A stretch of 64,000 bases of DNA from Acidimicrobiia bacterium (GTDB lineage Bacteria > Actinomycetota > Acidimicrobiia > Spongiisociales > ZC4RG35). The notes under the pieces are model-generated. The model did no database searches, was not told the DNA's origin, and saw only the letters and a program-made list of their open reading frames with translations. The stretch covers positions 2,048,699 to 2,112,698 of the forward strand of contig OZ244213.1 of the NCBI GenBank assembly GCA_965216905.1. Direction: 5' to 3'. The translations under genes were made by a program, and so were the position numbers. Of the stretch, positions 1 through 64,000 are shown piece by piece (position 1 is the stretch's first letter; every line of letters begins with the position of its first letter).

Positions 1-667
1 CACCCACGACCCGCGCCGAGGCCATGCCCATCGAGTCGATGCGGCCGGCGATGTCCCGCAGCTCGACGTACTGACCAACGGTGAATCGCTCCTCTACGTG
101 CCGGCCGGCGGCGATCTGTCGGGAGAGCGGTAGTACGCCGAGTCCGATGCCCAGTCCGAACGCCACGGCGTTGGTGGCCAGGAATGCCCCGAGCACCATG
201 ATCAGGACGTCGGTTGCCAATCCCATCTGCTTCATTGCGATGAGCGTTCCAATGGTGACGATCGACACGACTGTGATACCGCGGAGTCGGGAGGCAATCG
301 CCGGTGACCGGGACCGAATCGACTGTTCCACCACCACCCCGAGCAGCTTCGACAGGACGAATGCCACGATGATGATCAGGGCTCCCACCACGAGCTTGGG
401 GAGGAAGTTGGCGGTGGACAGCAGCAGGTCGGTCCTGATCACCTCGTTGCGGGCCGAGAGGATCAACACCGCCATCACCGTCAACGCCAGCGCCGAGATC
501 GATCGCGAGATGGTCCGGCGGGCGCGTCGATCGATCAGCTCGGCCAGGCGGCCCCGTTTGAGGAGCCGTCGGACCACCAGGTACGCCACGGCGGTGAACG
601 CCAGTGCGCCGGCGACTTCGATGACCAGCCGCACCCAGCCGGGAGAATCGGTGAAGAGGTCCTGCAC
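1..667 (-). CDS. MscS-family small-conductance mechanosensitive channel-like membrane protein (3' end outside window)
   Basis: Not in ORF track because it runs off the edge. Manual translation from GTG 667: VQDLFTDSPGWVRLVIEV...NFLPKLVVGAL...AVAFGLGIGLGVLPLSRQIAAGRHVEERFTVGQYVELRDIAGRIDSMG, a TM helix plus MscS beta-domain pattern. Confidence 0.75.
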   Translation of the reverse strand, partial: MQDLFTDSPGWVRLVIEVAGALAFTAVAYLVVRRLLKRGRLAELIDRRARRTISRSISALALTVMAVLILSARNEVIRTDLLLSTANFLPKLVVGALIIIVAFVLSKLLGVVVEQSIRSRSPAIASRLRGITVVSIVTIGTLIAMKQMGLATDVLIMVLGAFLATNAVAFGLGIGLGVLPLSRQIAAGRHVEERFTVGQYVELRDIAGRIDSMGMASARVVG

Positions 668-740
668 GGGCGGCGAGTGTAGTGGGCACGGCCGCCCCCA
701 GCCTCGGGTCGCCGGCGGCGCACTTCCCTCCCGGCCGGTC

Positions 741-1103
741 TCAGGACCGGTCGTCGCCCTTGGACTCGGGTCGATGGGGAGTGTCGCCGCCACCGTTCGT
801 CGAGTGCCCGTCGGCCGATTCCTCGGCGGCCTCGAATCGGGAGACGCGGAAGAGATAGTGGGGTATGGCGCGACCCATCGCCAGGCCCACGTCGATGGTG
901 GTGGTGGCGGTGTTCGACACGAACTTGTGGAATCGGAGGCTGCGCACGATCGTCGGGGCGAAGTCGCGCGGCAACTCGTCGTCCCAGATCTCCTCGAGTG
1001 CGCGGAGATACTCGGGATTGTCGAAGATGATCGCTTCGAGAGAATCGTCCTCCCCATATGCGAAGCGTTCGATATCCAACCGGGTCAGGTGCCGGCTACT
1101 CAT
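741..1103 (-). CDS. Small protein coupled to ECF sigma; putative anti-sigma factor
   Basis: ATG 1103 overlaps the sigma stop codon (ATGA); 120 aa, MSSRHLTRLDIERFAYG...; function inferred from position only. Confidence 0.55.
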   Translation of the reverse strand: MSSRHLTRLDIERFAYGEDDSLEAIIFDNPEYLRALEEIWDDELPRDFAPTIVRSLRFHKFVSNTATTTIDVGLAMGRAIPHYLFRVSRFEAAEESADGHSTNGGGDTPHRPESKGDDRS

Positions 1104-1642
1104 GCGGTCACCTCCAGCATCGTTTCCAGTGACGCTCGGGCCCGGTGGATCCGCGAACGGACCGTGTTCAGCGGGATCGAGAGCCGGGTTGCGATCTCGT
1201 CGTACGTGGCGTCGTGATACTCGCGAAGGACGAGCGGGACGCGGAGCGCCTCCGGAAGCTTGGCGATCGCGGTGCGAACTCGCCTGACGTCCGCCGCCCG
1301 AAGCACGTGTGACTCGGGTGATCCGGTGAGGTCGATCGTCTCCGGCATGGATGCCGCCGGCTGCTCGCGGTTGCGGGTCACGGCGTTGAGCGCCAGGTTG
1401 GTGGCGATCCGGTAGAGCCACGCTCGCACTTCGCCGTCGCCCCGGTAGTCACCGATCGCCCGGTGTGCCCGGAGGAACGCATCTTGGGCGATGTCTTCGG
1501 CGAGGGCGTGATTTCTCGTGACTCGCAACGCCGCCCCGAACACGAACCCTTGATGGCGCTCCACGATGACTCCGAATGCCCGCGGGTCGTCGGCCGCCAC
1601 CTCGAGCAGCTGATCGTCGGCCATGTCGACATAGGAAGGCAT
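1100..1642 (-). CDS. ECF sigma-70 family RNA polymerase sigma factor
   Basis: Region 2 AEDIAQDAFLRA...WLYRIATN; region 4 LVLREYHDATYDEIATRLSIPLNTVRSRIHRAR. Confidence 0.93.
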   Translation of the reverse strand: MPSYVDMADDQLLEVAADDPRAFGVIVERHQGFVFGAALRVTRNHALAEDIAQDAFLRAHRAIGDYRGDGEVRAWLYRIATNLALNAVTRNREQPAASMPETIDLTGSPESHVLRAADVRRVRTAIAKLPEALRVPLVLREYHDATYDEIATRLSIPLNTVRSRIHRARASLETMLEVTA

Positions 1643-1671
1643 CGCGGTCCTGTTTCTACCCGTTCCTGAGA

Positions 1672-1699
1672 GTGACACCACAGTCCGTCCAGAAGTTTC
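1672..1699 (-). promoter_or_regulatory. ECF-type promoter GAAACTT-N16-GTCAC upstream of the sigma gene
   Basis: Resembles the GGAACTT-N16-GTC ECF consensus; twin motif on the opposite strand. Confidence 0.6.
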
Positions 1700-1757
1700 G
1701 AGGAATTCCCTCGGTCGGACCGGTCCGTGCAGATTTGAGCGATCGCTGCAATTTCTT

Positions 1758-1785
1758 GGAACTTTCCGCGCGTGGGTCGTGTCGA
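1758..1785 (+). promoter_or_regulatory. ECF-type promoter GGAACTT-N16-GTCGA upstream of the TM-helix gene
   Basis: Direct motif match 26 nt before ATG 1812. Confidence 0.65.
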
Positions 1786-1811
1786 GGGGGTGGAGGAGAG
1801 AAGGAGACACA

Positions 1812-2519
1812 ATGTTGGTGGCACAGATCGACACTTCGTTCTTGGATCGGCTCTGGGAGTCGTTCGCCGAACTCGGGTCCGACATCGGGAACTTCGTGCC
1901 GCGGCTGTTGGCCGCCATTCTGGTGTTCGTGGTGGGTCGCTGGATCGCCGGATGGGTGCGACGTCTCGCCGAGAAGGGCCTCGGCAAGCTGGGAGTCGAC
2001 CGGCTCGCCGCCGCCGGTGGTGTCGATGGGATGCTGCGGCAGGCCGGCACCACGCCGGTCCGGCTGATCGCTCAGGTCCTGTACTACCTGGTGCTGTTGG
2101 TGTTTCTCCAGGTGGCTGCCGAGGTTCTCGGCATCGATCAGCTGACTTCGCTGCTCTCCACGCTCATCGGGTACCTCCCGCTGGTCATCGTGGCGATCGC
2201 CATCATGTTCGTCGCCGGTGCCATCGCCAATTGGGTTGCCCGGATGATCCGGCCGTTCGCCGAGTCACGCGGGCTGGGCTGGATCGACAACGTCGCCCGC
2301 TGGGCGATCTTGGTGATCGGGTTCCTGGCAGCGATGGACACCCTCAACTTCGCACCTGAGGTGATGACCAGGATTCAGAACACGCTGCTGCAGTACCTGC
2401 CGCTGTCGGTGCTGATCGCAGGGACCATCGCTTTCGGTGTCGGTGGAATCGAGACCGCCAGGGAGTGGTGGAGGCGGTACTTGAGTCCCAAAGGCGGCCG
2501 CACGTCCAGTGGTGTCTGA
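1812..2519 (+). CDS. Conserved TM-helix repeat membrane protein (MscS-associated/CmpX-like)
   Basis: RBS AAGGAG; repeats FVPRLLAAILVFVVG and YLPLVIVAIAIMFVA; AFGVGG near the C-terminus. Confidence 0.8.
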   Translation: MLVAQIDTSFLDRLWESFAELGSDIGNFVPRLLAAILVFVVGRWIAGWVRRLAEKGLGKLGVDRLAAAGGVDGMLRQAGTTPVRLIAQVLYYLVLLVFLQVAAEVLGIDQLTSLLSTLIGYLPLVIVAIAIMFVAGAIANWVARMIRPFAESRGLGWIDNVARWAILVIGFLAAMDTLNFAPEVMTRIQNTLLQYLPLSVLIAGTIAFGVGGIETAREWWRRYLSPKGGRTSSGV

Positions 2520-2708
2520 TCTCGGTCCAGCCCCCAGGCTCGAGATCACAACACGGGGCTGCGGCCGGACGAGTCGGCGTCGGGTGAGAGATGGAGGGGT
2601 CTCCACCCGGCGCCGGTTCGCCGGTTCGTAAGGGCACTATCCGAATGCGGAGGGCGGGTCGAGTGTCCTCGTCGCCGCGGACTCGGTCTCGGTAGCATTC
2701 ACCGCGAC

Positions 2709-5700
2709 ATGACCACCCACGACGACGCAATCACCCGCGACGAAGACCAGTTCGGTTCCAACGAATGGCTCATCGATGAGATGCGGGAGCGCTTCGAGGC
2801 AGATCCATCCGCGGTGAGCGAGTCTTGGCGGGAGTTCTTCGCGGCGAACGGCGTTGGTTCGGAGTCGAACGCATCGCCTCCGCCAGCAAGCCAGACCACG
2901 GCACCGCCCGCCCCCGATGTGCCGGCTCCCGAAGCGCCCGCTCCGGATATGCCGGCTCCGGAAGCCCCGGTTCCGGAAGCCCCGGTTCCGGACGCCCCGG
3001 CGCCCGCCGCCGCCCGGCCCCCGACGGCGCCGCCCCCTGCGAAGCCCGCGACGGAAGGCTCGGCCACCGGCTCGACTCCGTCGCCCGACGGTCGGGTCGA
3101 ACCCGAAGCCGCCTCCGAGGGCTCCGAGACCGTGGAGCGGTCACCACTCGTGGGGATCACCGCCACCATCGCCAAGCGAATGGACGAGTCGCTCGAGGTT
3201 CCGACGGCGACCTCGGTCCGCACCATCCCGTCGAAGCTGCTCGAGGTCAACCGGCTCATCCTGAACAATCAGTTGAAGCGGCTGATCCGGGGAGGGAAGG
3301 TCAGTTTCACGCATCTGATCGGCTACGCGGTCGCACGGGCGATGGCCGAGCTTCCGGGGATGAACGTCAGCTACGAGGAGATCGACGGAAAGCCACACCG
3401 GCTCGCTCGGAACCAGGTGAACCTGGGTTTGGCCATCGACGTCGAGCGCCCCGACGGCACCCGCGTGCTCCTGGTTCCCAACATCAAAGGAGCGGACGCA
3501 TTGGATTTCCGCTCCTTCTGGCATGCGTACGAGCGGATCGTCGAGAAGGCGCGACGCAACAAGCTGGAATTGTCGGACTTCGCCGAGACCACCGCCACCC
3601 TCACCAACCCGGGCACCATCGGCACCGTCCAGTCGGTGCCACGGCTCATGCCCGACCAAGGGCTGATCGTCGGCGTCGGCGCCATTGCGTATCCGCCCGA
3701 GTATCAGGCGGCGGACCCGGGGTACCTCGCCCGGACCGGCATCGGTCGCGTCATCACGATCACTTCGACGTACGACCACCGGGTCATTCAGGGGGCGCAG
3801 TCCGGCGAGTTCCTGAAGCGAATCCACGAGCTGCTGCTCGGTGAGGACCGCTTCTACGACGACATCTTTCGATCGCTGGACATGCCCTATACGCCGGCAC
3901 GGTGGGCAACCGACGACAATCCACCGCCGGGATCGTCACGCTGGTCGGAGAAGCAGGCCAACGTGTTCTGGCTCATCAACGCTTACCGGGTGCGCGGGCA
4001 TCTCATCGCCGATCTCGACCCGCTCCGCCAGAAGCCTCCGCAGATGTACAAAGAGCTGGATCCCCTTCACTACGGCTTGACGATCTGGGACCTGGAGCGT
4101 GAGTACGCCACCGGCGGCCTCGGCGACGCCAACGTGATGACGCTCGGCCGCATCCTGTCGGTGCTGCGCGACGCCTACTGCCGCACGGTCGGCATCGAGT
4201 ACATGCACATCCAGGAGACCTCCCAGAAGGCCTGGGTCCAGCGTCAAGTGGAGGTCCAACACGACGGTCCTTCCCGCGAGGAGCGGATTCGCATCCTCCA
4301 CAAGCTGAACCAGGCGGAGGCATTCGAGAAGTTCCTCCACACCAAGTACGTCGGTCACAAGCGTTTCGGTCTGGAAGGGGCCGAGAGCCTCATCCCGATG
4401 CTCGACGCGATCGCCGGCGCCGCCGCCGCAGACGGGATGGACGAGGTGGTCATCGGCATGGCGCACCGCGGTCGGCTGAACGTGCTCGCCAACATCATCG
4501 GCAAGGGCTACGACAAGATCTTCCGTGAGTTCGAGGGCGACCTCGATCCGGAGACCACCGGCGGGTCGGGCGACGTGAAGTATCACCTCGGGGCCACCGG
4601 GAAATACGACACCGAAGACGGACCGATCGGGGTCGAGGTCGTCGCCAACCCCAGCCATCTCGAGGCCGTCGACCCGGTGCTCGAGGGCGTCGTGCGGGCC
4701 AAGCAGGAACGTCGCGGGCCGGCCGGACACACCGAGGTCCTCCCGGTGTTGATCCACGGCGATGCGGCCTTCGCCGGCCAGGGAGTGGTGGTGGAGACCT
4801 TCAACCTCTCCCAGCTGCGGGGGTACCGCACCGGCGGGACGGTACACATCGTCATCAACAACCAGGTCGGCTTCACCACCTCCACCCTCGATGCACGATC
4901 GAGTTTCTACGCGACCGATGTCGCCAAGACGGTGCAAGCGCCGATCATCCACGTCAATGGCGACGATCCGGAGGCGGTGGCCAGGGTGGCGAGGCTGGCA
5001 TTCGCCTTCCGCCAGACATTCCACAAAGACGTCGTGATCGACATGATCTGCTACCGCCGTCGCGGCCACAACGAGGGAGATGAGCCCTCCTACACCCAAC
5101 CCCTCATGTACAAGCTCATCGAGGAGCACGAGTCGGTCCGCACGCTCTACCTGCGCCGTCTGGTGGGGACGGGGGAGCTGTCGATGGAGGACGGCGAGCA
5201 GTTGCTCAACGAGTTCCGCGGGTTGATGGAGGCCGCCTTCCAGGAGACCCGAACGTCCGAACCGCGCACCGGGAACTCGTCCACGCCTGAACCTCGAGTG
5301 GAGGTCGAGGCTGCCACCGCGGTGGCGGAGTCGGAGCTGCGCGAGATCCTGTCCTACCTGACGCAGCCGCCCGAGGGCTTCGAGGTCCATCCCAAGCTGC
5401 GGAAGCTGCTGACCGATCGTGCCGCGGTCTTCGAATCGGGCGTGGTCGACTGGGCGACCGCCGAGGCGTTGGCGTTCGGCTCGTTGGCGCGGCAGGGGGT
5501 GCCGGTCCGGCTCGCCGGCGAGGACTCCCGGCGCGGCACCTTCAGCCATCGGCATGCCGAGCTCACGGATTTCAACACGGGGGAGGACTGGATTCCGCTG
5601 CAGACGATGACCGCCCCGGAGACCCGGGTCAGAATCGTCGACTCGCTCCTCAGTGAATTCGCAGCGGTGGGGTTCGAGTACGGCTACTCGGTGGAGTGGC

Positions 5701-6458
5701 CGGAGGCGTTTGTCCTGTGGGAGGCACAGTTCGGCGACTTCGCCAACGGTGCGCAGGTGGTGGTGGACCAGTTCATCGCCGCCGGGGAGGCAAAGTGGGG
5801 ACAGCAGAGTCTCCTGACCATGCTGCTTCCGCATGGGTACGAGGGCCAGGGTCCGGAGCATTCCAGTGCTCGCATCGAGCGGTACTTGGAGCTGTGCGCC
5901 GAAGACAATCTGCGAGTGGTCATTCCCGCGACCAGCGGCCAGTACTTCCATCTGCTGCGACGCCAGGCTCTGCTTCGTCCCGCCAAGCCACTGATCGTTT
6001 TCACTCCCAAATCGTTGCTGCGGGCGAAGCCCGCCTTCAGCCCGACGAGGTGGTTGTCGGAAGGACGGTTCGAGCCGGTCGTGCTGGAGGATCGGGAACG
6101 AGCTCCGGACCGGCTCGTGCTCTGTGCCGGCAAGGTGTACCACGACCTGGTGAAGCTGAGGGACGAGCGGGACCTCGGCGGCGTCGAGATCGTCCGGCTC
6201 TCCCAGTTGTATCCGCTGCCGTCCGATCAGCTGGCCGAGATTGCAGACCGGGTCGGGGACGCCACGCTGGTGTGGTGTCAAGAGGAGCCCGAGAACATGG
6301 GTGCCTACCGGTTCGTGTGGCCGCGGCTTCGAGAAGTGTTCGGCCGCGAACCGGAGTACGCCGGCCGCCCGGCCGCAGCCAGCACCGCCACCGGATCGGC
6401 CAAGGTGCACGCCGCCCAGCAGCAAGCCCTGGTGCGGGCGGGTCTCGGCCTCGGCTGA
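2709..6458 (+). CDS. kgd: Multifunctional 2-oxoglutarate decarboxylase/dehydrogenase (actinobacterial Kgd/OdhA, E2-E1 fusion)
   Basis: N-terminal FGSNEWLIDEM; Pro/Ala linker; YDHRVIQGAQSG; GMAHRGRLN; ThDP motif HGDAAFAGQG; WEAQFGDFANGAQ. Confidence 0.97.
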   Translation: MTTHDDAITRDEDQFGSNEWLIDEMRERFEADPSAVSESWREFFAANGVGSESNASPPPASQTTAPPAPDVPAPEAPAPDMPAPEAPVPEAPVPDAPAPAAARPPTAPPPAKPATEGSATGSTPSPDGRVEPEAASEGSETVERSPLVGITATIAKRMDESLEVPTATSVRTIPSKLLEVNRLILNNQLKRLIRGGKVSFTHLIGYAVARAMAELPGMNVSYEEIDGKPHRLARNQVNLGLAIDVERPDGTRVLLVPNIKGADALDFRSFWHAYERIVEKARRNKLELSDFAETTATLTNPGTIGTVQSVPRLMPDQGLIVGVGAIAYPPEYQAADPGYLARTGIGRVITITSTYDHRVIQGAQSGEFLKRIHELLLGEDRFYDDIFRSLDMPYTPARWATDDNPPPGSSRWSEKQANVFWLINAYRVRGHLIADLDPLRQKPPQMYKELDPLHYGLTIWDLEREYATGGLGDANVMTLGRILSVLRDAYCRTVGIEYMHIQETSQKAWVQRQVEVQHDGPSREERIRILHKLNQAEAFEKFLHTKYVGHKRFGLEGAESLIPMLDAIAGAAAADGMDEVVIGMAHRGRLNVLANIIGKGYDKIFREFEGDLDPETTGGSGDVKYHLGATGKYDTEDGPIGVEVVANPSHLEAVDPVLEGVVRAKQERRGPAGHTEVLPVLIHGDAAFAGQGVVVETFNLSQLRGYRTGGTVHIVINNQVGFTTSTLDARSSFYATDVAKTVQAPIIHVNGDDPEAVARVARLAFAFRQTFHKDVVIDMICYRRRGHNEGDEPSYTQPLMYKLIEEHESVRTLYLRRLVGTGELSMEDGEQLLNEFRGLMEAAFQETRTSEPRTGNSSTPEPRVEVEAATAVAESELREILSYLTQPPEGFEVHPKLRKLLTDRAAVFESGVVDWATAEALAFGSLARQGVPVRLAGEDSRRGTFSHRHAELTDFNTGEDWIPLQTMTAPETRVRIVDSLLSEFAAVGFEYGYSVEWPEAFVLWEAQFGDFANGAQVVVDQFIAAGEAKWGQQSLLTMLLPHGYEGQGPEHSSARIERYLELCAEDNLRVVIPATSGQYFHLLRRQALLRPAKPLIVFTPKSLLRAKPAFSPTRWLSEGRFEPVVLEDRERAPDRLVLCAGKVYHDLVKLRDERDLGGVEIVRLSQLYPLPSDQLAEIADRVGDATLVWCQEEPENMGAYRFVWPRLREVFGREPEYAGRPAAASTATGSAKVHAAQQQALVRAGLGLG

Positions 6459-6535
6459 GGCCCACCCGCCCAATTCTCGGCGAAGCATGTAACGCCGTCC
6501 GGTGACGGGCGACTGTCCACTTCGGGAGTGGCATT

Positions 6536-6597
6536 GACCGCCTGGTCGGTACGTTGCCGGAGACTGGGACTCGGGAGGCGTACTCGACCAGGCGGTC
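6536..6597. other. Long intergenic inverted repeat (possible kgd terminator or processing stem)
   Basis: GACCGCCTGGTCG-GTACG ... CGTAC-T-CGACCAGGCGGTC. Confidence 0.55.
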
Positions 6598-6831
6598 CTG
6601 CTCAAGGATACGACCTCTGGCAGCCTCGATTGCCGTCCTCCGCCTCGAATGATTCGTTCGACTCATCCGCGCCTGTTCGGCGAATCCTGTTCGTGACTAG
6701 TTCCAATGTGTGCCAAAGATTTAGCCATACAGCTTTCAACAAAGTTGGAATGCAGCGCGTAGCTTCAGGAGCAGGGACAGGGGCCTGTTCGGGCCCGGGG
6801 ACGTCGGAGCCAAACACAGGAGGGCACAAGG

Positions 6832-9800
6832 GTGGGACACTCAGGAAAGACACGTCGCTTTCGCGCGCGTATCGGAGTACTTTCGGTCATCTCGCTGATT
6901 GCGACCCTGGTGCCGCTCGGCACCCTCCCGGCGGTAGCCGCACCGATACCACCCGAAGCCATCGTGCTCGACACCGGTGGAGCGGACGACTGGACGAACC
7001 CGAATCGGGCAGACCTCAGCCAGATGGGATCGGTTGACGACGGAACGACCATCTCGGTGATCTACTCGATCGACGACACCGATCTCACCTCGGGAGGTGA
7101 AGAGGTTCAGGGGTGCTCTCTCTACGACACCAACGGCAACGGCGAAGTCGACTACGCCTTGTGTCACACCTTCAGCGACGGCGTCATCGAGGGCCCAACC
7201 CTCTACTCCTGCACCGACGGGTTTCAGGACAAGTGCAAGAACCCCGCTGAGATCACGAACCACGACGCAGTGTGTACGACCTCGACGGCTGCACCCGACC
7301 CCTTCGCCGACGACCCTGACCATCAGGCAGCCGGCGGGCAGGTCGCCCCAAGCCCGGACACCGACTTCCTCGTCGACTGCGAAATCTCGACGACCTTTGT
7401 GGGCGGCGGCTCTCTGATCAACGTGTGTACGTATCCGGCCGGTCCACCCAACAGTGACGCAAAGGACTGCGTGGTCGCAGCTGGTGACGGGTTTCTCGTC
7501 GTCAACAAGGTCGCTACCGGTGGTGATGCCACCTTCGACTTCACGATCGACGGGTCTCCGACGCAGATAACGACTTCAGGCGGAACCGGGACTACCGGGA
7601 TCATCGCGGTGGCGCCGGACACGCACACCGTCGAGGAGACTGCGCCTGCCGGTTGGCAGCTCGACTCTGCCTCCTGTGACAACGGTGACGATCCCATCTC
7701 GGTGAGTGTGACTCCCGGGCAGACCGTCACCTGTACCTTCTACAACTCCTTGCAGGCTGCCACCCTCACGCTCGTCAAGCAGGTCGTGAACGACTACGGC
7801 ACCCCGCTGGCGGCCGACCAGTGGACGTTGTCCGCCGGGGACGCTCTCAGTGGAACGTCGGGTGTGTCGGGCGAGGTACTCCCCGGCACCTACCCGTTGA
7901 GCGAGTCTTCTTCCAACCCGGCGGCGTCCGAATACGCGCTCACCTCGCTCGACTGTGGCGCCGGTGAGGTCACCGAGGTGACACTCGCAGCGGGCGACGA
8001 CGTCACCTGCACTTTCGTGAACACGTTCCAGGCCGCCCCCGCGCTCGGCATCGACAAGGTGGTCACCGGGGTCGATACGGCCGGCAACGGTGTCATCGAC
8101 GCCGCCGGCGATGTGATCGACTATCAGATCACGGCCACCAACGACGGCAACATCGCCTTGACCAACGTGACCGTCACCGACCCGTTGCTGGGCACGTTGG
8201 ACTGCACTCCCACCCAGCCGGCGACACTGGCTCCGGGTGAGTCCATCGTCTGCGACGGCTCCTATACGGTCACACAGGCCGACCTCGACGACAATGGCGG
8301 CGGTGACGGCGATATCGACAACACCGCCACCGCCGACTCGGACGAGACCGGCCCGGCGAACGACTCCGAGGCCGTTCCGCTCTCGCAGACGGCATCGCTG
8401 GCGATCGACAAGACGTCGGCAACGACATCGATCTCTGAGCCGGGCACGATCAACTACACGATCACGGCGTGGAACACAGGCAACGTGACCCTGACCGGTG
8501 TGACGGTGGATGACCCGTTGCTCGGTGCCCTGTCGTGCACCTGGCCCGGTGCCGACGGTGTGCTTCCGGTCGGTGACAGCGTTGCCGGAGGCGGCGACAC
8601 GGTCACGTGTACCGGCTCATACGAAGCCTCACAGGCCGACATCGATGCCGGTGAGGACATCGTGAACACGGCCGCGGCGGACTCCAATGAAACCGGCGAG
8701 GTCACCGACGACCACACCGTCACGATCACGCAGACGCCGAACGCTGACGTCGAGAAGTCGGCGGATGTCGCGTACTACTCGGCGGTTGGTGATGTGATCG
8801 ACTACACCATTTCCGTCCAGAACACCGGGAATGTGTCTTTGTCGCAGGCTGATGTCGAGGCGACCTTGTCCGACGAGCTCAATGGTGTGGATGTGACCGG
8901 CGATTTGGCTGGTCCGTTCACCGATGCGGCAGGAACGAATCCGGCTGCTGGAGATCTCGCGGTTGACGGCCACTGGTACTACACGTACTCGTACACGATC
9001 GTCGAAGCAGATGTGGCCGACGGTTCGTCTGTCACCAATGTCGTCTGTATCGACGTTGACGGCGATGGCACCGAGGACTGTTCGACGGTCGAGACTCCGC
9101 TGGCCGCCCTGGCCATCGTCAAGACGGTCACCGCCGTCGACGGGGATGAGAACGGTCTCGCCGACTCGGTCGGTGACGTCATCGAGTACCAGATCGTCGT
9201 GACCAACACCGGCCAGATCGATCTCTCACCCGACGTGACGGACCTCCTCACCCAGAGTGGCGTGGAGCTCACGCTGGACGATCCTCCGGGGCTGGTGGGT
9301 CCGGATGAGTCCCAAGGCGACGACGGCGTGATGGAACCCACCGAGACGTGGACGTACACCGCCCAGTACACGGTGGATCAGGCCAATCTCGATGACGGTG
9401 GCAGCATCGTCAACGAGGCGTGTGCGCTGAACGTCGATCCGGCGGTGGCCGAGGTCTGCTCGGACGTGTCCACTCCGATCGTGCAGTTGCCGAACGCGAC
9501 CATCTCCAAGACGGCCGACACCTACTACTTCTCGGCCGTGGGGGATGTGATCGATTACACGCTGCTGGTTCAGAACACGGGGAATGTGTCGTTGTCCGAG
9601 GCGGACCTCGATCTGGTCGATGAGCTGAACGGTGAGGTCGTGACGCTGGATGGTCCGTTCACCGATGCCGCGGGCACGGTGGCTGCGACCGGTGATCTGG
9701 CGCCGCTTGGTGTGTGGTACTTCACCTACTCATACACGGTGGATGCCGACGACATCGCCGCCGGTTCGGTGGGCAATGTGGTGTGCCTCGACGCCGATGG

Positions 9801-12800
9801 TGACGGCGATCCGTCGTGTGATGAGGTGAACACGCCGCTGGCGGCGCTGGACATCGTCAAGACGGTGACCTCGGTCACCGGTGGCACGGCCGGAGGCGCG
9901 GTCGATTCGGCCGGCGATGTCATCAACTATCAGGTGGTGGTGACGAACACCGGCGACGTGAACCTGACGCCGCAGATGTCGGACGTCGTCTCGCAGGCCG
10001 GGGTGGGAGGCAACTACAGCCTGGTCGGACCGACCGAGTCGCTCGACGCGGACGGGACGCTGCAGGTCGGTGAGACCTGGACGTTCACCCTGCAGTACGA
10101 GGTGTCCCAGGCCAACATGGACAACGGCGCCAACATCGACAACCAGGCGTGTGCGCTGAACTTCGATCCGGCGGTCGCCCAGGAATGCTCCGACGTGACC
10201 ACCCCGATCGATCAGAACGCCTTGTTGGAGATCGTCAAGTCCGGCACGTTCGACGCCGGGGCCGATGGCTATGCGGATCCGGGTGAGTTGATCACCTATA
10301 CGTTCACCGTCCACAACCGGGGCAACGTGACCTTGACGGGAGTGTCGGTGAGTGATCCGCTGGTCGGCCCGGTGACGTGTTCAGCAGGCACGATCCCGGT
10401 CGGTGGCCAGATCACCTGTTCGGCAACCTACGCCGTGACCCAGGCGGACATCGACGACGGAAGCGTGTACAACCTGGCGACCGCCGATTCGAACGAGTCC
10501 GGTCCCGACGACGACGATCACACCCAGCCGTTGCCGCAGAACCCCGCCATGTCGGTCGACAAGACGGTCGACCAGGCTGAGATCAGCGGTCCGACGACGT
10601 TGACGTACGACATCACGGTGACCAACGACGGGAACGTGACGATGTATCCGTCGATGTCGGATGTGTTGAATGCGTCCGGTGTGAATCAGGCGATCGATCT
10701 GGGTGCTCCGAACGAATCGATGGACGCCGACGGGGCATTGCAGGTCGGGGAGACGTGGACGTTCCAGTTCACGTACGAGGTGACGCAGGCCGACATCGAC
10801 AACGGCACCACCATCCTGAACACGGTGTGTGTCTCGGACACGCCCGATGACGACGACTGCGACAGCGCCACCACGACGATCACCCAATCGCCGAACATCG
10901 TCATCGTCAAGACCTTCACCGACTACGACGACAACGACGGCAACGGTGAGGTGTCGCGGGGTGACCGCCTCTACTACACGTTGACCTCGACCAACACCGG
11001 GAACGTGACGTTGGCGCCCGTCAACGTGGTCGACGACCTGACCAGCGACTCGGCGACCTGTGCGTCGGTGGCCCCGGGTGGCACCTGCGTGTTGGACGTC
11101 ACCTATGTGGTGACCCAGGGCGACGTCGACGCCGGCGAGGTTACGAACATCGGCTCGACCGACGGCACCCCGCCGACCGGTCCTCCGGTGACCGACACCG
11201 ATCCGGAAGCGGTCGACGTTCCCCAGCACCCGGCGTTGCGGGTCGACAAGGTCTATCTGGCCAACGCCGACGAGGACGGAAACGGTGAAGTGTCGCTGGG
11301 TGACACACTCACCTACGCCGTGAAGGCGTTCAACGACGGCAACGTCACCTTGACCAACGTGATCGTCGACGACGATCTGACGGGCGACTCGACGACGTGT
11401 CCTTCGGTGGCGCCGGGTGGCGTATGCACGTTGATCGTCGCCTATGAGGTGACGCAGGGCGATGTCGACGCCGGAAGGATCGACAACACCGGAACCGGCG
11501 ACTCAGATCAGACGCCACCGGACGAAGACGACGAGACGGTGCCCGTCCCGCAACATCCGTCGATCGATGCGTTGAAGGAGTTGGTGTCGAATGCGGATGA
11601 GGATGGGAATGGTGAGGTGTCGCTGGGTGACACGCTCACGTACACCATCACCGCCACCAATGACGGCAACGTGACGTTGACGGATGTGACCGTCGATGAC
11701 GATCTGACGGGGACGGTGGATGCGCCGTGTGCGGCGACGCTGGCTCCGAATGGGTCGTGTTCGGTGGATGTGACGTATGTGGTGACGCAGGCGGATGTGG
11801 ACGCCGGCGAGATCACGAACATCGGGACGACCGAGGGCACTCCGCCGACCGGTCCTCCGGTGACGGACACCGATCCCGAAGAGGTCGACGTTCCGCAGTA
11901 TCCGTCGATCGATGCGTTGAAGGAGTTGGTGTCGAATGCGGATGAGGATGGGAATGGTGAGGTGTCGCTGGGTGACACGCTCACGTACACCATCACCGCC
12001 ACCAATGACGGCAACGTGACGTTGACGGATGTGACCGTCGATGACGATCTGACGGGGACGGTGGATGCGCCGTGTGCGGCGACGCTGGCTCCGAATGGGT
12101 CGTGTTCGGTGGATGTGACGTATGTGGTGACGCAGGCGGATGTGGACGCCGGCGAGATCACGAACATCGGGACGACCGAGGGCACTCCGCCGACCGGTCC
12201 TCCGGTGACGGACACCGATCCCGAAGAGGTCGACGTTCCCCAATATCCGGGCGTCGAGGTGCTGAAGACGGCCGATCCGACCGTGGTCAGCGCGGCCGGC
12301 ACCGACATCGAGTACACGGTGACCGTGGAGAACACCGGCAACGTGACCTTGGATCCGCCGTCGCTGACGGATCTGATCAACGACTCGATTCCGGTCGCAC
12401 TGACCTACCAATCGGGTGATGTCGATGACGATGACCGTTTGGACGTCGGCGAAACGTGGGCGTACTCGGGTTCCTACACGGTCACCCAGGCAGACATGGA
12501 TGCCGGGGTCGACCTGGTGAACGTGGCCTGTGCCGAGGATGTGGACGGTGACGGAGTCGACGAGTGCGGCGATGACACCACCACCATCGACCAGAAGCCG
12601 GCGCACACGCTGGTCAAGACGTTCGTGCCGGACGAGGTCGGTATCGGCGAGATCGGGATCTTCACCCTGGTGTACACCAACAGCGGCAACGTGACGCTGT
12701 CCAACGTCAGCATCACCGACGCGGTGGAGCCGATCCTGGACGTGCAGTCGGTGGCGATCAACGAGGGCACCTGCCCGAACGACGACGGCAACGATCAGAC

Positions 12801-13659
12801 GATCACGTGCTCGGTGGACTCGCTGGCGCCGGGTGAGTCGGTCACCGTGACGGTGACCTACCTGGCGGCGCCGCTGGTCGAAGACCTGGTGCCAGACACC
12901 GGTCAAACGTCGGGTTCGAACTACGTCTTCTACTTCGAGAACGGCTACGTCCTGTACGGGTCGACGGGAGATGGCACCGCCTATCTCATCGACCCCGAAG
13001 GCAACGTCACCGAAGCCGACGTGGAGGGTCGCAATCAGGACATCTACTTCAACGTTCCGTTCGGTGGAGATGGATTCCAGTTGCACCTGTCGTGCTCCGA
13101 GGTGTTCCTCGACGGCTGGGGCGACACCGGCCCGACCGAGCTCGATGATCCCGAGTGGCGGATCGACGCATATCAGGTCCATCGGTTCAACACCAACGGG
13201 TTCTTCAAGGACTGCGGCCAGACGTTCGCACCCTTCGAGGTGGAGAACGAGGCAGAGGCCTCGGCGACGCCGGCCGGAGGAACGCTGGACCCGAATCCGA
13301 TCACTGCGGAGGACACGGTGACGCTGCTCAGCATTGCGCCGATCGAGGTCACCCGACAGCGTGTGCGCCGCGGCGACGTGGAGATCCAGTACTTCAACAC
13401 CGCCTACGAGGAGATCGAGATCGACATCATCAGGGTCGAGTGGACCGATGACTCGGTGCTCGAGAGCGCCTCGTATCAGGACGGTGTCGACCTCGGGCTC
13501 GCCGGCGACTCGCCGCAGCAGGCATCGATCGACACGGTGATGGACGCTCGCAGCAAGGACTGGCTGAAGTTGAGCTTCGACAGCGGAGATGCGCCGGAGG
13601 GGCTGACGGTCACGATCGTCACGTCCACCGGTTCTACGCTGATCTACGAGTTCAGCTGA
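6832..13659 (+). CDS. Giant secreted acidic surface protein with tandem DUF11/DUF7507-like Ig repeats (adhesin-like)
   Basis: Signal peptide ending AVA-A; more than a dozen ~115-aa repeats K...YTIT.TN.GNV.L..V.D...Y.VTQAD.D.G...N; D-x-D-G-N-G Ca-type loops; paired Cys. Confidence 0.9.
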   Translation: MGHSGKTRRFRARIGVLSVISLIATLVPLGTLPAVAAPIPPEAIVLDTGGADDWTNPNRADLSQMGSVDDGTTISVIYSIDDTDLTSGGEEVQGCSLYDTNGNGEVDYALCHTFSDGVIEGPTLYSCTDGFQDKCKNPAEITNHDAVCTTSTAAPDPFADDPDHQAAGGQVAPSPDTDFLVDCEISTTFVGGGSLINVCTYPAGPPNSDAKDCVVAAGDGFLVVNKVATGGDATFDFTIDGSPTQITTSGGTGTTGIIAVAPDTHTVEETAPAGWQLDSASCDNGDDPISVSVTPGQTVTCTFYNSLQAATLTLVKQVVNDYGTPLAADQWTLSAGDALSGTSGVSGEVLPGTYPLSESSSNPAASEYALTSLDCGAGEVTEVTLAAGDDVTCTFVNTFQAAPALGIDKVVTGVDTAGNGVIDAAGDVIDYQITATNDGNIALTNVTVTDPLLGTLDCTPTQPATLAPGESIVCDGSYTVTQADLDDNGGGDGDIDNTATADSDETGPANDSEAVPLSQTASLAIDKTSATTSISEPGTINYTITAWNTGNVTLTGVTVDDPLLGALSCTWPGADGVLPVGDSVAGGGDTVTCTGSYEASQADIDAGEDIVNTAAADSNETGEVTDDHTVTITQTPNADVEKSADVAYYSAVGDVIDYTISVQNTGNVSLSQADVEATLSDELNGVDVTGDLAGPFTDAAGTNPAAGDLAVDGHWYYTYSYTIVEADVADGSSVTNVVCIDVDGDGTEDCSTVETPLAALAIVKTVTAVDGDENGLADSVGDVIEYQIVVTNTGQIDLSPDVTDLLTQSGVELTLDDPPGLVGPDESQGDDGVMEPTETWTYTAQYTVDQANLDDGGSIVNEACALNVDPAVAEVCSDVSTPIVQLPNATISKTADTYYFSAVGDVIDYTLLVQNTGNVSLSEADLDLVDELNGEVVTLDGPFTDAAGTVAATGDLAPLGVWYFTYSYTVDADDIAAGSVGNVVCLDADGDGDPSCDEVNTPLAALDIVKTVTSVTGGTAGGAVDSAGDVINYQVVVTNTGDVNLTPQMSDVVSQAGVGGNYSLVGPTESLDADGTLQVGETWTFTLQYEVSQANMDNGANIDNQACALNFDPAVAQECSDVTTPIDQNALLEIVKSGTFDAGADGYADPGELITYTFTVHNRGNVTLTGVSVSDPLVGPVTCSAGTIPVGGQITCSATYAVTQADIDDGSVYNLATADSNESGPDDDDHTQPLPQNPAMSVDKTVDQAEISGPTTLTYDITVTNDGNVTMYPSMSDVLNASGVNQAIDLGAPNESMDADGALQVGETWTFQFTYEVTQADIDNGTTILNTVCVSDTPDDDDCDSATTTITQSPNIVIVKTFTDYDDNDGNGEVSRGDRLYYTLTSTNTGNVTLAPVNVVDDLTSDSATCASVAPGGTCVLDVTYVVTQGDVDAGEVTNIGSTDGTPPTGPPVTDTDPEAVDVPQHPALRVDKVYLANADEDGNGEVSLGDTLTYAVKAFNDGNVTLTNVIVDDDLTGDSTTCPSVAPGGVCTLIVAYEVTQGDVDAGRIDNTGTGDSDQTPPDEDDETVPVPQHPSIDALKELVSNADEDGNGEVSLGDTLTYTITATNDGNVTLTDVTVDDDLTGTVDAPCAATLAPNGSCSVDVTYVVTQADVDAGEITNIGTTEGTPPTGPPVTDTDPEEVDVPQYPSIDALKELVSNADEDGNGEVSLGDTLTYTITATNDGNVTLTDVTVDDDLTGTVDAPCAATLAPNGSCSVDVTYVVTQADVDAGEITNIGTTEGTPPTGPPVTDTDPEEVDVPQYPGVEVLKTADPTVVSAAGTDIEYTVTVENTGNVTLDPPSLTDLINDSIPVALTYQSGDVDDDDRLDVGETWAYSGSYTVTQADMDAGVDLVNVACAEDVDGDGVDECGDDTTTIDQKPAHTLVKTFVPDEVGIGEIGIFTLVYTNSGNVTLSNVSITDAVEPILDVQSVAINEGTCPNDDGNDQTITCSVDSLAPGESVTVTVTYLAAPLVEDLVPDTGQTSGSNYVFYFENGYVLYGSTGDGTAYLIDPEGNVTEADVEGRNQDIYFNVPFGGDGFQLHLSCSEVFLDGWGDTGPTELDDPEWRIDAYQVHRFNTNGFFKDCGQTFAPFEVENEAEASATPAGGTLDPNPITAEDTVTLLSIAPIEVTRQRVRRGDVEIQYFNTAYEEIEIDIIRVEWTDDSVLESASYQDGVDLGLAGDSPQQASIDTVMDARSKDWLKLSFDSGDAPEGLTVTIVTSTGSTLIYEFS
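11555..12239 (+). repeat. Tandem duplication with 345-bp period (two apparently identical 340-bp copies)
   Basis: 11555-11894 matches 11900-12239 and encodes an identical 115-aa domain. Confidence 0.93.
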
Positions 13660-13677
13660 CATCACCTCGGCCCCAAG

Positions 13678-13711
13678 CAGCGAGACCCCGCCATCCGGCG
13701 GGGTCTCGCTG
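13678..13711 (+). terminator. GC-rich hairpin terminator
   Basis: CAGCGAGACCCCGCC-ATCC-GGCGGGGTCTCGCTG, 15-bp stem after the stop codon; no U tract. Confidence 0.75.
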
Positions 13712-13714
13712 GTC

Positions 13715-14287
13715 ATGGGACTTCAGGACTGGCCTGCTGAGACCGATGCTCTTCGGATCATGTCGCTGATTCTCTCCGCCGCCCTCATCTTTGCCATGCG
13801 TCTGGTCGACGTCAGCCTCGGAACTCTTCGGATCGGAATGGTGGTTCGAGGCAAACGACGCTGGGCCGGGATGCTCGGTTTCGCCGAGTCGATCGTCTGG
13901 GTGCTGGCCGCTCGTCAGGTGCTGGGTGACCTGGACGAACCGCTGACGATGATCTCCTACGCGGCCGGCTACGGGGCCGGAACCATGTTCGGGGCGACCA
14001 TCGAACGGTGGTTGGCCATGGGGAACGTCCTCGTCCGGATCGTGGCGGCCGCCGACACCACCCCCGCCTACGCCCGGCTGCGGGAAGAGGGATTCGGGGT
14101 CACGGTGGTCAACGGTCATGGCCAGGACGGCGAGGTTCGAGTGGCCTTCTCGGTGGTGCCGCGCCGGCACCTCAGCGAGGCGCTCGACATCGTCCACTCG
14201 GTGAGCCCCGAGGCGTTCGTGACCGTCGAGGAGGCGCAGATGGCCGAGCTCGCCACCCGACCCAAGGCGTTCGCGATCAGGAAGTGA
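13715..14287 (+). CDS. UPF0316 (DUF5698/DUF2179) membrane protein
   Basis: RLVDVSLGTLR, GFAES, YAAGYGAG, GFGVT..NGHG, PEAF; start may be 13760. Confidence 0.85.
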   Translation: MGLQDWPAETDALRIMSLILSAALIFAMRLVDVSLGTLRIGMVVRGKRRWAGMLGFAESIVWVLAARQVLGDLDEPLTMISYAAGYGAGTMFGATIERWLAMGNVLVRIVAAADTTPAYARLREEGFGVTVVNGHGQDGEVRVAFSVVPRRHLSEALDIVHSVSPEAFVTVEEAQMAELATRPKAFAIRK

Positions 14288-15173
14288 GCAGCGCCGGCGG
14301 CGGTCGGTAGGTGGCTGTGGCCGGCCTGCCGGCCACGACCTCCACCTCCCAGATCGAAGCCTTCTTGCAGTCGAACCATCCGTTGTCGGACTGCAAGACC
14401 GTCCCCGATCGCTCCAACCGGCGGAGGATCTCCGGGATGTTCTCGCCGTGAGAGCACATCACCACTTCGAGGCCGGCCAGTTCATGGATGGCGGCGATGG
14501 CAGGGTCGACCGGATTCCCTTCCTCGAGGCCGCTGAGGCTCTCGATCGGTCTCGCCAGCCGGTCGGCCAGCGGTTCGACACTCTGCACGCAGCGGTCATA
14601 GGGGGAAGACAGGATCTTGTCGATCCCGAACGGCTCCAGCCGGTCGGCCACCCGGCCGGCCTGAAGACGTCCCTTGTCGGAGAGCGGCCGGGCGGAGTCG
14701 TCGCCCACCCAGCGTTTGCGCGAGCCGGCGTGGGCATGGCGGTACAAGTGGACGCGACCAGACGTGCTCAAGGACTCGAACCGAGCCAGCTCCAACAGTT
14801 CTCGATCTCGGGCGTAGGTGAGCCGGGCGGGAGCCTCGCCCAGCGGAACCCAGGTCAGGGCGTCCACCTCGTCGTTGGGGACGAACGATTCGGAGGCGAC
14901 CGGGCGCATCAGGTAGAAGTCCACCTCCTTGCGGGCCCCGCTCGAAAGCGTGTACTCGACCCGTTCGAGGAACCCGACGATGCGTGGGGTGATGCCGGTT
15001 TCCTCCTCCACCTCGCGGAGGGCAGTCTCCTCGCTGGACTCGCCGTCGTCGGCCTTGCCCTTCGGAAGTGACCAGTCGTCGTACCGTTGACGGTGGATCA
15101 GCGCCACCTCGCGATCGGCTCCAACGCCGCGAACGAGGACGCCCCCGGACGCCCGAACGGTGGCCTCACTCAT
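14277..15173 (-). CDS. mutT1: Nudix hydrolase + histidine-phosphatase domain (MutT1-like)
   Basis: HRQRYDDWSLPKGK; Nudix box GKADDGESSEETALREVEEETG; RHAHAG; CSHG. Confidence 0.9.
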   Translation of the reverse strand: MSEATVRASGGVLVRGVGADREVALIHRQRYDDWSLPKGKADDGESSEETALREVEEETGITPRIVGFLERVEYTLSSGARKEVDFYLMRPVASESFVPNDEVDALTWVPLGEAPARLTYARDRELLELARFESLSTSGRVHLYRHAHAGSRKRWVGDDSARPLSDKGRLQAGRVADRLEPFGIDKILSSPYDRCVQSVEPLADRLARPIESLSGLEEGNPVDPAIAAIHELAGLEVVMCSHGENIPEILRRLERSGTVLQSDNGWFDCKKASIWEVEVVAGRPATATYRPPPALLTS

Positions 15174-15241
15174 TTGGGCCCTCACTCACTTCCGCCGTCA
15201 ACGGCAAGCTGCTCATCGGCAACACTGTATCCGCGATCCGG

Positions 15242-15589
15242 TCACACGAGCCCGATGGCGTGCCGTACCAGCAGCCCGCCGACGATCGCCACCAACCAAC
15301 TGGTCAGCGAGCCGATCAGCACGTACTCGGCGTTGAGATGTGGCTCGGACCCGGTTATCTCCGGGAAACGGAGAATGCTCTTGGCCGTGACGACCAGGGC
15401 CGCCGCCCCAGCCTCACCGGCCACCACCAACGCATAGATGATGAGGCGCTCGAGGACGCCGATCCATCGGCCGGCGCCGTCGGAGATGGCGTCGTGGGAG
15501 GCACGAACCCGGTGCAGCACCCACCGCACCAGGCGGTTGGGCGGGACCGAGACGAGCGCCGCCCCGGCGGCGGTGAGTAGCCAGGTCAT
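15242..15589 (-). CDS. Small membrane protein resembling the C-terminal region of DUF3307-family proteins; SatD partner
   Basis: GRWIGVLER...AKSILRF...EYVLIGSL; ATGA overlap with SatD. Confidence 0.8.
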   Translation of the reverse strand: MTWLLTAAGAALVSVPPNRLVRWVLHRVRASHDAISDGAGRWIGVLERLIIYALVVAGEAGAAALVVTAKSILRFPEITGSEPHLNAEYVLIGSLTSWLVAIVGGLLVRHAIGLV

Positions 15590-16248
15590 GTCGCCGGTTC
15601 CGGGATGGCCGGACGTCGATGCTCGAGAATGGTGTAGAGGCCGTGGGATCGGGCACGGCGGCTGACCGAACTCTTGTTGACCTGGAGCCGTTCGGCGATG
15701 GCCGTGAGCGTCTCACCTCTCGACATGGCATCCAGGATGGCAGCGTCGGTTTCGTCGAGACGGGATATGACCTCGTCCCGCAGCCCGAGGTGGGCGTTCA
15801 GGAGTTCGTCGAGTGCGGAGCCGCTGAGGACGATGGTTCGGCGCGCCGGTGAGTGGCCGTGGGCGCCGGCCTCGGCCCGGATGGCGTCGACTGCTTCCCG
15901 GGCTCGCCACCAGCACGGGCCGTCCTGGTCGTAGGGGATTCGGTCGGGGTTCGAGAACGTCAGCTCACCCCAGCCGATACCGAGCCGGACGTCGGCGTGT
16001 TCGACGAGCTGCACCCGGATCCACAGGGTGGCCTCGACGGCGTGCGAGAGATCGGCGTACAGCGCCTGGAACTCGTCCCCGATGGTGATCTGGAGAGGCT
16101 GGTCGGCCGGGACGAGGTCGTTCACACGGGTCAGCGCTGAACGCAGATGACGTTGCAGATCGGAGCGGGCGAAGGAGTGGCGCGACCCGACGACGTCGCC
16201 GATGACGGCTGCCTGCGGTCGCGGCCCGGTTCCATCACGTTGCTCCAT
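15586..16248 (-). CDS. SatD family protein (cyclase-like palm domain + C-terminal HTH)
   Basis: IGDVVGSR, TIGDEFQ, RLGIGWG, DGPCWWRAR; HTH TLTAIAERLQVNKSSVSRR. Confidence 0.88.
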   Translation of the reverse strand: MEQRDGTGPRPQAAVIGDVVGSRHSFARSDLQRHLRSALTRVNDLVPADQPLQITIGDEFQALYADLSHAVEATLWIRVQLVEHADVRLGIGWGELTFSNPDRIPYDQDGPCWWRAREAVDAIRAEAGAHGHSPARRTIVLSGSALDELLNAHLGLRDEVISRLDETDAAILDAMSRGETLTAIAERLQVNKSSVSRRARSHGLYTILEHRRPAIPEPAT

Positions 16249-16260
16249 GCACGCAACATA

Positions 16261-17046
16261 TCAAATCTTGTCTTGTTGGTGCAACTCTCCGGAGGTTGCG
16301 GTGCGGATGCGACTCAGTAGGGCATGGGTGATTCGTTCGGCGGCGGGATCCAGGAGAGAGTTGTGCCGCGCCGAATCGAGCCACAGCAACGAGCACCCCG
16401 GGCCCAAGGCACGGCGAAGGAGGACTGCGGACGACGGGTGAACGGTCTCATCGGTGCGGGACTGGATGACCAGTGACGGGCGGCGGAGCCGGTGAGCGGT
16501 GCGGTAGGCGTCGACCACCACCCGGAGGAGGTGGCGGGCACTGGAGGTATGGAATCCGGGGTAGGTCAGGTCGAAGGCGGCGAGTTCCTGCGGTGCGGTG
16601 ATGCGACCATCGGCGTCCCAGAGCACCGTCGGCACGGCCCAGGAGGCGAACGGAGCGAGGTACAGGCGCGGATTGCGCACGATCACCGGACTGTTGATGG
16701 TGGTGACGCTGCTGGTGGCGAGGCGGGCCGCCACCTGGATGCCGAGCAGGCCACCCATCGACAGGCCGGCCACGTGGACCCGGTGATGGTCCGACACCGC
16801 CCGCACCGCCAACTCGGCCGAGCGGTACCAATCCCGATGGTCGGTTTGCGCCATGTCGTCGATCGACGTGCCGTGGCCGGCGAGCAGCGGCACGGTGACC
16901 GTGTACCCATGCCGGTGAAGGGCGGTGGCCAGTGGCCGGAAGTGGGCCGGAACCCCGGTGAAGCCGTGGAGGAGCACGACGGCCGATCCGTTGGTTCCGT
17001 CGAGTCGGAACGGAGCGGCCAGCGGATGGAAGAGGTCGGGAATCAT
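16261..17046 (-). CDS. Alpha/beta-fold carboxylesterase / monoacylglycerol lipase-like
   Basis: LHGFTG, GHG, nucleophile GLSMGG, DETV, RH. Confidence 0.9.
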   Translation of the reverse strand: MIPDLFHPLAAPFRLDGTNGSAVVLLHGFTGVPAHFRPLATALHRHGYTVTVPLLAGHGTSIDDMAQTDHRDWYRSAELAVRAVSDHHRVHVAGLSMGGLLGIQVAARLATSSVTTINSPVIVRNPRLYLAPFASWAVPTVLWDADGRITAPQELAAFDLTYPGFHTSSARHLLRVVVDAYRTAHRLRRPSLVIQSRTDETVHPSSAVLLRRALGPGCSLLWLDSARHNSLLDPAAERITHALLSRIRTATSGELHQQDKI

Positions 17047-17421
17047 GGCAACCCAGTTTGCCGGGCCATCCAGCGCCGGCAAGCCGGCTCCTGTCGACTT
17101 CCGTCGTCGCAGCACTCGTGTCTGACGCCGACCGGCAGTCGGTACCAGGCTCGTCGCCGACCTTGAAGTCTGTCGGACTTCCCCGACCCGGCGAATGGGG
17201 TTGGCCGAGCAACGCCGCGATCGATCGGAGGTCAGGATGCGCATCCCAGCCCTCATCGCGTCGAGTGCTGAGCGAGTTGGCTCCCGACACCCGGCGACTT
17301 CGATCGGGGTCGGAGGCTCGCCGACAATATCCATCGTCACGGTCCAGGAGGGCAGGATCCATCCCTTGACGGTTCCCGGTGTTCGAGGAGCGCCACCTGC
17401 TGCGGTAGCGTCCAGGTCGAA

Positions 17422-18537
17422 ATGGAGAACGACGACGTTGGCAGCGAGGCGGCTCCGGAGCGCGCCTATTCGGCGCTGGTTGACCGGATCGGTGATGAGA
17501 TCCTCCGAGCTCAGCGGCGCTTGGTTTCGGAGTCGAACGCCACGGTGGTCGAGTTGTACTGGCAGATTGGGAGGGTGATCGTCGAGTCCCAGAGCGATCA
17601 TGGGTACGGGACAGGTCTGATTCCCCGTCTGTCCAGAGATCTTCGGTCACGATATCCAGGCCAGCGAGGGTTCTCGGTGCGGAACCTCCAGTACATGCGT
17701 GCGTTCGCGTCGGCATGGCCCGATCTCGAGAATGTGCAGCAGCTACTGCGCAATCTGGGTTGGGGCCAGATCCAGCTGTTGTTGGACAAGGTGAGCGATT
17801 CATCGGTGCGGGAGTGGTACGCCCGCCGGTCGGTATCGGGTGGCTGGACGCAGGGCATCCTCGCCGACCGGATCAATGCCCAACTCCACTTGCGAGAAGG
17901 TGCGGCCCCGTCCAACTTCGAGCGGCTCCCAGCCGAGGCCGACCCGAATGTCTTGGACCGATTGGCAACGGATCCCTATCGACTCGACTTCATCGCTTTG
18001 GAGCCGAATGCCGTCGAGCGGCGGTTGGAGGAAGCTTTGGTGTCCCGGATCAGCGAGTTTCTGACCCAGTTGGGTAGCGGCTTTGCCTACATGGGCCGTC
18101 AGCACCAGGTCACCGTAGGTCGTAGCGACTTCTTCCTCGATCTGTTGTTCTACAACACCCACCTTCATTCGTACGTGGTGTTCGAGATCAAGGCGAGACC
18201 GTTCCAGCCGGGGGACATCGGCCAGCTCGGGTTCTACGTCACTGCTATCGACCGTCAGCTTCGCGCCGAGGTCGACGGTCCCACCGTCGGGGTGTTGTTG
18301 GTCACCGACCGAGACGACCTGGTCGTCGAGTACGCGTTGGCCGACTCCAACAACCCGATGACGGTTCCTCGCTACACCTACAACGAGCTCCCAGAGCCGA
18401 TCCGGGCTGAACTGCCCACCATCGCCGAGCTGGAGACGGTCGTGGCCTCGTCCCGACTCGTGTGGGACGTCGAGGCGCCCGACGGATCCATCGACTCCGA
18501 CCAGGAGAGCGAGGCGAACTCTGCAGCCGACGCATAG
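17422..18537 (+). CDS. DUF1016/YhcG PD-(D/E)xK nuclease-like protein
   Basis: LYWQIG, GFSVRNLQYMRAFA, DPYRLDF, LGSGFAYMGRQ, DLLFYN...VVFEIK, GQLGFY. Confidence 0.92.
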   Translation: MENDDVGSEAAPERAYSALVDRIGDEILRAQRRLVSESNATVVELYWQIGRVIVESQSDHGYGTGLIPRLSRDLRSRYPGQRGFSVRNLQYMRAFASAWPDLENVQQLLRNLGWGQIQLLLDKVSDSSVREWYARRSVSGGWTQGILADRINAQLHLREGAAPSNFERLPAEADPNVLDRLATDPYRLDFIALEPNAVERRLEEALVSRISEFLTQLGSGFAYMGRQHQVTVGRSDFFLDLLFYNTHLHSYVVFEIKARPFQPGDIGQLGFYVTAIDRQLRAEVDGPTVGVLLVTDRDDLVVEYALADSNNPMTVPRYTYNELPEPIRAELPTIAELETVVASSRLVWDVEAPDGSIDSDQESEANSAADA

Positions 18538-18777
18538 CGACCCACGCCGTCGATTGGGGGCTCAGATTCGCGTACTGCTGGCAGGCCAGTGTCAGCCCCT
18601 TGTCGTTTGGCCGAACAGGTGGGCGCTGGCGAGGATTATCCGTGACGCCAACCTGTGGCGAGGCGCGCCGAGGCGGGCGATCTGCCGTCCTACTACTGGC
18701 CCCTACGGCCTCCGAGCACGATCACCGGCAGCTCGTGGATCCCCGCCGCTCGCATCGGATCCGACCGGCAGCCTGGG

Positions 18778-20868
18778 CTATGACTGCATCGCCTGTTCGA
18801 TGCCGTGAACGATTCGGTCGGTGCCCACCAGGGCGTGCTTCTCGATGAAGAACTGGGGCCACGGAGTGTCGAAGCCGGTGACGCGGACGATCGGGGCCTC
18901 CAGCGAGTACATCGCCTTCTCCGCCACCGTCGCCGCCACTTCGGCTGCCATGCCGCACGCACCCTGCGGCTCTTGGACGCACACCAGCCGCCCCGTCTTC
19001 TCGACGGAGGCCAAGACGGTCTCGCGATCCCACGGGAACAGCGTCCGCAAGTCGATGACCTCGACATCCCAGCGTTCCGCCACGGCCTCGGCCGCCCTTC
19101 GCGCCACCGGAACCATGCCGCCATACGTCACGAGCGTGAGATCGGACCCCTCGCGACAGACCTTCGCCTTCCCGATGGGAAGCGTGTAGTGATCCGTGGG
19201 CACATCTTCCCGCCCCGCCCGGTACAGCACCTTCGGTTCCAGGAAGATGACCGGGTCGGTACCTTCGAGCGCGGATGCCAGCAAACCCTTGGCGTCGATC
19301 GGTGAGGATGGACAGATCACCACCAGACCGGGGGCATGGACGAAGTACGCCTCCGGTGAGTCGCAGTGGTGTTCATGCGCCCCGATCCCGGCGCCACTGG
19401 GGAATCGGACCACCACCGGCAGCTCCACATGACCGCGAGAGCGGTACCGGTAGCGGCCGAGGTGACTCACGATCTGATCGAACGCCGGATAGACGAACCC
19501 GTCGAACTGGATCTCGGCCACCGGTCGGGCACCGGCGATCGCCATTCCCACCGCGGTGCCGACGATCCCCGACTCGTTGAGGGGGGTGTCCATCACCCGA
19601 ACGTCGCCGAACTTCTGCTGAAGGCCCTGGGTGACTCGGAACACGCCGCCGGTCTGCCCGATGTCCTCGCCCAACAGCAGCGCATGGTCGTCGCGCTCCA
19701 TCGCCTGGTCGAGGGCGGCGTTGATCGCCTCGGCCATCGTCCAGCGTTGCGTCGGGCCGGAGGGCAGGTCTTCGGAGTCGACCGCCCACACCTCGTCGTC
19801 GCCAAACGAGGTCACCGTCTCTCCGTTCGCACGCTGCATTTCGTGGAGCTGTTCCACCACGGTCGCAGGGATACGGCTGAACGCATGTCGGATGGCCTCG
19901 TCCCGCTCGGGCACCGGCCGTGCCTCGATGTCGACGATGGCAGCGTCCACCAACTCCTTCACCTCCATCGCCACCTTCTCGCCGACCCGGTCATCCCAAT
20001 GGCCGATCGAGTCGAGATGGGCTCGCAGCCGGTCGATGGGGTCGCGACGCTTCCACTGCTCCACCTCGGCCCGATCTCGATAGAGGCTGTCGTCATCGGC
20101 GGTGCCGTGCGCGCCGTAGCGGTAGGTCATCGCCTCGATCAGCGTTGGTCCGCCACCCGCTCTTGCCCGTTCGACCGCCCGGCGGGTCGCCAGGTACACC
20201 GCCACGGGGTCCATGCCGTCTACCCGAATCCCCTCGAATCCGTAGGCGATCGCCTTCTGGGCGATGGTCTCGGAGGCGGTCTGCTTCTCGTAGGGCAGCG
20301 AGATGGCGTACCCGTTGTTGGCGCAGATGAACACGGTTGGTGTCTCCCACACGCCGGCGAAGTTCATCCCGGCGTGGAAGTCGGTTTCCGAGGTCGCGCC
20401 ATCGCCGAAGTACACGGCGGTCACCGTGTCATCCCCGCGCAGCTTCGTCACATACGAGTACCCCACTGCATGGGGGAGCTGGCTGGCGATGGGGACGGCA
20501 ACGATTCCCATTCGGTGCCGCAGGACATCCCAGTCGGAGTTCGGCATGCCGCGCCAGTAGGCCATCAGCACGTCGACCGGGAGATCGCGAGCGAGTTGAA
20601 CGCCGTGCTCCCGATAGCTCGGGAACACGAAGTCGTCGGGTCCGAGCGCCAAGGCCGAGCCGATCTGTACCGCCTCCTGGCCCTCGAGCATCGCATAGGT
20701 GCCGATCCGCCCTTGGCGCTGGAGGGACACCATGCGCCGATCGAATTCGCGAGTGAGGACCATCAACCGATACATCGAACGGAGCAACTCGACGTCGAGT
20801 TCGGGGTCTTCTCCGACGAGCCGTCCCTGTGTATCCAGTACCTGGTAGGTGGGGAAGGTCTCCATCAC
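18778..20868 (-). CDS. Fused E1 alpha+beta 2-oxoacid (pyruvate/branched-chain) dehydrogenase
   Basis: Alpha: LQRQGRIG, GQEA, GDGATSE...NN, YRYGAH; beta: GEDIG..GGVFR, DTPLNE, EIQF, EHH, IDLRTL. Confidence 0.93.
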   Translation of the reverse strand: MMETFPTYQVLDTQGRLVGEDPELDVELLRSMYRLMVLTREFDRRMVSLQRQGRIGTYAMLEGQEAVQIGSALALGPDDFVFPSYREHGVQLARDLPVDVLMAYWRGMPNSDWDVLRHRMGIVAVPIASQLPHAVGYSYVTKLRGDDTVTAVYFGDGATSETDFHAGMNFAGVWETPTVFICANNGYAISLPYEKQTASETIAQKAIAYGFEGIRVDGMDPVAVYLATRRAVERARAGGGPTLIEAMTYRYGAHGTADDDSLYRDRAEVEQWKRRDPIDRLRAHLDSIGHWDDRVGEKVAMEVKELVDAAIVDIEARPVPERDEAIRHAFSRIPATVVEQLHEMQRANGETVTSFGDDEVWAVDSEDLPSGPTQRWTMAEAINAALDQAMERDDHALLLGEDIGQTGGVFRVTQGLQQKFGDVRVMDTPLNESGIVGTAVGMAIAGARPVAEIQFDGFVYPAFDQIVSHLGRYRYRSRGHVELPVVVRFPSGAGIGAHEHHCDSPEAYFVHAPGLVVICPSSPIDAKGLLASALEGTDPVIFLEPKVLYRAGREDVPTDHYTLPIGKAKVCREGSDLTLVTYGGMVPVARRAAEAVAERWDVEVIDLRTLFPWDRETVLASVEKTGRLVCVQEPQGACGMAAEVAATVAEKAMYSLEAPIVRVTGFDTPWPQFFIEKHALVGTDRIVHGIEQAMQS

Positions 20869-20945
20869 CGATCAGTTTGGCAGAAAGCGCGACCGGCGCC
20901 TCCGGGCGGTTCGGCGGGACTCTTCCATATTGATACTGTCGGACC

Positions 20946-22025
20946 ATGCCTGACTTTCGCTCCGACATCCGGGAGATCTCGCCATATCGGCCCGGCCGCC
21001 CCATCGCCGATGTCGCCGCCGAGCACGGCTTCGACCCGGCCGAAGTCGTCAAGCTGGCGTCCAACGAGAACCCGTTCCCTCCCTTTGCGGCGGTGCAGAC
21101 CGCCATCGAGAACGCCATCGGCGAGATCAACCGCTACCCCGACAATGAGGCGCGTCTGTTGCGGATTGAACTCGCCGACCAACTCGGGGTGTCGTTCGAA
21201 GAGGTGTGGGTTGGGGGTGGATCTTCCGAGTTGCTTCGAGTGACCGCCATGGCGCTCGGGGGCCCAGGGACCGCCGCCGTCTACGCCTGGCCCTCATTCG
21301 TCATCTATCGGCTGGGTTCGGTCTTGGCGATGACCGAGCGGATCGAGGTGCCCCTCGATGATCGCCTCCGCCATGACCTCGATTCCATGTTGGAGGCCAT
21401 CACCGACGACACGACGCTCGTCTACGTCTGCAACCCCAATAACCCCACCGGCACGATCCGCGCCGCGTCGGCGATCGACGACTTCATCGAAGCCGTCCCC
21501 GAGCGGGTGATGGTCCTGGTCGACGAGGCGTATCACGAGTACGTCACCCACCCCGATCATCGGACGGCCATCCCCCACGCCACCGAGCGGCCCAATGTGA
21601 TGGTGCTGCGCACCTTCTCCAAGATCCACGGCCTCGCCACCCTCCGGGTGGGCTACGCGGTGACCCAGGCTCAGAACGTCACCGAACTCCGCAAAGCCCA
21701 AGCGCCGTTCACCGTGTCGACGCTCGGCCAGGTGGCTGCCCTCGAATCTCTCCGGCACCCGGACGAGTTGTGGCGGAGAGCGGAGGTCAATGCGGCCGGG
21801 AGGAGCGTCATCGAATCGGCGCTCGAGGAACTGGGGGTGACGTTCGTGCCGAGTCAGGCCAACTTCGTCTATTTCCGAATGACGCCCGCGATGTCGGTGG
21901 ACGAGACCTTCACGGCGCGAGGCATCATCGTGCGGCCGTTCGGGGATTCCTGGGTACGGGTGAGCGTCGGAGAGACGCGGGAGAACGATCGTCTGGTCGA
22001 GGCGCTTCGGTCGGCGATGGGCTGA
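20946..22025 (+). CDS. hisC: Histidinol-phosphate / aromatic aminotransferase (HisC/Pat)
   Basis: KLASNENP, NRYPD, CNPNNPTG, DEAY, RTFSKIHGLATLRVGY. Confidence 0.88.
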   Translation: MPDFRSDIREISPYRPGRPIADVAAEHGFDPAEVVKLASNENPFPPFAAVQTAIENAIGEINRYPDNEARLLRIELADQLGVSFEEVWVGGGSSELLRVTAMALGGPGTAAVYAWPSFVIYRLGSVLAMTERIEVPLDDRLRHDLDSMLEAITDDTTLVYVCNPNNPTGTIRAASAIDDFIEAVPERVMVLVDEAYHEYVTHPDHRTAIPHATERPNVMVLRTFSKIHGLATLRVGYAVTQAQNVTELRKAQAPFTVSTLGQVAALESLRHPDELWRRAEVNAAGRSVIESALEELGVTFVPSQANFVYFRMTPAMSVDETFTARGIIVRPFGDSWVRVSVGETRENDRLVEALRSAMG

Positions 22026-22100
22026 TCCGGGTTTGGTCTCGGCGACGAAGGTCGTTTCAATGTCGGAACTCGCACCCTCTCCTATTCGAAGGACCAGCTT

Positions 22101-24641
22101 GTGAAACTCGTCACGAATCTGTTCGCCTCGCTCGTGAAGCGGTCGCCGTGGCTGGTGGTGGCGGTGGTGGTCGTCCTCACGCTGATCTTCGGATTCTTGT
22201 CGAGTGGCATCGAGATCGCCCAGGGCAACGAGGGTTTCGCTCCCGACAACGAAGAGATCCAAGCCTCCGAGCGGATCAGCGAGTTGTTCGGCTCCGGGGC
22301 ACAGGAAGGTGTGCTCCAGGTCATCGTGCGCCGGACCGACGGCGGCGACGTCATCAGCGCCGAAGGTCTCAAGTTGGTCGACGAGATCGGGCGCACCATC
22401 GTCGAATCCGCCGGACCGGACGCGCTGTCCGAGCAGCCCAACCGGCCGCCCGTCGTCTCGTTCCTGGCGCCGGTGCAACAAGCCGCCGCCCAGGGTGCGC
22501 CGGTCGGAGACGACGCCGCGGTGGACGCCGCCTACACCCAGGCCCTCCAGTCGCCCGAGTTCCAACAGCAGGGGGGCTTCGTCACCGCCTTGCTGGCCGA
22601 AGGCTCCGACCCCCAGCAGGCGACGGCTCCCGGAGGGCTGGTGCTGGCGTTCCTGAAGGCGCCGGACGGGCTCGATGCAACGGAAGCATTCGATGCCGCC
22701 ATCGAACTCGAAACCGAGATCGACGAGGCGCTCTCCGCCATTGCGGTGCCGGACGGATTCGAGGTCCGGCCGTTCAGCTTCAACCTGCTGTTCGCCAGCG
22801 GGTCGGACTTCACGGACGAGGTGGGCCGGCTGTTCGGGTTCGCTGCATTGATCATCCTGGTCATTCTCGGTTTCGTGTACTGGCTCAAGCCGCGCGGATC
22901 GGCCACCCTCGGCACAACCGGCCGGAGAACGCTGGCCGATGTACTCATCACGCTGTTCACGATCTTTGCCGCCATCGGATGGATGCAGGGGATCGGTGTG
23001 CTGCTCGAGCGGGCCGGCGTCATCGGAAGCTTCAACCCGGTCACCCAGATCGTCCCGATCCTGCTGATCGGTCTCGGAGTGGATTACGGCATCCACCTGA
23101 CCTCTCGCTACCGCGAGGAGGTCGGCAAAGGCGACTCGGTCGATGGCTCGGTGAATCGAGCGATCAACACCGTCGGGGTGGCGCTGGCGCTCGCCACGAT
23201 CACCACGGTGATCGGGTTTCTCACGAACGTCTTCAACCCGGTTCCGGCCCTGAAGGACTTCGGCATCCTGTCGGCGGTCGGGATCCTCGGGGCGTTCATC
23301 CTGATGCTGACTTTCGTGCCGGCCGTGCGGACGTTGCTCGACCGGCGGGCCGAGCGGGAGGGCCGGCTGCCGGTCGAGGCGATGGACGCCTCCGATCAGC
23401 GGCTGCTCCCTCAGATCATGGAACGGACCGCGGTGCTCGCCGAGCACCTCGCGATTCCGACGATCATCGTGTCGTTGGTACTCACCGGGCTGGGCGTGTG
23501 GGGGCTGAGCAACCTGGAGACTCGCTTCTCCTTCACCGACTTCCTGCCCGAGGATGCACCGGCGGTGCAGACCCTCGACCTGATCACCGAGGAGTTCGGT
23601 GGTGGCCTGGGTGAAACGACCCAGGTGCTGGTGGAGGGCGATGACCTCGCCACCGGCGCCTTCCACAATGCCCTGGTCGACACGACCGATCGCCTGGCCG
23701 ACGTCGATGATGTCGTCACCTTCGACACCCCGGCCGGCTCGTTCCCGGCAGTCACCTCGCCCGTGTCACTCCTGCAACAGCTGTTCGCACAGGGTCCGGA
23801 GGCTGCCCCCCCGGAGGTGCTCGCCGCCGCCCAGCAGGTGGGGCTGGGACCCGACCTGAGGGTCCAGGTCGAGGATGCCGATGTCGGTCCGCTGTGGTCC
23901 GCCGTCGCCGCAGCCGTTCCGGAGGAGTGGCCGAGCGTGGTCCACTCGAGCGGCGAGTCGATCGACGCGGTGCTTCTCGATATCCAAACCCAGGCGGGCG
24001 AGGCAGGCGCCGACGACCTGCGGGTGGCGTTGAACGATGCGGTCGTACCCCTTACCGGCGTGGGTGCGGAGACGATCCCCACATCCCAGAACATCATCTC
24101 GGCGGTGATCGTGGATGCGCTGGCATCGTCTCAGACCCAGTCGCTGCTGATCACCCTCGTGATCGCCACGATCGTGCTGGCCATCAGCTTCTACTTCGAG
24201 AACCGGCGCCCCATGCTCGGGGTCTTGACCATGCTGCCGGTGGCGATGGTCGTGTTCTGGACCTACGGACTGATGTACGCCACCGACATCCCGTTCGGAC
24301 CGGTGACCGCCACGCTCGCTGCGTTGGCGGTGGGGATCGGGGTGCCCTTCACGATCCACATCGCTCGACGCTTCGAGGAAGACCGCCAACGGTTTGCCGA
24401 TCTGGATGATGCCATCCGGTCCACGACCCGGCATACCGGTGGTGCGCTGGCCGGTTCCGCCTTCACCACCATGGCGGGGTTCGGAATCCTCATCACCTCG
24501 ACGCTCACCCCGTTTCAGCAGATGGGACAGGTCACCGTCTACGCCATCGGGTTGTCGCTGATCGGAGCCATCCTCGTACTCCCCAGCCTGCTGGCGGTGT
24601 GGGAGCGCTGGCACCGCCGCCGAGGCGGTACGGTGGCCTGA
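22101..24641 (+). CDS. MMPL/RND-superfamily transporter (HAE3-like)
   Basis: Two repeats of TM + large loop + 5 TM; GLGVDYGIH...RYREE; GIGVPFTIH...RFEE. Confidence 0.9.
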   Translation: MKLVTNLFASLVKRSPWLVVAVVVVLTLIFGFLSSGIEIAQGNEGFAPDNEEIQASERISELFGSGAQEGVLQVIVRRTDGGDVISAEGLKLVDEIGRTIVESAGPDALSEQPNRPPVVSFLAPVQQAAAQGAPVGDDAAVDAAYTQALQSPEFQQQGGFVTALLAEGSDPQQATAPGGLVLAFLKAPDGLDATEAFDAAIELETEIDEALSAIAVPDGFEVRPFSFNLLFASGSDFTDEVGRLFGFAALIILVILGFVYWLKPRGSATLGTTGRRTLADVLITLFTIFAAIGWMQGIGVLLERAGVIGSFNPVTQIVPILLIGLGVDYGIHLTSRYREEVGKGDSVDGSVNRAINTVGVALALATITTVIGFLTNVFNPVPALKDFGILSAVGILGAFILMLTFVPAVRTLLDRRAEREGRLPVEAMDASDQRLLPQIMERTAVLAEHLAIPTIIVSLVLTGLGVWGLSNLETRFSFTDFLPEDAPAVQTLDLITEEFGGGLGETTQVLVEGDDLATGAFHNALVDTTDRLADVDDVVTFDTPAGSFPAVTSPVSLLQQLFAQGPEAAPPEVLAAAQQVGLGPDLRVQVEDADVGPLWSAVAAAVPEEWPSVVHSSGESIDAVLLDIQTQAGEAGADDLRVALNDAVVPLTGVGAETIPTSQNIISAVIVDALASSQTQSLLITLVIATIVLAISFYFENRRPMLGVLTMLPVAMVVFWTYGLMYATDIPFGPVTATLAALAVGIGVPFTIHIARRFEEDRQRFADLDDAIRSTTRHTGGALAGSAFTTMAGFGILITSTLTPFQQMGQVTVYAIGLSLIGAILVLPSLLAVWERWHRRRGGTVA

Positions 24642-24656
24642 CAAGGAAGGAGACCC

Positions 24657-25064
24657 GTGCCCGAACTCGAGCACTTCTGCACCATCGAAGCCGACATGAA
24701 GCCGCGGATGATCGGAACCACGCCATCCGGGACCCGAATCGACTTTCCATTCGAAGGCGAGGCCACCGGACCGCACTGGGAAGGGAGCCGGCCGGTGCGG
24801 GGGACCGACCATCTCACCGTCCGTTCGGACGGCAACATGGACCTGGAGATCCACGGGACGATCGGGGCCAAGCGGGACACCGTCGCATATCGAGCCACCG
24901 GGGTCAGCATCGGCGTCAGCCCGACCGAGGCTCATCCCCAAGAGTTGCTGACGTTTGCGACCGGGAACGAGGACCTCGGGTGGTTGAACTCCTGTATCGG
25001 CGTCGCGCTGGGCAAGGGCGTCGAGGGCAAGCTGACGCTCGACGTATACATCGTTCGTCCGTGA
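24657..25064 (+). CDS. DUF3237-like beta-barrel protein
   Basis: RBS AAGGAG; IGTTPSGTR, GTDHL.VR.DG, F.TG....WLN. Confidence 0.7.
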   Translation: MPELEHFCTIEADMKPRMIGTTPSGTRIDFPFEGEATGPHWEGSRPVRGTDHLTVRSDGNMDLEIHGTIGAKRDTVAYRATGVSIGVSPTEAHPQELLTFATGNEDLGWLNSCIGVALGKGVEGKLTLDVYIVRP

Positions 25065-25137
25065 AAGACAGCCCGACCCGGTAGCATTCTCTCGGGCGTG
25101 GACGGTTCTTCGCCCGGGCCCGTAGGAGGGGCGAGAC

Positions 25138-25710
25138 ATGGAATCGATCGGGTTGCTGGCCGGCAGCGGCTGGGCTGCAGGGCTGAATCTCTATGCGGTG
25201 ACGCTGGTTCTGGGATTGGCGGGTCGGCTCGGCTGGGCCGACATCCCCCAGGTGCTCACCAGGACCGATGTGCTGATCACGGCCGGGGTTCTCTTCCTCA
25301 TCGAGTTCGTGATCGACAAGGTCCCGCTCTTCGACTCCGGCTGGGACCTGCTCCACACGGTGGTGAGGCCGTTGGGTGCGGCGGCGCTCGGCTTCGTCAT
25401 CGCCGGCGATTCGGGATCGATCAGTCAGGCGCTCGGTGCGCTCGTCGCCGGGTCGCTCGCCACGACCAGCCACACCAGCAAGGCCTCGGTCCGAGCGGCG
25501 GTGAACACGTCGCCGGAACCCGTATCCAACATGGCGCTGTCGGTGTTCGAGGACGGGCTCGCCGGCGGCCTCGTGGGTCTGGCGATCGCCATGCCGGCGG
25601 TCGCCGTCGTGGTGGTGATCCTGCTCGCGCTGGCCTCCATCGTGATCACCTTCAAGTTGTGGTCCGCCGTCAGACGGATGCTCTTCCGCGTGTTCCCACC
25701 GGCGGTTTGA
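25138..25710 (+). CDS. DUF4126 membrane protein
   Basis: GWAAGLNLYA, EF..DKVP..DS.WD..HT..RP, NTSPEP.SN...S..ED. Confidence 0.88.
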   Translation: MESIGLLAGSGWAAGLNLYAVTLVLGLAGRLGWADIPQVLTRTDVLITAGVLFLIEFVIDKVPLFDSGWDLLHTVVRPLGAAALGFVIAGDSGSISQALGALVAGSLATTSHTSKASVRAAVNTSPEPVSNMALSVFEDGLAGGLVGLAIAMPAVAVVVVILLALASIVITFKLWSAVRRMLFRVFPPAV

Positions 25711-25733
25711 CTCGCGGTCGTGCGGCGCCTGGC

Positions 25734-26516
25734 TCAGGACCCGGCGGAGCGGAAGTCGGGCCGTCGCTTCTCGACGAATGCGGTCATCCCCTCCATGTGC
25801 GTCGGAAGCGCTCCCAGCCGGCCCTGGGTCTCCGCCTCCTCGGCCAGGGTTTCCGACAGGGTGGCGGCACCACCCATGTGGATCATTCGACGGGTCTCGG
25901 GATAGGCGATGGTCGGTCCGTCGGCGAGTTGCTCCGCCCAGGTCATGGCCTCGTCCACGACCGAGTCGGCGGCGACGACTCGATGGGCGAGTCCCAACTC
26001 GAGGGCCTCGGCGGCGGGCACTCTTCGCCCGCTCATGGCGATCTCCATCGCGCGCGAAACTCCGACCATCTGTGGAAGGAACCAGGCGGAACCGGAATCC
26101 GGAATCAGACCGACGTTCACGAACGCACTCATGAAGAAGGCGCCGTCCGCCAGCACTCGGAGGTCGCAGGCCAGCGCCAGTCCCATGCCCGCCCCGGCGG
26201 CTGCTCCGTTCACCGCCGCCACGACGGGTACTTCCGCATCGAGCACCGCTGCGATGATGGGATTGAACCGCCGCTCGATGATGCCCTCCAGCGCCGGCCC
26301 GCCCCGCTCGTACTCGCCGAGGAGATCGGCGAGGTCGGCGCCCGCACAGAACGCCTTGCCCGCACCGGTGATCACTGCCGCTCGTGCCTCCGACGCGGCT
26401 CTCGCCAGTGCGCCGGTCATCCCATCGGTGATGGATTGGTCGATCGAGTTGAAGACGGCGGGGCGGTCGAGCGTGACAACGGCAACCTCGCCACGCAGGT
26501 CGTATGTGACCGAAAT
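25734..26516 (-). CDS. Enoyl-CoA hydratase/isomerase (PaaG-like); probable ATT start (alternative GTG 26567)
   Basis: TLDRP, AFCAGADL, AVNGAAAGAG, GLIPDSG, EG..AFVEKRRPDF. Confidence 0.9.
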   Translation of the reverse strand: MSVTYDLRGEVAVVTLDRPAVFNSIDQSITDGMTGALARAASEARAAVITGAGKAFCAGADLADLLGEYERGGPALEGIIERRFNPIIAAVLDAEVPVVAAVNGAAAGAGMGLALACDLRVLADGAFFMSAFVNVGLIPDSGSAWFLPQMVGVSRAMEIAMSGRRVPAAEALELGLAHRVVAADSVVDEAMTWAEQLADGPTIAYPETRRMIHMGGAATLSETLAEEAETQGRLGALPTHMEGMTAFVEKRRPDFRSAGS

Positions 26517-26600
26517 CTGTTCACCTCCGGGAGTGCTGGTGGCCCACGGTACCGCCGGCGCGGGCACGCCTCGACGCGGCCACGGCCTAGCCTCTCGCTG

Positions 26601-27803
26601 ATGCCCCGGTGCTCCTTCTGCTCTGAGCCGGCGTCGGCCACCCGGCCACTCGTGTCGGGCGAAGGGGTATCGATCTGCGGGGCATGCGCCCGGTTGGCGC
26701 TGGAGGTCGCCGAGTCCGCCGCCCCACCTCCACCCGATTTGGTCCTGCGCGACGTGGGCACCCTCGTCACGATGGACCGTCGACAGGGCCGCGGCATGCT
26801 GGGCATGCGCCACGATGTGGCCGTGGCCGTCAAGCGGTCGCGCATCGTCTGGATCGGTGACACCGAGGACATCCCTGATCCGTACCGAGAGCTCGAGCGG
26901 TTCGACTGTGACGGCCGACTGGTTCTGCCCGGCTTCGTCGACGCCATGATGCGGCCGCTGGGTGGGCCCCATCGGGATCGTCCCGACCCCGACCTGCTGG
27001 CGGAGGTGGGACGCGGAACGCTTCGGCGGACCGTGTCACGAGGAGTGAGTGCGGTGGGGCTGTATGTCGGCGGGGGAGAGGATCCCACCACCGAGACGCT
27101 GGAACTGGCGGTCGCCCGGATCGTCGGCGAGGAATCTCCGGCCGCCGTCTCGGTGGCCTGGCGGTGCTCCCCCGATCTCCCACCGGACCTGGTCGGCCGG
27201 GTCCTGGCGCCGACTGCATCCCGGCTGGCTTCCTCGGCGGTCATCGAGTGCCATGGAGAGGGACCCGACGTCATTGGCGGGCGGCTGCAGGCGATCCGCC
27301 CCATGCGGCCGAGGCTGGTGTGTGACGAACCGATGCCTGATGCATGCCGCCCGCACTGGCCGAATCTCCTGTCGATTCAGGTGCGGGGGTTGCCGGCACG
27401 GCTGGGAACTGCGGGCGTGGCCGGCACCGGGGCGTCCCCCGTCGCGGTACCCCCCATTGCAGTGTCGTGGACGGTGCCCGGGCTGGCGGTCTCGGCGTGG
27501 GCGCTCGGGCAGAAGCCCGCCCTGGTGAGTGGCTCCCATCCTCGGGACCGGGTGCTCGCCGGCATGGGGGTGGTGCTGATGGCGGCGGTCGACCTGGCCG
27601 GCCTCGGAATCGAGGAGGCGCTGTTCTCGGTGACGAGAGCCGGGGCGTCGGTCCTCGGCGACGACGAGCGCGGCCGGCTGACCCTCGGAGCGCCCGCCGA
27701 TGTGATCGTGGCGGACGCAGAAACCGTCGAAGATCTATTCGTACGGCCCGATCACGACCCGACCTGGGCAGTGCTCATCGGGGGGCGGCTCCTTCGCACA
27801 TGA
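26601..27803 (+). CDS. ClpX-type C4 zinc finger fused to a degenerate amidohydrolase (HutI-like) domain
   Basis: CSFC-x18-CGAC; DCDGRLVLPGFVD; RGRLTLGAPADVIV. Confidence 0.75.
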   Translation: MPRCSFCSEPASATRPLVSGEGVSICGACARLALEVAESAAPPPPDLVLRDVGTLVTMDRRQGRGMLGMRHDVAVAVKRSRIVWIGDTEDIPDPYRELERFDCDGRLVLPGFVDAMMRPLGGPHRDRPDPDLLAEVGRGTLRRTVSRGVSAVGLYVGGGEDPTTETLELAVARIVGEESPAAVSVAWRCSPDLPPDLVGRVLAPTASRLASSAVIECHGEGPDVIGGRLQAIRPMRPRLVCDEPMPDACRPHWPNLLSIQVRGLPARLGTAGVAGTGASPVAVPPIAVSWTVPGLAVSAWALGQKPALVSGSHPRDRVLAGMGVVLMAAVDLAGLGIEEALFSVTRAGASVLGDDERGRLTLGAPADVIVADAETVEDLFVRPDHDPTWAVLIGGRLLRT

Positions 27804-27896
27804 CGCAGAAATTGCACCTCTCGTGGCTAAGTTGGGGCCTCGTCCCGGAAGGACCGGGCCGTGATGCAGACACTTTTCAGCATCCAAGGAGGCGCT

Positions 27897-28190
27897 GTGA
27901 ACAAGACTGAGATGGCCGCAAAGCTGGCCGACAAGGCCGACATCTCCCAGGCCAAGGCCGGCGAGGTTCTCGACATCATCTTCTCGACGAAGCCGGGCGA
28001 GGGCATCATCGCCGTGGAACTCGATGCGGGGCGCGATGTCTCCATCGCAGGCTTCGGCAAGTTCGACACCCGCCGCGCCAAGGCGCGCACCGGCCGCAAC
28101 CCGCAGACCGGCGAAGAGATCCAGATCGCAGCTCGGACGGTTGCCAAGTTCTCTCCGGCCAAGGGCCTCAAGGACCGCGTCGCGGAGTGA
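27897..28190 (+). CDS. hup: HU DNA-binding protein
   Basis: RBS AAGGAGG, GTG start; NKTEM...GFGKF...RTGRNPQTGE.I.I. Confidence 0.95.
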   Translation: MNKTEMAAKLADKADISQAKAGEVLDIIFSTKPGEGIIAVELDAGRDVSIAGFGKFDTRRAKARTGRNPQTGEEIQIAARTVAKFSPAKGLKDRVAE

Positions 28191-28213
28191 TCCTTCGTTG
28201 ACCACGTCGTCGA

Positions 28214-28246
28214 AAGGCCCCGAGATCGGTTCGATCTCGGGGCCTT
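28214..28246 (+). terminator. Hairpin terminator after HU
   Basis: AAGGCCCCGAGATCG-GTT-CGATCTCGGGGCCTT. Confidence 0.8.
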
Positions 28247-28276
28247 CTCGTCGTCGCGATGCCATGGCTCCGTCCG

Positions 28277-29068
28277 ATGGTTGACCGATCCCCGTCGTTC
28301 CCGGTTCTCGAGGGCCAGCCACACGCCATTGCCCACCGCGGAAGCCGCACGATGTGGCCCGAGAACACCATGATGGCCTTCCACGGGGCGTACGACCTGG
28401 GCCTGCGTTGGATGGAGACCGATCTCCACCTCTCCGCGGACGGGGTGGTCGTGTGCATCCACGACGACACCCTGGATCGAACGACCGATGCGTCCGGTCC
28501 CGTCTCGGCGCGAACCTTTGCCGAACTGCGACGCATCGACGCCACCGCTCGCCACCGAGGTACCGGTGGTGACCGCGTCCCCGAAGGGATTCCGGCCTTC
28601 GAAGCGGCGGTCGAGGCGCTGGAAGGCACTCGATGGGTCGTGGATCTCAAGGAAGACGGCGTCGAGCGCCCGCTGGCCGAGTTGCTCGGCCGCCGGGGAT
28701 GGGAGGATCGGGTGATCGTGGGAAGCTTCAGTGATCGCCGCCTGCGTCTCTTCCGCCGCCTCACCGGTGGCCGGGTGGCGACGTCGACCGGGACCAGCGA
28801 GACGCTCGCGATGTGGGTGTGCGCCATTCGCGGTGCCGTCCCTCGCCTCCGTCCGGCCGCCGTCCAGGTCCCTCGGACACATTGGGGTTTGCCGGTGGTC
28901 ACCAAGCGATCTGCGGCCGCCTTTCGGGAGGCCGGCGCCCAGGTGCATGTCTGGACCGTCGACGACCCGGATGAGATGAGAATGCTGCTTGGATGGGGTG
29001 TGGAAGGCATCATCACGGACCGGCCGGATGTCGCCCGACGAGTCTTCGATGATCTGGGGCTCTGGTGA
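28277..29068 (+). CDS. Glycerophosphodiester phosphodiesterase
   Basis: AHRG, PENT, ETD, HD..LDRTT, VHVWTVD, GIITDRP. Confidence 0.92.
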   Translation: MVDRSPSFPVLEGQPHAIAHRGSRTMWPENTMMAFHGAYDLGLRWMETDLHLSADGVVVCIHDDTLDRTTDASGPVSARTFAELRRIDATARHRGTGGDRVPEGIPAFEAAVEALEGTRWVVDLKEDGVERPLAELLGRRGWEDRVIVGSFSDRRLRLFRRLTGGRVATSTGTSETLAMWVCAIRGAVPRLRPAAVQVPRTHWGLPVVTKRSAAAFREAGAQVHVWTVDDPDEMRMLLGWGVEGIITDRPDVARRVFDDLGLW

Positions 29069-29131
29069 CAGCCCGAACAACCGGTCGGCGTGCCAGGGTC
29101 GGTGTGCCAGGGCAGAACTCAGGGGGCAGGC

Positions 29132-29947
29132 TTGACGATCGATGATCTCGGAGGGGCGCTCGCCGGTTGGCCGGTGGAGCGGGTGTCGGCCTGTGTGACC
29201 GACCCGATGGCGGTTCTGGCCAGCGGCGGTGATCCGGTGTGGACGGTTCGGCTGGCATCGATCAGCAAGCTCCTGACGACGTATGCCGGACTGGTGGCGG
29301 TCGACCAAGGAATGATCTCTCTCGATGAGCCCGCCGGGGTGGCGACGGTTCGTCACCTGCTCGCCCACACGGCCGGGTACGACTTCGACACAGGGCGGAT
29401 GGTGGCAGAGCCGGGAGCCCGGCGGGTGTACTCAAATGTCGGGATCGAAGTGTTTGCGGATCATCTCGCCCATCGGGTCGGGATGTCGTTCGAGGACTTC
29501 TTCCAGCAAGCCGTGCTCGGTCCCCTCGGTATGACGCACACCGTGCTGGAGGGGTCGCCGTCACGGGGAGCGGTGAGTTGCGTCGCCGACTTGGCCCGAT
29601 TCGCCCAGGAGCTGCTGCTTCCCATGCTCATCTCGCCCGACACGCTGTCGGAGGCGACCAGCATCCAGTTTCCCGACCTGGCGGGCGTGCTGCCCGGCGT
29701 GGGCAGATTCGACCCGAATCCGTGGGGCCTCGGCTTCGAGATCAAGGGTCGCAAGTCTCCCCACTGGTCAGGGACCCGGACGTCGGCGGAGACGTTTGGG
29801 CACTTCGGGGGTTCCGGAACGTTCCTATGGGTCGATCCCACCGCAGGAATCGCCACCATCGCGCTCGCCGACCGTGAGTTCGACGAATGGGCGATGGCGA
29901 CCTGGCCGGCGTTCAGCGACGAGATGATCCGGCGCTACCGGCACTGA
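29132..29947 (+). CDS. Serine hydrolase, beta-lactamase class C family
   Basis: SxxK (ASISK), LLAHTAG, YSN, GHFG; start uncertain (29090-29132). Confidence 0.88.
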   Translation: MTIDDLGGALAGWPVERVSACVTDPMAVLASGGDPVWTVRLASISKLLTTYAGLVAVDQGMISLDEPAGVATVRHLLAHTAGYDFDTGRMVAEPGARRVYSNVGIEVFADHLAHRVGMSFEDFFQQAVLGPLGMTHTVLEGSPSRGAVSCVADLARFAQELLLPMLISPDTLSEATSIQFPDLAGVLPGVGRFDPNPWGLGFEIKGRKSPHWSGTRTSAETFGHFGGSGTFLWVDPTAGIATIALADREFDEWAMATWPAFSDEMIRRYRH

Positions 29948-29950
29948 TCG

Positions 29951-30544
29951 TTACGACAGCTGGGGTGCGAGTACCACCTCGTCGACGACCGCTCCCGCTT
30001 CGTCCAACGCCGTCAGTCGCAGCGCACCGCGTGCGGCACGCCATTCGACGAACGCCAATCCGGCGACGGGTCGGAGCGTGTACTCGGTGCCGTCGTCGGT
30101 GGTGCCGAGGATCTCGACGACCCGCGGCCCGGTCACCAGCGTCGTCGAGCGCCAGCCGTCTGCGTCGAACGACTCTCCCACCGGCTCCATCCCGACGACG
30201 ACCCGATCCGGTCCACACGTCCACCCGCCGTCGTCGTCCCGGAATCGGCCGGCGCACGAGACGATCAGGCCAGTGGAGTCCGCCTCGCGCCAGGAGTAGA
30301 AATCGACGCGGCCCGTGCCGCTGCCGACCGTCGCTCGATGAATCACCGATCCGGCTTGCGGTTCGATGTCGAGCCCCAAGGACACGAGCCGGGTCTCGGC
30401 CTCCCGGGTGTTTCCGGCACCGGCAACCATCGCAAAGCTGAAACGCTCTGGTCCTCGCCGCTCGCCTCCGACCGCCAGCCGATCGCAGGCGCTCATCGCG
30501 GTCACCGACACCGCGACCATGAAGACGACGGCGAGGTTTCTCAA
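29951..30544 (-). CDS. Hypothetical exported protein or lipoprotein
   Basis: TTGA overlap with leuD; hydrophobic N-terminus ending MSAC. Confidence 0.6.
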   Translation of the reverse strand: MRNLAVVFMVAVSVTAMSACDRLAVGGERRGPERFSFAMVAGAGNTREAETRLVSLGLDIEPQAGSVIHRATVGSGTGRVDFYSWREADSTGLIVSCAGRFRDDDGGWTCGPDRVVVGMEPVGESFDADGWRSTTLVTGPRVVEILGTTDDGTEYTLRPVAGLAFVEWRAARGALRLTALDEAGAVVDEVVLAPQLS

Positions 30545-31134
30545 CCCAGTGTGGGGCGGAAACGGGGCCGCTCGGCCTCGAACGAGTCGATGACCTTCTC
30601 GTGTTGGAGCGTGAGGCCGATGTCGTCAAGACCGTTCAGGAGTCGATGACGGGTGAAATCGTCCAGGCCGAAGGTGGCTTCGAACTCGGTCCCATGCGTG
30701 ACGGTACGAGCGAAGAGGTCGATGGTCACCTCGGCGCCCGGATCCTCCTCGGCCAGCTCCAGCAGCCACTCGACTTCCTTCTCGGCGAGCTCGACCGGGA
30801 GCAGACCGATCTTCGTGCAGTTGTTGGCGAAGATGTCGGCGAAACTGGGAGCGACGATCGCTTCGAATCCCCAGTCTTGGAGGCCCCACGGGGCATGCTC
30901 CCTCGACGAACCGGAGCCGAAGTTGGGTCCCGTGACGAGGATGCCGGCCTGTTGATACTCGGGGCGCTCCAGGACGAAGTCAGGGTCCTCGCGCCGCCAC
31001 CCGTCGAAGACGAACTGCCCGTACCCCGATCGTTCCACCCGCTTGAGGTGCTCTTTCGGCATGATCTGATCGGTGTCGACGTTCGACCGGCGGAGCGGCA
31101 TCAAGGAACGGCGGATGATCTGGACGGGTTTCAT
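30541..31134 (-). CDS. leuD: 3-isopropylmalate dehydratase small subunit
   Basis: NVDTDQI, NFGSGSSREHAPW, SFADIF, LLNGLDDIGLTL. Confidence 0.96.
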   Translation of the reverse strand: MKPVQIIRRSLMPLRRSNVDTDQIMPKEHLKRVERSGYGQFVFDGWRREDPDFVLERPEYQQAGILVTGPNFGSGSSREHAPWGLQDWGFEAIVAPSFADIFANNCTKIGLLPVELAEKEVEWLLELAEEDPGAEVTIDLFARTVTHGTEFEATFGLDDFTRHRLLNGLDDIGLTLQHEKVIDSFEAERPRFRPTLG

Positions 31135-31613
31135 GGCTGCTCCTCGAACCGGAACCTGGTCGGGCTGGTTGCGAACTTCGAAACGTCGAACGCGATGACC
31201 GTTTCCGGCGTGACCTCCCAGAGCTCGAGCGGTTCGTCGAAGTTCCACTCGTACTTGGAGGCGAGATTGTCGGTGATCGACTCGAAGACCTCCGTGGTGG
31301 GGGTCCGTCGGCGAGCGATTCCGCGAAATATCACCTGGACGTCGCCATCGGCGACGCCAACCTCGATCCGAGGCTGCGCGTCCAGGTTCCGGTACCAGCG
31401 CGCCGCGGGGTCACCGCCGACGAAGATCCGGTTGTGGGCGAAGGCGGCATGAATCGGGATGAGGTGCGGTGTTGGGCCGTTGGCGGTCGCCAGCCAGTAC
31501 AGGTGGGCTCGAGCCAGGACCCCTTCGATATCGGGCCAAGCCAGCAGTCCGACTTCGTCTTCATGGACGCCGTACCCGGACGGGATCTCGGGTCGGTCGG
31601 TGGAAGGGGTCAC
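31131..31613 (-). CDS. Pyridoxamine 5'-phosphate oxidase-like (split beta-barrel, FMN/F420-type) protein
   Basis: [14 protein letters not shown]...PH, RNL, PTRFRF; overlaps leuC and leuD. Confidence 0.8.
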
Positions 31614-33013
31614 GGCGCCCACGAGCGAACGTCCGTGAGCGCGCCGGTCACCGCCGCGGCGACGGCCATGGAGGGACTGAGCAGGTGGGTTCGTCCGCCG
31701 GGACCCTGTCGCCCCTCGAAGTTCCGGTTCGACGTCGAGGCACACCGCTCGCCCGGCGCCAGGATGTCCGGGTTCATCCCGAGACACATCGAGCAGCCGG
31801 CATCACGCCACTCGAAGCCGGCATCGATGAACACCCGATCCAGGCCTTCTGCCTCGGCCTGAAGCTTCACCAACCCTGACCCCGGCACGACCATCGCAGA
31901 GACGGACGGAGCGACCGTGTGTCCGTCGAGGAGTCGGGCGGCCTCTCTCAAGTCCTCGATCCGTGCGTTGGTGCAGGAGCCGATGAAGACCCGGTCGACG
32001 CGGATGTCACTCAGAGGCGTGCCGGGCTCGAGCGCCATGTAGTCGAGGGCTCGCCGAACCGAGTCCCGCTCGGCCGGATCGTCGAAGTCGTCCGGTGCCG
32101 GGATGGTCGCGGAGATCGGAAGCGTCTGTCCGGGGTTGGTTCCCCACGACACGTGCGGCTCGAGGGTCGTGGCGTCGATCGCCAACTCCGTGTCGAAGGT
32201 CGCTCCCGCGTCGGTCGGGAGCCGCTCCCACGCGCCGAGGGCGCGTTCCCATTCGCGACCGGACGGGGCGTAGGTCCGGCCTTCGAGGTATTCGTAGGTG
32301 GTGTCGTCCGGACCGATCATTCCGGCTCGGGCTCCGGCCTCGATCGACATGTTGCAGATCGTCATGCGACCTTCCATCGAAAGATTCTCGATGGTGGAAC
32401 CGCGATACTCGATGACGTGACCGGTGCCACCGGAGGCGGTGATGCGGGCGATGATTCCGAGGATGATGTCCTTGGCCGTGACCCCGAGCGGCAGGTCGCC
32501 GTCCACCGATATCGCCATCGTCCGTGGGTTGTGCTGCGGGAGCGTCTGGGTGGCGAGCACGTGCTCGACCTCCGAGGTGCCGATTCCGAATGCCAGGGCG
32601 CCGAACGCGCCATGCGTGGCGGTGTGGCTGTCCCCGCACACGATGGTCATCCCCGGCTGCGTCACCCCTTGCTCGGGACCGATGACATGGACGATGCCCT
32701 GGCGGGGGTCGTCGAGGCCGAACAACGTGATGCCGAACTCCCGGCAGTTGTCGACCAGGGCCTGGATCTGAGTTCTCGACATCGGGTCGGTGATACCCAA
32801 CTCCCGACCGGTGGTCGGGACGCCGTGATCGATGGTGGCGAGGGTGAGATCGGGTCGCCGCACCCGTCGTCCCGCCAGCCTGAGGCCGTCGAATGCCTGT
32901 GGAGACGTCACCTCGTGGACGAGATGCAGGTCGATGTAGAGCAACGCCGGCTCATCCGGGGCCTGTCGGACGACATGGTCGTTCCAGACCTTCTCGAACA
33001 GTGTCTGGGGCAT
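31610..33013 (-). CDS. leuC: 3-isopropylmalate dehydratase large subunit
   Basis: [41 protein letters not shown]. Confidence 0.97.
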
Positions 33014-33175
33014 GATGGGTGGGGTGGGTCGACTCGCACCGGTTCCCGGCGCCTGTCTGCAAGCGTAATCCCGGCGAGACCGCGGCGGTTCTGAGCAGTC
33101 GAGCGAATTGGCCGGCGGTCCGGCCGGTCGGCGGGGAGCCTCAACTTCGGGAGGGTCGCGCCCGATACTGTCAGG

Positions 33176-33682
33176 ATGATGGTTCCGGTGATGGCGTTCC
33201 TTCTCGGAGTGATGCTGGCCGCGCCCTTCGGTCAGGCGACGGCCGAGGCGTCGGTGGTCGATGCCCAGAACATCGAGGTGGCTTTGACGGTCGAAGCAGG
33301 TGAAGCGCAGACGGTCGTCGCCCGCATCATCGATCCGAGCGCCGACGAGGATGCGGTGCAGACCGTGGCGATGGCGACCCGGCCGGACGGTGTCTTCGGC
33401 GCCACGGTCGAGATCCGTCGATTCGACGCCGTGGTGGTCTTCGAGGTGGTGGAGACGGGGCAACAGTCGGTGCCCACCTCACTGAGCGCCATGGGTATCG
33501 ACTCCGGGGTGCTCGCAATGACCGACGCCCCGCCCGCGGACATCGTCATCGACGACGAAGCGGCCGGTCGACTGTGGCTTCCGCTTGGCCTCTTCCTGGC
33601 GGCGTTGGCCGCGCTGGCGGTGTGGTTTGGCCTCGGCCTCCGCGACGAAGACGTTTCGGTCACGTCGGACGGCGCTGCCTGA
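33176..33682 (+). CDS. Hypothetical exported protein with C-terminal TM anchor
   Basis: N-terminal signal, acidic domain, C-terminal hydrophobic helix. Confidence 0.6.
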
Positions 33683-34175
33683 CCTCCTCGACGGCGCCGA
33701 GCGCTGAACGGAGCTCGTCCAACCACTCGGCCGTATGCTCGCCGACGAGCCGGACGCACCATGCCAGTGCCTCGGACCGACTCCGGGCGACCCCTGCATC
33801 GATGAGCGTGTCCAGCACCCTCCGTTCCGGCATGCGAAGTCTGGTCATCGTCGGCGCCGCCAGGGTCGTGAACATGACTTCACTGCCGGCGCAGACGACT
33901 CCCCAGGAGACCTTGCGGCCGAAGGTGGCTTCGGCCGCCTTGGCAATGGCCACTCTCCGCCTCCGGGTGGTCTTACGGAAGTCGTCGACCCGGGATGCGA
34001 TCGCTTCGGTCCGGACGACGTCATTGGCGTCCTCCGGAAGAGCGGGGGGAGTGATCTCGCCGAGCACCAGGATCTCCTCGCGATCGATCTCGATCGTCGG
34101 CGGGCTCGCGAACCAGTCTTCGTCCAGCCGTCCGAGGAACCAACCGGTGATGGTGTCGTCTGTGGTGGCACTCAT
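33660..34175 (-). CDS. Conserved actinobacterial protein with a possible C-terminal ribbon-helix-helix DNA-binding segment
   Basis: DREEI, RKVSWG, MTRLRMPERRVLDTLIDAGVARSRSEALAWCV. Confidence 0.8.
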   Translation of the reverse strand: MSATTDDTITGWFLGRLDEDWFASPPTIEIDREEILVLGEITPPALPEDANDVVRTEAIASRVDDFRKTTRRRRVAIAKAAEATFGRKVSWGVVCAGSEVMFTTLAAPTMTRLRMPERRVLDTLIDAGVARSRSEALAWCVRLVGEHTAEWLDELRSALGAVEEVRQRRPT

Positions 34176-34244
34176 ACAGCAAGCGTAATCTCGAAATGAT
34201 AATTACGCAATTACAGCCGACCGAGCCCGTGAATCTCCCGGCCC

Positions 34245-34322
34245 CTCCAAGCTCCAGCCTCCAGACTCTTGGGCTCTCGGGCTCTCGGGCTGCGGGCCTT
34301 CGGGCTCCGGACTCTCGGGCTC
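34245..34322 (+). repeat. Degenerate 7-8 nt tandem repeat (CTCCAGN / CTCTCGGG)
   Basis: About 10 units in the intergenic region upstream of the SLH gene. Confidence 0.75.
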
Positions 34323-34387
34323 ACCGGAACCGCGCGTCCGACTTCGGCCAAACCTCCGCGATCAGGTCAACCTGAGAGGGAGACGAC

Positions 34388-36580
34388 ATGCGGGGGAAGT
34401 TGCGCATTCCGTCGGTGCTGCTCGTCGCGAGCGTGGCGGTGCTGACGCTGGCCGGCCCGGCGGCGGCCATCGGTTCATTCGGCGATGACGACGGAAACAT
34501 CCATGAGGGCGCGATCGAGGCGATCGCCGCAGCCGGCATCACCAAGGGGTGTAACCCTCCGGCCAACGACCGGTTCTGCCCCGACGATGGCGTCACCCGA
34601 GGTGCCATGGCTGCGTTCCTGGTCCGCGCACTCGGGCTCTCGGCGACCGGAACGGCAGATTTCTCCGACGACGACGAATCGATCTTCGAGGGGGACATCC
34701 AGCGGCTGGCGGCGGCCGGGATCACCAAGGGCTGCAACCCTCCGTCGAATACCCGCTTCTGTCCCGATGATCAGGTGACCCGCGGACAGATGGCCGCCTT
34801 CCTCCGGCGGGCCCTGTCCGATCGATTCCAGGTCGGAGCGGCCACCAAGGAGTTCGTCGACGACGATCAGAGCGTGTTCGAGGCCGACATCGAATGGTTG
34901 GGCGCAACCGGGATCACCAAGGGCTGCAATCCGCCCGACAACACTCGCTTCTGTCCCGATCAGCCGGTGACGAGGGCGGAGATGGCTACGTTCCTCATGC
35001 GCGGGCTGGGGCTGTCTCCCATCCCGGTCACCGAGGTCGGTGACCCCGACGACTCGGATATCGCACTCGTGTCCCGCTTTCATTCGTATCGCGATGCCGA
35101 CGACCCCTTCTGGGTTCGCGCCTCCGGCTACTGGCCCCGCAGCTTCTACTCGGGTGTCGACATCGATCTCGAGCCAGGAACTGACAACTGGCAGGTGGAC
35201 GAGGTCTCGGATCCCGGTGTGTACAAGGGATGGGACCTGCTGTCTCCGCCACATCACTGGGGCGCCGACCAGAAGGGTCCCGATGCCGATTGGTTCCAGT
35301 TCACGCTCACCCGTCCCGCCCGGGTGGGAGTGGTCTGGCGCGATGGCGGGAGTCTCCCGTCGTGGCTCCAGAGTGGATGGCAGGAAGGCCCGGGGGTGAC
35401 GATCGACGGCGACAACGCCCGGGTGTTCTTGAAGGACTTCGGAGCGGGCAAGGCGGCGTTGGGGACGGTGGAGGCTCCCCCCGGGGATTCTCGTCAGATG
35501 TACGTGGTGTTGCTCGCCGAAGCGGACGGGACGCCCACGCCGGCCCCGCCGGTACCCGCCGGAAAGACCTACCCGGTGCCAGGAGATGCATGCCCGGACT
35601 GGGTCCATGGCCGGCATGTCACGACGGGACCGGATGGCAAGACCTACCAGACCTGGCACTCCCAGATGGATCCGGTGTACTGGTGTGCGCTCGGCCATGA
35701 GCATGGCTCCGATCCGTCGATGATTCCCGGGAATCCGGAGATCGGATACGGATACATCGCCGACAAGGTCCCTCAGGTCGAGTCCGATCCCGGATTCAAG
35801 GAGTTCATCTTCCGGGACCTCACCGATCGATACTGGGTCCGGTTCATCACCCACGCCAACACCACCACACAGCGCCGAGCGTGCGTCGACAAGCACACCC
35901 TTCGCGTCATGGTGTACGACGATGGGGGGAACGAGCTCATGAACATCGGCTACAAGGCCGACTACGGCCGAGCGGTACGTGCCGACAACGATCAGCCCCT
36001 CAGCCCGACCAACTGTGGAGGGTCGCTCCCCGCCGCCGATGATGAACGCGAGCGCGAACTGAACGTGCGCGGTGACGATCATCACTACGAGACGTGGGAT
36101 TCCATGGAAGATTCGACGGTTACGCGGAACCTCGGGTTCTCGGTGTTCCGGCACGGATTCGATGTCCGGAACCCCGTTACGCAATGCGTCGACGCCACCT
36201 GCAACACGGTCGTGCGATTCTCCAAAGCGATCGACGATCGAGACCCGGTCTGGGAGAACGGCACGAAACGCACGATGGACATGGCCAGATGGGACGGTGC
36301 CATGACCTTCTCGACGTCGAATGCCCTGGGCACGGGTGAGTTCTTCACCGATCCCTATGGAACGAAATTGGTGAGTCCGAGCGCCGCCAACGCGACCCGG
36401 CAGTACGTCACCTTGCAAGCCTCTGCCGCCTCTTTCGCCCCCTCCCCCGGCGAGAACCGCGTGGTGTGCAAGGCGGTGGATCCGTGGACGTACCGGTACC
36501 GGTGCCAGTCGCTCGGCTCGGGCGAAGACCTTGGCCGCGTCCCGGACATGCAGATCATGTTCGGTCTGGACGAGAACTGA
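34388..36580 (+). CDS. Secreted protein with three SLH-like repeats and unknown C-terminal domains
   Basis: Signal peptide; 3x GITKGCNPP.N.RFCPD..VTR..MA.FL; WHSQ...CALGHEHGSDP. Confidence 0.88.
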   Translation: MRGKLRIPSVLLVASVAVLTLAGPAAAIGSFGDDDGNIHEGAIEAIAAAGITKGCNPPANDRFCPDDGVTRGAMAAFLVRALGLSATGTADFSDDDESIFEGDIQRLAAAGITKGCNPPSNTRFCPDDQVTRGQMAAFLRRALSDRFQVGAATKEFVDDDQSVFEADIEWLGATGITKGCNPPDNTRFCPDQPVTRAEMATFLMRGLGLSPIPVTEVGDPDDSDIALVSRFHSYRDADDPFWVRASGYWPRSFYSGVDIDLEPGTDNWQVDEVSDPGVYKGWDLLSPPHHWGADQKGPDADWFQFTLTRPARVGVVWRDGGSLPSWLQSGWQEGPGVTIDGDNARVFLKDFGAGKAALGTVEAPPGDSRQMYVVLLAEADGTPTPAPPVPAGKTYPVPGDACPDWVHGRHVTTGPDGKTYQTWHSQMDPVYWCALGHEHGSDPSMIPGNPEIGYGYIADKVPQVESDPGFKEFIFRDLTDRYWVRFITHANTTTQRRACVDKHTLRVMVYDDGGNELMNIGYKADYGRAVRADNDQPLSPTNCGGSLPAADDERERELNVRGDDHHYETWDSMEDSTVTRNLGFSVFRHGFDVRNPVTQCVDATCNTVVRFSKAIDDRDPVWENGTKRTMDMARWDGAMTFSTSNALGTGEFFTDPYGTKLVSPSAANATRQYVTLQASAASFAPSPGENRVVCKAVDPWTYRYRCQSLGSGEDLGRVPDMQIMFGLDEN

Positions 36581-36630
36581 TGTAACACGGTTTCACAGGT
36601 CCCATCCGAATCCGGTCTAGACCGGTGATC

Positions 36631-36748
36631 GGAAGGGAGGGACACGGGCCAGGGTCGTCGAGCGCCGTGCCGGTACGCGGCGGCCCTGGACACCGTGAAG
36701 GGTTCCTGCCGGGAGAGACCTCGAGAGCCCCCACTCTTTCTCTCCCGG
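36631..36748 (+). ncRNA. Candidate structured small RNA (or structured 3' UTR)
   Basis: Nested stems with G-U pairs favouring + strand; terminal hairpin CCGGGAGAGA/TCTCTCCCGG. Confidence 0.35.
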
Positions 36749-36755
36749 TGGGGCG

Positions 36756-37574
36756 TCAGGCGGTTTGCTTGCGGGCGCGCAACGCCCAGAAGGTGAGCGC
36801 GGCGGCCACGCCACCGGCGACGGCGGCACCCCCGATCACCGGGACGGGTTTGGGGAGGGTCGCCAGCCGGGTGCGCAAGGTGACCGGTCGTTGGAACTCG
36901 ACGATCAGCCAATCTCGCTCGAGCGCGACGTCGCGCAGCTCCTTGTCCGGGTTGACGGCCACCGGATGGCCGACGACCTCGAGCATCGGCACATCAGTGA
37001 TCGAGTCGGAGTATGCGTAGGAATCCTGCAACGAGATTCCATCGCGCTCGGCCAACTCGACCATCGCCTCGGCCTTCCCGGGACCGTACGCGTAGAACTC
37101 CAGCCGGCCCGTGTAGAGCCCATCCTCGTCGATCTCGGGCCGAGTGCCGATGATCTCGTCGATGCCGAGATACTTGCCCAGCGGGGCAACCACTTCGACG
37201 GGGCTCGACGAAATCACCACCACCCGTCGGTTGGCGCGTCGGTGTTCGTCGATGATGGCCAGCGCCTCGGCAAAGACCAGCGGAGAAACCACCTCGTCGA
37301 CGGTCTCCTCGACCAGCTGTTCGATCTCCAGCTTGCTCCACCCCTTGGTCATGTCGCCCAACTCCTCGCGCACGCGCTCGAGTTGATCGTGGTCGGCGCC
37401 GAACATCGAGTAGTACGCCTGGGCGATGCCGGCCTTGAGCAGCGACCGGCGTGACAGGATGCCCGCCTTGGAGAGTGGTCGGGCAAAGGCCAGCGTCGAT
37501 GACTTGGCGATGATCGTCTTGTCGAGGTCGAAGAACGCCGCCGCAGGCGGAGTCTCGGTGACGGGAACACCCAT
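36756..37574 (-). CDS. HAD-IB family hydrolase (Rv3661-like)
   Basis: FFDLDKT, ISSS, GK, AYSDSITD, AVNPD, C-terminal TM. Confidence 0.92.
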   Translation of the reverse strand: MGVPVTETPPAAAFFDLDKTIIAKSSTLAFARPLSKAGILSRRSLLKAGIAQAYYSMFGADHDQLERVREELGDMTKGWSKLEIEQLVEETVDEVVSPLVFAEALAIIDEHRRANRRVVVISSSPVEVVAPLGKYLGIDEIIGTRPEIDEDGLYTGRLEFYAYGPGKAEAMVELAERDGISLQDSYAYSDSITDVPMLEVVGHPVAVNPDKELRDVALERDWLIVEFQRPVTLRTRLATLPKPVPVIGGAAVAGGVAAALTFWALRARKQTA

Positions 37575-37700
37575 CTCAGCCCCATCTCCTGGGATTGTCC
37601 CCGGTCAGTGTACGACGTCGCTTCGTTTGCGTCATCGACCTTTGCATCGGCGCGGACAGACCTCTTCCCAAGGGGTCTCTTGGTCGATACGTTGCACGAC

Positions 37701-38252
37701 GTGTCACGACAGTACACAACGATTGGTATTTGTGCCCCGACGGATGCGATGCTGGACCATCTGGCACCGATCGGGCTGGCGGCGGCCCTGGGGACGGCGC
37801 TGGTCGTCGACCTCCGGCTCGATCGTCCCGGATATGGGGCCGAGCTGACGGTCGCCGACCTGCTGCGAGACGGGGTGCGTCGCTCGCATCTCGGGCCCAC
37901 CCGGCGAGGGGTCGCCGTCCTCGGTGCTGCCGACGTTCCCGCCGACGAGGTCTGCGAGCTGGTCGGGCATCTGGAACAGGGTTGGCCGGGGGTGGTGGTC
38001 AGGACCGGTTGGCCCGCCCCGGTGTTTCCGATGGTCGAAGTCCACCCCGTCTTCCCCGCCGGGCCCTGGCCGGCCGTTCCGCATCCGGCCGTCTTTCAGC
38101 GAGTCCTGCCCGGACATCGCCCCGACGTCGACGGGGTGCTGCTACCGCGGCTCTCACGCGGGTGCGTGGCGGCGATGCTCGCGGGTCGTGTCCACCCACG
38201 ATGGCGCTGGATCCGAGCCTGGCGCGCCGTCTGGGAGCGGACGTGGGATTGA
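37701..38252 (+). CDS. Degenerate Ssd/CpaE-like protein heading the tad cluster
   Basis: APIGLAAALGTALVVDL; Rv3660c-like position; start uncertain. Confidence 0.55.
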   Translation: MSRQYTTIGICAPTDAMLDHLAPIGLAAALGTALVVDLRLDRPGYGAELTVADLLRDGVRRSHLGPTRRGVAVLGAADVPADEVCELVGHLEQGWPGVVVRTGWPAPVFPMVEVHPVFPAGPWPAVPHPAVFQRVLPGHRPDVDGVLLPRLSRGCVAAMLAGRVHPRWRWIRAWRAVWERTWD

Positions 38253-39274
38253 CCCGCCGGCTGGGTGAGATTCTCGTGCGATCCGGAGTGCCGATGGATC
38301 CGACCGCGCTCCGAACGGAACTGGAGCGGATCGCCGGCGAGGAAGCGCCTCTGGCGACCGACTCCGAGCTCCAGGACGTGATCGATGGCCTGGTGGGATT
38401 GGGTCCGCTCGAGCGACTCATCGCCGACCCCTCGGTCTCCGACGTCTTGGTCAACGGTCCCGATGAGGTGTGGGTCGAGCGCCACGGCCGCCTCAGTCGA
38501 TCGAACGTGTGCTTCGTCGACGATGCCGCGGTGGTTGCCGCCGTCGAACGCATGCTCACGCCGTTGGGTCTGCGGATCGACCGGGCTGCGCCGATGGTGG
38601 ATGCGCGCCTCCCGGACGGGAGCCGGCTCCACGCAGTCATCCCTCCGGCGGCCAACCCGCATCCGCTCGTCGCCATCCGGCGATTCACCGAGGCGGTCGG
38701 CACGCTGGAAGAGATGTGTCGCGCCGGAACGGTGACACGCCCGCAGGCTGAGACCCTCGAGGGTCTCGTGCGGAGGCGGGCGAACCTCATCGTGTCGGGC
38801 GGGACCGGTGCCGGAAAGACCACGTTGCTGAACGTGCTGTCTCGCTCCATCGGTGCCGACGAGCGCGTGGTGGTCATCGAGGATGCCGCCGAGCTCCGTC
38901 TGCGCGGCCACGTCGTTCGGCTGGAGGCGAGACCGGCGAACGCCGAGGGCGCCGGCGAGATCACGCTGACCCAGCTCCTGCGGGCGGCGCTGCGGCTCCG
39001 GCCCGATCGAATCGTGCTCGGCGAGGTCCGGGGCCCGGAGGCGTTCGACTTGGTTGGCGCGTTGAACACCGGCCACGCCGGCTCCATGTCGACGGTGCAC
39101 GCCAACGACCCGGAGCAGGCACTGTGGCGGCTCGAGACGTTGGCGTTGACGCATCCGACGGCGCTCTCGCCCGAAGGGATTCGGCGCCAGCTGGAATCGG
39201 CGGTCGAGGTGGTCGTTCAGATCGAGCGGCGAGAAGGACGTCGGGTGGTGGCAGAGATCTGGGACCGACGATGA
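38249..39274 (+). CDS. tadA: TadA/CpaF pilus assembly ATPase
   Basis: GLGPLE, DVLVNG, DARLPDGSR, Walker A GGTGAGKTT, LRLRPDRIVLGEVRG, NTGH.GS. Confidence 0.93.
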   Translation: MTRRLGEILVRSGVPMDPTALRTELERIAGEEAPLATDSELQDVIDGLVGLGPLERLIADPSVSDVLVNGPDEVWVERHGRLSRSNVCFVDDAAVVAAVERMLTPLGLRIDRAAPMVDARLPDGSRLHAVIPPAANPHPLVAIRRFTEAVGTLEEMCRAGTVTRPQAETLEGLVRRRANLIVSGGTGAGKTTLLNVLSRSIGADERVVVIEDAAELRLRGHVVRLEARPANAEGAGEITLTQLLRAALRLRPDRIVLGEVRGPEAFDLVGALNTGHAGSMSTVHANDPEQALWRLETLALTHPTALSPEGIRRQLESAVEVVVQIERREGRRVVAEIWDRR

Positions 39275-39936
39275 CGGTGACGGCGGTGTGTTTGCTGGGT
39301 CTGGGCCTCGGACGTCCGCCCCAGGAGGTGGTGGCGCTGGCCGCCGTGTGGTTCGCCCCGCTTCCCACCCTGGCGGTGCTGGCGGTGCTGTGGGTCCGCG
39401 CCCTTCGGCTCGATGCCGGACAAACCCGGTCGCAGACCGCATTGATCATGGTGAGGCTGGCATCCGAGCTGGCGGGCGGTTCGACCCTCAGAAGCGCACT
39501 CGTCGTGGTGCTGTCGGCTCGACCGAGTCACGCATCGGTGGTGCGACTGGCCGCGGCCGGCCGCCCGATGGACGAAGTCGGGGACGAGATGGAGCGTTGC
39601 TTCGGCCGCTACGGCCGGCTCGTGGGGGCGTCGGTCCGCCTGACGTCACGACTGGGGGGTTCCGCAGCGCCGGTGTTCGAGCATCTGGCGGCCCACGTCT
39701 TGGCGCTGGAGGAGGTAGCCCGCGAGCGACGGGCCGCGATCGCCCCCGGCATCCTGCAAGCGTCGATCGTGGGCGGAGTGCCGGTGGTGGCGCTGGGGGG
39801 AATGGTGGTGTCGGGTCGCTGGGTGGAGCTCGTGGCGGGTGGCGGGTTGTCGACCGTGGTGGTCGCAGTGGGAACGCTTCTCGTCGGAGCCGGTGTGGCG
39901 TGGGTGGGGTTGATCGTGTGGAGGTCTACCCGATGA
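39271..39936 (+). CDS. TadB-like (T2SS-F) membrane protein
   Basis: ATGA overlap; LASELAGG.TL..AL; position in cluster. Confidence 0.75.
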   Translation: MTVTAVCLLGLGLGRPPQEVVALAAVWFAPLPTLAVLAVLWVRALRLDAGQTRSQTALIMVRLASELAGGSTLRSALVVVLSARPSHASVVRLAAAGRPMDEVGDEMERCFGRYGRLVGASVRLTSRLGGSAAPVFEHLAAHVLALEEVARERRAAIAPGILQASIVGGVPVVALGGMVVSGRWVELVAGGGLSTVVVAVGTLLVGAGVAWVGLIVWRSTR

Positions 39937-40487
39937 CTGCGGTCTGGTGGCTCGTTGCCGGTACCGCAGCGTTCGGGATGCGTGGGGCGGCGGCGGTTGG
40001 CGCCATCGTGGTCATGCGCCGTGTCGCCCCCCGACGGAAGCGGCGATCCGAGCCGGTCGATCTGATGGATTTCGTCACACTGGCGACGGTGGCGGTGCGG
40101 GCCGGTCTGCCCTTGGGTGCCGCGCTCGCCCAGGCGGGTGCGGAGATCGGGGGCGAAGCCGGGAGCGCCGTAGAAGAGCTGCTCCGTCTCGCCCGGCTGA
40201 AAGGGCTGGCCATGGCGCTCGCCGAGACGTCGGGGCCACTGGGCTCGTTGGCCGCGCAACTGGCCCGCGCTCAGGTGACCGGCTCGTCGGTGGCCGCCGC
40301 ACTCGAGGCACACCTGGCGACGATTCGTGCCGACGAGCGGGCCCGCCTGTCCGAGCGAGCTCGAACGCTCCCGATCCGTCTCATTCTGCCGGTCAGCCTG
40401 CTGCTCCTGCCCGGCTTCATCGCCCTGGTTCTCGGCCCCGTGATTCTCGAGCAGCTGGCTGGACTGAATGGTGTCACCGGCCCATGA
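39933..40487 (+). CDS. TadC-like (T2SS-F) membrane protein
   Basis: AGLPL..AL; ERARTLPIRLILPVSLLLLPGFI. Confidence 0.8.
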   Translation: MTAVWWLVAGTAAFGMRGAAAVGAIVVMRRVAPRRKRRSEPVDLMDFVTLATVAVRAGLPLGAALAQAGAEIGGEAGSAVEELLRLARLKGLAMALAETSGPLGSLAAQLARAQVTGSSVAAALEAHLATIRADERARLSERARTLPIRLILPVSLLLLPGFIALVLGPVILEQLAGLNGVTGP

Positions 40488-40543
40488 GAGACCGCACTTC
40501 TCCCCGCCACCGACCGGATGTCGGCAGACAGAGAGGAGGAAAC

Positions 40544-40759
40544 GTGAGACGAGCCTTTGCATGGATCGTGTCCCGGTCCGGCCGGGACGAGCGCGGTCAG
40601 GGGACCGTCGAGTACGTGCTCGTGATGCTCGCCGTCACCGCGGTGGCGGTGGTGTTGATCAGCTGGGCGAAGAGCGGGTCGGGCAAGAGTGCCCTGTCCG
40701 GGTTCTTCGACAACGTGATCGGCTGGGTGGCGAGCGCTGCTCGCAAGTTCAAGCCCTGA
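40544..40759 (+). CDS. Flp-type pilin (DUF4244-like)
   Basis: RBS GAGGAGG; DERG/QGTVEYVLV prepilin motif. Confidence 0.85.
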   Translation: MRRAFAWIVSRSGRDERGQGTVEYVLVMLAVTAVAVVLISWAKSGSGKSALSGFFDNVIGWVASAARKFKP

Positions 40760-40760
40760 C

Positions 40761-41114
40761 ATGGAGGAGCGGGGCTCGATGAGCATCGAAACGGTGCTGG
40801 TCCTCCCGCTCGTGCTGCTGGTGTTGGTGGCGGTGATCGAAGTGGTCGCCGCCATCGGCACCCAGCTCGAGCTGACGGCTGCGGCCCGGGAGTCGGTTCG
40901 GGTGGCCGCCACCGTGCCCGACCCGGCCCGAGCCGCCGGGACCGCACGAAGCCTGCTGGGCGGAGTGCCGGCGAGAGTGTCGGTTCGGCGTCCGTCGGTC
41001 GTCGGGCAGCCGGCCAGCGTGACGATCACCTATGACAAACCGCTGGTGACTCCGCTCCTCGGAGGGTTGCGAGTGCCATTGCGCGGCCACGCGGTGATGG
41101 CGGTCGAGCGATGA
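40761..41114 (+). CDS. TadE-like pseudopilin
   Basis: ERGSMSIETVLVLP...AARESVR. Confidence 0.85.
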   Translation: MEERGSMSIETVLVLPLVLLVLVAVIEVVAAIGTQLELTAAARESVRVAATVPDPARAAGTARSLLGGVPARVSVRRPSVVGQPASVTITYDKPLVTPLLGGLRVPLRGHAVMAVER

Positions 41115-41503
41115 TGAACGACCAGCGAGGCTCGATGTCCGTCATGGCGATGGCGATGTTGGTCGTCGTGGTCATCGCCGGCCTGCTGGCCGTCGATGGT
41201 GTCCGCTTGGTGGGTGCTCGGATGCAGGCACAGACCGCCGCCGATGCGGCAGCGCTGGCCGCCGCACCCCAGACGTTCGATCCGCAGGGGACCGGTGAAC
41301 TCCCGCGGCGCGTTGCCGATCGCATCGCCGGGGCAAACGGAGCGAAGTTGATCACGTGCACGTGTCCCTTCGATCTGATTTGGCGACCTCGACTGGTTCA
41401 TGTCGAGGTCGCGTCGGATGTCGCCACCGGGCCGCTCGGCGTGTCGAGGGTTCGGGCGCGCGCCACCGCCGAGTTCGACCCGACCGTCTGGCTCGAGCCC
41501 TGA
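41111..41503 (+). CDS. TadE/TadG-like pseudopilin (Rv3654c-like)
   Basis: DQRGS...AQTAADAAALAAA...A.ANGA.L..C. Confidence 0.85.
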   Translation: MMNDQRGSMSVMAMAMLVVVVIAGLLAVDGVRLVGARMQAQTAADAAALAAAPQTFDPQGTGELPRRVADRIAGANGAKLITCTCPFDLIWRPRLVHVEVASDVATGPLGVSRVRARATAEFDPTVWLEP

Positions 41504-41587
41504 CGGCGACCACCGATCGGGCCCACCGATCGACCTCCGCCAACCGGCCGTCACCGGTCGGCGAATGGGCGGGCGTATCGTGGGGCG

Positions 41588-42070
41588 ATGTCGACGATGA
41601 CCACCCGGGCAACGGTTGCCCTGGATCAGGCGGGCATCAGCTACGACCTCCACCCGTATGACCTTGGTCGAGGAGCTGATGCGGACAGCTACGGCGAGGC
41701 GGTCGCGTCGGTGCTGGGCGTCGACCCTGACCGCCTCTTCAAGACCCTGGTCTTCGATGTCGACGGTGAGGCGACCATTGCGATCGCGTCGGTCGGCAGT
41801 CGGGTGTCCACCAAGAAGCTGGCCCAGGCGGTGGGTGGAAAGCGGGCCGAGATGGTTGCGCCCGACTACGCCGAACGACTGACCGGATACGTGACCGGCG
41901 GGATCAGCCCATTCGGCCAGCGGAGAACGCTGCGAGCGGTGGTCGACGAGATGGTCACCGTCCACGATCGAGTCTTCGTCAGTGGGGGACGGCGCGGACT
42001 CCAGATCGAACTCGACCCGATCGATCTCATCGACCTGGTGGATGCCTCCATCGCCGACATCACCGCGTAG
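41588..42070 (+). CDS. ybaK: Cys-tRNA(Pro) deacylase YbaK
   Basis: FKTLV, TGYVTGGISPFGQ, VSGGRRGLQIEL. Confidence 0.92.
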   Translation: MSTMTTRATVALDQAGISYDLHPYDLGRGADADSYGEAVASVLGVDPDRLFKTLVFDVDGEATIAIASVGSRVSTKKLAQAVGGKRAEMVAPDYAERLTGYVTGGISPFGQRRTLRAVVDEMVTVHDRVFVSGGRRGLQIELDPIDLIDLVDASIADITA

Positions 42071-42075
42071 AACCC

Positions 42076-42113
42076 GAAACACACTGTTCACAAAAGGGCA
42101 ACGACGGCGAAAC
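42076..42113 (+). promoter_or_regulatory. Putative GlnR-type box array upstream of glnII
   Basis: GAAAC-n6-TTCAC-n6-GCAAC-n6-GAAAC, 11-bp periodicity. Confidence 0.7.
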
Positions 42114-42160
42114 GGCCAGGTGTCATGGTGATGCCGACATCCCACCCCAGGAGGATCGAC

Positions 42161-43168
42161 ATGCCATATCGCGCCGAGTACATATGGATCGATGGATCCG
42201 AGCCCACCCAGCGACTCCGGTCCAAGACCAGGATCGTCTCATCCGGCGAGGAACCGCCCATCTGGGGCTTCGACGGCTCGTCCACCAACCAGGCCCCCGG
42301 CAACCAGTCCGACTGTGTGCTGCAACCCGCCAAGATCGTTCCTGACCCCATCCGTGGCGGTGACGACGTCCTCGTGCTGTGTGAGGTTCTCACGGTGGAG
42401 ATGGAGGCTCACCCCTCCAACACCCGGGCGCGTTGCGTCGAAATCGCGGACCGATACGCCGATCACGACGCGTGGTTCGGGATCGAGCAGGAGTACACGT
42501 TCTTCAAGGAAGGTCGACCGTTCGGTTTCCCGGTCGGCGGATACCCAGCTCCGCAGGGCGGGTACTACTGCGGTGTGGGTTTCGACGAGATCTTCGGCCG
42601 CGACGTGGTCGAAGACCACACGAAGGCGTGCATCGAGGCCGGCCTCAGTATCTCCGGAACGAACGCCGAGGTCATGATCGGACAGTGGGAGTTCCAGATC
42701 GGCCCGCTCGGACCGGTCGAGGTCGCCGACGAGGTATGGCTGGCTCGCTGGCTGCTCTATCGGGTCGCCGAGGATCATGGGGTCAGCGCTCACCTCGATC
42801 CAAAGCCGGTGAAGGGCGACTGGAACGGGGCCGGTGCGCACACCAACTTCTCCACCAAGGAGATGCGCGAAGACTACGACGCGGTCGTCGCCGCCGCCGA
42901 AGCCTTGGGCAAGCGGCACGATCTCCACATCGAGAACTATGGCGCCGAGATCGAGCATCGGCTGACCGGGCTGCACGAGACGGCGCCGTGGACCCACTAT
43001 TCCTATGGCGTCTCCGACCGGGGCGCGTCGGTCCGGATTCCCTGGCAGGTCGCCCGCGACGGCAAGGGCTACATCGAGGACCGCCGGCCGAACGCCAACA
43101 TGGACCCCTATGTGGTGGCCGGTCTGATCACCGAGACCGTCTGCGGGAGCGCCGACGGAGATCTCTGA
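42161..43168 (+). CDS. glnII: Glutamine synthetase type II
   Basis: RBS AGGAGG; AEYIWIDG, WGFDGSST, GIEQEY, GQWEFQ, DWNGAGAH, EDRRP. Confidence 0.96.
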   Translation: MPYRAEYIWIDGSEPTQRLRSKTRIVSSGEEPPIWGFDGSSTNQAPGNQSDCVLQPAKIVPDPIRGGDDVLVLCEVLTVEMEAHPSNTRARCVEIADRYADHDAWFGIEQEYTFFKEGRPFGFPVGGYPAPQGGYYCGVGFDEIFGRDVVEDHTKACIEAGLSISGTNAEVMIGQWEFQIGPLGPVEVADEVWLARWLLYRVAEDHGVSAHLDPKPVKGDWNGAGAHTNFSTKEMREDYDAVVAAAEALGKRHDLHIENYGAEIEHRLTGLHETAPWTHYSYGVSDRGASVRIPWQVARDGKGYIEDRRPNANMDPYVVAGLITETVCGSADGDL

Positions 43169-43257
43169 CCGGTCCCGAGCTGGCGGCCATGGGTCGCTGT
43201 GTGTCGAATTGGGTGGCGCGTACGCCGCCGACGGAGATCTCTGACCGGTCCCGAGCT
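43150..43257 (+). repeat. 32-bp direct repeat of the glnII 3' end, 44-bp spacer
   Basis: CGCCGACGGAGATCTCTGACCGGTCCCGAGCT at 43150-43181 and 43226-43257. Confidence 0.9.
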
Positions 43258-43302
43258 CGCGGTGGCGGGGTGGGTGTCACCTGGGTCCCACCCGCCGCCG
43301 CG
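43258..43302. terminator. Imperfect GC-rich hairpin between convergent genes
   Basis: CGCGGTGGCGGGGTGGG ... CCCACCCGCCGCCGCG. Confidence 0.55.
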
Positions 43303-43303
43303 T

Positions 43304-43912
43304 TCAGGGCTCGAGGCCGAGCTCCCGTTCGAGGCGAGCAACGCGTTGCTCCAGGGACGCCAGTCGTTCCTCGTGCTCGATCGAATCCGGTGCCGCAGCC
43401 ACCGCATGCGGGACAGGTTCGTCGGTAGCGAGCAGGGTGCGGTAGCGATGCTCCTTGCGTCCCGGCTCGCGTTCGAGCCGCTGGATGAGGGGCACGTCGC
43501 GCACGATCAAGTCGGTCAGCACCGCCTCGACGGCGGCGACATCCTCGAACGTCACGTAGCGATCGGTCCGGCCCCGAAGCTCGCCGGGGGTCTGGGGACC
43601 GCGGAGCAGGAGCACTGCGAGCAGGGCGGTCTGCTCGGCGTCGACCTCGAGGATGTCCTCGGTCTTGTGGACATACTTGAGTGTGCGTGCGCCCGGGCTT
43701 CGCGTGAAGCGCGACAGGCCCCGCTCGTTCAGGTCGCCGAGCGCGGCCTCCACACGTTCCTCGTCGAGGGTCATGACGGGGTCGCGGTTGGTCTTCTGGT
43801 TGCAGGCGGCGATGAGCGCGTTGACGGTCATCGGGTAGTAGTCCGGGGTGGTCATCTGTTTCTCGATGAGGCATCCCAAGACCCGAGCCTGATCCGGTGT
43901 CAGCGGTTCCAC
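43304..43912 (-). CDS. YceH/DUF480 family protein
   Basis: RVLGCLIEKQMTTPDYYP, ACNQK.NRDP, LLRGPQTPGELR.R. Confidence 0.92.
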   Translation of the reverse strand: MEPLTPDQARVLGCLIEKQMTTPDYYPMTVNALIAACNQKTNRDPVMTLDEERVEAALGDLNERGLSRFTRSPGARTLKYVHKTEDILEVDAEQTALLAVLLLRGPQTPGELRGRTDRYVTFEDVAAVEAVLTDLIVRDVPLIQRLEREPGRKEHRYRTLLATDEPVPHAVAAAPDSIEHEERLASLEQRVARLERELGLEP

Positions 43913-43943
43913 GAGGTCGGATCGTAGGGCGGACGAATCCGCC

Positions 43944-46223
43944 TCACACGTCGGCCAGGATGGACTCGAGCAGTCGGGCCGCGCCGTCCTTGTCGAGCGG
44001 GTCGTTCAGGTTTCCGCATTTGGGACTCTGAACGCAGCTCGGACAACCGTCCCGGCAGTCGCAGCCAACGATCGCCTCCCAGGTGGCGCGTAGGTGATCG
44101 ACCCCGGCCCGGTAGGCGATCGGTGAGACTCCGGCGCCCCCCGGATATGCCTCGTAGATGTAGATCGTCGCCTGGCCCGTCGAAGCGTGCCAGGCGGTCG
44201 ACAGCCCTCCGATGTCCCACCGATCGCAGATCGCCATCAGCGGCATCATCCCGATTCCGGCGTGCTCGGCCGCGTGCAGTGCTCCCGGGAGGGCTCGGTG
44301 GTCGACGGTGGAGTCGTCGATGAGATCCGAGGGGAGCGTGAACCAGATGCCCTCGGTCTCGAATGTCGTGGTGGGCAGATCGAGTTCGATCGTGTCGAGA
44401 ACCTCTCGGGAGCCGAGCCGGCGCCGCTGGTAGCCGACCACGGTCGTTTCGACCCGTACCCGGCCGTGATGATGTCCGGCGCGACCGATGAACCCGCCCT
44501 CGATGAGATCGACGACGGTCAGTTGTTTGTCGACCTTGGGCTGGGTGTAGTAGTCGATCGTCGCCGGCTCGACCCGCACTTCCCGCCTGCCGATGTCGAG
44601 TTCTGTCACGAGGTAGGTCTCCCCCTGATGAAGGTAGATGGCACCCGGGTGCCCGTCCCGGAAGGCACGAGCCTCGTCCAGGGTTCCGACCGCGCCATCT
44701 GGTCCGACGATCGGATAGGTCGGGCCTCCGCTGGACCGGATGTCGACCATCGGCGCCGGCCGGTTCCGGCGCGACCAGTACAACCCTCCCTCCTTCAGCC
44801 GCAGGTGACCCTGCTGGACCAGCCGGTTGGCGGCCTCCTCGATCGTCTCGCCGAGCAGGGCGCGGTCCTCCAGTCGAAGCGGCAGTTCGTAGGCGGCGCA
44901 GGCCGCGTGTGCTTCCGCTACCAGCGGGTTCGCCGGGTTGATCACGGCCGCTTCGGGCGGGCGGGAGAACAGCTCGTCGGGATGAGATACGAAGTACTGA
45001 TCGAGGGCGTCCTCTCCGGCCACGAGGGTGACGAGCGAGGCCTCCCGTCGACGTCCGGCCCGTCCGGCTTGTTGTCGGAAGGAACTGATCGTGCCGGGGA
45101 AAGTGGTGATGACGGCTGCGTCGAGGCTCCCGACGTCGATGCCGAGCTCCAAGGCGTTGGTGGCGACCACACCGCCCAACTCGCCGCTGAAGAGGCGCGA
45201 CTCGATCCGACGACGTTGCTCGGGCAGGTACCCCGCTCGGTAGGGGGCGACGCGATCTGCTCCCAGGCGGTCGGACGCCCATCGGTACATCAATTCGGTG
45301 GCCCGGCGGCTCCGGGTGAACGCGATGGTGTTCAGATCGGCGGCGACGAGATCGGTCAACCGTTCGGTCGCATCGGTGAGCGATGACCGTCGCCGATGCT
45401 GGAACTCGTCGACGACCGGGGGGTTCCACACCGCCAACCACTGTTCGCCTCGCGGTGAGCCATCGTCGTGAACCACGGACACCGGTGCGCCACACAGTGA
45501 AGATGCCAGCTGTTCAGGGTTCCCGATCGTCGCCGAGCCGAAGACGAAGGTGGGGTCGGCTCCGTAGTGGGATGCGAGCCGTCGCAATCGGCGGAGGATC
45601 ATTGCCACGTGCGTACCGAAGATGCCGCGCAGTGTGTGCATTTCGTCGACGACCACCATCTCGAGCCGGTGGAGGAAGTCGGCCCATTGGCCGTGGCTGG
45701 GGAGGATGCCGACATGCAGCATGTCCGGATTGGTCAGCACGACGTTCGCCGTGCGGCGGATGCGGGCTCGATCGGGTGTCGGCGTGTCGCCGTCGTAGGT
45801 GGCGGCCTTGACGTCGGGGATCCCCAGGTCCGTGAAGCTCCGGAGTTGGTCTCGGGCGAGCGCTTTGGTCGGGTACAGCAGCAGCGCGCCGGCCTTGTCG
45901 CCGGCGAGGCACCGCTCCACGATCGGTGCCTGATAGCACAGTGTCTTGCCGGCCGATGTTCCGGCCACGACCACGGTGTTCCGGCCTTCGCGCACGGAGC
46001 GGATGCCGGCGACCTGGTGCCGATACAGCGACTCGATGCCGCGTTCGCGCAACCGGGCGGCCAACAACGGATGGAGGGGAGGCTCGAGTGCCGCATACCG
46101 GGGATCGCGAGCGGGGGTGTGTTCGACGTGCATGAGCCCGGCATCGCCCGAGGCGCCGTCCTGATGGTGTTCCCAGGCGGACAGGACCCTCGCGATCAAC
46201 TCCTCGGTGGAGTCGCTCGGCAT
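43944..46223 (-). CDS. DUF1998-containing DEAD/DEAH-box helicase (SftH/MrfA/Hrq1 family)
   Basis: GTSAGKT, DEMH, SAT, ALELGID, QQAGRAGR, LHAAEH, C-terminal CDCRDGCPSCVQSPKC. Confidence 0.94.
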   Translation of the reverse strand: MPSDSTEELIARVLSAWEHHQDGASGDAGLMHVEHTPARDPRYAALEPPLHPLLAARLRERGIESLYRHQVAGIRSVREGRNTVVVAGTSAGKTLCYQAPIVERCLAGDKAGALLLYPTKALARDQLRSFTDLGIPDVKAATYDGDTPTPDRARIRRTANVVLTNPDMLHVGILPSHGQWADFLHRLEMVVVDEMHTLRGIFGTHVAMILRRLRRLASHYGADPTFVFGSATIGNPEQLASSLCGAPVSVVHDDGSPRGEQWLAVWNPPVVDEFQHRRRSSLTDATERLTDLVAADLNTIAFTRSRRATELMYRWASDRLGADRVAPYRAGYLPEQRRRIESRLFSGELGGVVATNALELGIDVGSLDAAVITTFPGTISSFRQQAGRAGRRREASLVTLVAGEDALDQYFVSHPDELFSRPPEAAVINPANPLVAEAHAACAAYELPLRLEDRALLGETIEEAANRLVQQGHLRLKEGGLYWSRRNRPAPMVDIRSSGGPTYPIVGPDGAVGTLDEARAFRDGHPGAIYLHQGETYLVTELDIGRREVRVEPATIDYYTQPKVDKQLTVVDLIEGGFIGRAGHHHGRVRVETTVVGYQRRRLGSREVLDTIELDLPTTTFETEGIWFTLPSDLIDDSTVDHRALPGALHAAEHAGIGMMPLMAICDRWDIGGLSTAWHASTGQATIYIYEAYPGGAGVSPIAYRAGVDHLRATWEAIVGCDCRDGCPSCVQSPKCGNLNDPLDKDGAARLLESILADV

Positions 46224-46242
46224 CGACTCGGGCCTCCCGGTG

Positions 46243-47154
46243 TCAGGTCGGCGGGCGGAGGGTCTCGGCGTCGAGGTCGCACAGCCCCGACGAGGAGGGG
46301 TTGATCTGAATCCCGCAGCCCGGCGCCAACCCATCGATGGCGTCCCGACCGCTCATGGATGGCCCTGCCCGGTCGTGCCGGACATGGTCGGGGTGCGAGA
46401 ACACGAACAACCGGTTGGCGAGGAGCGGCCCGGGGAGGATCGTGCTCCGCTCCAGGACGTCGACCACGTCGGCGTGCGTTGCCCACCCGGTCGCCGCCCG
46501 CTGGCATACGTCGTCCAGCGGGTCGGTGGGCTCGGGAAAACCCTTCGCCGCCGGTGTGGGGCGGTATCGGTCGTTGAACACGAATCCACCCTCGACGATC
46601 GAGCCCTGCTCATCGACGGGGTATGCCCCGATGATGCCCTCCGGTGGCACGGCGCCCGCCGGGTCGAAACCCGGGTCGATGGCATACAGATGCGCTCCGG
46701 GCATCGCGGTGGCCTGCTTCCGCATCTCCTCGGTGATGTGTGGTGGTCGTCTTCGTGCCGATCGCAGCAGCCGTCGTGCGGCGCTCGCTTGCGCGTCATA
46801 GGTCGTCACCGACTCGGGATCGGTGGGTGCCAATGTGGGAACGACCTGTTCCGGCAGAAAACCGTCCAGCACGTACACCCGGAGGCCGTCGCCCATGTCG
46901 CGCGCCATCCCGCTCGGCCAGCGGTCGGGTCGCGCGCCCTCGACGGCCACCAGCCATCCGAGCTCCTCCAATCGGCGGCGCACCTGTGTCAGCGCTCCAA
47001 AGGCGTCGGAACCGGAGCCGGTGATCGCCCCGCCGGGCGCGTCGACCTCGATGTCGTATGAATCGCCACCATCGTCGGTCCGGCCGTGCCGGGCCGTGGT
47101 CTCCAGATGAGTACGGTCCTCGATTCGAACCAGGGTGATGGGGATCTGGGTCAT
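46243..47154 (-). CDS. Putative immunity / T7SS-associated protein (multi-domain, SseB-like C-terminus)
   Basis: ATGA overlap with toxin stop; DAFGAL...GARPDRWPSGMARDMG; YAIDPGFDP.G.VPPE.IIGA..VD...N..YRP. Confidence 0.7.
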   Translation of the reverse strand: MTQIPITLVRIEDRTHLETTARHGRTDDGGDSYDIEVDAPGGAITGSGSDAFGALTQVRRRLEELGWLVAVEGARPDRWPSGMARDMGDGLRVYVLDGFLPEQVVPTLAPTDPESVTTYDAQASAARRLLRSARRRPPHITEEMRKQATAMPGAHLYAIDPGFDPAGAVPPEGIIGAYPVDEQGSIVEGGFVFNDRYRPTPAAKGFPEPTDPLDDVCQRAATGWATHADVVDVLERSTILPGPLLANRLFVFSHPDHVRHDRAGPSMSGRDAIDGLAPGCGIQINPSSSGLCDLDAETLRPPT

Positions 47155-48584
47155 GGTGAGTATCTCGGGTTGGGGATGAGGGGACCGAGCGACCCGTCTT
47201 CCAAGACCTCCTGGGCTCCCCGGATTCTCTCGGATCGGATCCCGCCCGGGAATGCCACTTCGGCCTCCGTCGCGAAGCGGTGGGGCCCCAGGGTGTCGTT
47301 GACGTCGATACCGCCGGGCGCGTCGATTTGGTAACGATAGCGAGACCCCCAATCGGCGTACAGGTCCTGGCGTCGACTGGTTCCCACGAACGCCGAGCGG
47401 GTGTTGTTCTCGACGTAGTCGGCCAGGTCGAGGTGATCCTGGTTCCAGGGGCGGAAGCCGGAGTCGAAGACCTCCTGGGGTGGCCGGTTGTCGGCTCGCC
47501 ACAGCGGGTCGCGGTCGACCCGCCAGGACGGTTCGGGTCGAATCAGGTCGATGTCGACCGGGTCGGTGGCGACGTCGTCGACCAACCGGCGGATGTCGGT
47601 GAGGTCGGAGAGGCGGTCGCCGGTGAAGGCGCCGTCCCCGAGGTCATCGATACGGTTGGTGGTGCGGGCGAGATCGGTGAGCGTGTCGGCCGTGTCGGCC
47701 CCGCGGCGGGTGGCGGTGGCGGCGGTTCCACCTCCGGCGGTGGCCAGGGCGATGGCGAGGTCGGGGACGAGCTGACCGAGGGCGCGGGCGGGATTGTCGA
47801 GCCACATGTCCCAGTTGGTGGCCGCTTTGGCGAACTCGACGGGGTGGGTGATGCCGTACACGATCCCCTGGCCGAGGGCGGTGACGTCCTCTGCCCACCC
47901 GTCGGGGTCGATGAGCATTCGGACGGGGGAGATGTCCCAGGCGAACTCGACCATTCCGGCCGTGGAGTCCCAGATCCCGGCGCCGAATTGGGTGGCGTGG
48001 TGCCACGCCTTGGACCAGAACCCGGGTTCGTCGGGAGCGACCTGACCGGCGGCTTGGAGGGTGCGGGCGGCTCGGTGGGCGGCGTCGTCGACCGACGCTC
48101 GTGCCCGCTCGGCCAGTCGTTGCGCCTCGGCGCGTTCCCACGACCCGGGATCGGTCGACGACGGTCGGGACGGAATGGTGACGGAGGCCGGATCCTCCGC
48201 GGCTTCGGCCCGGGTCTGCGCCAGCCGATAACGCGTCCAGTCGGCCTCCCACCGGCCGGTCTGCAGGTCGCCTTGCCGCCACAGCTCGATGGCTCGCACG
48301 GCGTCGTGGCGGGCGGCTCCGAGCACTTCTCGATAGTTCGCCACCGCCGACGCCGCTTCCCCGAATGCGCCTGCCGCGGCACCGAGCTTGGCAGGCACCT
48401 CGCCGACCGCTCCCCGAAAGCCGTCGGCCGCCTCGCCCACCCAGTCTCCGGTCTCCAGCCCTCCCAGCCGCTCCACCGCCCCCGACGCCACTCTCGCACA
48501 GCCCTGTAGCCCGGCCTCCAACCGCTCCAGAGCGGCCGGCGAACCCGGAACCACCACCTCGACCGTCGCATGACGAAGCTCCAT
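47151..48584 (-). CDS. WXG/T7SS-type polymorphic toxin with a C-terminal scabin/pierisin-like ADP-ribosyltransferase
   Basis: N-terminal W-x-G (DWVGEAADGF) helical region; toxin motifs LWRAD, FVGTS, YQIDAPGGIDVN, EAEVAFPGGI. Confidence 0.85.
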   Translation of the reverse strand: MELRHATVEVVVPGSPAALERLEAGLQGCARVASGAVERLGGLETGDWVGEAADGFRGAVGEVPAKLGAAAGAFGEAASAVANYREVLGAARHDAVRAIELWRQGDLQTGRWEADWTRYRLAQTRAEAAEDPASVTIPSRPSSTDPGSWERAEAQRLAERARASVDDAAHRAARTLQAAGQVAPDEPGFWSKAWHHATQFGAGIWDSTAGMVEFAWDISPVRMLIDPDGWAEDVTALGQGIVYGITHPVEFAKAATNWDMWLDNPARALGQLVPDLAIALATAGGGTAATATRRGADTADTLTDLARTTNRIDDLGDGAFTGDRLSDLTDIRRLVDDVATDPVDIDLIRPEPSWRVDRDPLWRADNRPPQEVFDSGFRPWNQDHLDLADYVENNTRSAFVGTSRRQDLYADWGSRYRYQIDAPGGIDVNDTLGPHRFATEAEVAFPGGIRSERIRGAQEVLEDGSLGPLIPNPRYSP

Positions 48585-48657
48585 GACGACGCACACGATA
48601 GTAGATCGTTATAAATCGTCAACAGCGCTTGACATCGGTATCGTTCGAGCGTTCAAG

Positions 48658-48834
48658 GTGGGGGAGTCCCTCGTCGAACGGGCCGCTCTCGCTCGTGTTC
48701 GGGGCGAGCGCCGGATCGTCGACGCGGTCGTCGCCGCCCGCTCCAAGGGCGTTGCCTGGCTGCGCAATGGTGAACTCCTGGGGACGGCGGCCCAGGCTGC
48801 GCAACCGCGCTCCGGAGCCGTCATGGCGCAGGAA
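48658..48834 (+). pseudogene. Remnant of a small HTH protein gene
   Basis: ERAALAR...[12 protein letters not shown]...[14 protein letters not shown] resembles the SW..IG..LG.S.QAAQQRY family; N-terminal half absent; frame reads on into ftsH antisense. Confidence 0.55.
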
Positions 48835-48846
48835 GCGCCGTTGTCG

Positions 48847-50898
48847 TCAGGTACGCCTGTCGTCGGTGGTGACCATGTCGATGTCGGTGGGGACGGTATC
48901 CGGCGTCGGGTCGGATGGCGCCGCCGGTTGGCTCGAGCCCGCCCGCTCGATGCCGGCGATGCGGTAGGCGTCGGCCTCCTCGAGCGTTTCGCTCTGCAGA
49001 AGGGCCTCGGTGAGGGCATCGAGCCGGTGGCGTTGCTGTTTGAGCTGGTCGACCGCCAGGTCGTAGCACTCGTCGATGATCCGCCGCACCTCCGTGTCGA
49101 CGAGTTCCATCGTGCTCTCTGCCACCTGCGGACGGCCGAATGCGTCGACCGACCGGTCGTCGAAGACGGTGACCGGGCCGATGTTCTCCGACATGCCCCA
49201 TCGGCCGACCATGTTTCTTGCCAAGGTGGTCGCCTGGACCATGTCGTTCTCGGCGCCGGTGGAGACCGTGCCGAATACGACCTCTTCGGCCGCTCTCCCG
49301 CCGAGCATGCCGATGATCTTTCCGCGGAGGTACTCGACGCCATAGGAGTATTTGTCAGCGTCGGGCGACTGCAGCGTCACGCCCAGCGCTCGCCCCCGAG
49401 GGATGATCGAGATCTTGCGAACCGGGTCGGCGCCTTCCTGGAGCATTCCCAGGAGGGCATGTCCCGACTCGTGGTAGGCGGTGCGCTCCTTCTCCTCCTC
49501 GCTCATCATGATGCGTCGCTCGGTCCCGAGGATGATCTTCTCCAACGCATCGGTGAAGTCGTTGACCATCACCTTGGTGTGGTTCCGGCGGGCGGCCATC
49601 AATGCGGCCTCGTTCACGAGGTTGGCGAGGTCGGCACCCACCATCCCCGGTGTCGTCGAAGCGATGGCACCGAGATCCACCTGGTCGTCGAGCGGGACGT
49701 CGCGGGTGTGGACTTCGAGGATTTGGCGGCGCCCCTGCTGGTCGGGCGGGCTCACGGGGACCTGGCGGTCGAACCGCCCCGGACGGAGCAAGGCCTGATC
49801 GAGGATCTCGGGGCGGTTGGTGGCGGCGATGACGATGACACCCTCCGAGCCGGTGAAGCCGTCCATCTCGGTGAGGATCTGGTTGAGGGTCTGTTCCCGC
49901 TCGTCGTGACCGCCGAGGCTGACACCCCCTCCGCGTGCTCGTCCGATTGCGTCCAACTCGTCGATGAAGATGATGGCGGGGGCGACCTCCTTGGCCTGCT
50001 TGAACAGGTCGCGGACCCGGCTGGCGCCGACGCCGACCACCATCTCGACGAACTCGGACGCCGACATCGAGAAGAACGGCACATCGGCCTCGCCGGCAAC
50101 CGCTCGGGCGAGCAGGGTCTTCCCGGTCCCGGGCTGTCCGGAGAGCAGGACGCCCTTGGGGATGCGGCCGCCGAGGCGGGTGTACTTCTCCGGTGACTTG
50201 AGGAAGTCCACGATCTCGACGAGTTCCTCCTCGGCGTCCTCGATGCCCGCAACGTCGTCGAAGGTGGTCCGGTGGGTGGTGACCTCGTAGCGGCGGGCCC
50301 GGCTACGGCCCAGGCCTCCGATCCCCCCCATCGCCGAGCCGGCTCGCCGATACACGGCGAAGATGATGTAGGCGAAGAGAAGCCACGGCCCGAAGTTGAA
50401 CAAGAGGAGCTGCCAGGTTGGGAGGGGTGCGTCCGGGTCTTCGGCGTTGACTTCGACGCCCAGGGAGATGAGGCGGCTCAGCAGGTCGTCGTCCGCGAAC
50501 GACGGTCGTTCCGTCTCGACCCGATCCCCCGAGATCTCCTCGTTGTTGGGATCGGTGATCGCCGTGTTGAGCCGAGCAGTGATCGTCTGGTCGGTGGAGG
50601 TAACCGACTCGACGTTCTCGGACTCGAGTTCGGCGAGGAACTCGGTGTAACTGATCCGAATCGGATCCTCTGGACTGAACAGCGCGTCGGTCACCAACAC
50701 GTTGATCACCAGCATCGCCAGCAGCAGCATCCACACCCAACGCGAACCCGGACGGTTCTGGAACAGATTCGGGCCGCTCTTCGACTCGTCCCGCCGGTCG
50801 TCCGGCATGCCCTCGACCCGCCAACCCGGGGGCGACTTCTCATCGTCCTTCCGCGGGGAGCCGCGCTGGGGCGTTCGGGGGTTGGGCCGGGAGGTCAT
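48847..50898 (-). CDS. ftsH: ATP-dependent zinc metalloprotease FtsH
   Basis: 2 TM; [35 protein letters not shown]. Confidence 0.96.
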
Positions 50899-50994
50899 TC
50901 GGCTCCCAATGCTACCGACGGGCCGTCCCAACCGGCCCGCCGCGATCGGGAGCGGTGGCCGGGGCGGATACCCGCCCCGGTACCGTGCATCCGC

Positions 50995-52758
50995 ATGGTT
51001 GCCAACCGTGATGTTCTGGCGATGCTGCAAGAACTGGCCGCGCTCACCAAGCTGCACGAGGAGAGCGCCCAGTCGTTCAAGGTTCGAGCGTACGAGAACG
51101 CCGCCGCCGGAGTTGCCGGCCAGACCTCCGACGTCGCCTCGATGACCAGGAGCGAGCTGACCTCGATCAAAGGAGTTGGCAAGTCCATCGCCGACAAGAT
51201 CCTCGAGTTCACCGCGTCCGGTCGGGTGGCCAAGCTGGATGAGCTTCGGCAGTTGTATCCGGCGCCGTTCGTCGAAATGACGAAGATCCCGGGCTTGGGT
51301 CCGAAGACGCTGAAGCTCATCCGGCGTGAACTCGGGGTCGAGAACCTGGGTGACCTTCAGGCGGCGATCGCCGAGGAATCGCTCCGCGAGCTGCCGGGAC
51401 TGGGCGCCACCAGTGAAGAGAAGATCGCCAAAGCGATCGAGCGGCTGGGATTGCACGGGAAGGATCGGAGGACCCCGATCGCCGAGGCGATGCCGCTGGC
51501 CAAGGACATGGTCGCCCACGTCGAAGCAATCGACGGAGTGGAGGAGGTGGCGTGGTGTGGCTCGCTCCGCCGAATGTCGGAGACCGTCGGCGACGTCGAC
51601 ATCACGGTGGCGGCAACCGACGCCGCTCCGGTGATGGAGGCCGTCCGCCGGCATCCCCGAACCGCCCAGGTGATCGGGTCCGGTGAGACCAAGACCTCGA
51701 TCCTCACCCACACCGGACTACAGGTCGACGTCCGGGTGGTCGAGCCGGAACAGTTCGGGGCGGCGGCTCTGTACTTCACCGGTTCCAAGGCCCACAACAT
51801 CGCGTTGCGCCAGCGGGCAATCGACCGCGACATGTTGCTGAACGAGTACGGGCTGTTCGAGACGAAGACCGGCGAGTCCGGCGCCGGCCCTCTCGTGGCG
51901 TCGAAGGATGAATCGGCGATCTACCGGGCACTAGACCTCCCGTTCATCCCGCCCGAACTCCGCGAGGGAGCGGGGGAGATCGAAGCCGCCGCGGGCCACG
52001 GACTGCCGGAACTCGTCGAGATCGGTGACATCCGGGGCGATCTCCACTACCACAGCGATCGCTCGGGCGACGGCCGTTCCTCGGTCGCGGACATGCTGGC
52101 GGTGGCCGCCGAGCGCGGGTACTCGTATGTGGCGTTCACCGATCACGGCGAGGACTTGGCGATCAACGGATCATCTCGGGCGGAGATGCTCGCCCACCGT
52201 GATCAGATCCGCGATGAGGCCGAACGCCACCCCGACATGACCGTGCTGTTCGGATGCGAGCTCAATATCGGCCCCGACGGCGGGCTCGATTACGACCCCG
52301 CATTCCGAGCCGAGTTCGAGTGGTCGGTGGCGTCGGTACATTCGCACTTCGATCTGTCGCAGTCCGAGCAGACCGAGCGGCTGATCCGTGCCATCTCCGA
52401 TCCGTCGGTCAATGCCATCGGTCACCTGACCGGTCGGTACATCGGCCGGCGGCCAGGCATCGAGCTCGATGTGGACGCCGTTCTCGAAGCGCTGGCCATC
52501 ACAGGTGTCGGTTTGGAGGTCAACGGCGCGCTCGATCGGCTCGATGCATCGTCGGCCGTGATCCGCCGTGCCGTCGAACGCGGGGTCCACCTGGTGATCT
52601 CGACCGACAGCCATCACACGTCGGAGTTGGGACGGATGGCATACGGAGTGGCGACGGCGCGCCGGGGATGGGCCCCTCGACCGTCGGTGGCCAACACCCG
52701 GTCCACCGACGAGTTCCTGGCGTGGGCTTCAGCGGTCCGGGCCCGTTCGCCGATCTGA
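50995..52758 (+). CDS. polX: DNA polymerase X with PHP domain
   Basis: RAY, GSLRR..ETVGDVD, VDVR, YFTGSKAHN, IPPELRE; PHP motifs DLHYH, TDH, TDSH. Confidence 0.95.
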   Translation: MVANRDVLAMLQELAALTKLHEESAQSFKVRAYENAAAGVAGQTSDVASMTRSELTSIKGVGKSIADKILEFTASGRVAKLDELRQLYPAPFVEMTKIPGLGPKTLKLIRRELGVENLGDLQAAIAEESLRELPGLGATSEEKIAKAIERLGLHGKDRRTPIAEAMPLAKDMVAHVEAIDGVEEVAWCGSLRRMSETVGDVDITVAATDAAPVMEAVRRHPRTAQVIGSGETKTSILTHTGLQVDVRVVEPEQFGAAALYFTGSKAHNIALRQRAIDRDMLLNEYGLFETKTGESGAGPLVASKDESAIYRALDLPFIPPELREGAGEIEAAAGHGLPELVEIGDIRGDLHYHSDRSGDGRSSVADMLAVAAERGYSYVAFTDHGEDLAINGSSRAEMLAHRDQIRDEAERHPDMTVLFGCELNIGPDGGLDYDPAFRAEFEWSVASVHSHFDLSQSEQTERLIRAISDPSVNAIGHLTGRYIGRRPGIELDVDAVLEALAITGVGLEVNGALDRLDASSAVIRRAVERGVHLVISTDSHHTSELGRMAYGVATARRGWAPRPSVANTRSTDEFLAWASAVRARSPI

Positions 52759-52791
52759 GCAGTCGATGCCTTTCGGCGAACGTCGATGTGA

Positions 52792-54000
52792 TCAATCCCC
52801 GAGCCAGCCGTCGGCCAGGTCCTCGAACGTCTGCTCCGTCCGGCTCTCGCTCAAGTAGACCACGGATGCCTTCCCCGCATAGCCGGTTCCACCCTCGAGG
52901 ACGACGTTGTCCACGTCGGCCGGGTTCAACTGCAAAGCGGCGAGCGACAATTGGAGCAGCTGGGTGGGGGAGAGATCCGTCGACAGGTGGGGGCGGCTGG
53001 CCGCCAACATCTCCGGGACGGCCAGCGGACCGCGGAGTTTCGCGCCGCCGAGGCCGGCCAGGAGAACCCATCCGCCGTTGAGTTGTCGCTGGAAGTCGCC
53101 TCGGAGGAACGCCTTGCGGGTCCGAGCGAACGCCAGGGCCTTGCGTCCATCCATCGTCTCGATGCCCTCCGAGAAGTCGGCCTTGGCGGCCTTGTCCTTG
53201 AAGCCTCGAGTGATTTCCATCTCGAAGGGCAAGAGGACGTCGTCGACCAGCGCTCCGAATCCGGCGAATCCGGTCAACACGTACCCGTCGAGATCGACGT
53301 CGAACACCGTCCGGAACGTCTCGAGCATGAGGTCGGGCCCTCCAACGGCCAGCGATGCGTTGATCTTGGAGCGTCCGTGACCGGGAATGCGGACGTACGA
53401 GTCTCGTGGAACTCCGACCAGTGATCCGTTCCCTGCGGTATCCATCCCCATGATGTGGATCGAGTCCGCCCGGGCGGTGTCCTGATCCTCGCCGGATCGA
53501 GCGTCCGATCCGACGATTGCCACGTGCCAGGGTTCGCCGCCGAACCACGGCGCTACGCCCACCGAGGGGGCAGACCCGGCCTCCAACCGCCAGCCCGAGC
53601 CGTCGTGGACGAATCCGAAGACATCGGCCCCGGCGGTCACCACCGCCAGCCGTGTGTCGCCGTACGTGGCCACCGCGGCGGCGCCGCCGACGGTGCCGAG
53701 GCCGGGTGTGGCTCCGGGTGCCGGACGAAGAGCGTCCGCCATCGTGCCGGCGTCGGCCGCCGCCGCTCCGCGGGCGATGTCGTAGAACACGGACACGGCA
53801 TCGGCCAGACCATCCGGGGCACCATCGATTGCCACGCCGGCGACCGTCGTGGTGGTCGTCGGAATGGTGGTGGTCGGCGCGGTGGTGGTCGTGGTGGTCG
53901 TCGGAATGGTGGTGGTCGTGGTGGTTTCGTTCGCGGCCGCGCTGCATGCGGTGAAAAGCAGTGCGAGCATGATCGTGGTGCGTCGGTGAGCTGGGCGCAA
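52792..54000 (-). CDS. LCP (LytR-CpsA-Psr) family lipoprotein
   Basis: Lipobox FTAC, Thr-rich linker, GSDAR, RADSIH, PRDSYV, KIN, ARTR, GDFQR; start may be 53970. Confidence 0.88.
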   Translation of the reverse strand: MRPAHRRTTIMLALLFTACSAAANETTTTTTIPTTTTTTTAPTTTIPTTTTTVAGVAIDGAPDGLADAVSVFYDIARGAAAADAGTMADALRPAPGATPGLGTVGGAAAVATYGDTRLAVVTAGADVFGFVHDGSGWRLEAGSAPSVGVAPWFGGEPWHVAIVGSDARSGEDQDTARADSIHIMGMDTAGNGSLVGVPRDSYVRIPGHGRSKINASLAVGGPDLMLETFRTVFDVDLDGYVLTGFAGFGALVDDVLLPFEMEITRGFKDKAAKADFSEGIETMDGRKALAFARTRKAFLRGDFQRQLNGGWVLLAGLGGAKLRGPLAVPEMLAASRPHLSTDLSPTQLLQLSLAALQLNPADVDNVVLEGGTGYAGKASVVYLSESRTEQTFEDLADGWLGD

Positions 54001-54034
54001 CGAAGACCCCCGAGGTCGTTTCCGGCCGGGCAGC

Positions 54035-55798
54035 CTACCCGGCGTCTAGGTCTCCATCGGTCCCAGCCGCGTCGCCTCCAGCGGTTTCGTCGGACCATTG
54101 GATCGCCCACCAGGTACTCAGGGCATCGGAGGGGTGCCCGAGCATGGTGTCACCGAGGACGGAGGCCGGGATCACGATGGTCTCCGAACCCTTGGGGACG
54201 GCGCGGTCCTGGGGGCGCAGGTCGGCCACGGCGGCACGCCGCACGGCGTTGCCGTCGACGATCGCCAGTTCGGTGGGTGTCGTGAGAATCGCCGCCTCCC
54301 CACTCGTGATGATCGACGGCGTACTACCGAGGTCGAGCCCGATGCCCGACCGCTGGGCGCCCTCGAAGTCATACAAGCCCAGTGTTCCGTCGGCATGCGT
54401 CAGCAGACCCTCGTCGGTCCATGCCGCCGCGTCTGCCGGCACCGCTCTGATCGGTTGGAATCCGGCCGACGTCAGGTGGTACATGACGGCGGTGCCCTCT
54501 CCGTCCAGCGCCACGGCAAACCAGCGATCTCCTGCAAGCCACAGACCGGTGACCTGGTTCCAGTCCTCGATGCCGGATCGGTCGAGCTCCGTCCACTCGC
54601 CTTCGACGTAGGTATAGAAGCGAGTGACCGGGGCAGGTCCGATGCTGGGATCGGTCGGTTCGGCGCCAATAGCCGGATCGTCGGTCCCGAAGTCGCGAGC
54701 CGGTACCGCCGACACCCGCACCGCCACCTCGGCCCCTGCCGCCATCAGCTCGGTGTCGTACGCCCAGATCATTCCGGAGGGAAGCGGCGTGCCCTCGCGC
54801 GGGATCACGAGGTCGATTCGGTCCCAGCGCTCCAGGTCGCCGGATCGGAGGATGATCTCCGCTCCCGAATCGGTCGTGGAATCGACCCCGAGGAGGGTGA
54901 TCACGCCCGCCGACTCGGCCACGTCCGAGATATGAACGCCGCGCAACACGCCATCGCGGATCTTGCGAGCCTCCCAGGTCACCCCGTCCACCGAGCTGTA
55001 GATGTCCACGTCGGAGTCGCGGCCCAGGACCCGGACCAGTTTTCCGACGAGTCCCCGCTCGGCGCGGTCGACGAGCACGGTGAGTCCCAACCGGGTGCGA
55101 ACACCCCACCCGGGCGAGCTTCCGGTCGGGACGTCCCGGATGGTGATCCCGCCGCGCTCCCAGATGATCGGTGCTTCGAGATCGAAGTCGGTCGAGACGC
55201 GGCTCCGGTTGGCGGTCAAGACCATCGCCGCCAGGACCGTGATCAACACCGCGGCGGTGACCGCCGTCGCCCGCTGCGCGAACCGCCGGATCCTGCGGGA
55301 TCGTCCCTCGACGGCGATCACGGTGAGATTTCCGGCAGGCGGGCGCATCGACGCCGCCAGCGCCCCGATTGCCCGTTTGACCTTGGCCTCCGACCGATCG
55401 CTGCCGTTGACCGACGACAGTCGCGCCAGCCGTTCCCGAACTGCGGTCGACGTCAGCCCGGTTGCGATGGCGAGGTCTTCGTCGGACCAATCGAGGAGAT
55501 ATCGCAGGGTCACCAGCGCTCGCGAGCGGGCCTCTCTCCGCTCCGCGGTCGTCCCGGTATCGGCGGTGACCAGCGCCAGTTCCAACGCTCCGTTGAACAA
55601 CGTCGGCGCCTGACTGGCGTCTTGCCGGAGACGACGCCATGCGGCCGCCGCCTCGGCCATGGCCTCGTCGGTGGCCCATGCCGCCCCCTCCGGATCGCGG
55701 ATCGCCACCGCCAGGGCGCGGGCGACGGTCTCCCGATGGGTCCGATAGAAATCCTCGAACCGCTCGTGCCGCGTCGTGATCGGTGCGTCGGCTGTCAT
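54035..55798 (-). CDS. ECF sigma-like domain fused to a TM helix and a large extracytoplasmic domain
   Basis: FEDFYR...ATDEAM (region 2-like); LVTLRYLLDWSDEDLA...VRERLAR (region 4-like); Arg patch + TM; Asp-box SVDGVTW. Confidence 0.7.
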   Translation of the reverse strand: MTADAPITTRHERFEDFYRTHRETVARALAVAIRDPEGAAWATDEAMAEAAAAWRRLRQDASQAPTLFNGALELALVTADTGTTAERREARSRALVTLRYLLDWSDEDLAIATGLTSTAVRERLARLSSVNGSDRSEAKVKRAIGALAASMRPPAGNLTVIAVEGRSRRIRRFAQRATAVTAAVLITVLAAMVLTANRSRVSTDFDLEAPIIWERGGITIRDVPTGSSPGWGVRTRLGLTVLVDRAERGLVGKLVRVLGRDSDVDIYSSVDGVTWEARKIRDGVLRGVHISDVAESAGVITLLGVDSTTDSGAEIILRSGDLERWDRIDLVIPREGTPLPSGMIWAYDTELMAAGAEVAVRVSAVPARDFGTDDPAIGAEPTDPSIGPAPVTRFYTYVEGEWTELDRSGIEDWNQVTGLWLAGDRWFAVALDGEGTAVMYHLTSAGFQPIRAVPADAAAWTDEGLLTHADGTLGLYDFEGAQRSGIGLDLGSTPSIITSGEAAILTTPTELAIVDGNAVRRAAVADLRPQDRAVPKGSETIVIPASVLGDTMLGHPSDALSTWWAIQWSDETAGGDAAGTDGDLDAG

Positions 55799-55919
55799 CC
55801 GGCACTCATGCTCGCCGAAAGAACGCCGAACACAACCCGAGAGTGGTTCGCTGACTGTGGGACCGTGTGGACGGGCCGTATACTGCCCGGCGCACATTCC
55901 GACTCTGGGAGAAAACGCG

Positions 55920-57968
<2,049 letters not shown>

Positions 57969-57971
57969 GCC

Positions 57972-59204
57972 TTGGAATCCCGCATCCTTCTCGTTCGCCA
58001 CGGGCGGTCCGAGGCGAACGAGGCGGGGGTCTGGCAAGGGCAAGGTGACAGTCCACTCGCCGACGTTGGGGCCGACCAGGCGAAGGCGCTCGCCCAGCGT
58101 CTCGACCATCTGTCGCCGGCCAAGGTCATCTCATCGAATCTGCGTCGAGCCGCGGCGACGGCCGAGGCGCTCGGCTGGGAGGTGGCCGTCGATCCCGGCT
58201 GGAAGGAGATGGACCTGGGAACGTGGGAGGGAGCCACGTTCGAGGAGGCGCTGGAGTCCCACCCTGAGACGCTGAAGGCGATTCGCGACGGCGAGCCGCT
58301 TCGATTCGGAGAGACCGGTGAGACCATTCCCGATTTCGAGGAGCGAATCCTGGCGGTGTTTGATGATCTCGCCGAGAACTTGAACGCGGGCGATACCGCG
58401 GTGGTCGTCACCCATGGTGGGGCGATCGATGCGGTGGCAGCCCGATTCCTCGGCCGGGTTCCCGGTCGAAGGGCCTACCCCATCGTCACGAACACCTCTC
58501 TGACCGAGATCGTTCGTGGCCGCCGGGGGTGGCGAATCGTTCGTTTCAACGACGCGCTCCACCTCGACGATCGGGCCGGGTTCCTGGGCAAGGCCGGCGA
58601 TGAGGGATACGAAGTGGTCGGGCTGGCCCGCCACGGAGTGACCGCCGCCAACCGTGAGCATCGGATTCAAGGTCAGCAGTGCTGGGGGCTGCATGACGAT
58701 GGCCATTCGCAGGCCAAGGCCCTCGCCGAGCGGTATCCCCGACCCGACCGGTTGTTTGCATCCCCGCTCCGGCGTGCGCTCGAGACCGCCTCGGCGTTCG
58801 GACTGGATCCGGCGCCCGACGATCGGCTGATGGAACTGTCGTTCGGCGAATGGGAGGGCAAGCGGGATGCCGATCTGGAGGAGGATCCGCTGTCCCGACA
58901 GATCTTCGAGATGGGGATGGACCTCGCTCGCGGCCACTCCGGGGAGACTTTCGCGGAGCTCATCCAGCGGGTGACCGCATTTCTCGACGACCTCGACGTG
59001 GTCCCAGGACGTCGAACGATGGCGGTGAGCCACGGCGGGACGATCCGGGCCGGTATTGCGTCGGTGCTGGGCCGCGGCCACGACATCCACCGCTCGTTGG
59101 GAGCCGTGCCGAACACCTCGGTCACCCACTTGGCCCTCGACGGGCCCGACGTGAGGCAAGCTGGAAGGATGCTCATCGACGTCGCCGTCACACCGGAGGT
59201 CTGA
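57972..59204 (+). CDS. Tandem histidine phosphatase (two PGM-like domains)
   Basis: LVRHG...THGG and LARHG...SHGG. Confidence 0.88.
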   Translation: MESRILLVRHGRSEANEAGVWQGQGDSPLADVGADQAKALAQRLDHLSPAKVISSNLRRAAATAEALGWEVAVDPGWKEMDLGTWEGATFEEALESHPETLKAIRDGEPLRFGETGETIPDFEERILAVFDDLAENLNAGDTAVVVTHGGAIDAVAARFLGRVPGRRAYPIVTNTSLTEIVRGRRGWRIVRFNDALHLDDRAGFLGKAGDEGYEVVGLARHGVTAANREHRIQGQQCWGLHDDGHSQAKALAERYPRPDRLFASPLRRALETASAFGLDPAPDDRLMELSFGEWEGKRDADLEEDPLSRQIFEMGMDLARGHSGETFAELIQRVTAFLDDLDVVPGRRTMAVSHGGTIRAGIASVLGRGHDIHRSLGAVPNTSVTHLALDGPDVRQAGRMLIDVAVTPEV

Positions 59205-59245
59205 AGTCAGTGGCCACCAATCGATACGATTCGCGCCGCTATGCA

Positions 59246-59800
59246 ATGGTCAATCGCTGGGATCCCCGCCACCTGGTCCGGATCCGGAAGTACCTCGACA
59301 TTCGTCCCGGCGACCGGATTCTCGAGGTCGGCTGCGGGGTCGGTCATCTGACGAAACGTCTCCGGGAGCTGGGCGCAGATGCCACGGGGATCGATGTCAA
59401 CCCTCAGGCCGCCGAACTGGCGGTGACCGACGGTGTGCTGACGATGCGGGCAGAGTCGCTCACCTTCGACGACGCCAGCTTCGACGCCATCGTGTCGGTT
59501 CATGCGATCGAGCACCTCCCCGACCTCGACGGGGCCCTCGACGAGATGGTCCGGGTCCTCAAACCCCGAGGAGCGGCCGTGTTCATCTATCCGGCCGAAC
59601 CGGTCCAGGGCATCTGGGCCGTGCCGACGGCGGTGATCCTGCATCGCAATCCGCTGAAAGCGCGTGAGATCCATTGTCAGTGGCTGTGGCCGTCGAAGAT
59701 CCGGCGACTGACCGAGCCCCGCGGGATGGAGCACCTCGCGTCGGAGTTCAACCTCATCGCCAGTCCGCAGTTCGTCACCCATCTGCGGAAGCTCGATTAG
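59246..59800 (+). CDS. Class I SAM-dependent methyltransferase
   Basis: ILEVGCGVG, SFD, EH, RVLKP.G. Confidence 0.88.
   Translation: MVNRWDPRHLVRIRKYLDIRPGDRILEVGCGVGHLTKRLRELGADATGIDVNPQAAELAVTDGVLTMRAESLTFDDASFDAIVSVHAIEHLPDLDGALDEMVRVLKPRGAAVFIYPAEPVQGIWAVPTAVILHRNPLKAREIHCQWLWPSKIRRLTEPRGMEHLASEFNLIASPQFVTHLRKLD

Positions 59801-64000: not shown

Follow-up and report, generated by a model that had tools for sequence, protein, structure and literature searches.

A type VII secretion-type polymorphic toxin with a predicted TreX-like ADP-ribosyltransferase tip and a TriX-family immunity partner

The two-gene module described here (Table 1) lies in a 64,000-nucleotide stretch of DNA (the window) from a genome, probably actinobacterial to judge by its relatives, consisting of one 3.48-Mb contig of 66.6% GC, and its sequence identifies it as a predicted type VII secretion system (T7SS)-type polymorphic toxin that would work like TreX, together with a TriX-family immunity protein; it is neither a scabin nor helicase-linked. 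In our preferred reading, to which we assign a probability of about 0.6, a T7SS-routed toxin carries a tip that modifies arginine in a protein essential to a rival, and the partner, a TriX homologue, protects the producer. The WXG-like N terminus would send the toxin through the type VII secretion ATPase encoded far away in the genome, the tip would ADP-ribosylate arginine in a protein that a neighboring bacterium cannot do without, and the first domain of the partner would plug the toxin's active site so that the producer is protected; the middle domain, M, would most probably be an accessory, toxin-derived piece helping to neutralize or stabilize the toxin. The original prediction had proposed a T7SS-type toxin-immunity module, which is borne out by the homology of the partner to TriX, by EccC and WXG100 in the genome, and by paralogues with swapped tips. 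The two open reading frames, including coordinates, lengths, shared strand, and ATGA overlap, were also as it had described. Both frames are intact, with GC3 values of 0.83 and 0.82; the module has no GC or GC3 anomaly, no direct repeat flanking the insertion was found among the 20 largest of 39 repeat families, and comparison of toxin and partner at the DNA level gave nothing past 16-base chance-size matches.

Table 1. Features of the toxin-immunity module and its flanking genes (positions in the window)
Feature	Position	Strand	Basis
Polymorphic toxin gene, 477 aa	47151..48584	(-)	ORF call + Pfam
Three-domain partner gene, 303 aa, overlapping the toxin gene at ATGA	46243..47154	(-)	ORF call + model
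T7SS-signal (WXG-like) domain, toxin residues 11-187, W48-x-G50	48024..48554	(-)	PF21725 E 4e-23
Cysteine-free scabin/TreX-like ADP-ribosyltransferase tip (predicted), toxin residues 339-477	47154..47570	(-)	scabin E 2e-28, TreX E 7e-12
TriX-family immunity domain, partner residues 1-132	46759..47154	(-)	profile vs PDB E 1.2e-24, Foldseek E 6e-7
Middle (M) domain, partner residues 136-205, NF033532 first half	46540..46749	(-)	NF033532 + profile-profile alignment
SseB-like tail (putative), partner residues 206-303	46246..46539	(-)	PF07179 in 3/47 aligned relatives
Sigma-70-like promoter match, weak, 11 bases 5' of toxin start	48595..48622	(-)	1 found, shuffles 0.3 +/- 0.5
MrfA/DUF1998-type helicase, resident flanking gene outside module	43944..46223	(-)	Pfam + relatives
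ftsH, resident flanking gene; abuts helicase in 4 relatives	48847..50892	(-)	Pfam + relatives

Secretion Machinery and Paralogous Toxins

A search of the genome for EccC and WXG100, as suggested with the original prediction, found both over cut-off, with profile scores (cut-offs in parentheses) of 676.7 (509.15) for TIGR03924 and 648.4 (346.55) for TIGR03925, representing EccCa and EccCb, and 76.8 (44.85) for TIGR03930, representing WXG100. The description of the toxin as an orphan therefore holds locally, all EccC/FtsK and WXG100 matches being outside the window, but not for the genome, which has a T7SS cluster about 1 Mb from the module, where WXG100 is joined by a fused eccC and by a gene with a YukD domain (C1:1078412-1083727). 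This compact cluster (L003:12413-17725; G000 C1:1078412-1083724) is followed by lon and dnaK, with no other components adjoining, and the tail of its YukD-domain protein resembles, by eye, a P-loop-less MinD/EccD variant. EccCa is also over cut-off in the genome carrying the closest orthologue of the toxin (G786); two other module-bearing genomes have EccC-like matches below cut-off, in one of them (G649) 2 kb from the module.

PF21725 is rare in this class, being over cut-off in 1 of 401 genomes, and three PF21725 loci occur in the genome studied here, with an ART, a nucleotidyltransferase-like, and an EndoU-like tip, respectively. One paralogue (L001:9218-11481; G000 C1:1487217-1489480) has an N terminus 58-69% identical to that of the toxin and a nucleotidyltransferase-like tip (PF01909); it has a frameshift near C1:1487820 in this assembly, and the gene behind it encodes 266 aa with an internal repeat and without a Pfam match. 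The third toxin (L002:9761-11768; G000 C1:1043760-1045767), whose EndoU-like tip is below cut-off (E 9e-4), is preceded by a small EspC/WXG-like gene and followed by one without annotation, amid many small toxin-antitoxin-looking genes. Because the genome contains EccC and WXG100 as well as two paralogues with the same N terminus and other tips, we read the toxin as a polymorphic toxin. It shares its N terminus, swapped tips, and downstream immunity gene with the PF21725 T7SS-signal polymorphic toxins of Actinomycetota, but no helper WXG gene or secretion genes accompany it at this locus. T7SS effectors often need co-encoded WXG helpers; no small WXG100-like helper was found beside the ART toxin, unlike the third paralogue.

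Domains and Catalytic Residues of the Toxin

The W-x-G N terminus proposed earlier was found as W48-V-G50 within the PF21725 domain, and residues 361-475 match the Scabin-like family PF22596 (E 4e-35). The tip is predicted to adopt the Scabin-like ART fold with R363 and E-x-E. The ART motifs LWRAD (R363), FVGTS (G401), and FATEAE (E440 and E442) are present, but the triad had been given as R-S-E and is read here as R-G-E because G401 aligns with scabin S117. Among solved structures, the tip is most similar in sequence to scabin and ScARP/SCO5461 from Streptomyces, with further matches to pierisin, TreX, and MTX (E 9e-12), and is nearer to scabin than to TreX. R77 and E160 of scabin correspond to R363 and E442, and N110 and W128 are kept as N394 and W412, whereas S117, W155, and Q158 are replaced by G401, F437, and E440, and the C176-C190 disulfide is absent, the two positions being Q458 and L469; the sole cysteine of the toxin is C29. 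The toxin is also below the cut-off of the scabin-type family NF041482 (118.7 versus 250). E-x-E occurs in 13 of 14 aligned full-length homologues, the remaining one having D-x-E.

G401 may cost activity, since the S117A substitution in scabin lowers transferase activity from 186 to 15 per min (PMC7828395, Table 1), and the closest orthologue (L028) reads S-T-S in this region. These residues bear on the alternative of a weakened or stranded module, in which the toxin is poorly active or unexported and the partner is kept as armor against foreign toxins. We regard this as rather improbable; it would fit the absence of helper genes at the toxin locus, the frameshifted paralogue, and the presence of TriX-like genes without a nearby ART match in six of nine plasmid loci carrying the domain (L042, L043, L044, L048, L050, and L051), but a glycine takes the place of the triad serine in 9 of the 39 related loci, all of them followed by a TriX-like gene, and the toxin retains R363, E440, and E442 in a module with intact frames and normal GC3.

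The TreX-TriX System and the Likely Substrate

The solved closest system, unrecognized in the original prediction, is TreX-TriX from Xenorhabdus bovienii (PDB 8S2M, 8S2N, and 9GCO; PMC11606950). Both systems have a cysteine-free scabin-like tip with an F-x-x-E-A-E loop and a downstream TriX-fold immunity protein with a PS.M.RDM helix. TreX, on the other hand, is delivered by a T6SS as an Rhs protein, whereas the present toxin has a PF21725 T7SS-signal N terminus and no Rhs domain; the triad serine of TreX is a glycine here, and the TriX-like domain is fused to M and SseB-like domains. TreX is described as an E-x-E enzyme devoid of cysteines that has FtsZ as its substrate, requires reduced thioredoxin, and is blocked by TriX (PMC11606950). 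The toxin has the C-terminal extension, in which L469 and P471 stand where TreX contacts thioredoxin through T130 and L132, neither contact being kept by identity; a thioredoxin dependence as in TreX is possible, at slightly worse than even odds.

The specificity loop of the toxin, F437-A-T-E440-A-E442 (FATEAE), matches that of the protein-modifying TreX (FAAEAE, seen through the homologue P0016) and not that of the guanine-modifying scabin (WADQVE), so the earlier reading of E-x-E as pointing away from guanine stands. ExE is given as typical of arginine-modifying toxins (PMC11606950), and MTX from Lysinibacillus sphaericus, a pierisin homologue with ExE, modifies an arginine of EF-Tu (PMC8120803); MTX shares the pierisin-family fold with the toxin but, unlike the module, has ricin-B domains, acts on insects, and lacks a TriX. 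The target protein of the tip cannot be predicted; it is FtsZ for TreX and EF-Tu for MTX, and a Pseudomonas TreX homologue is reported to have a different target (PMC11606950).

The same toxin-immunity module might instead carry a tip acting on RNA or a guanine base, a reading that we consider unlikely but worth keeping in mind. N394, W412, and the aromatic F437 match three of the four DNA-bridge positions of scabin, and these residues, together with the greater similarity of the tip to scabin/ScARP than to TreX, count against a protein-arginine substrate. TreThr, whose closest folds are TreX and ScARP, modifies tRNA-Thr anticodons (PMC13617354), and specificity determinants are called unknown in PMC11606950. 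However, scabin Q158, which in ScARP/scabin hydrogen-bonds N2/N3 of guanine (PMC7828395), is E440 in the toxin, both characterized E-x-E relatives with a known target, TreX and MTX, modify proteins, and coupling to TriX goes with E-x-E tips. An arginine-modifying tip thus remains our preferred reading, and a natural E-x-E enzyme keeping part of the DNA-binding set of scabin would be useful for the question of protein versus nucleic acid specificity.

The First Domain of the Partner Belongs to the TriX Family

The partner had been proposed to consist of a PSGMARDMG domain, a T7SS-associated domain, and an SseB-like tail; the first two were recovered as TriX and NF033532 matches, and the tail through relatives only. 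The partner itself has no Pfam match, and its sole match among PDB sequences is TriX (E 0.056). The first domain has at least 506 homologous representatives at E values up to 0.001, and among the 150 listed most are stand-alone proteins of ~130-150 aa. A profile of 88 sequences, the query plus 87 of these 150 chosen by length, matched TriX over its full length (profile positions 6-136). The structural model of the partner (mean pLDDT 95.3) had TriX as its top four and only significant Foldseek matches, with TM-scores of 0.77-0.82 on the target and an rmsd of 2.7-2.8 A. The first domain is therefore a true member of the TriX family, that of the immunity protein solved for TreX. In the alignment, PSGMARDMG falls on positions 78-86 of the TriX chain (a chain numbering that may be offset from that of the paper), and it includes a helix at 82-87 in the predicted model; the inhibitory helix of TriX, 80-86, enters the active site (PMC11606950). 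With S81 conserved in 86 and R85 in 84 of the 88 sequences, this segment is a predicted active-site-plugging helix, in which R85 would mimic the acceptor between the two toxin glutamates. There is no Pfam model for the TriX-like family, and an ESM Atlas search with the first domain gave three unnamed clusters under 0.9.

We took 74 loci (66 metagenome, 3 viral, and 5 others), of which 72 had an ART match; removal of near-copies at 80% identity left 47, and in 39 of these the sequence continued for 700 bases or more downstream. In the first 1.1 kb behind the tip, a TriX-like gene was present for 21 of 29 E-x-E tips, for 1 of 2 others, and for none of the 8 with Q-x-E. All eight scabin-type Q-x-E loci thus lack the gene within this distance, whereas the locus described here has a fused toxin and an immunity gene. 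Without the four loci reached via the partner or the own genome, the counts are 17/25 versus 0/8 (Fisher p 0.0009), a value that overstates the association because the Q-x-E tips form only 2-3 clusters in a tree that covers 33 of the 47 tips and is weakly resolved, so that 0/8 represents few independent cases. In the phylum, 3 of 401 genomes have a TriX-like gene, in each case with an ART upstream of it and M downstream. Behind the E-x-E tips in L107, L113, and L105 stand two or three TriX-like genes in tandem.

A Toxin-like Middle Domain

Residues 155-239 of the partner pass NF033532, named "type VII secretion system-associated protein" (90.3 bits, cut-off 85), and the layout of M followed by an SseB-like part is common to both; in the partner, this layout is fused behind TriX, and its first half resembles the C-terminal half of the ART. 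The SseB-like nature of the tail is suggested through relatives only, the best of the PF07179 matches having an E value of 2.4e-9, and SseB domains have been proposed to be peptide-binding chaperones (PMC9503650). Elsewhere in the genome, the second half of NF033532 has a match in an SseB-like ORF that stands alone (L068:1381-1767; G000 C1:888k).

In HHalign, M aligns profile-to-profile with the C-terminal half of the toxin tip, the alignment running through the strand after W412, a gap over the E440/E442 loop and strand, the last helix, a strand, and the extension. The probability was 94.7 and, with deeper alignments (31 and 43 rows), 95.9 at a score of 49.0, whereas 200 column shuffles scored at most 19.0 (probability at most 6%), the reversed profile 13.5, the TriX profile 11.5, and a thioredoxin profile 10.3; with Q-x-E tips alone, the probability was 44.8. 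Both invariant residues of M line up with a near-invariant G and N of the tip. HMMER profiles of M found no ART among PDB sequences (best E 0.9 and 0.45), the first ART that Foldseek reached with the whole partner was heat-labile enterotoxin A, down at rank 20 (E 0.97), and a word-based search found no short M homologues. Taken together, the profile comparison suggests that M likely descends from the C-terminal half of the toxin, without the catalytic loop. A decayed ART tip from Streptomyces that has lost the catalytic loop (L047:5528-5917) matches the M profile (E about 1e-4) and gives a natural picture of a possible origin of M.

Of the 29 E-x-E tips, 15 are followed by M, two of these (L078 and L118) without a TriX-like gene, and in two Ralstonia megaplasmids M is an 80-aa stand-alone gene that comes behind a TriX-like one, so the name of NF033532 is too narrow. 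In these megaplasmids, both genes belong to immunity arrays (L050:5890-6512 and L051:5890-6512), with no ART match in the 12-kb stretch. M is not bound to one toxin, since it also occurs near Q-x-E tips (L100, L111, and L112) and in T7SS loci without an ART in view. We tentatively propose, as an idea with the odds clearly against it, that M is a catalytically dead offcut of the C-terminal half of the toxin, now serving as a second, widespread immunity factor against scabin/TreX-like toxins, a toxin mimic that would jam the toxin or compete for whatever its C-terminal extension has to bind. A complex prediction of M with the thioredoxin of the same genome scored 0.01 (mark 0.32), an outcome that weighs in neither direction. 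If M does protect, it would be an antidote made from the toxin's own fold, which would give a function to, and account for, the whole NF033532 family; this toxin-like domain is the part worth an experiment.

What is new here is that M resembles the C-terminal half of the toxin and recurs behind toxins of this kind, in some cases as a separate gene. The full-text literature outside subscription journals yielded no paper joining scabin, type VII secretion, and ADP-ribosyltransferase, none combining four of scabin-like, TreX, immunity, actinomycete, and WXG100, and only unrelated work in which the NF033532 name meets SseB. Fusions of this kind may already be among the 2195 homologues in Supplementary Table 5 of PMC11606950, and database names of homologues already include "putative T7SS-secreted" and "scabin-related." The present analysis extends TreX-TriX, a pair of T6SS/Rhs proteobacteria, to toxins of T7SS type in high-GC bacteria, and it gives a name to the TriX-like family.

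The Helicase Is an Ordinary Neighbor

The helicase downstream, whose ATG at 46223 lies 19 bases past the partner stop, has DEAD, Helicase_C, and MrfA Zn-binding (PF09369) domains and scores 855 against TIGR03817 (cut-off 874). The original prediction linked it to the toxin by possible self-protection through co-transcription; in this reading, the toxin would modify guanine and the MrfA helicase would repair self-inflicted adducts. The short same-strand gap without a terminator-like site and the support of mitomycin C damage repair by MrfA (PMC7797055) speak for such a link, but among the 20 of 30 relatives that have the helicase none carries toxin or partner in its 1.5-kb flanks (the upstream sequence in one locus being shorter than 100 bases), and in four ftsH lies directly beside it. 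A scabin-like domain occurs in 1 of 401 genomes of the class, the one studied here, and the helicase in 1 of 72 toxin loci, again its own, many of these loci being short. The orthologous pair in L028 (57.5 and 40.7% identity) lies among unrelated genes, with no helicase within 4-5 kb. Together with the E-x-E loop, these findings largely refute the repair reading, which we hold to be very improbable, and the helicase is an ordinary neighbor. Because none of the 20 relatives carries the module there and the orthologous pair lies elsewhere, the module must have been inserted between ftsH and the helicase. Shared transcription of toxin, partner, and helicase is plausible as a by-product, given the promoter match upstream and that no terminator-like site was found between partner and helicase.

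HAD phosphatase and tad (Flp pilus) genes lie 2.4 kb beyond the helicase end (window:36756-41503), and in several relatives, as well, the helicase has tadE-like genes on its flanks. Farther along, the window encodes a 730-aa secreted-looking protein with S-layer homology repeats plus an unassigned C-terminal part (window:34388-36580).
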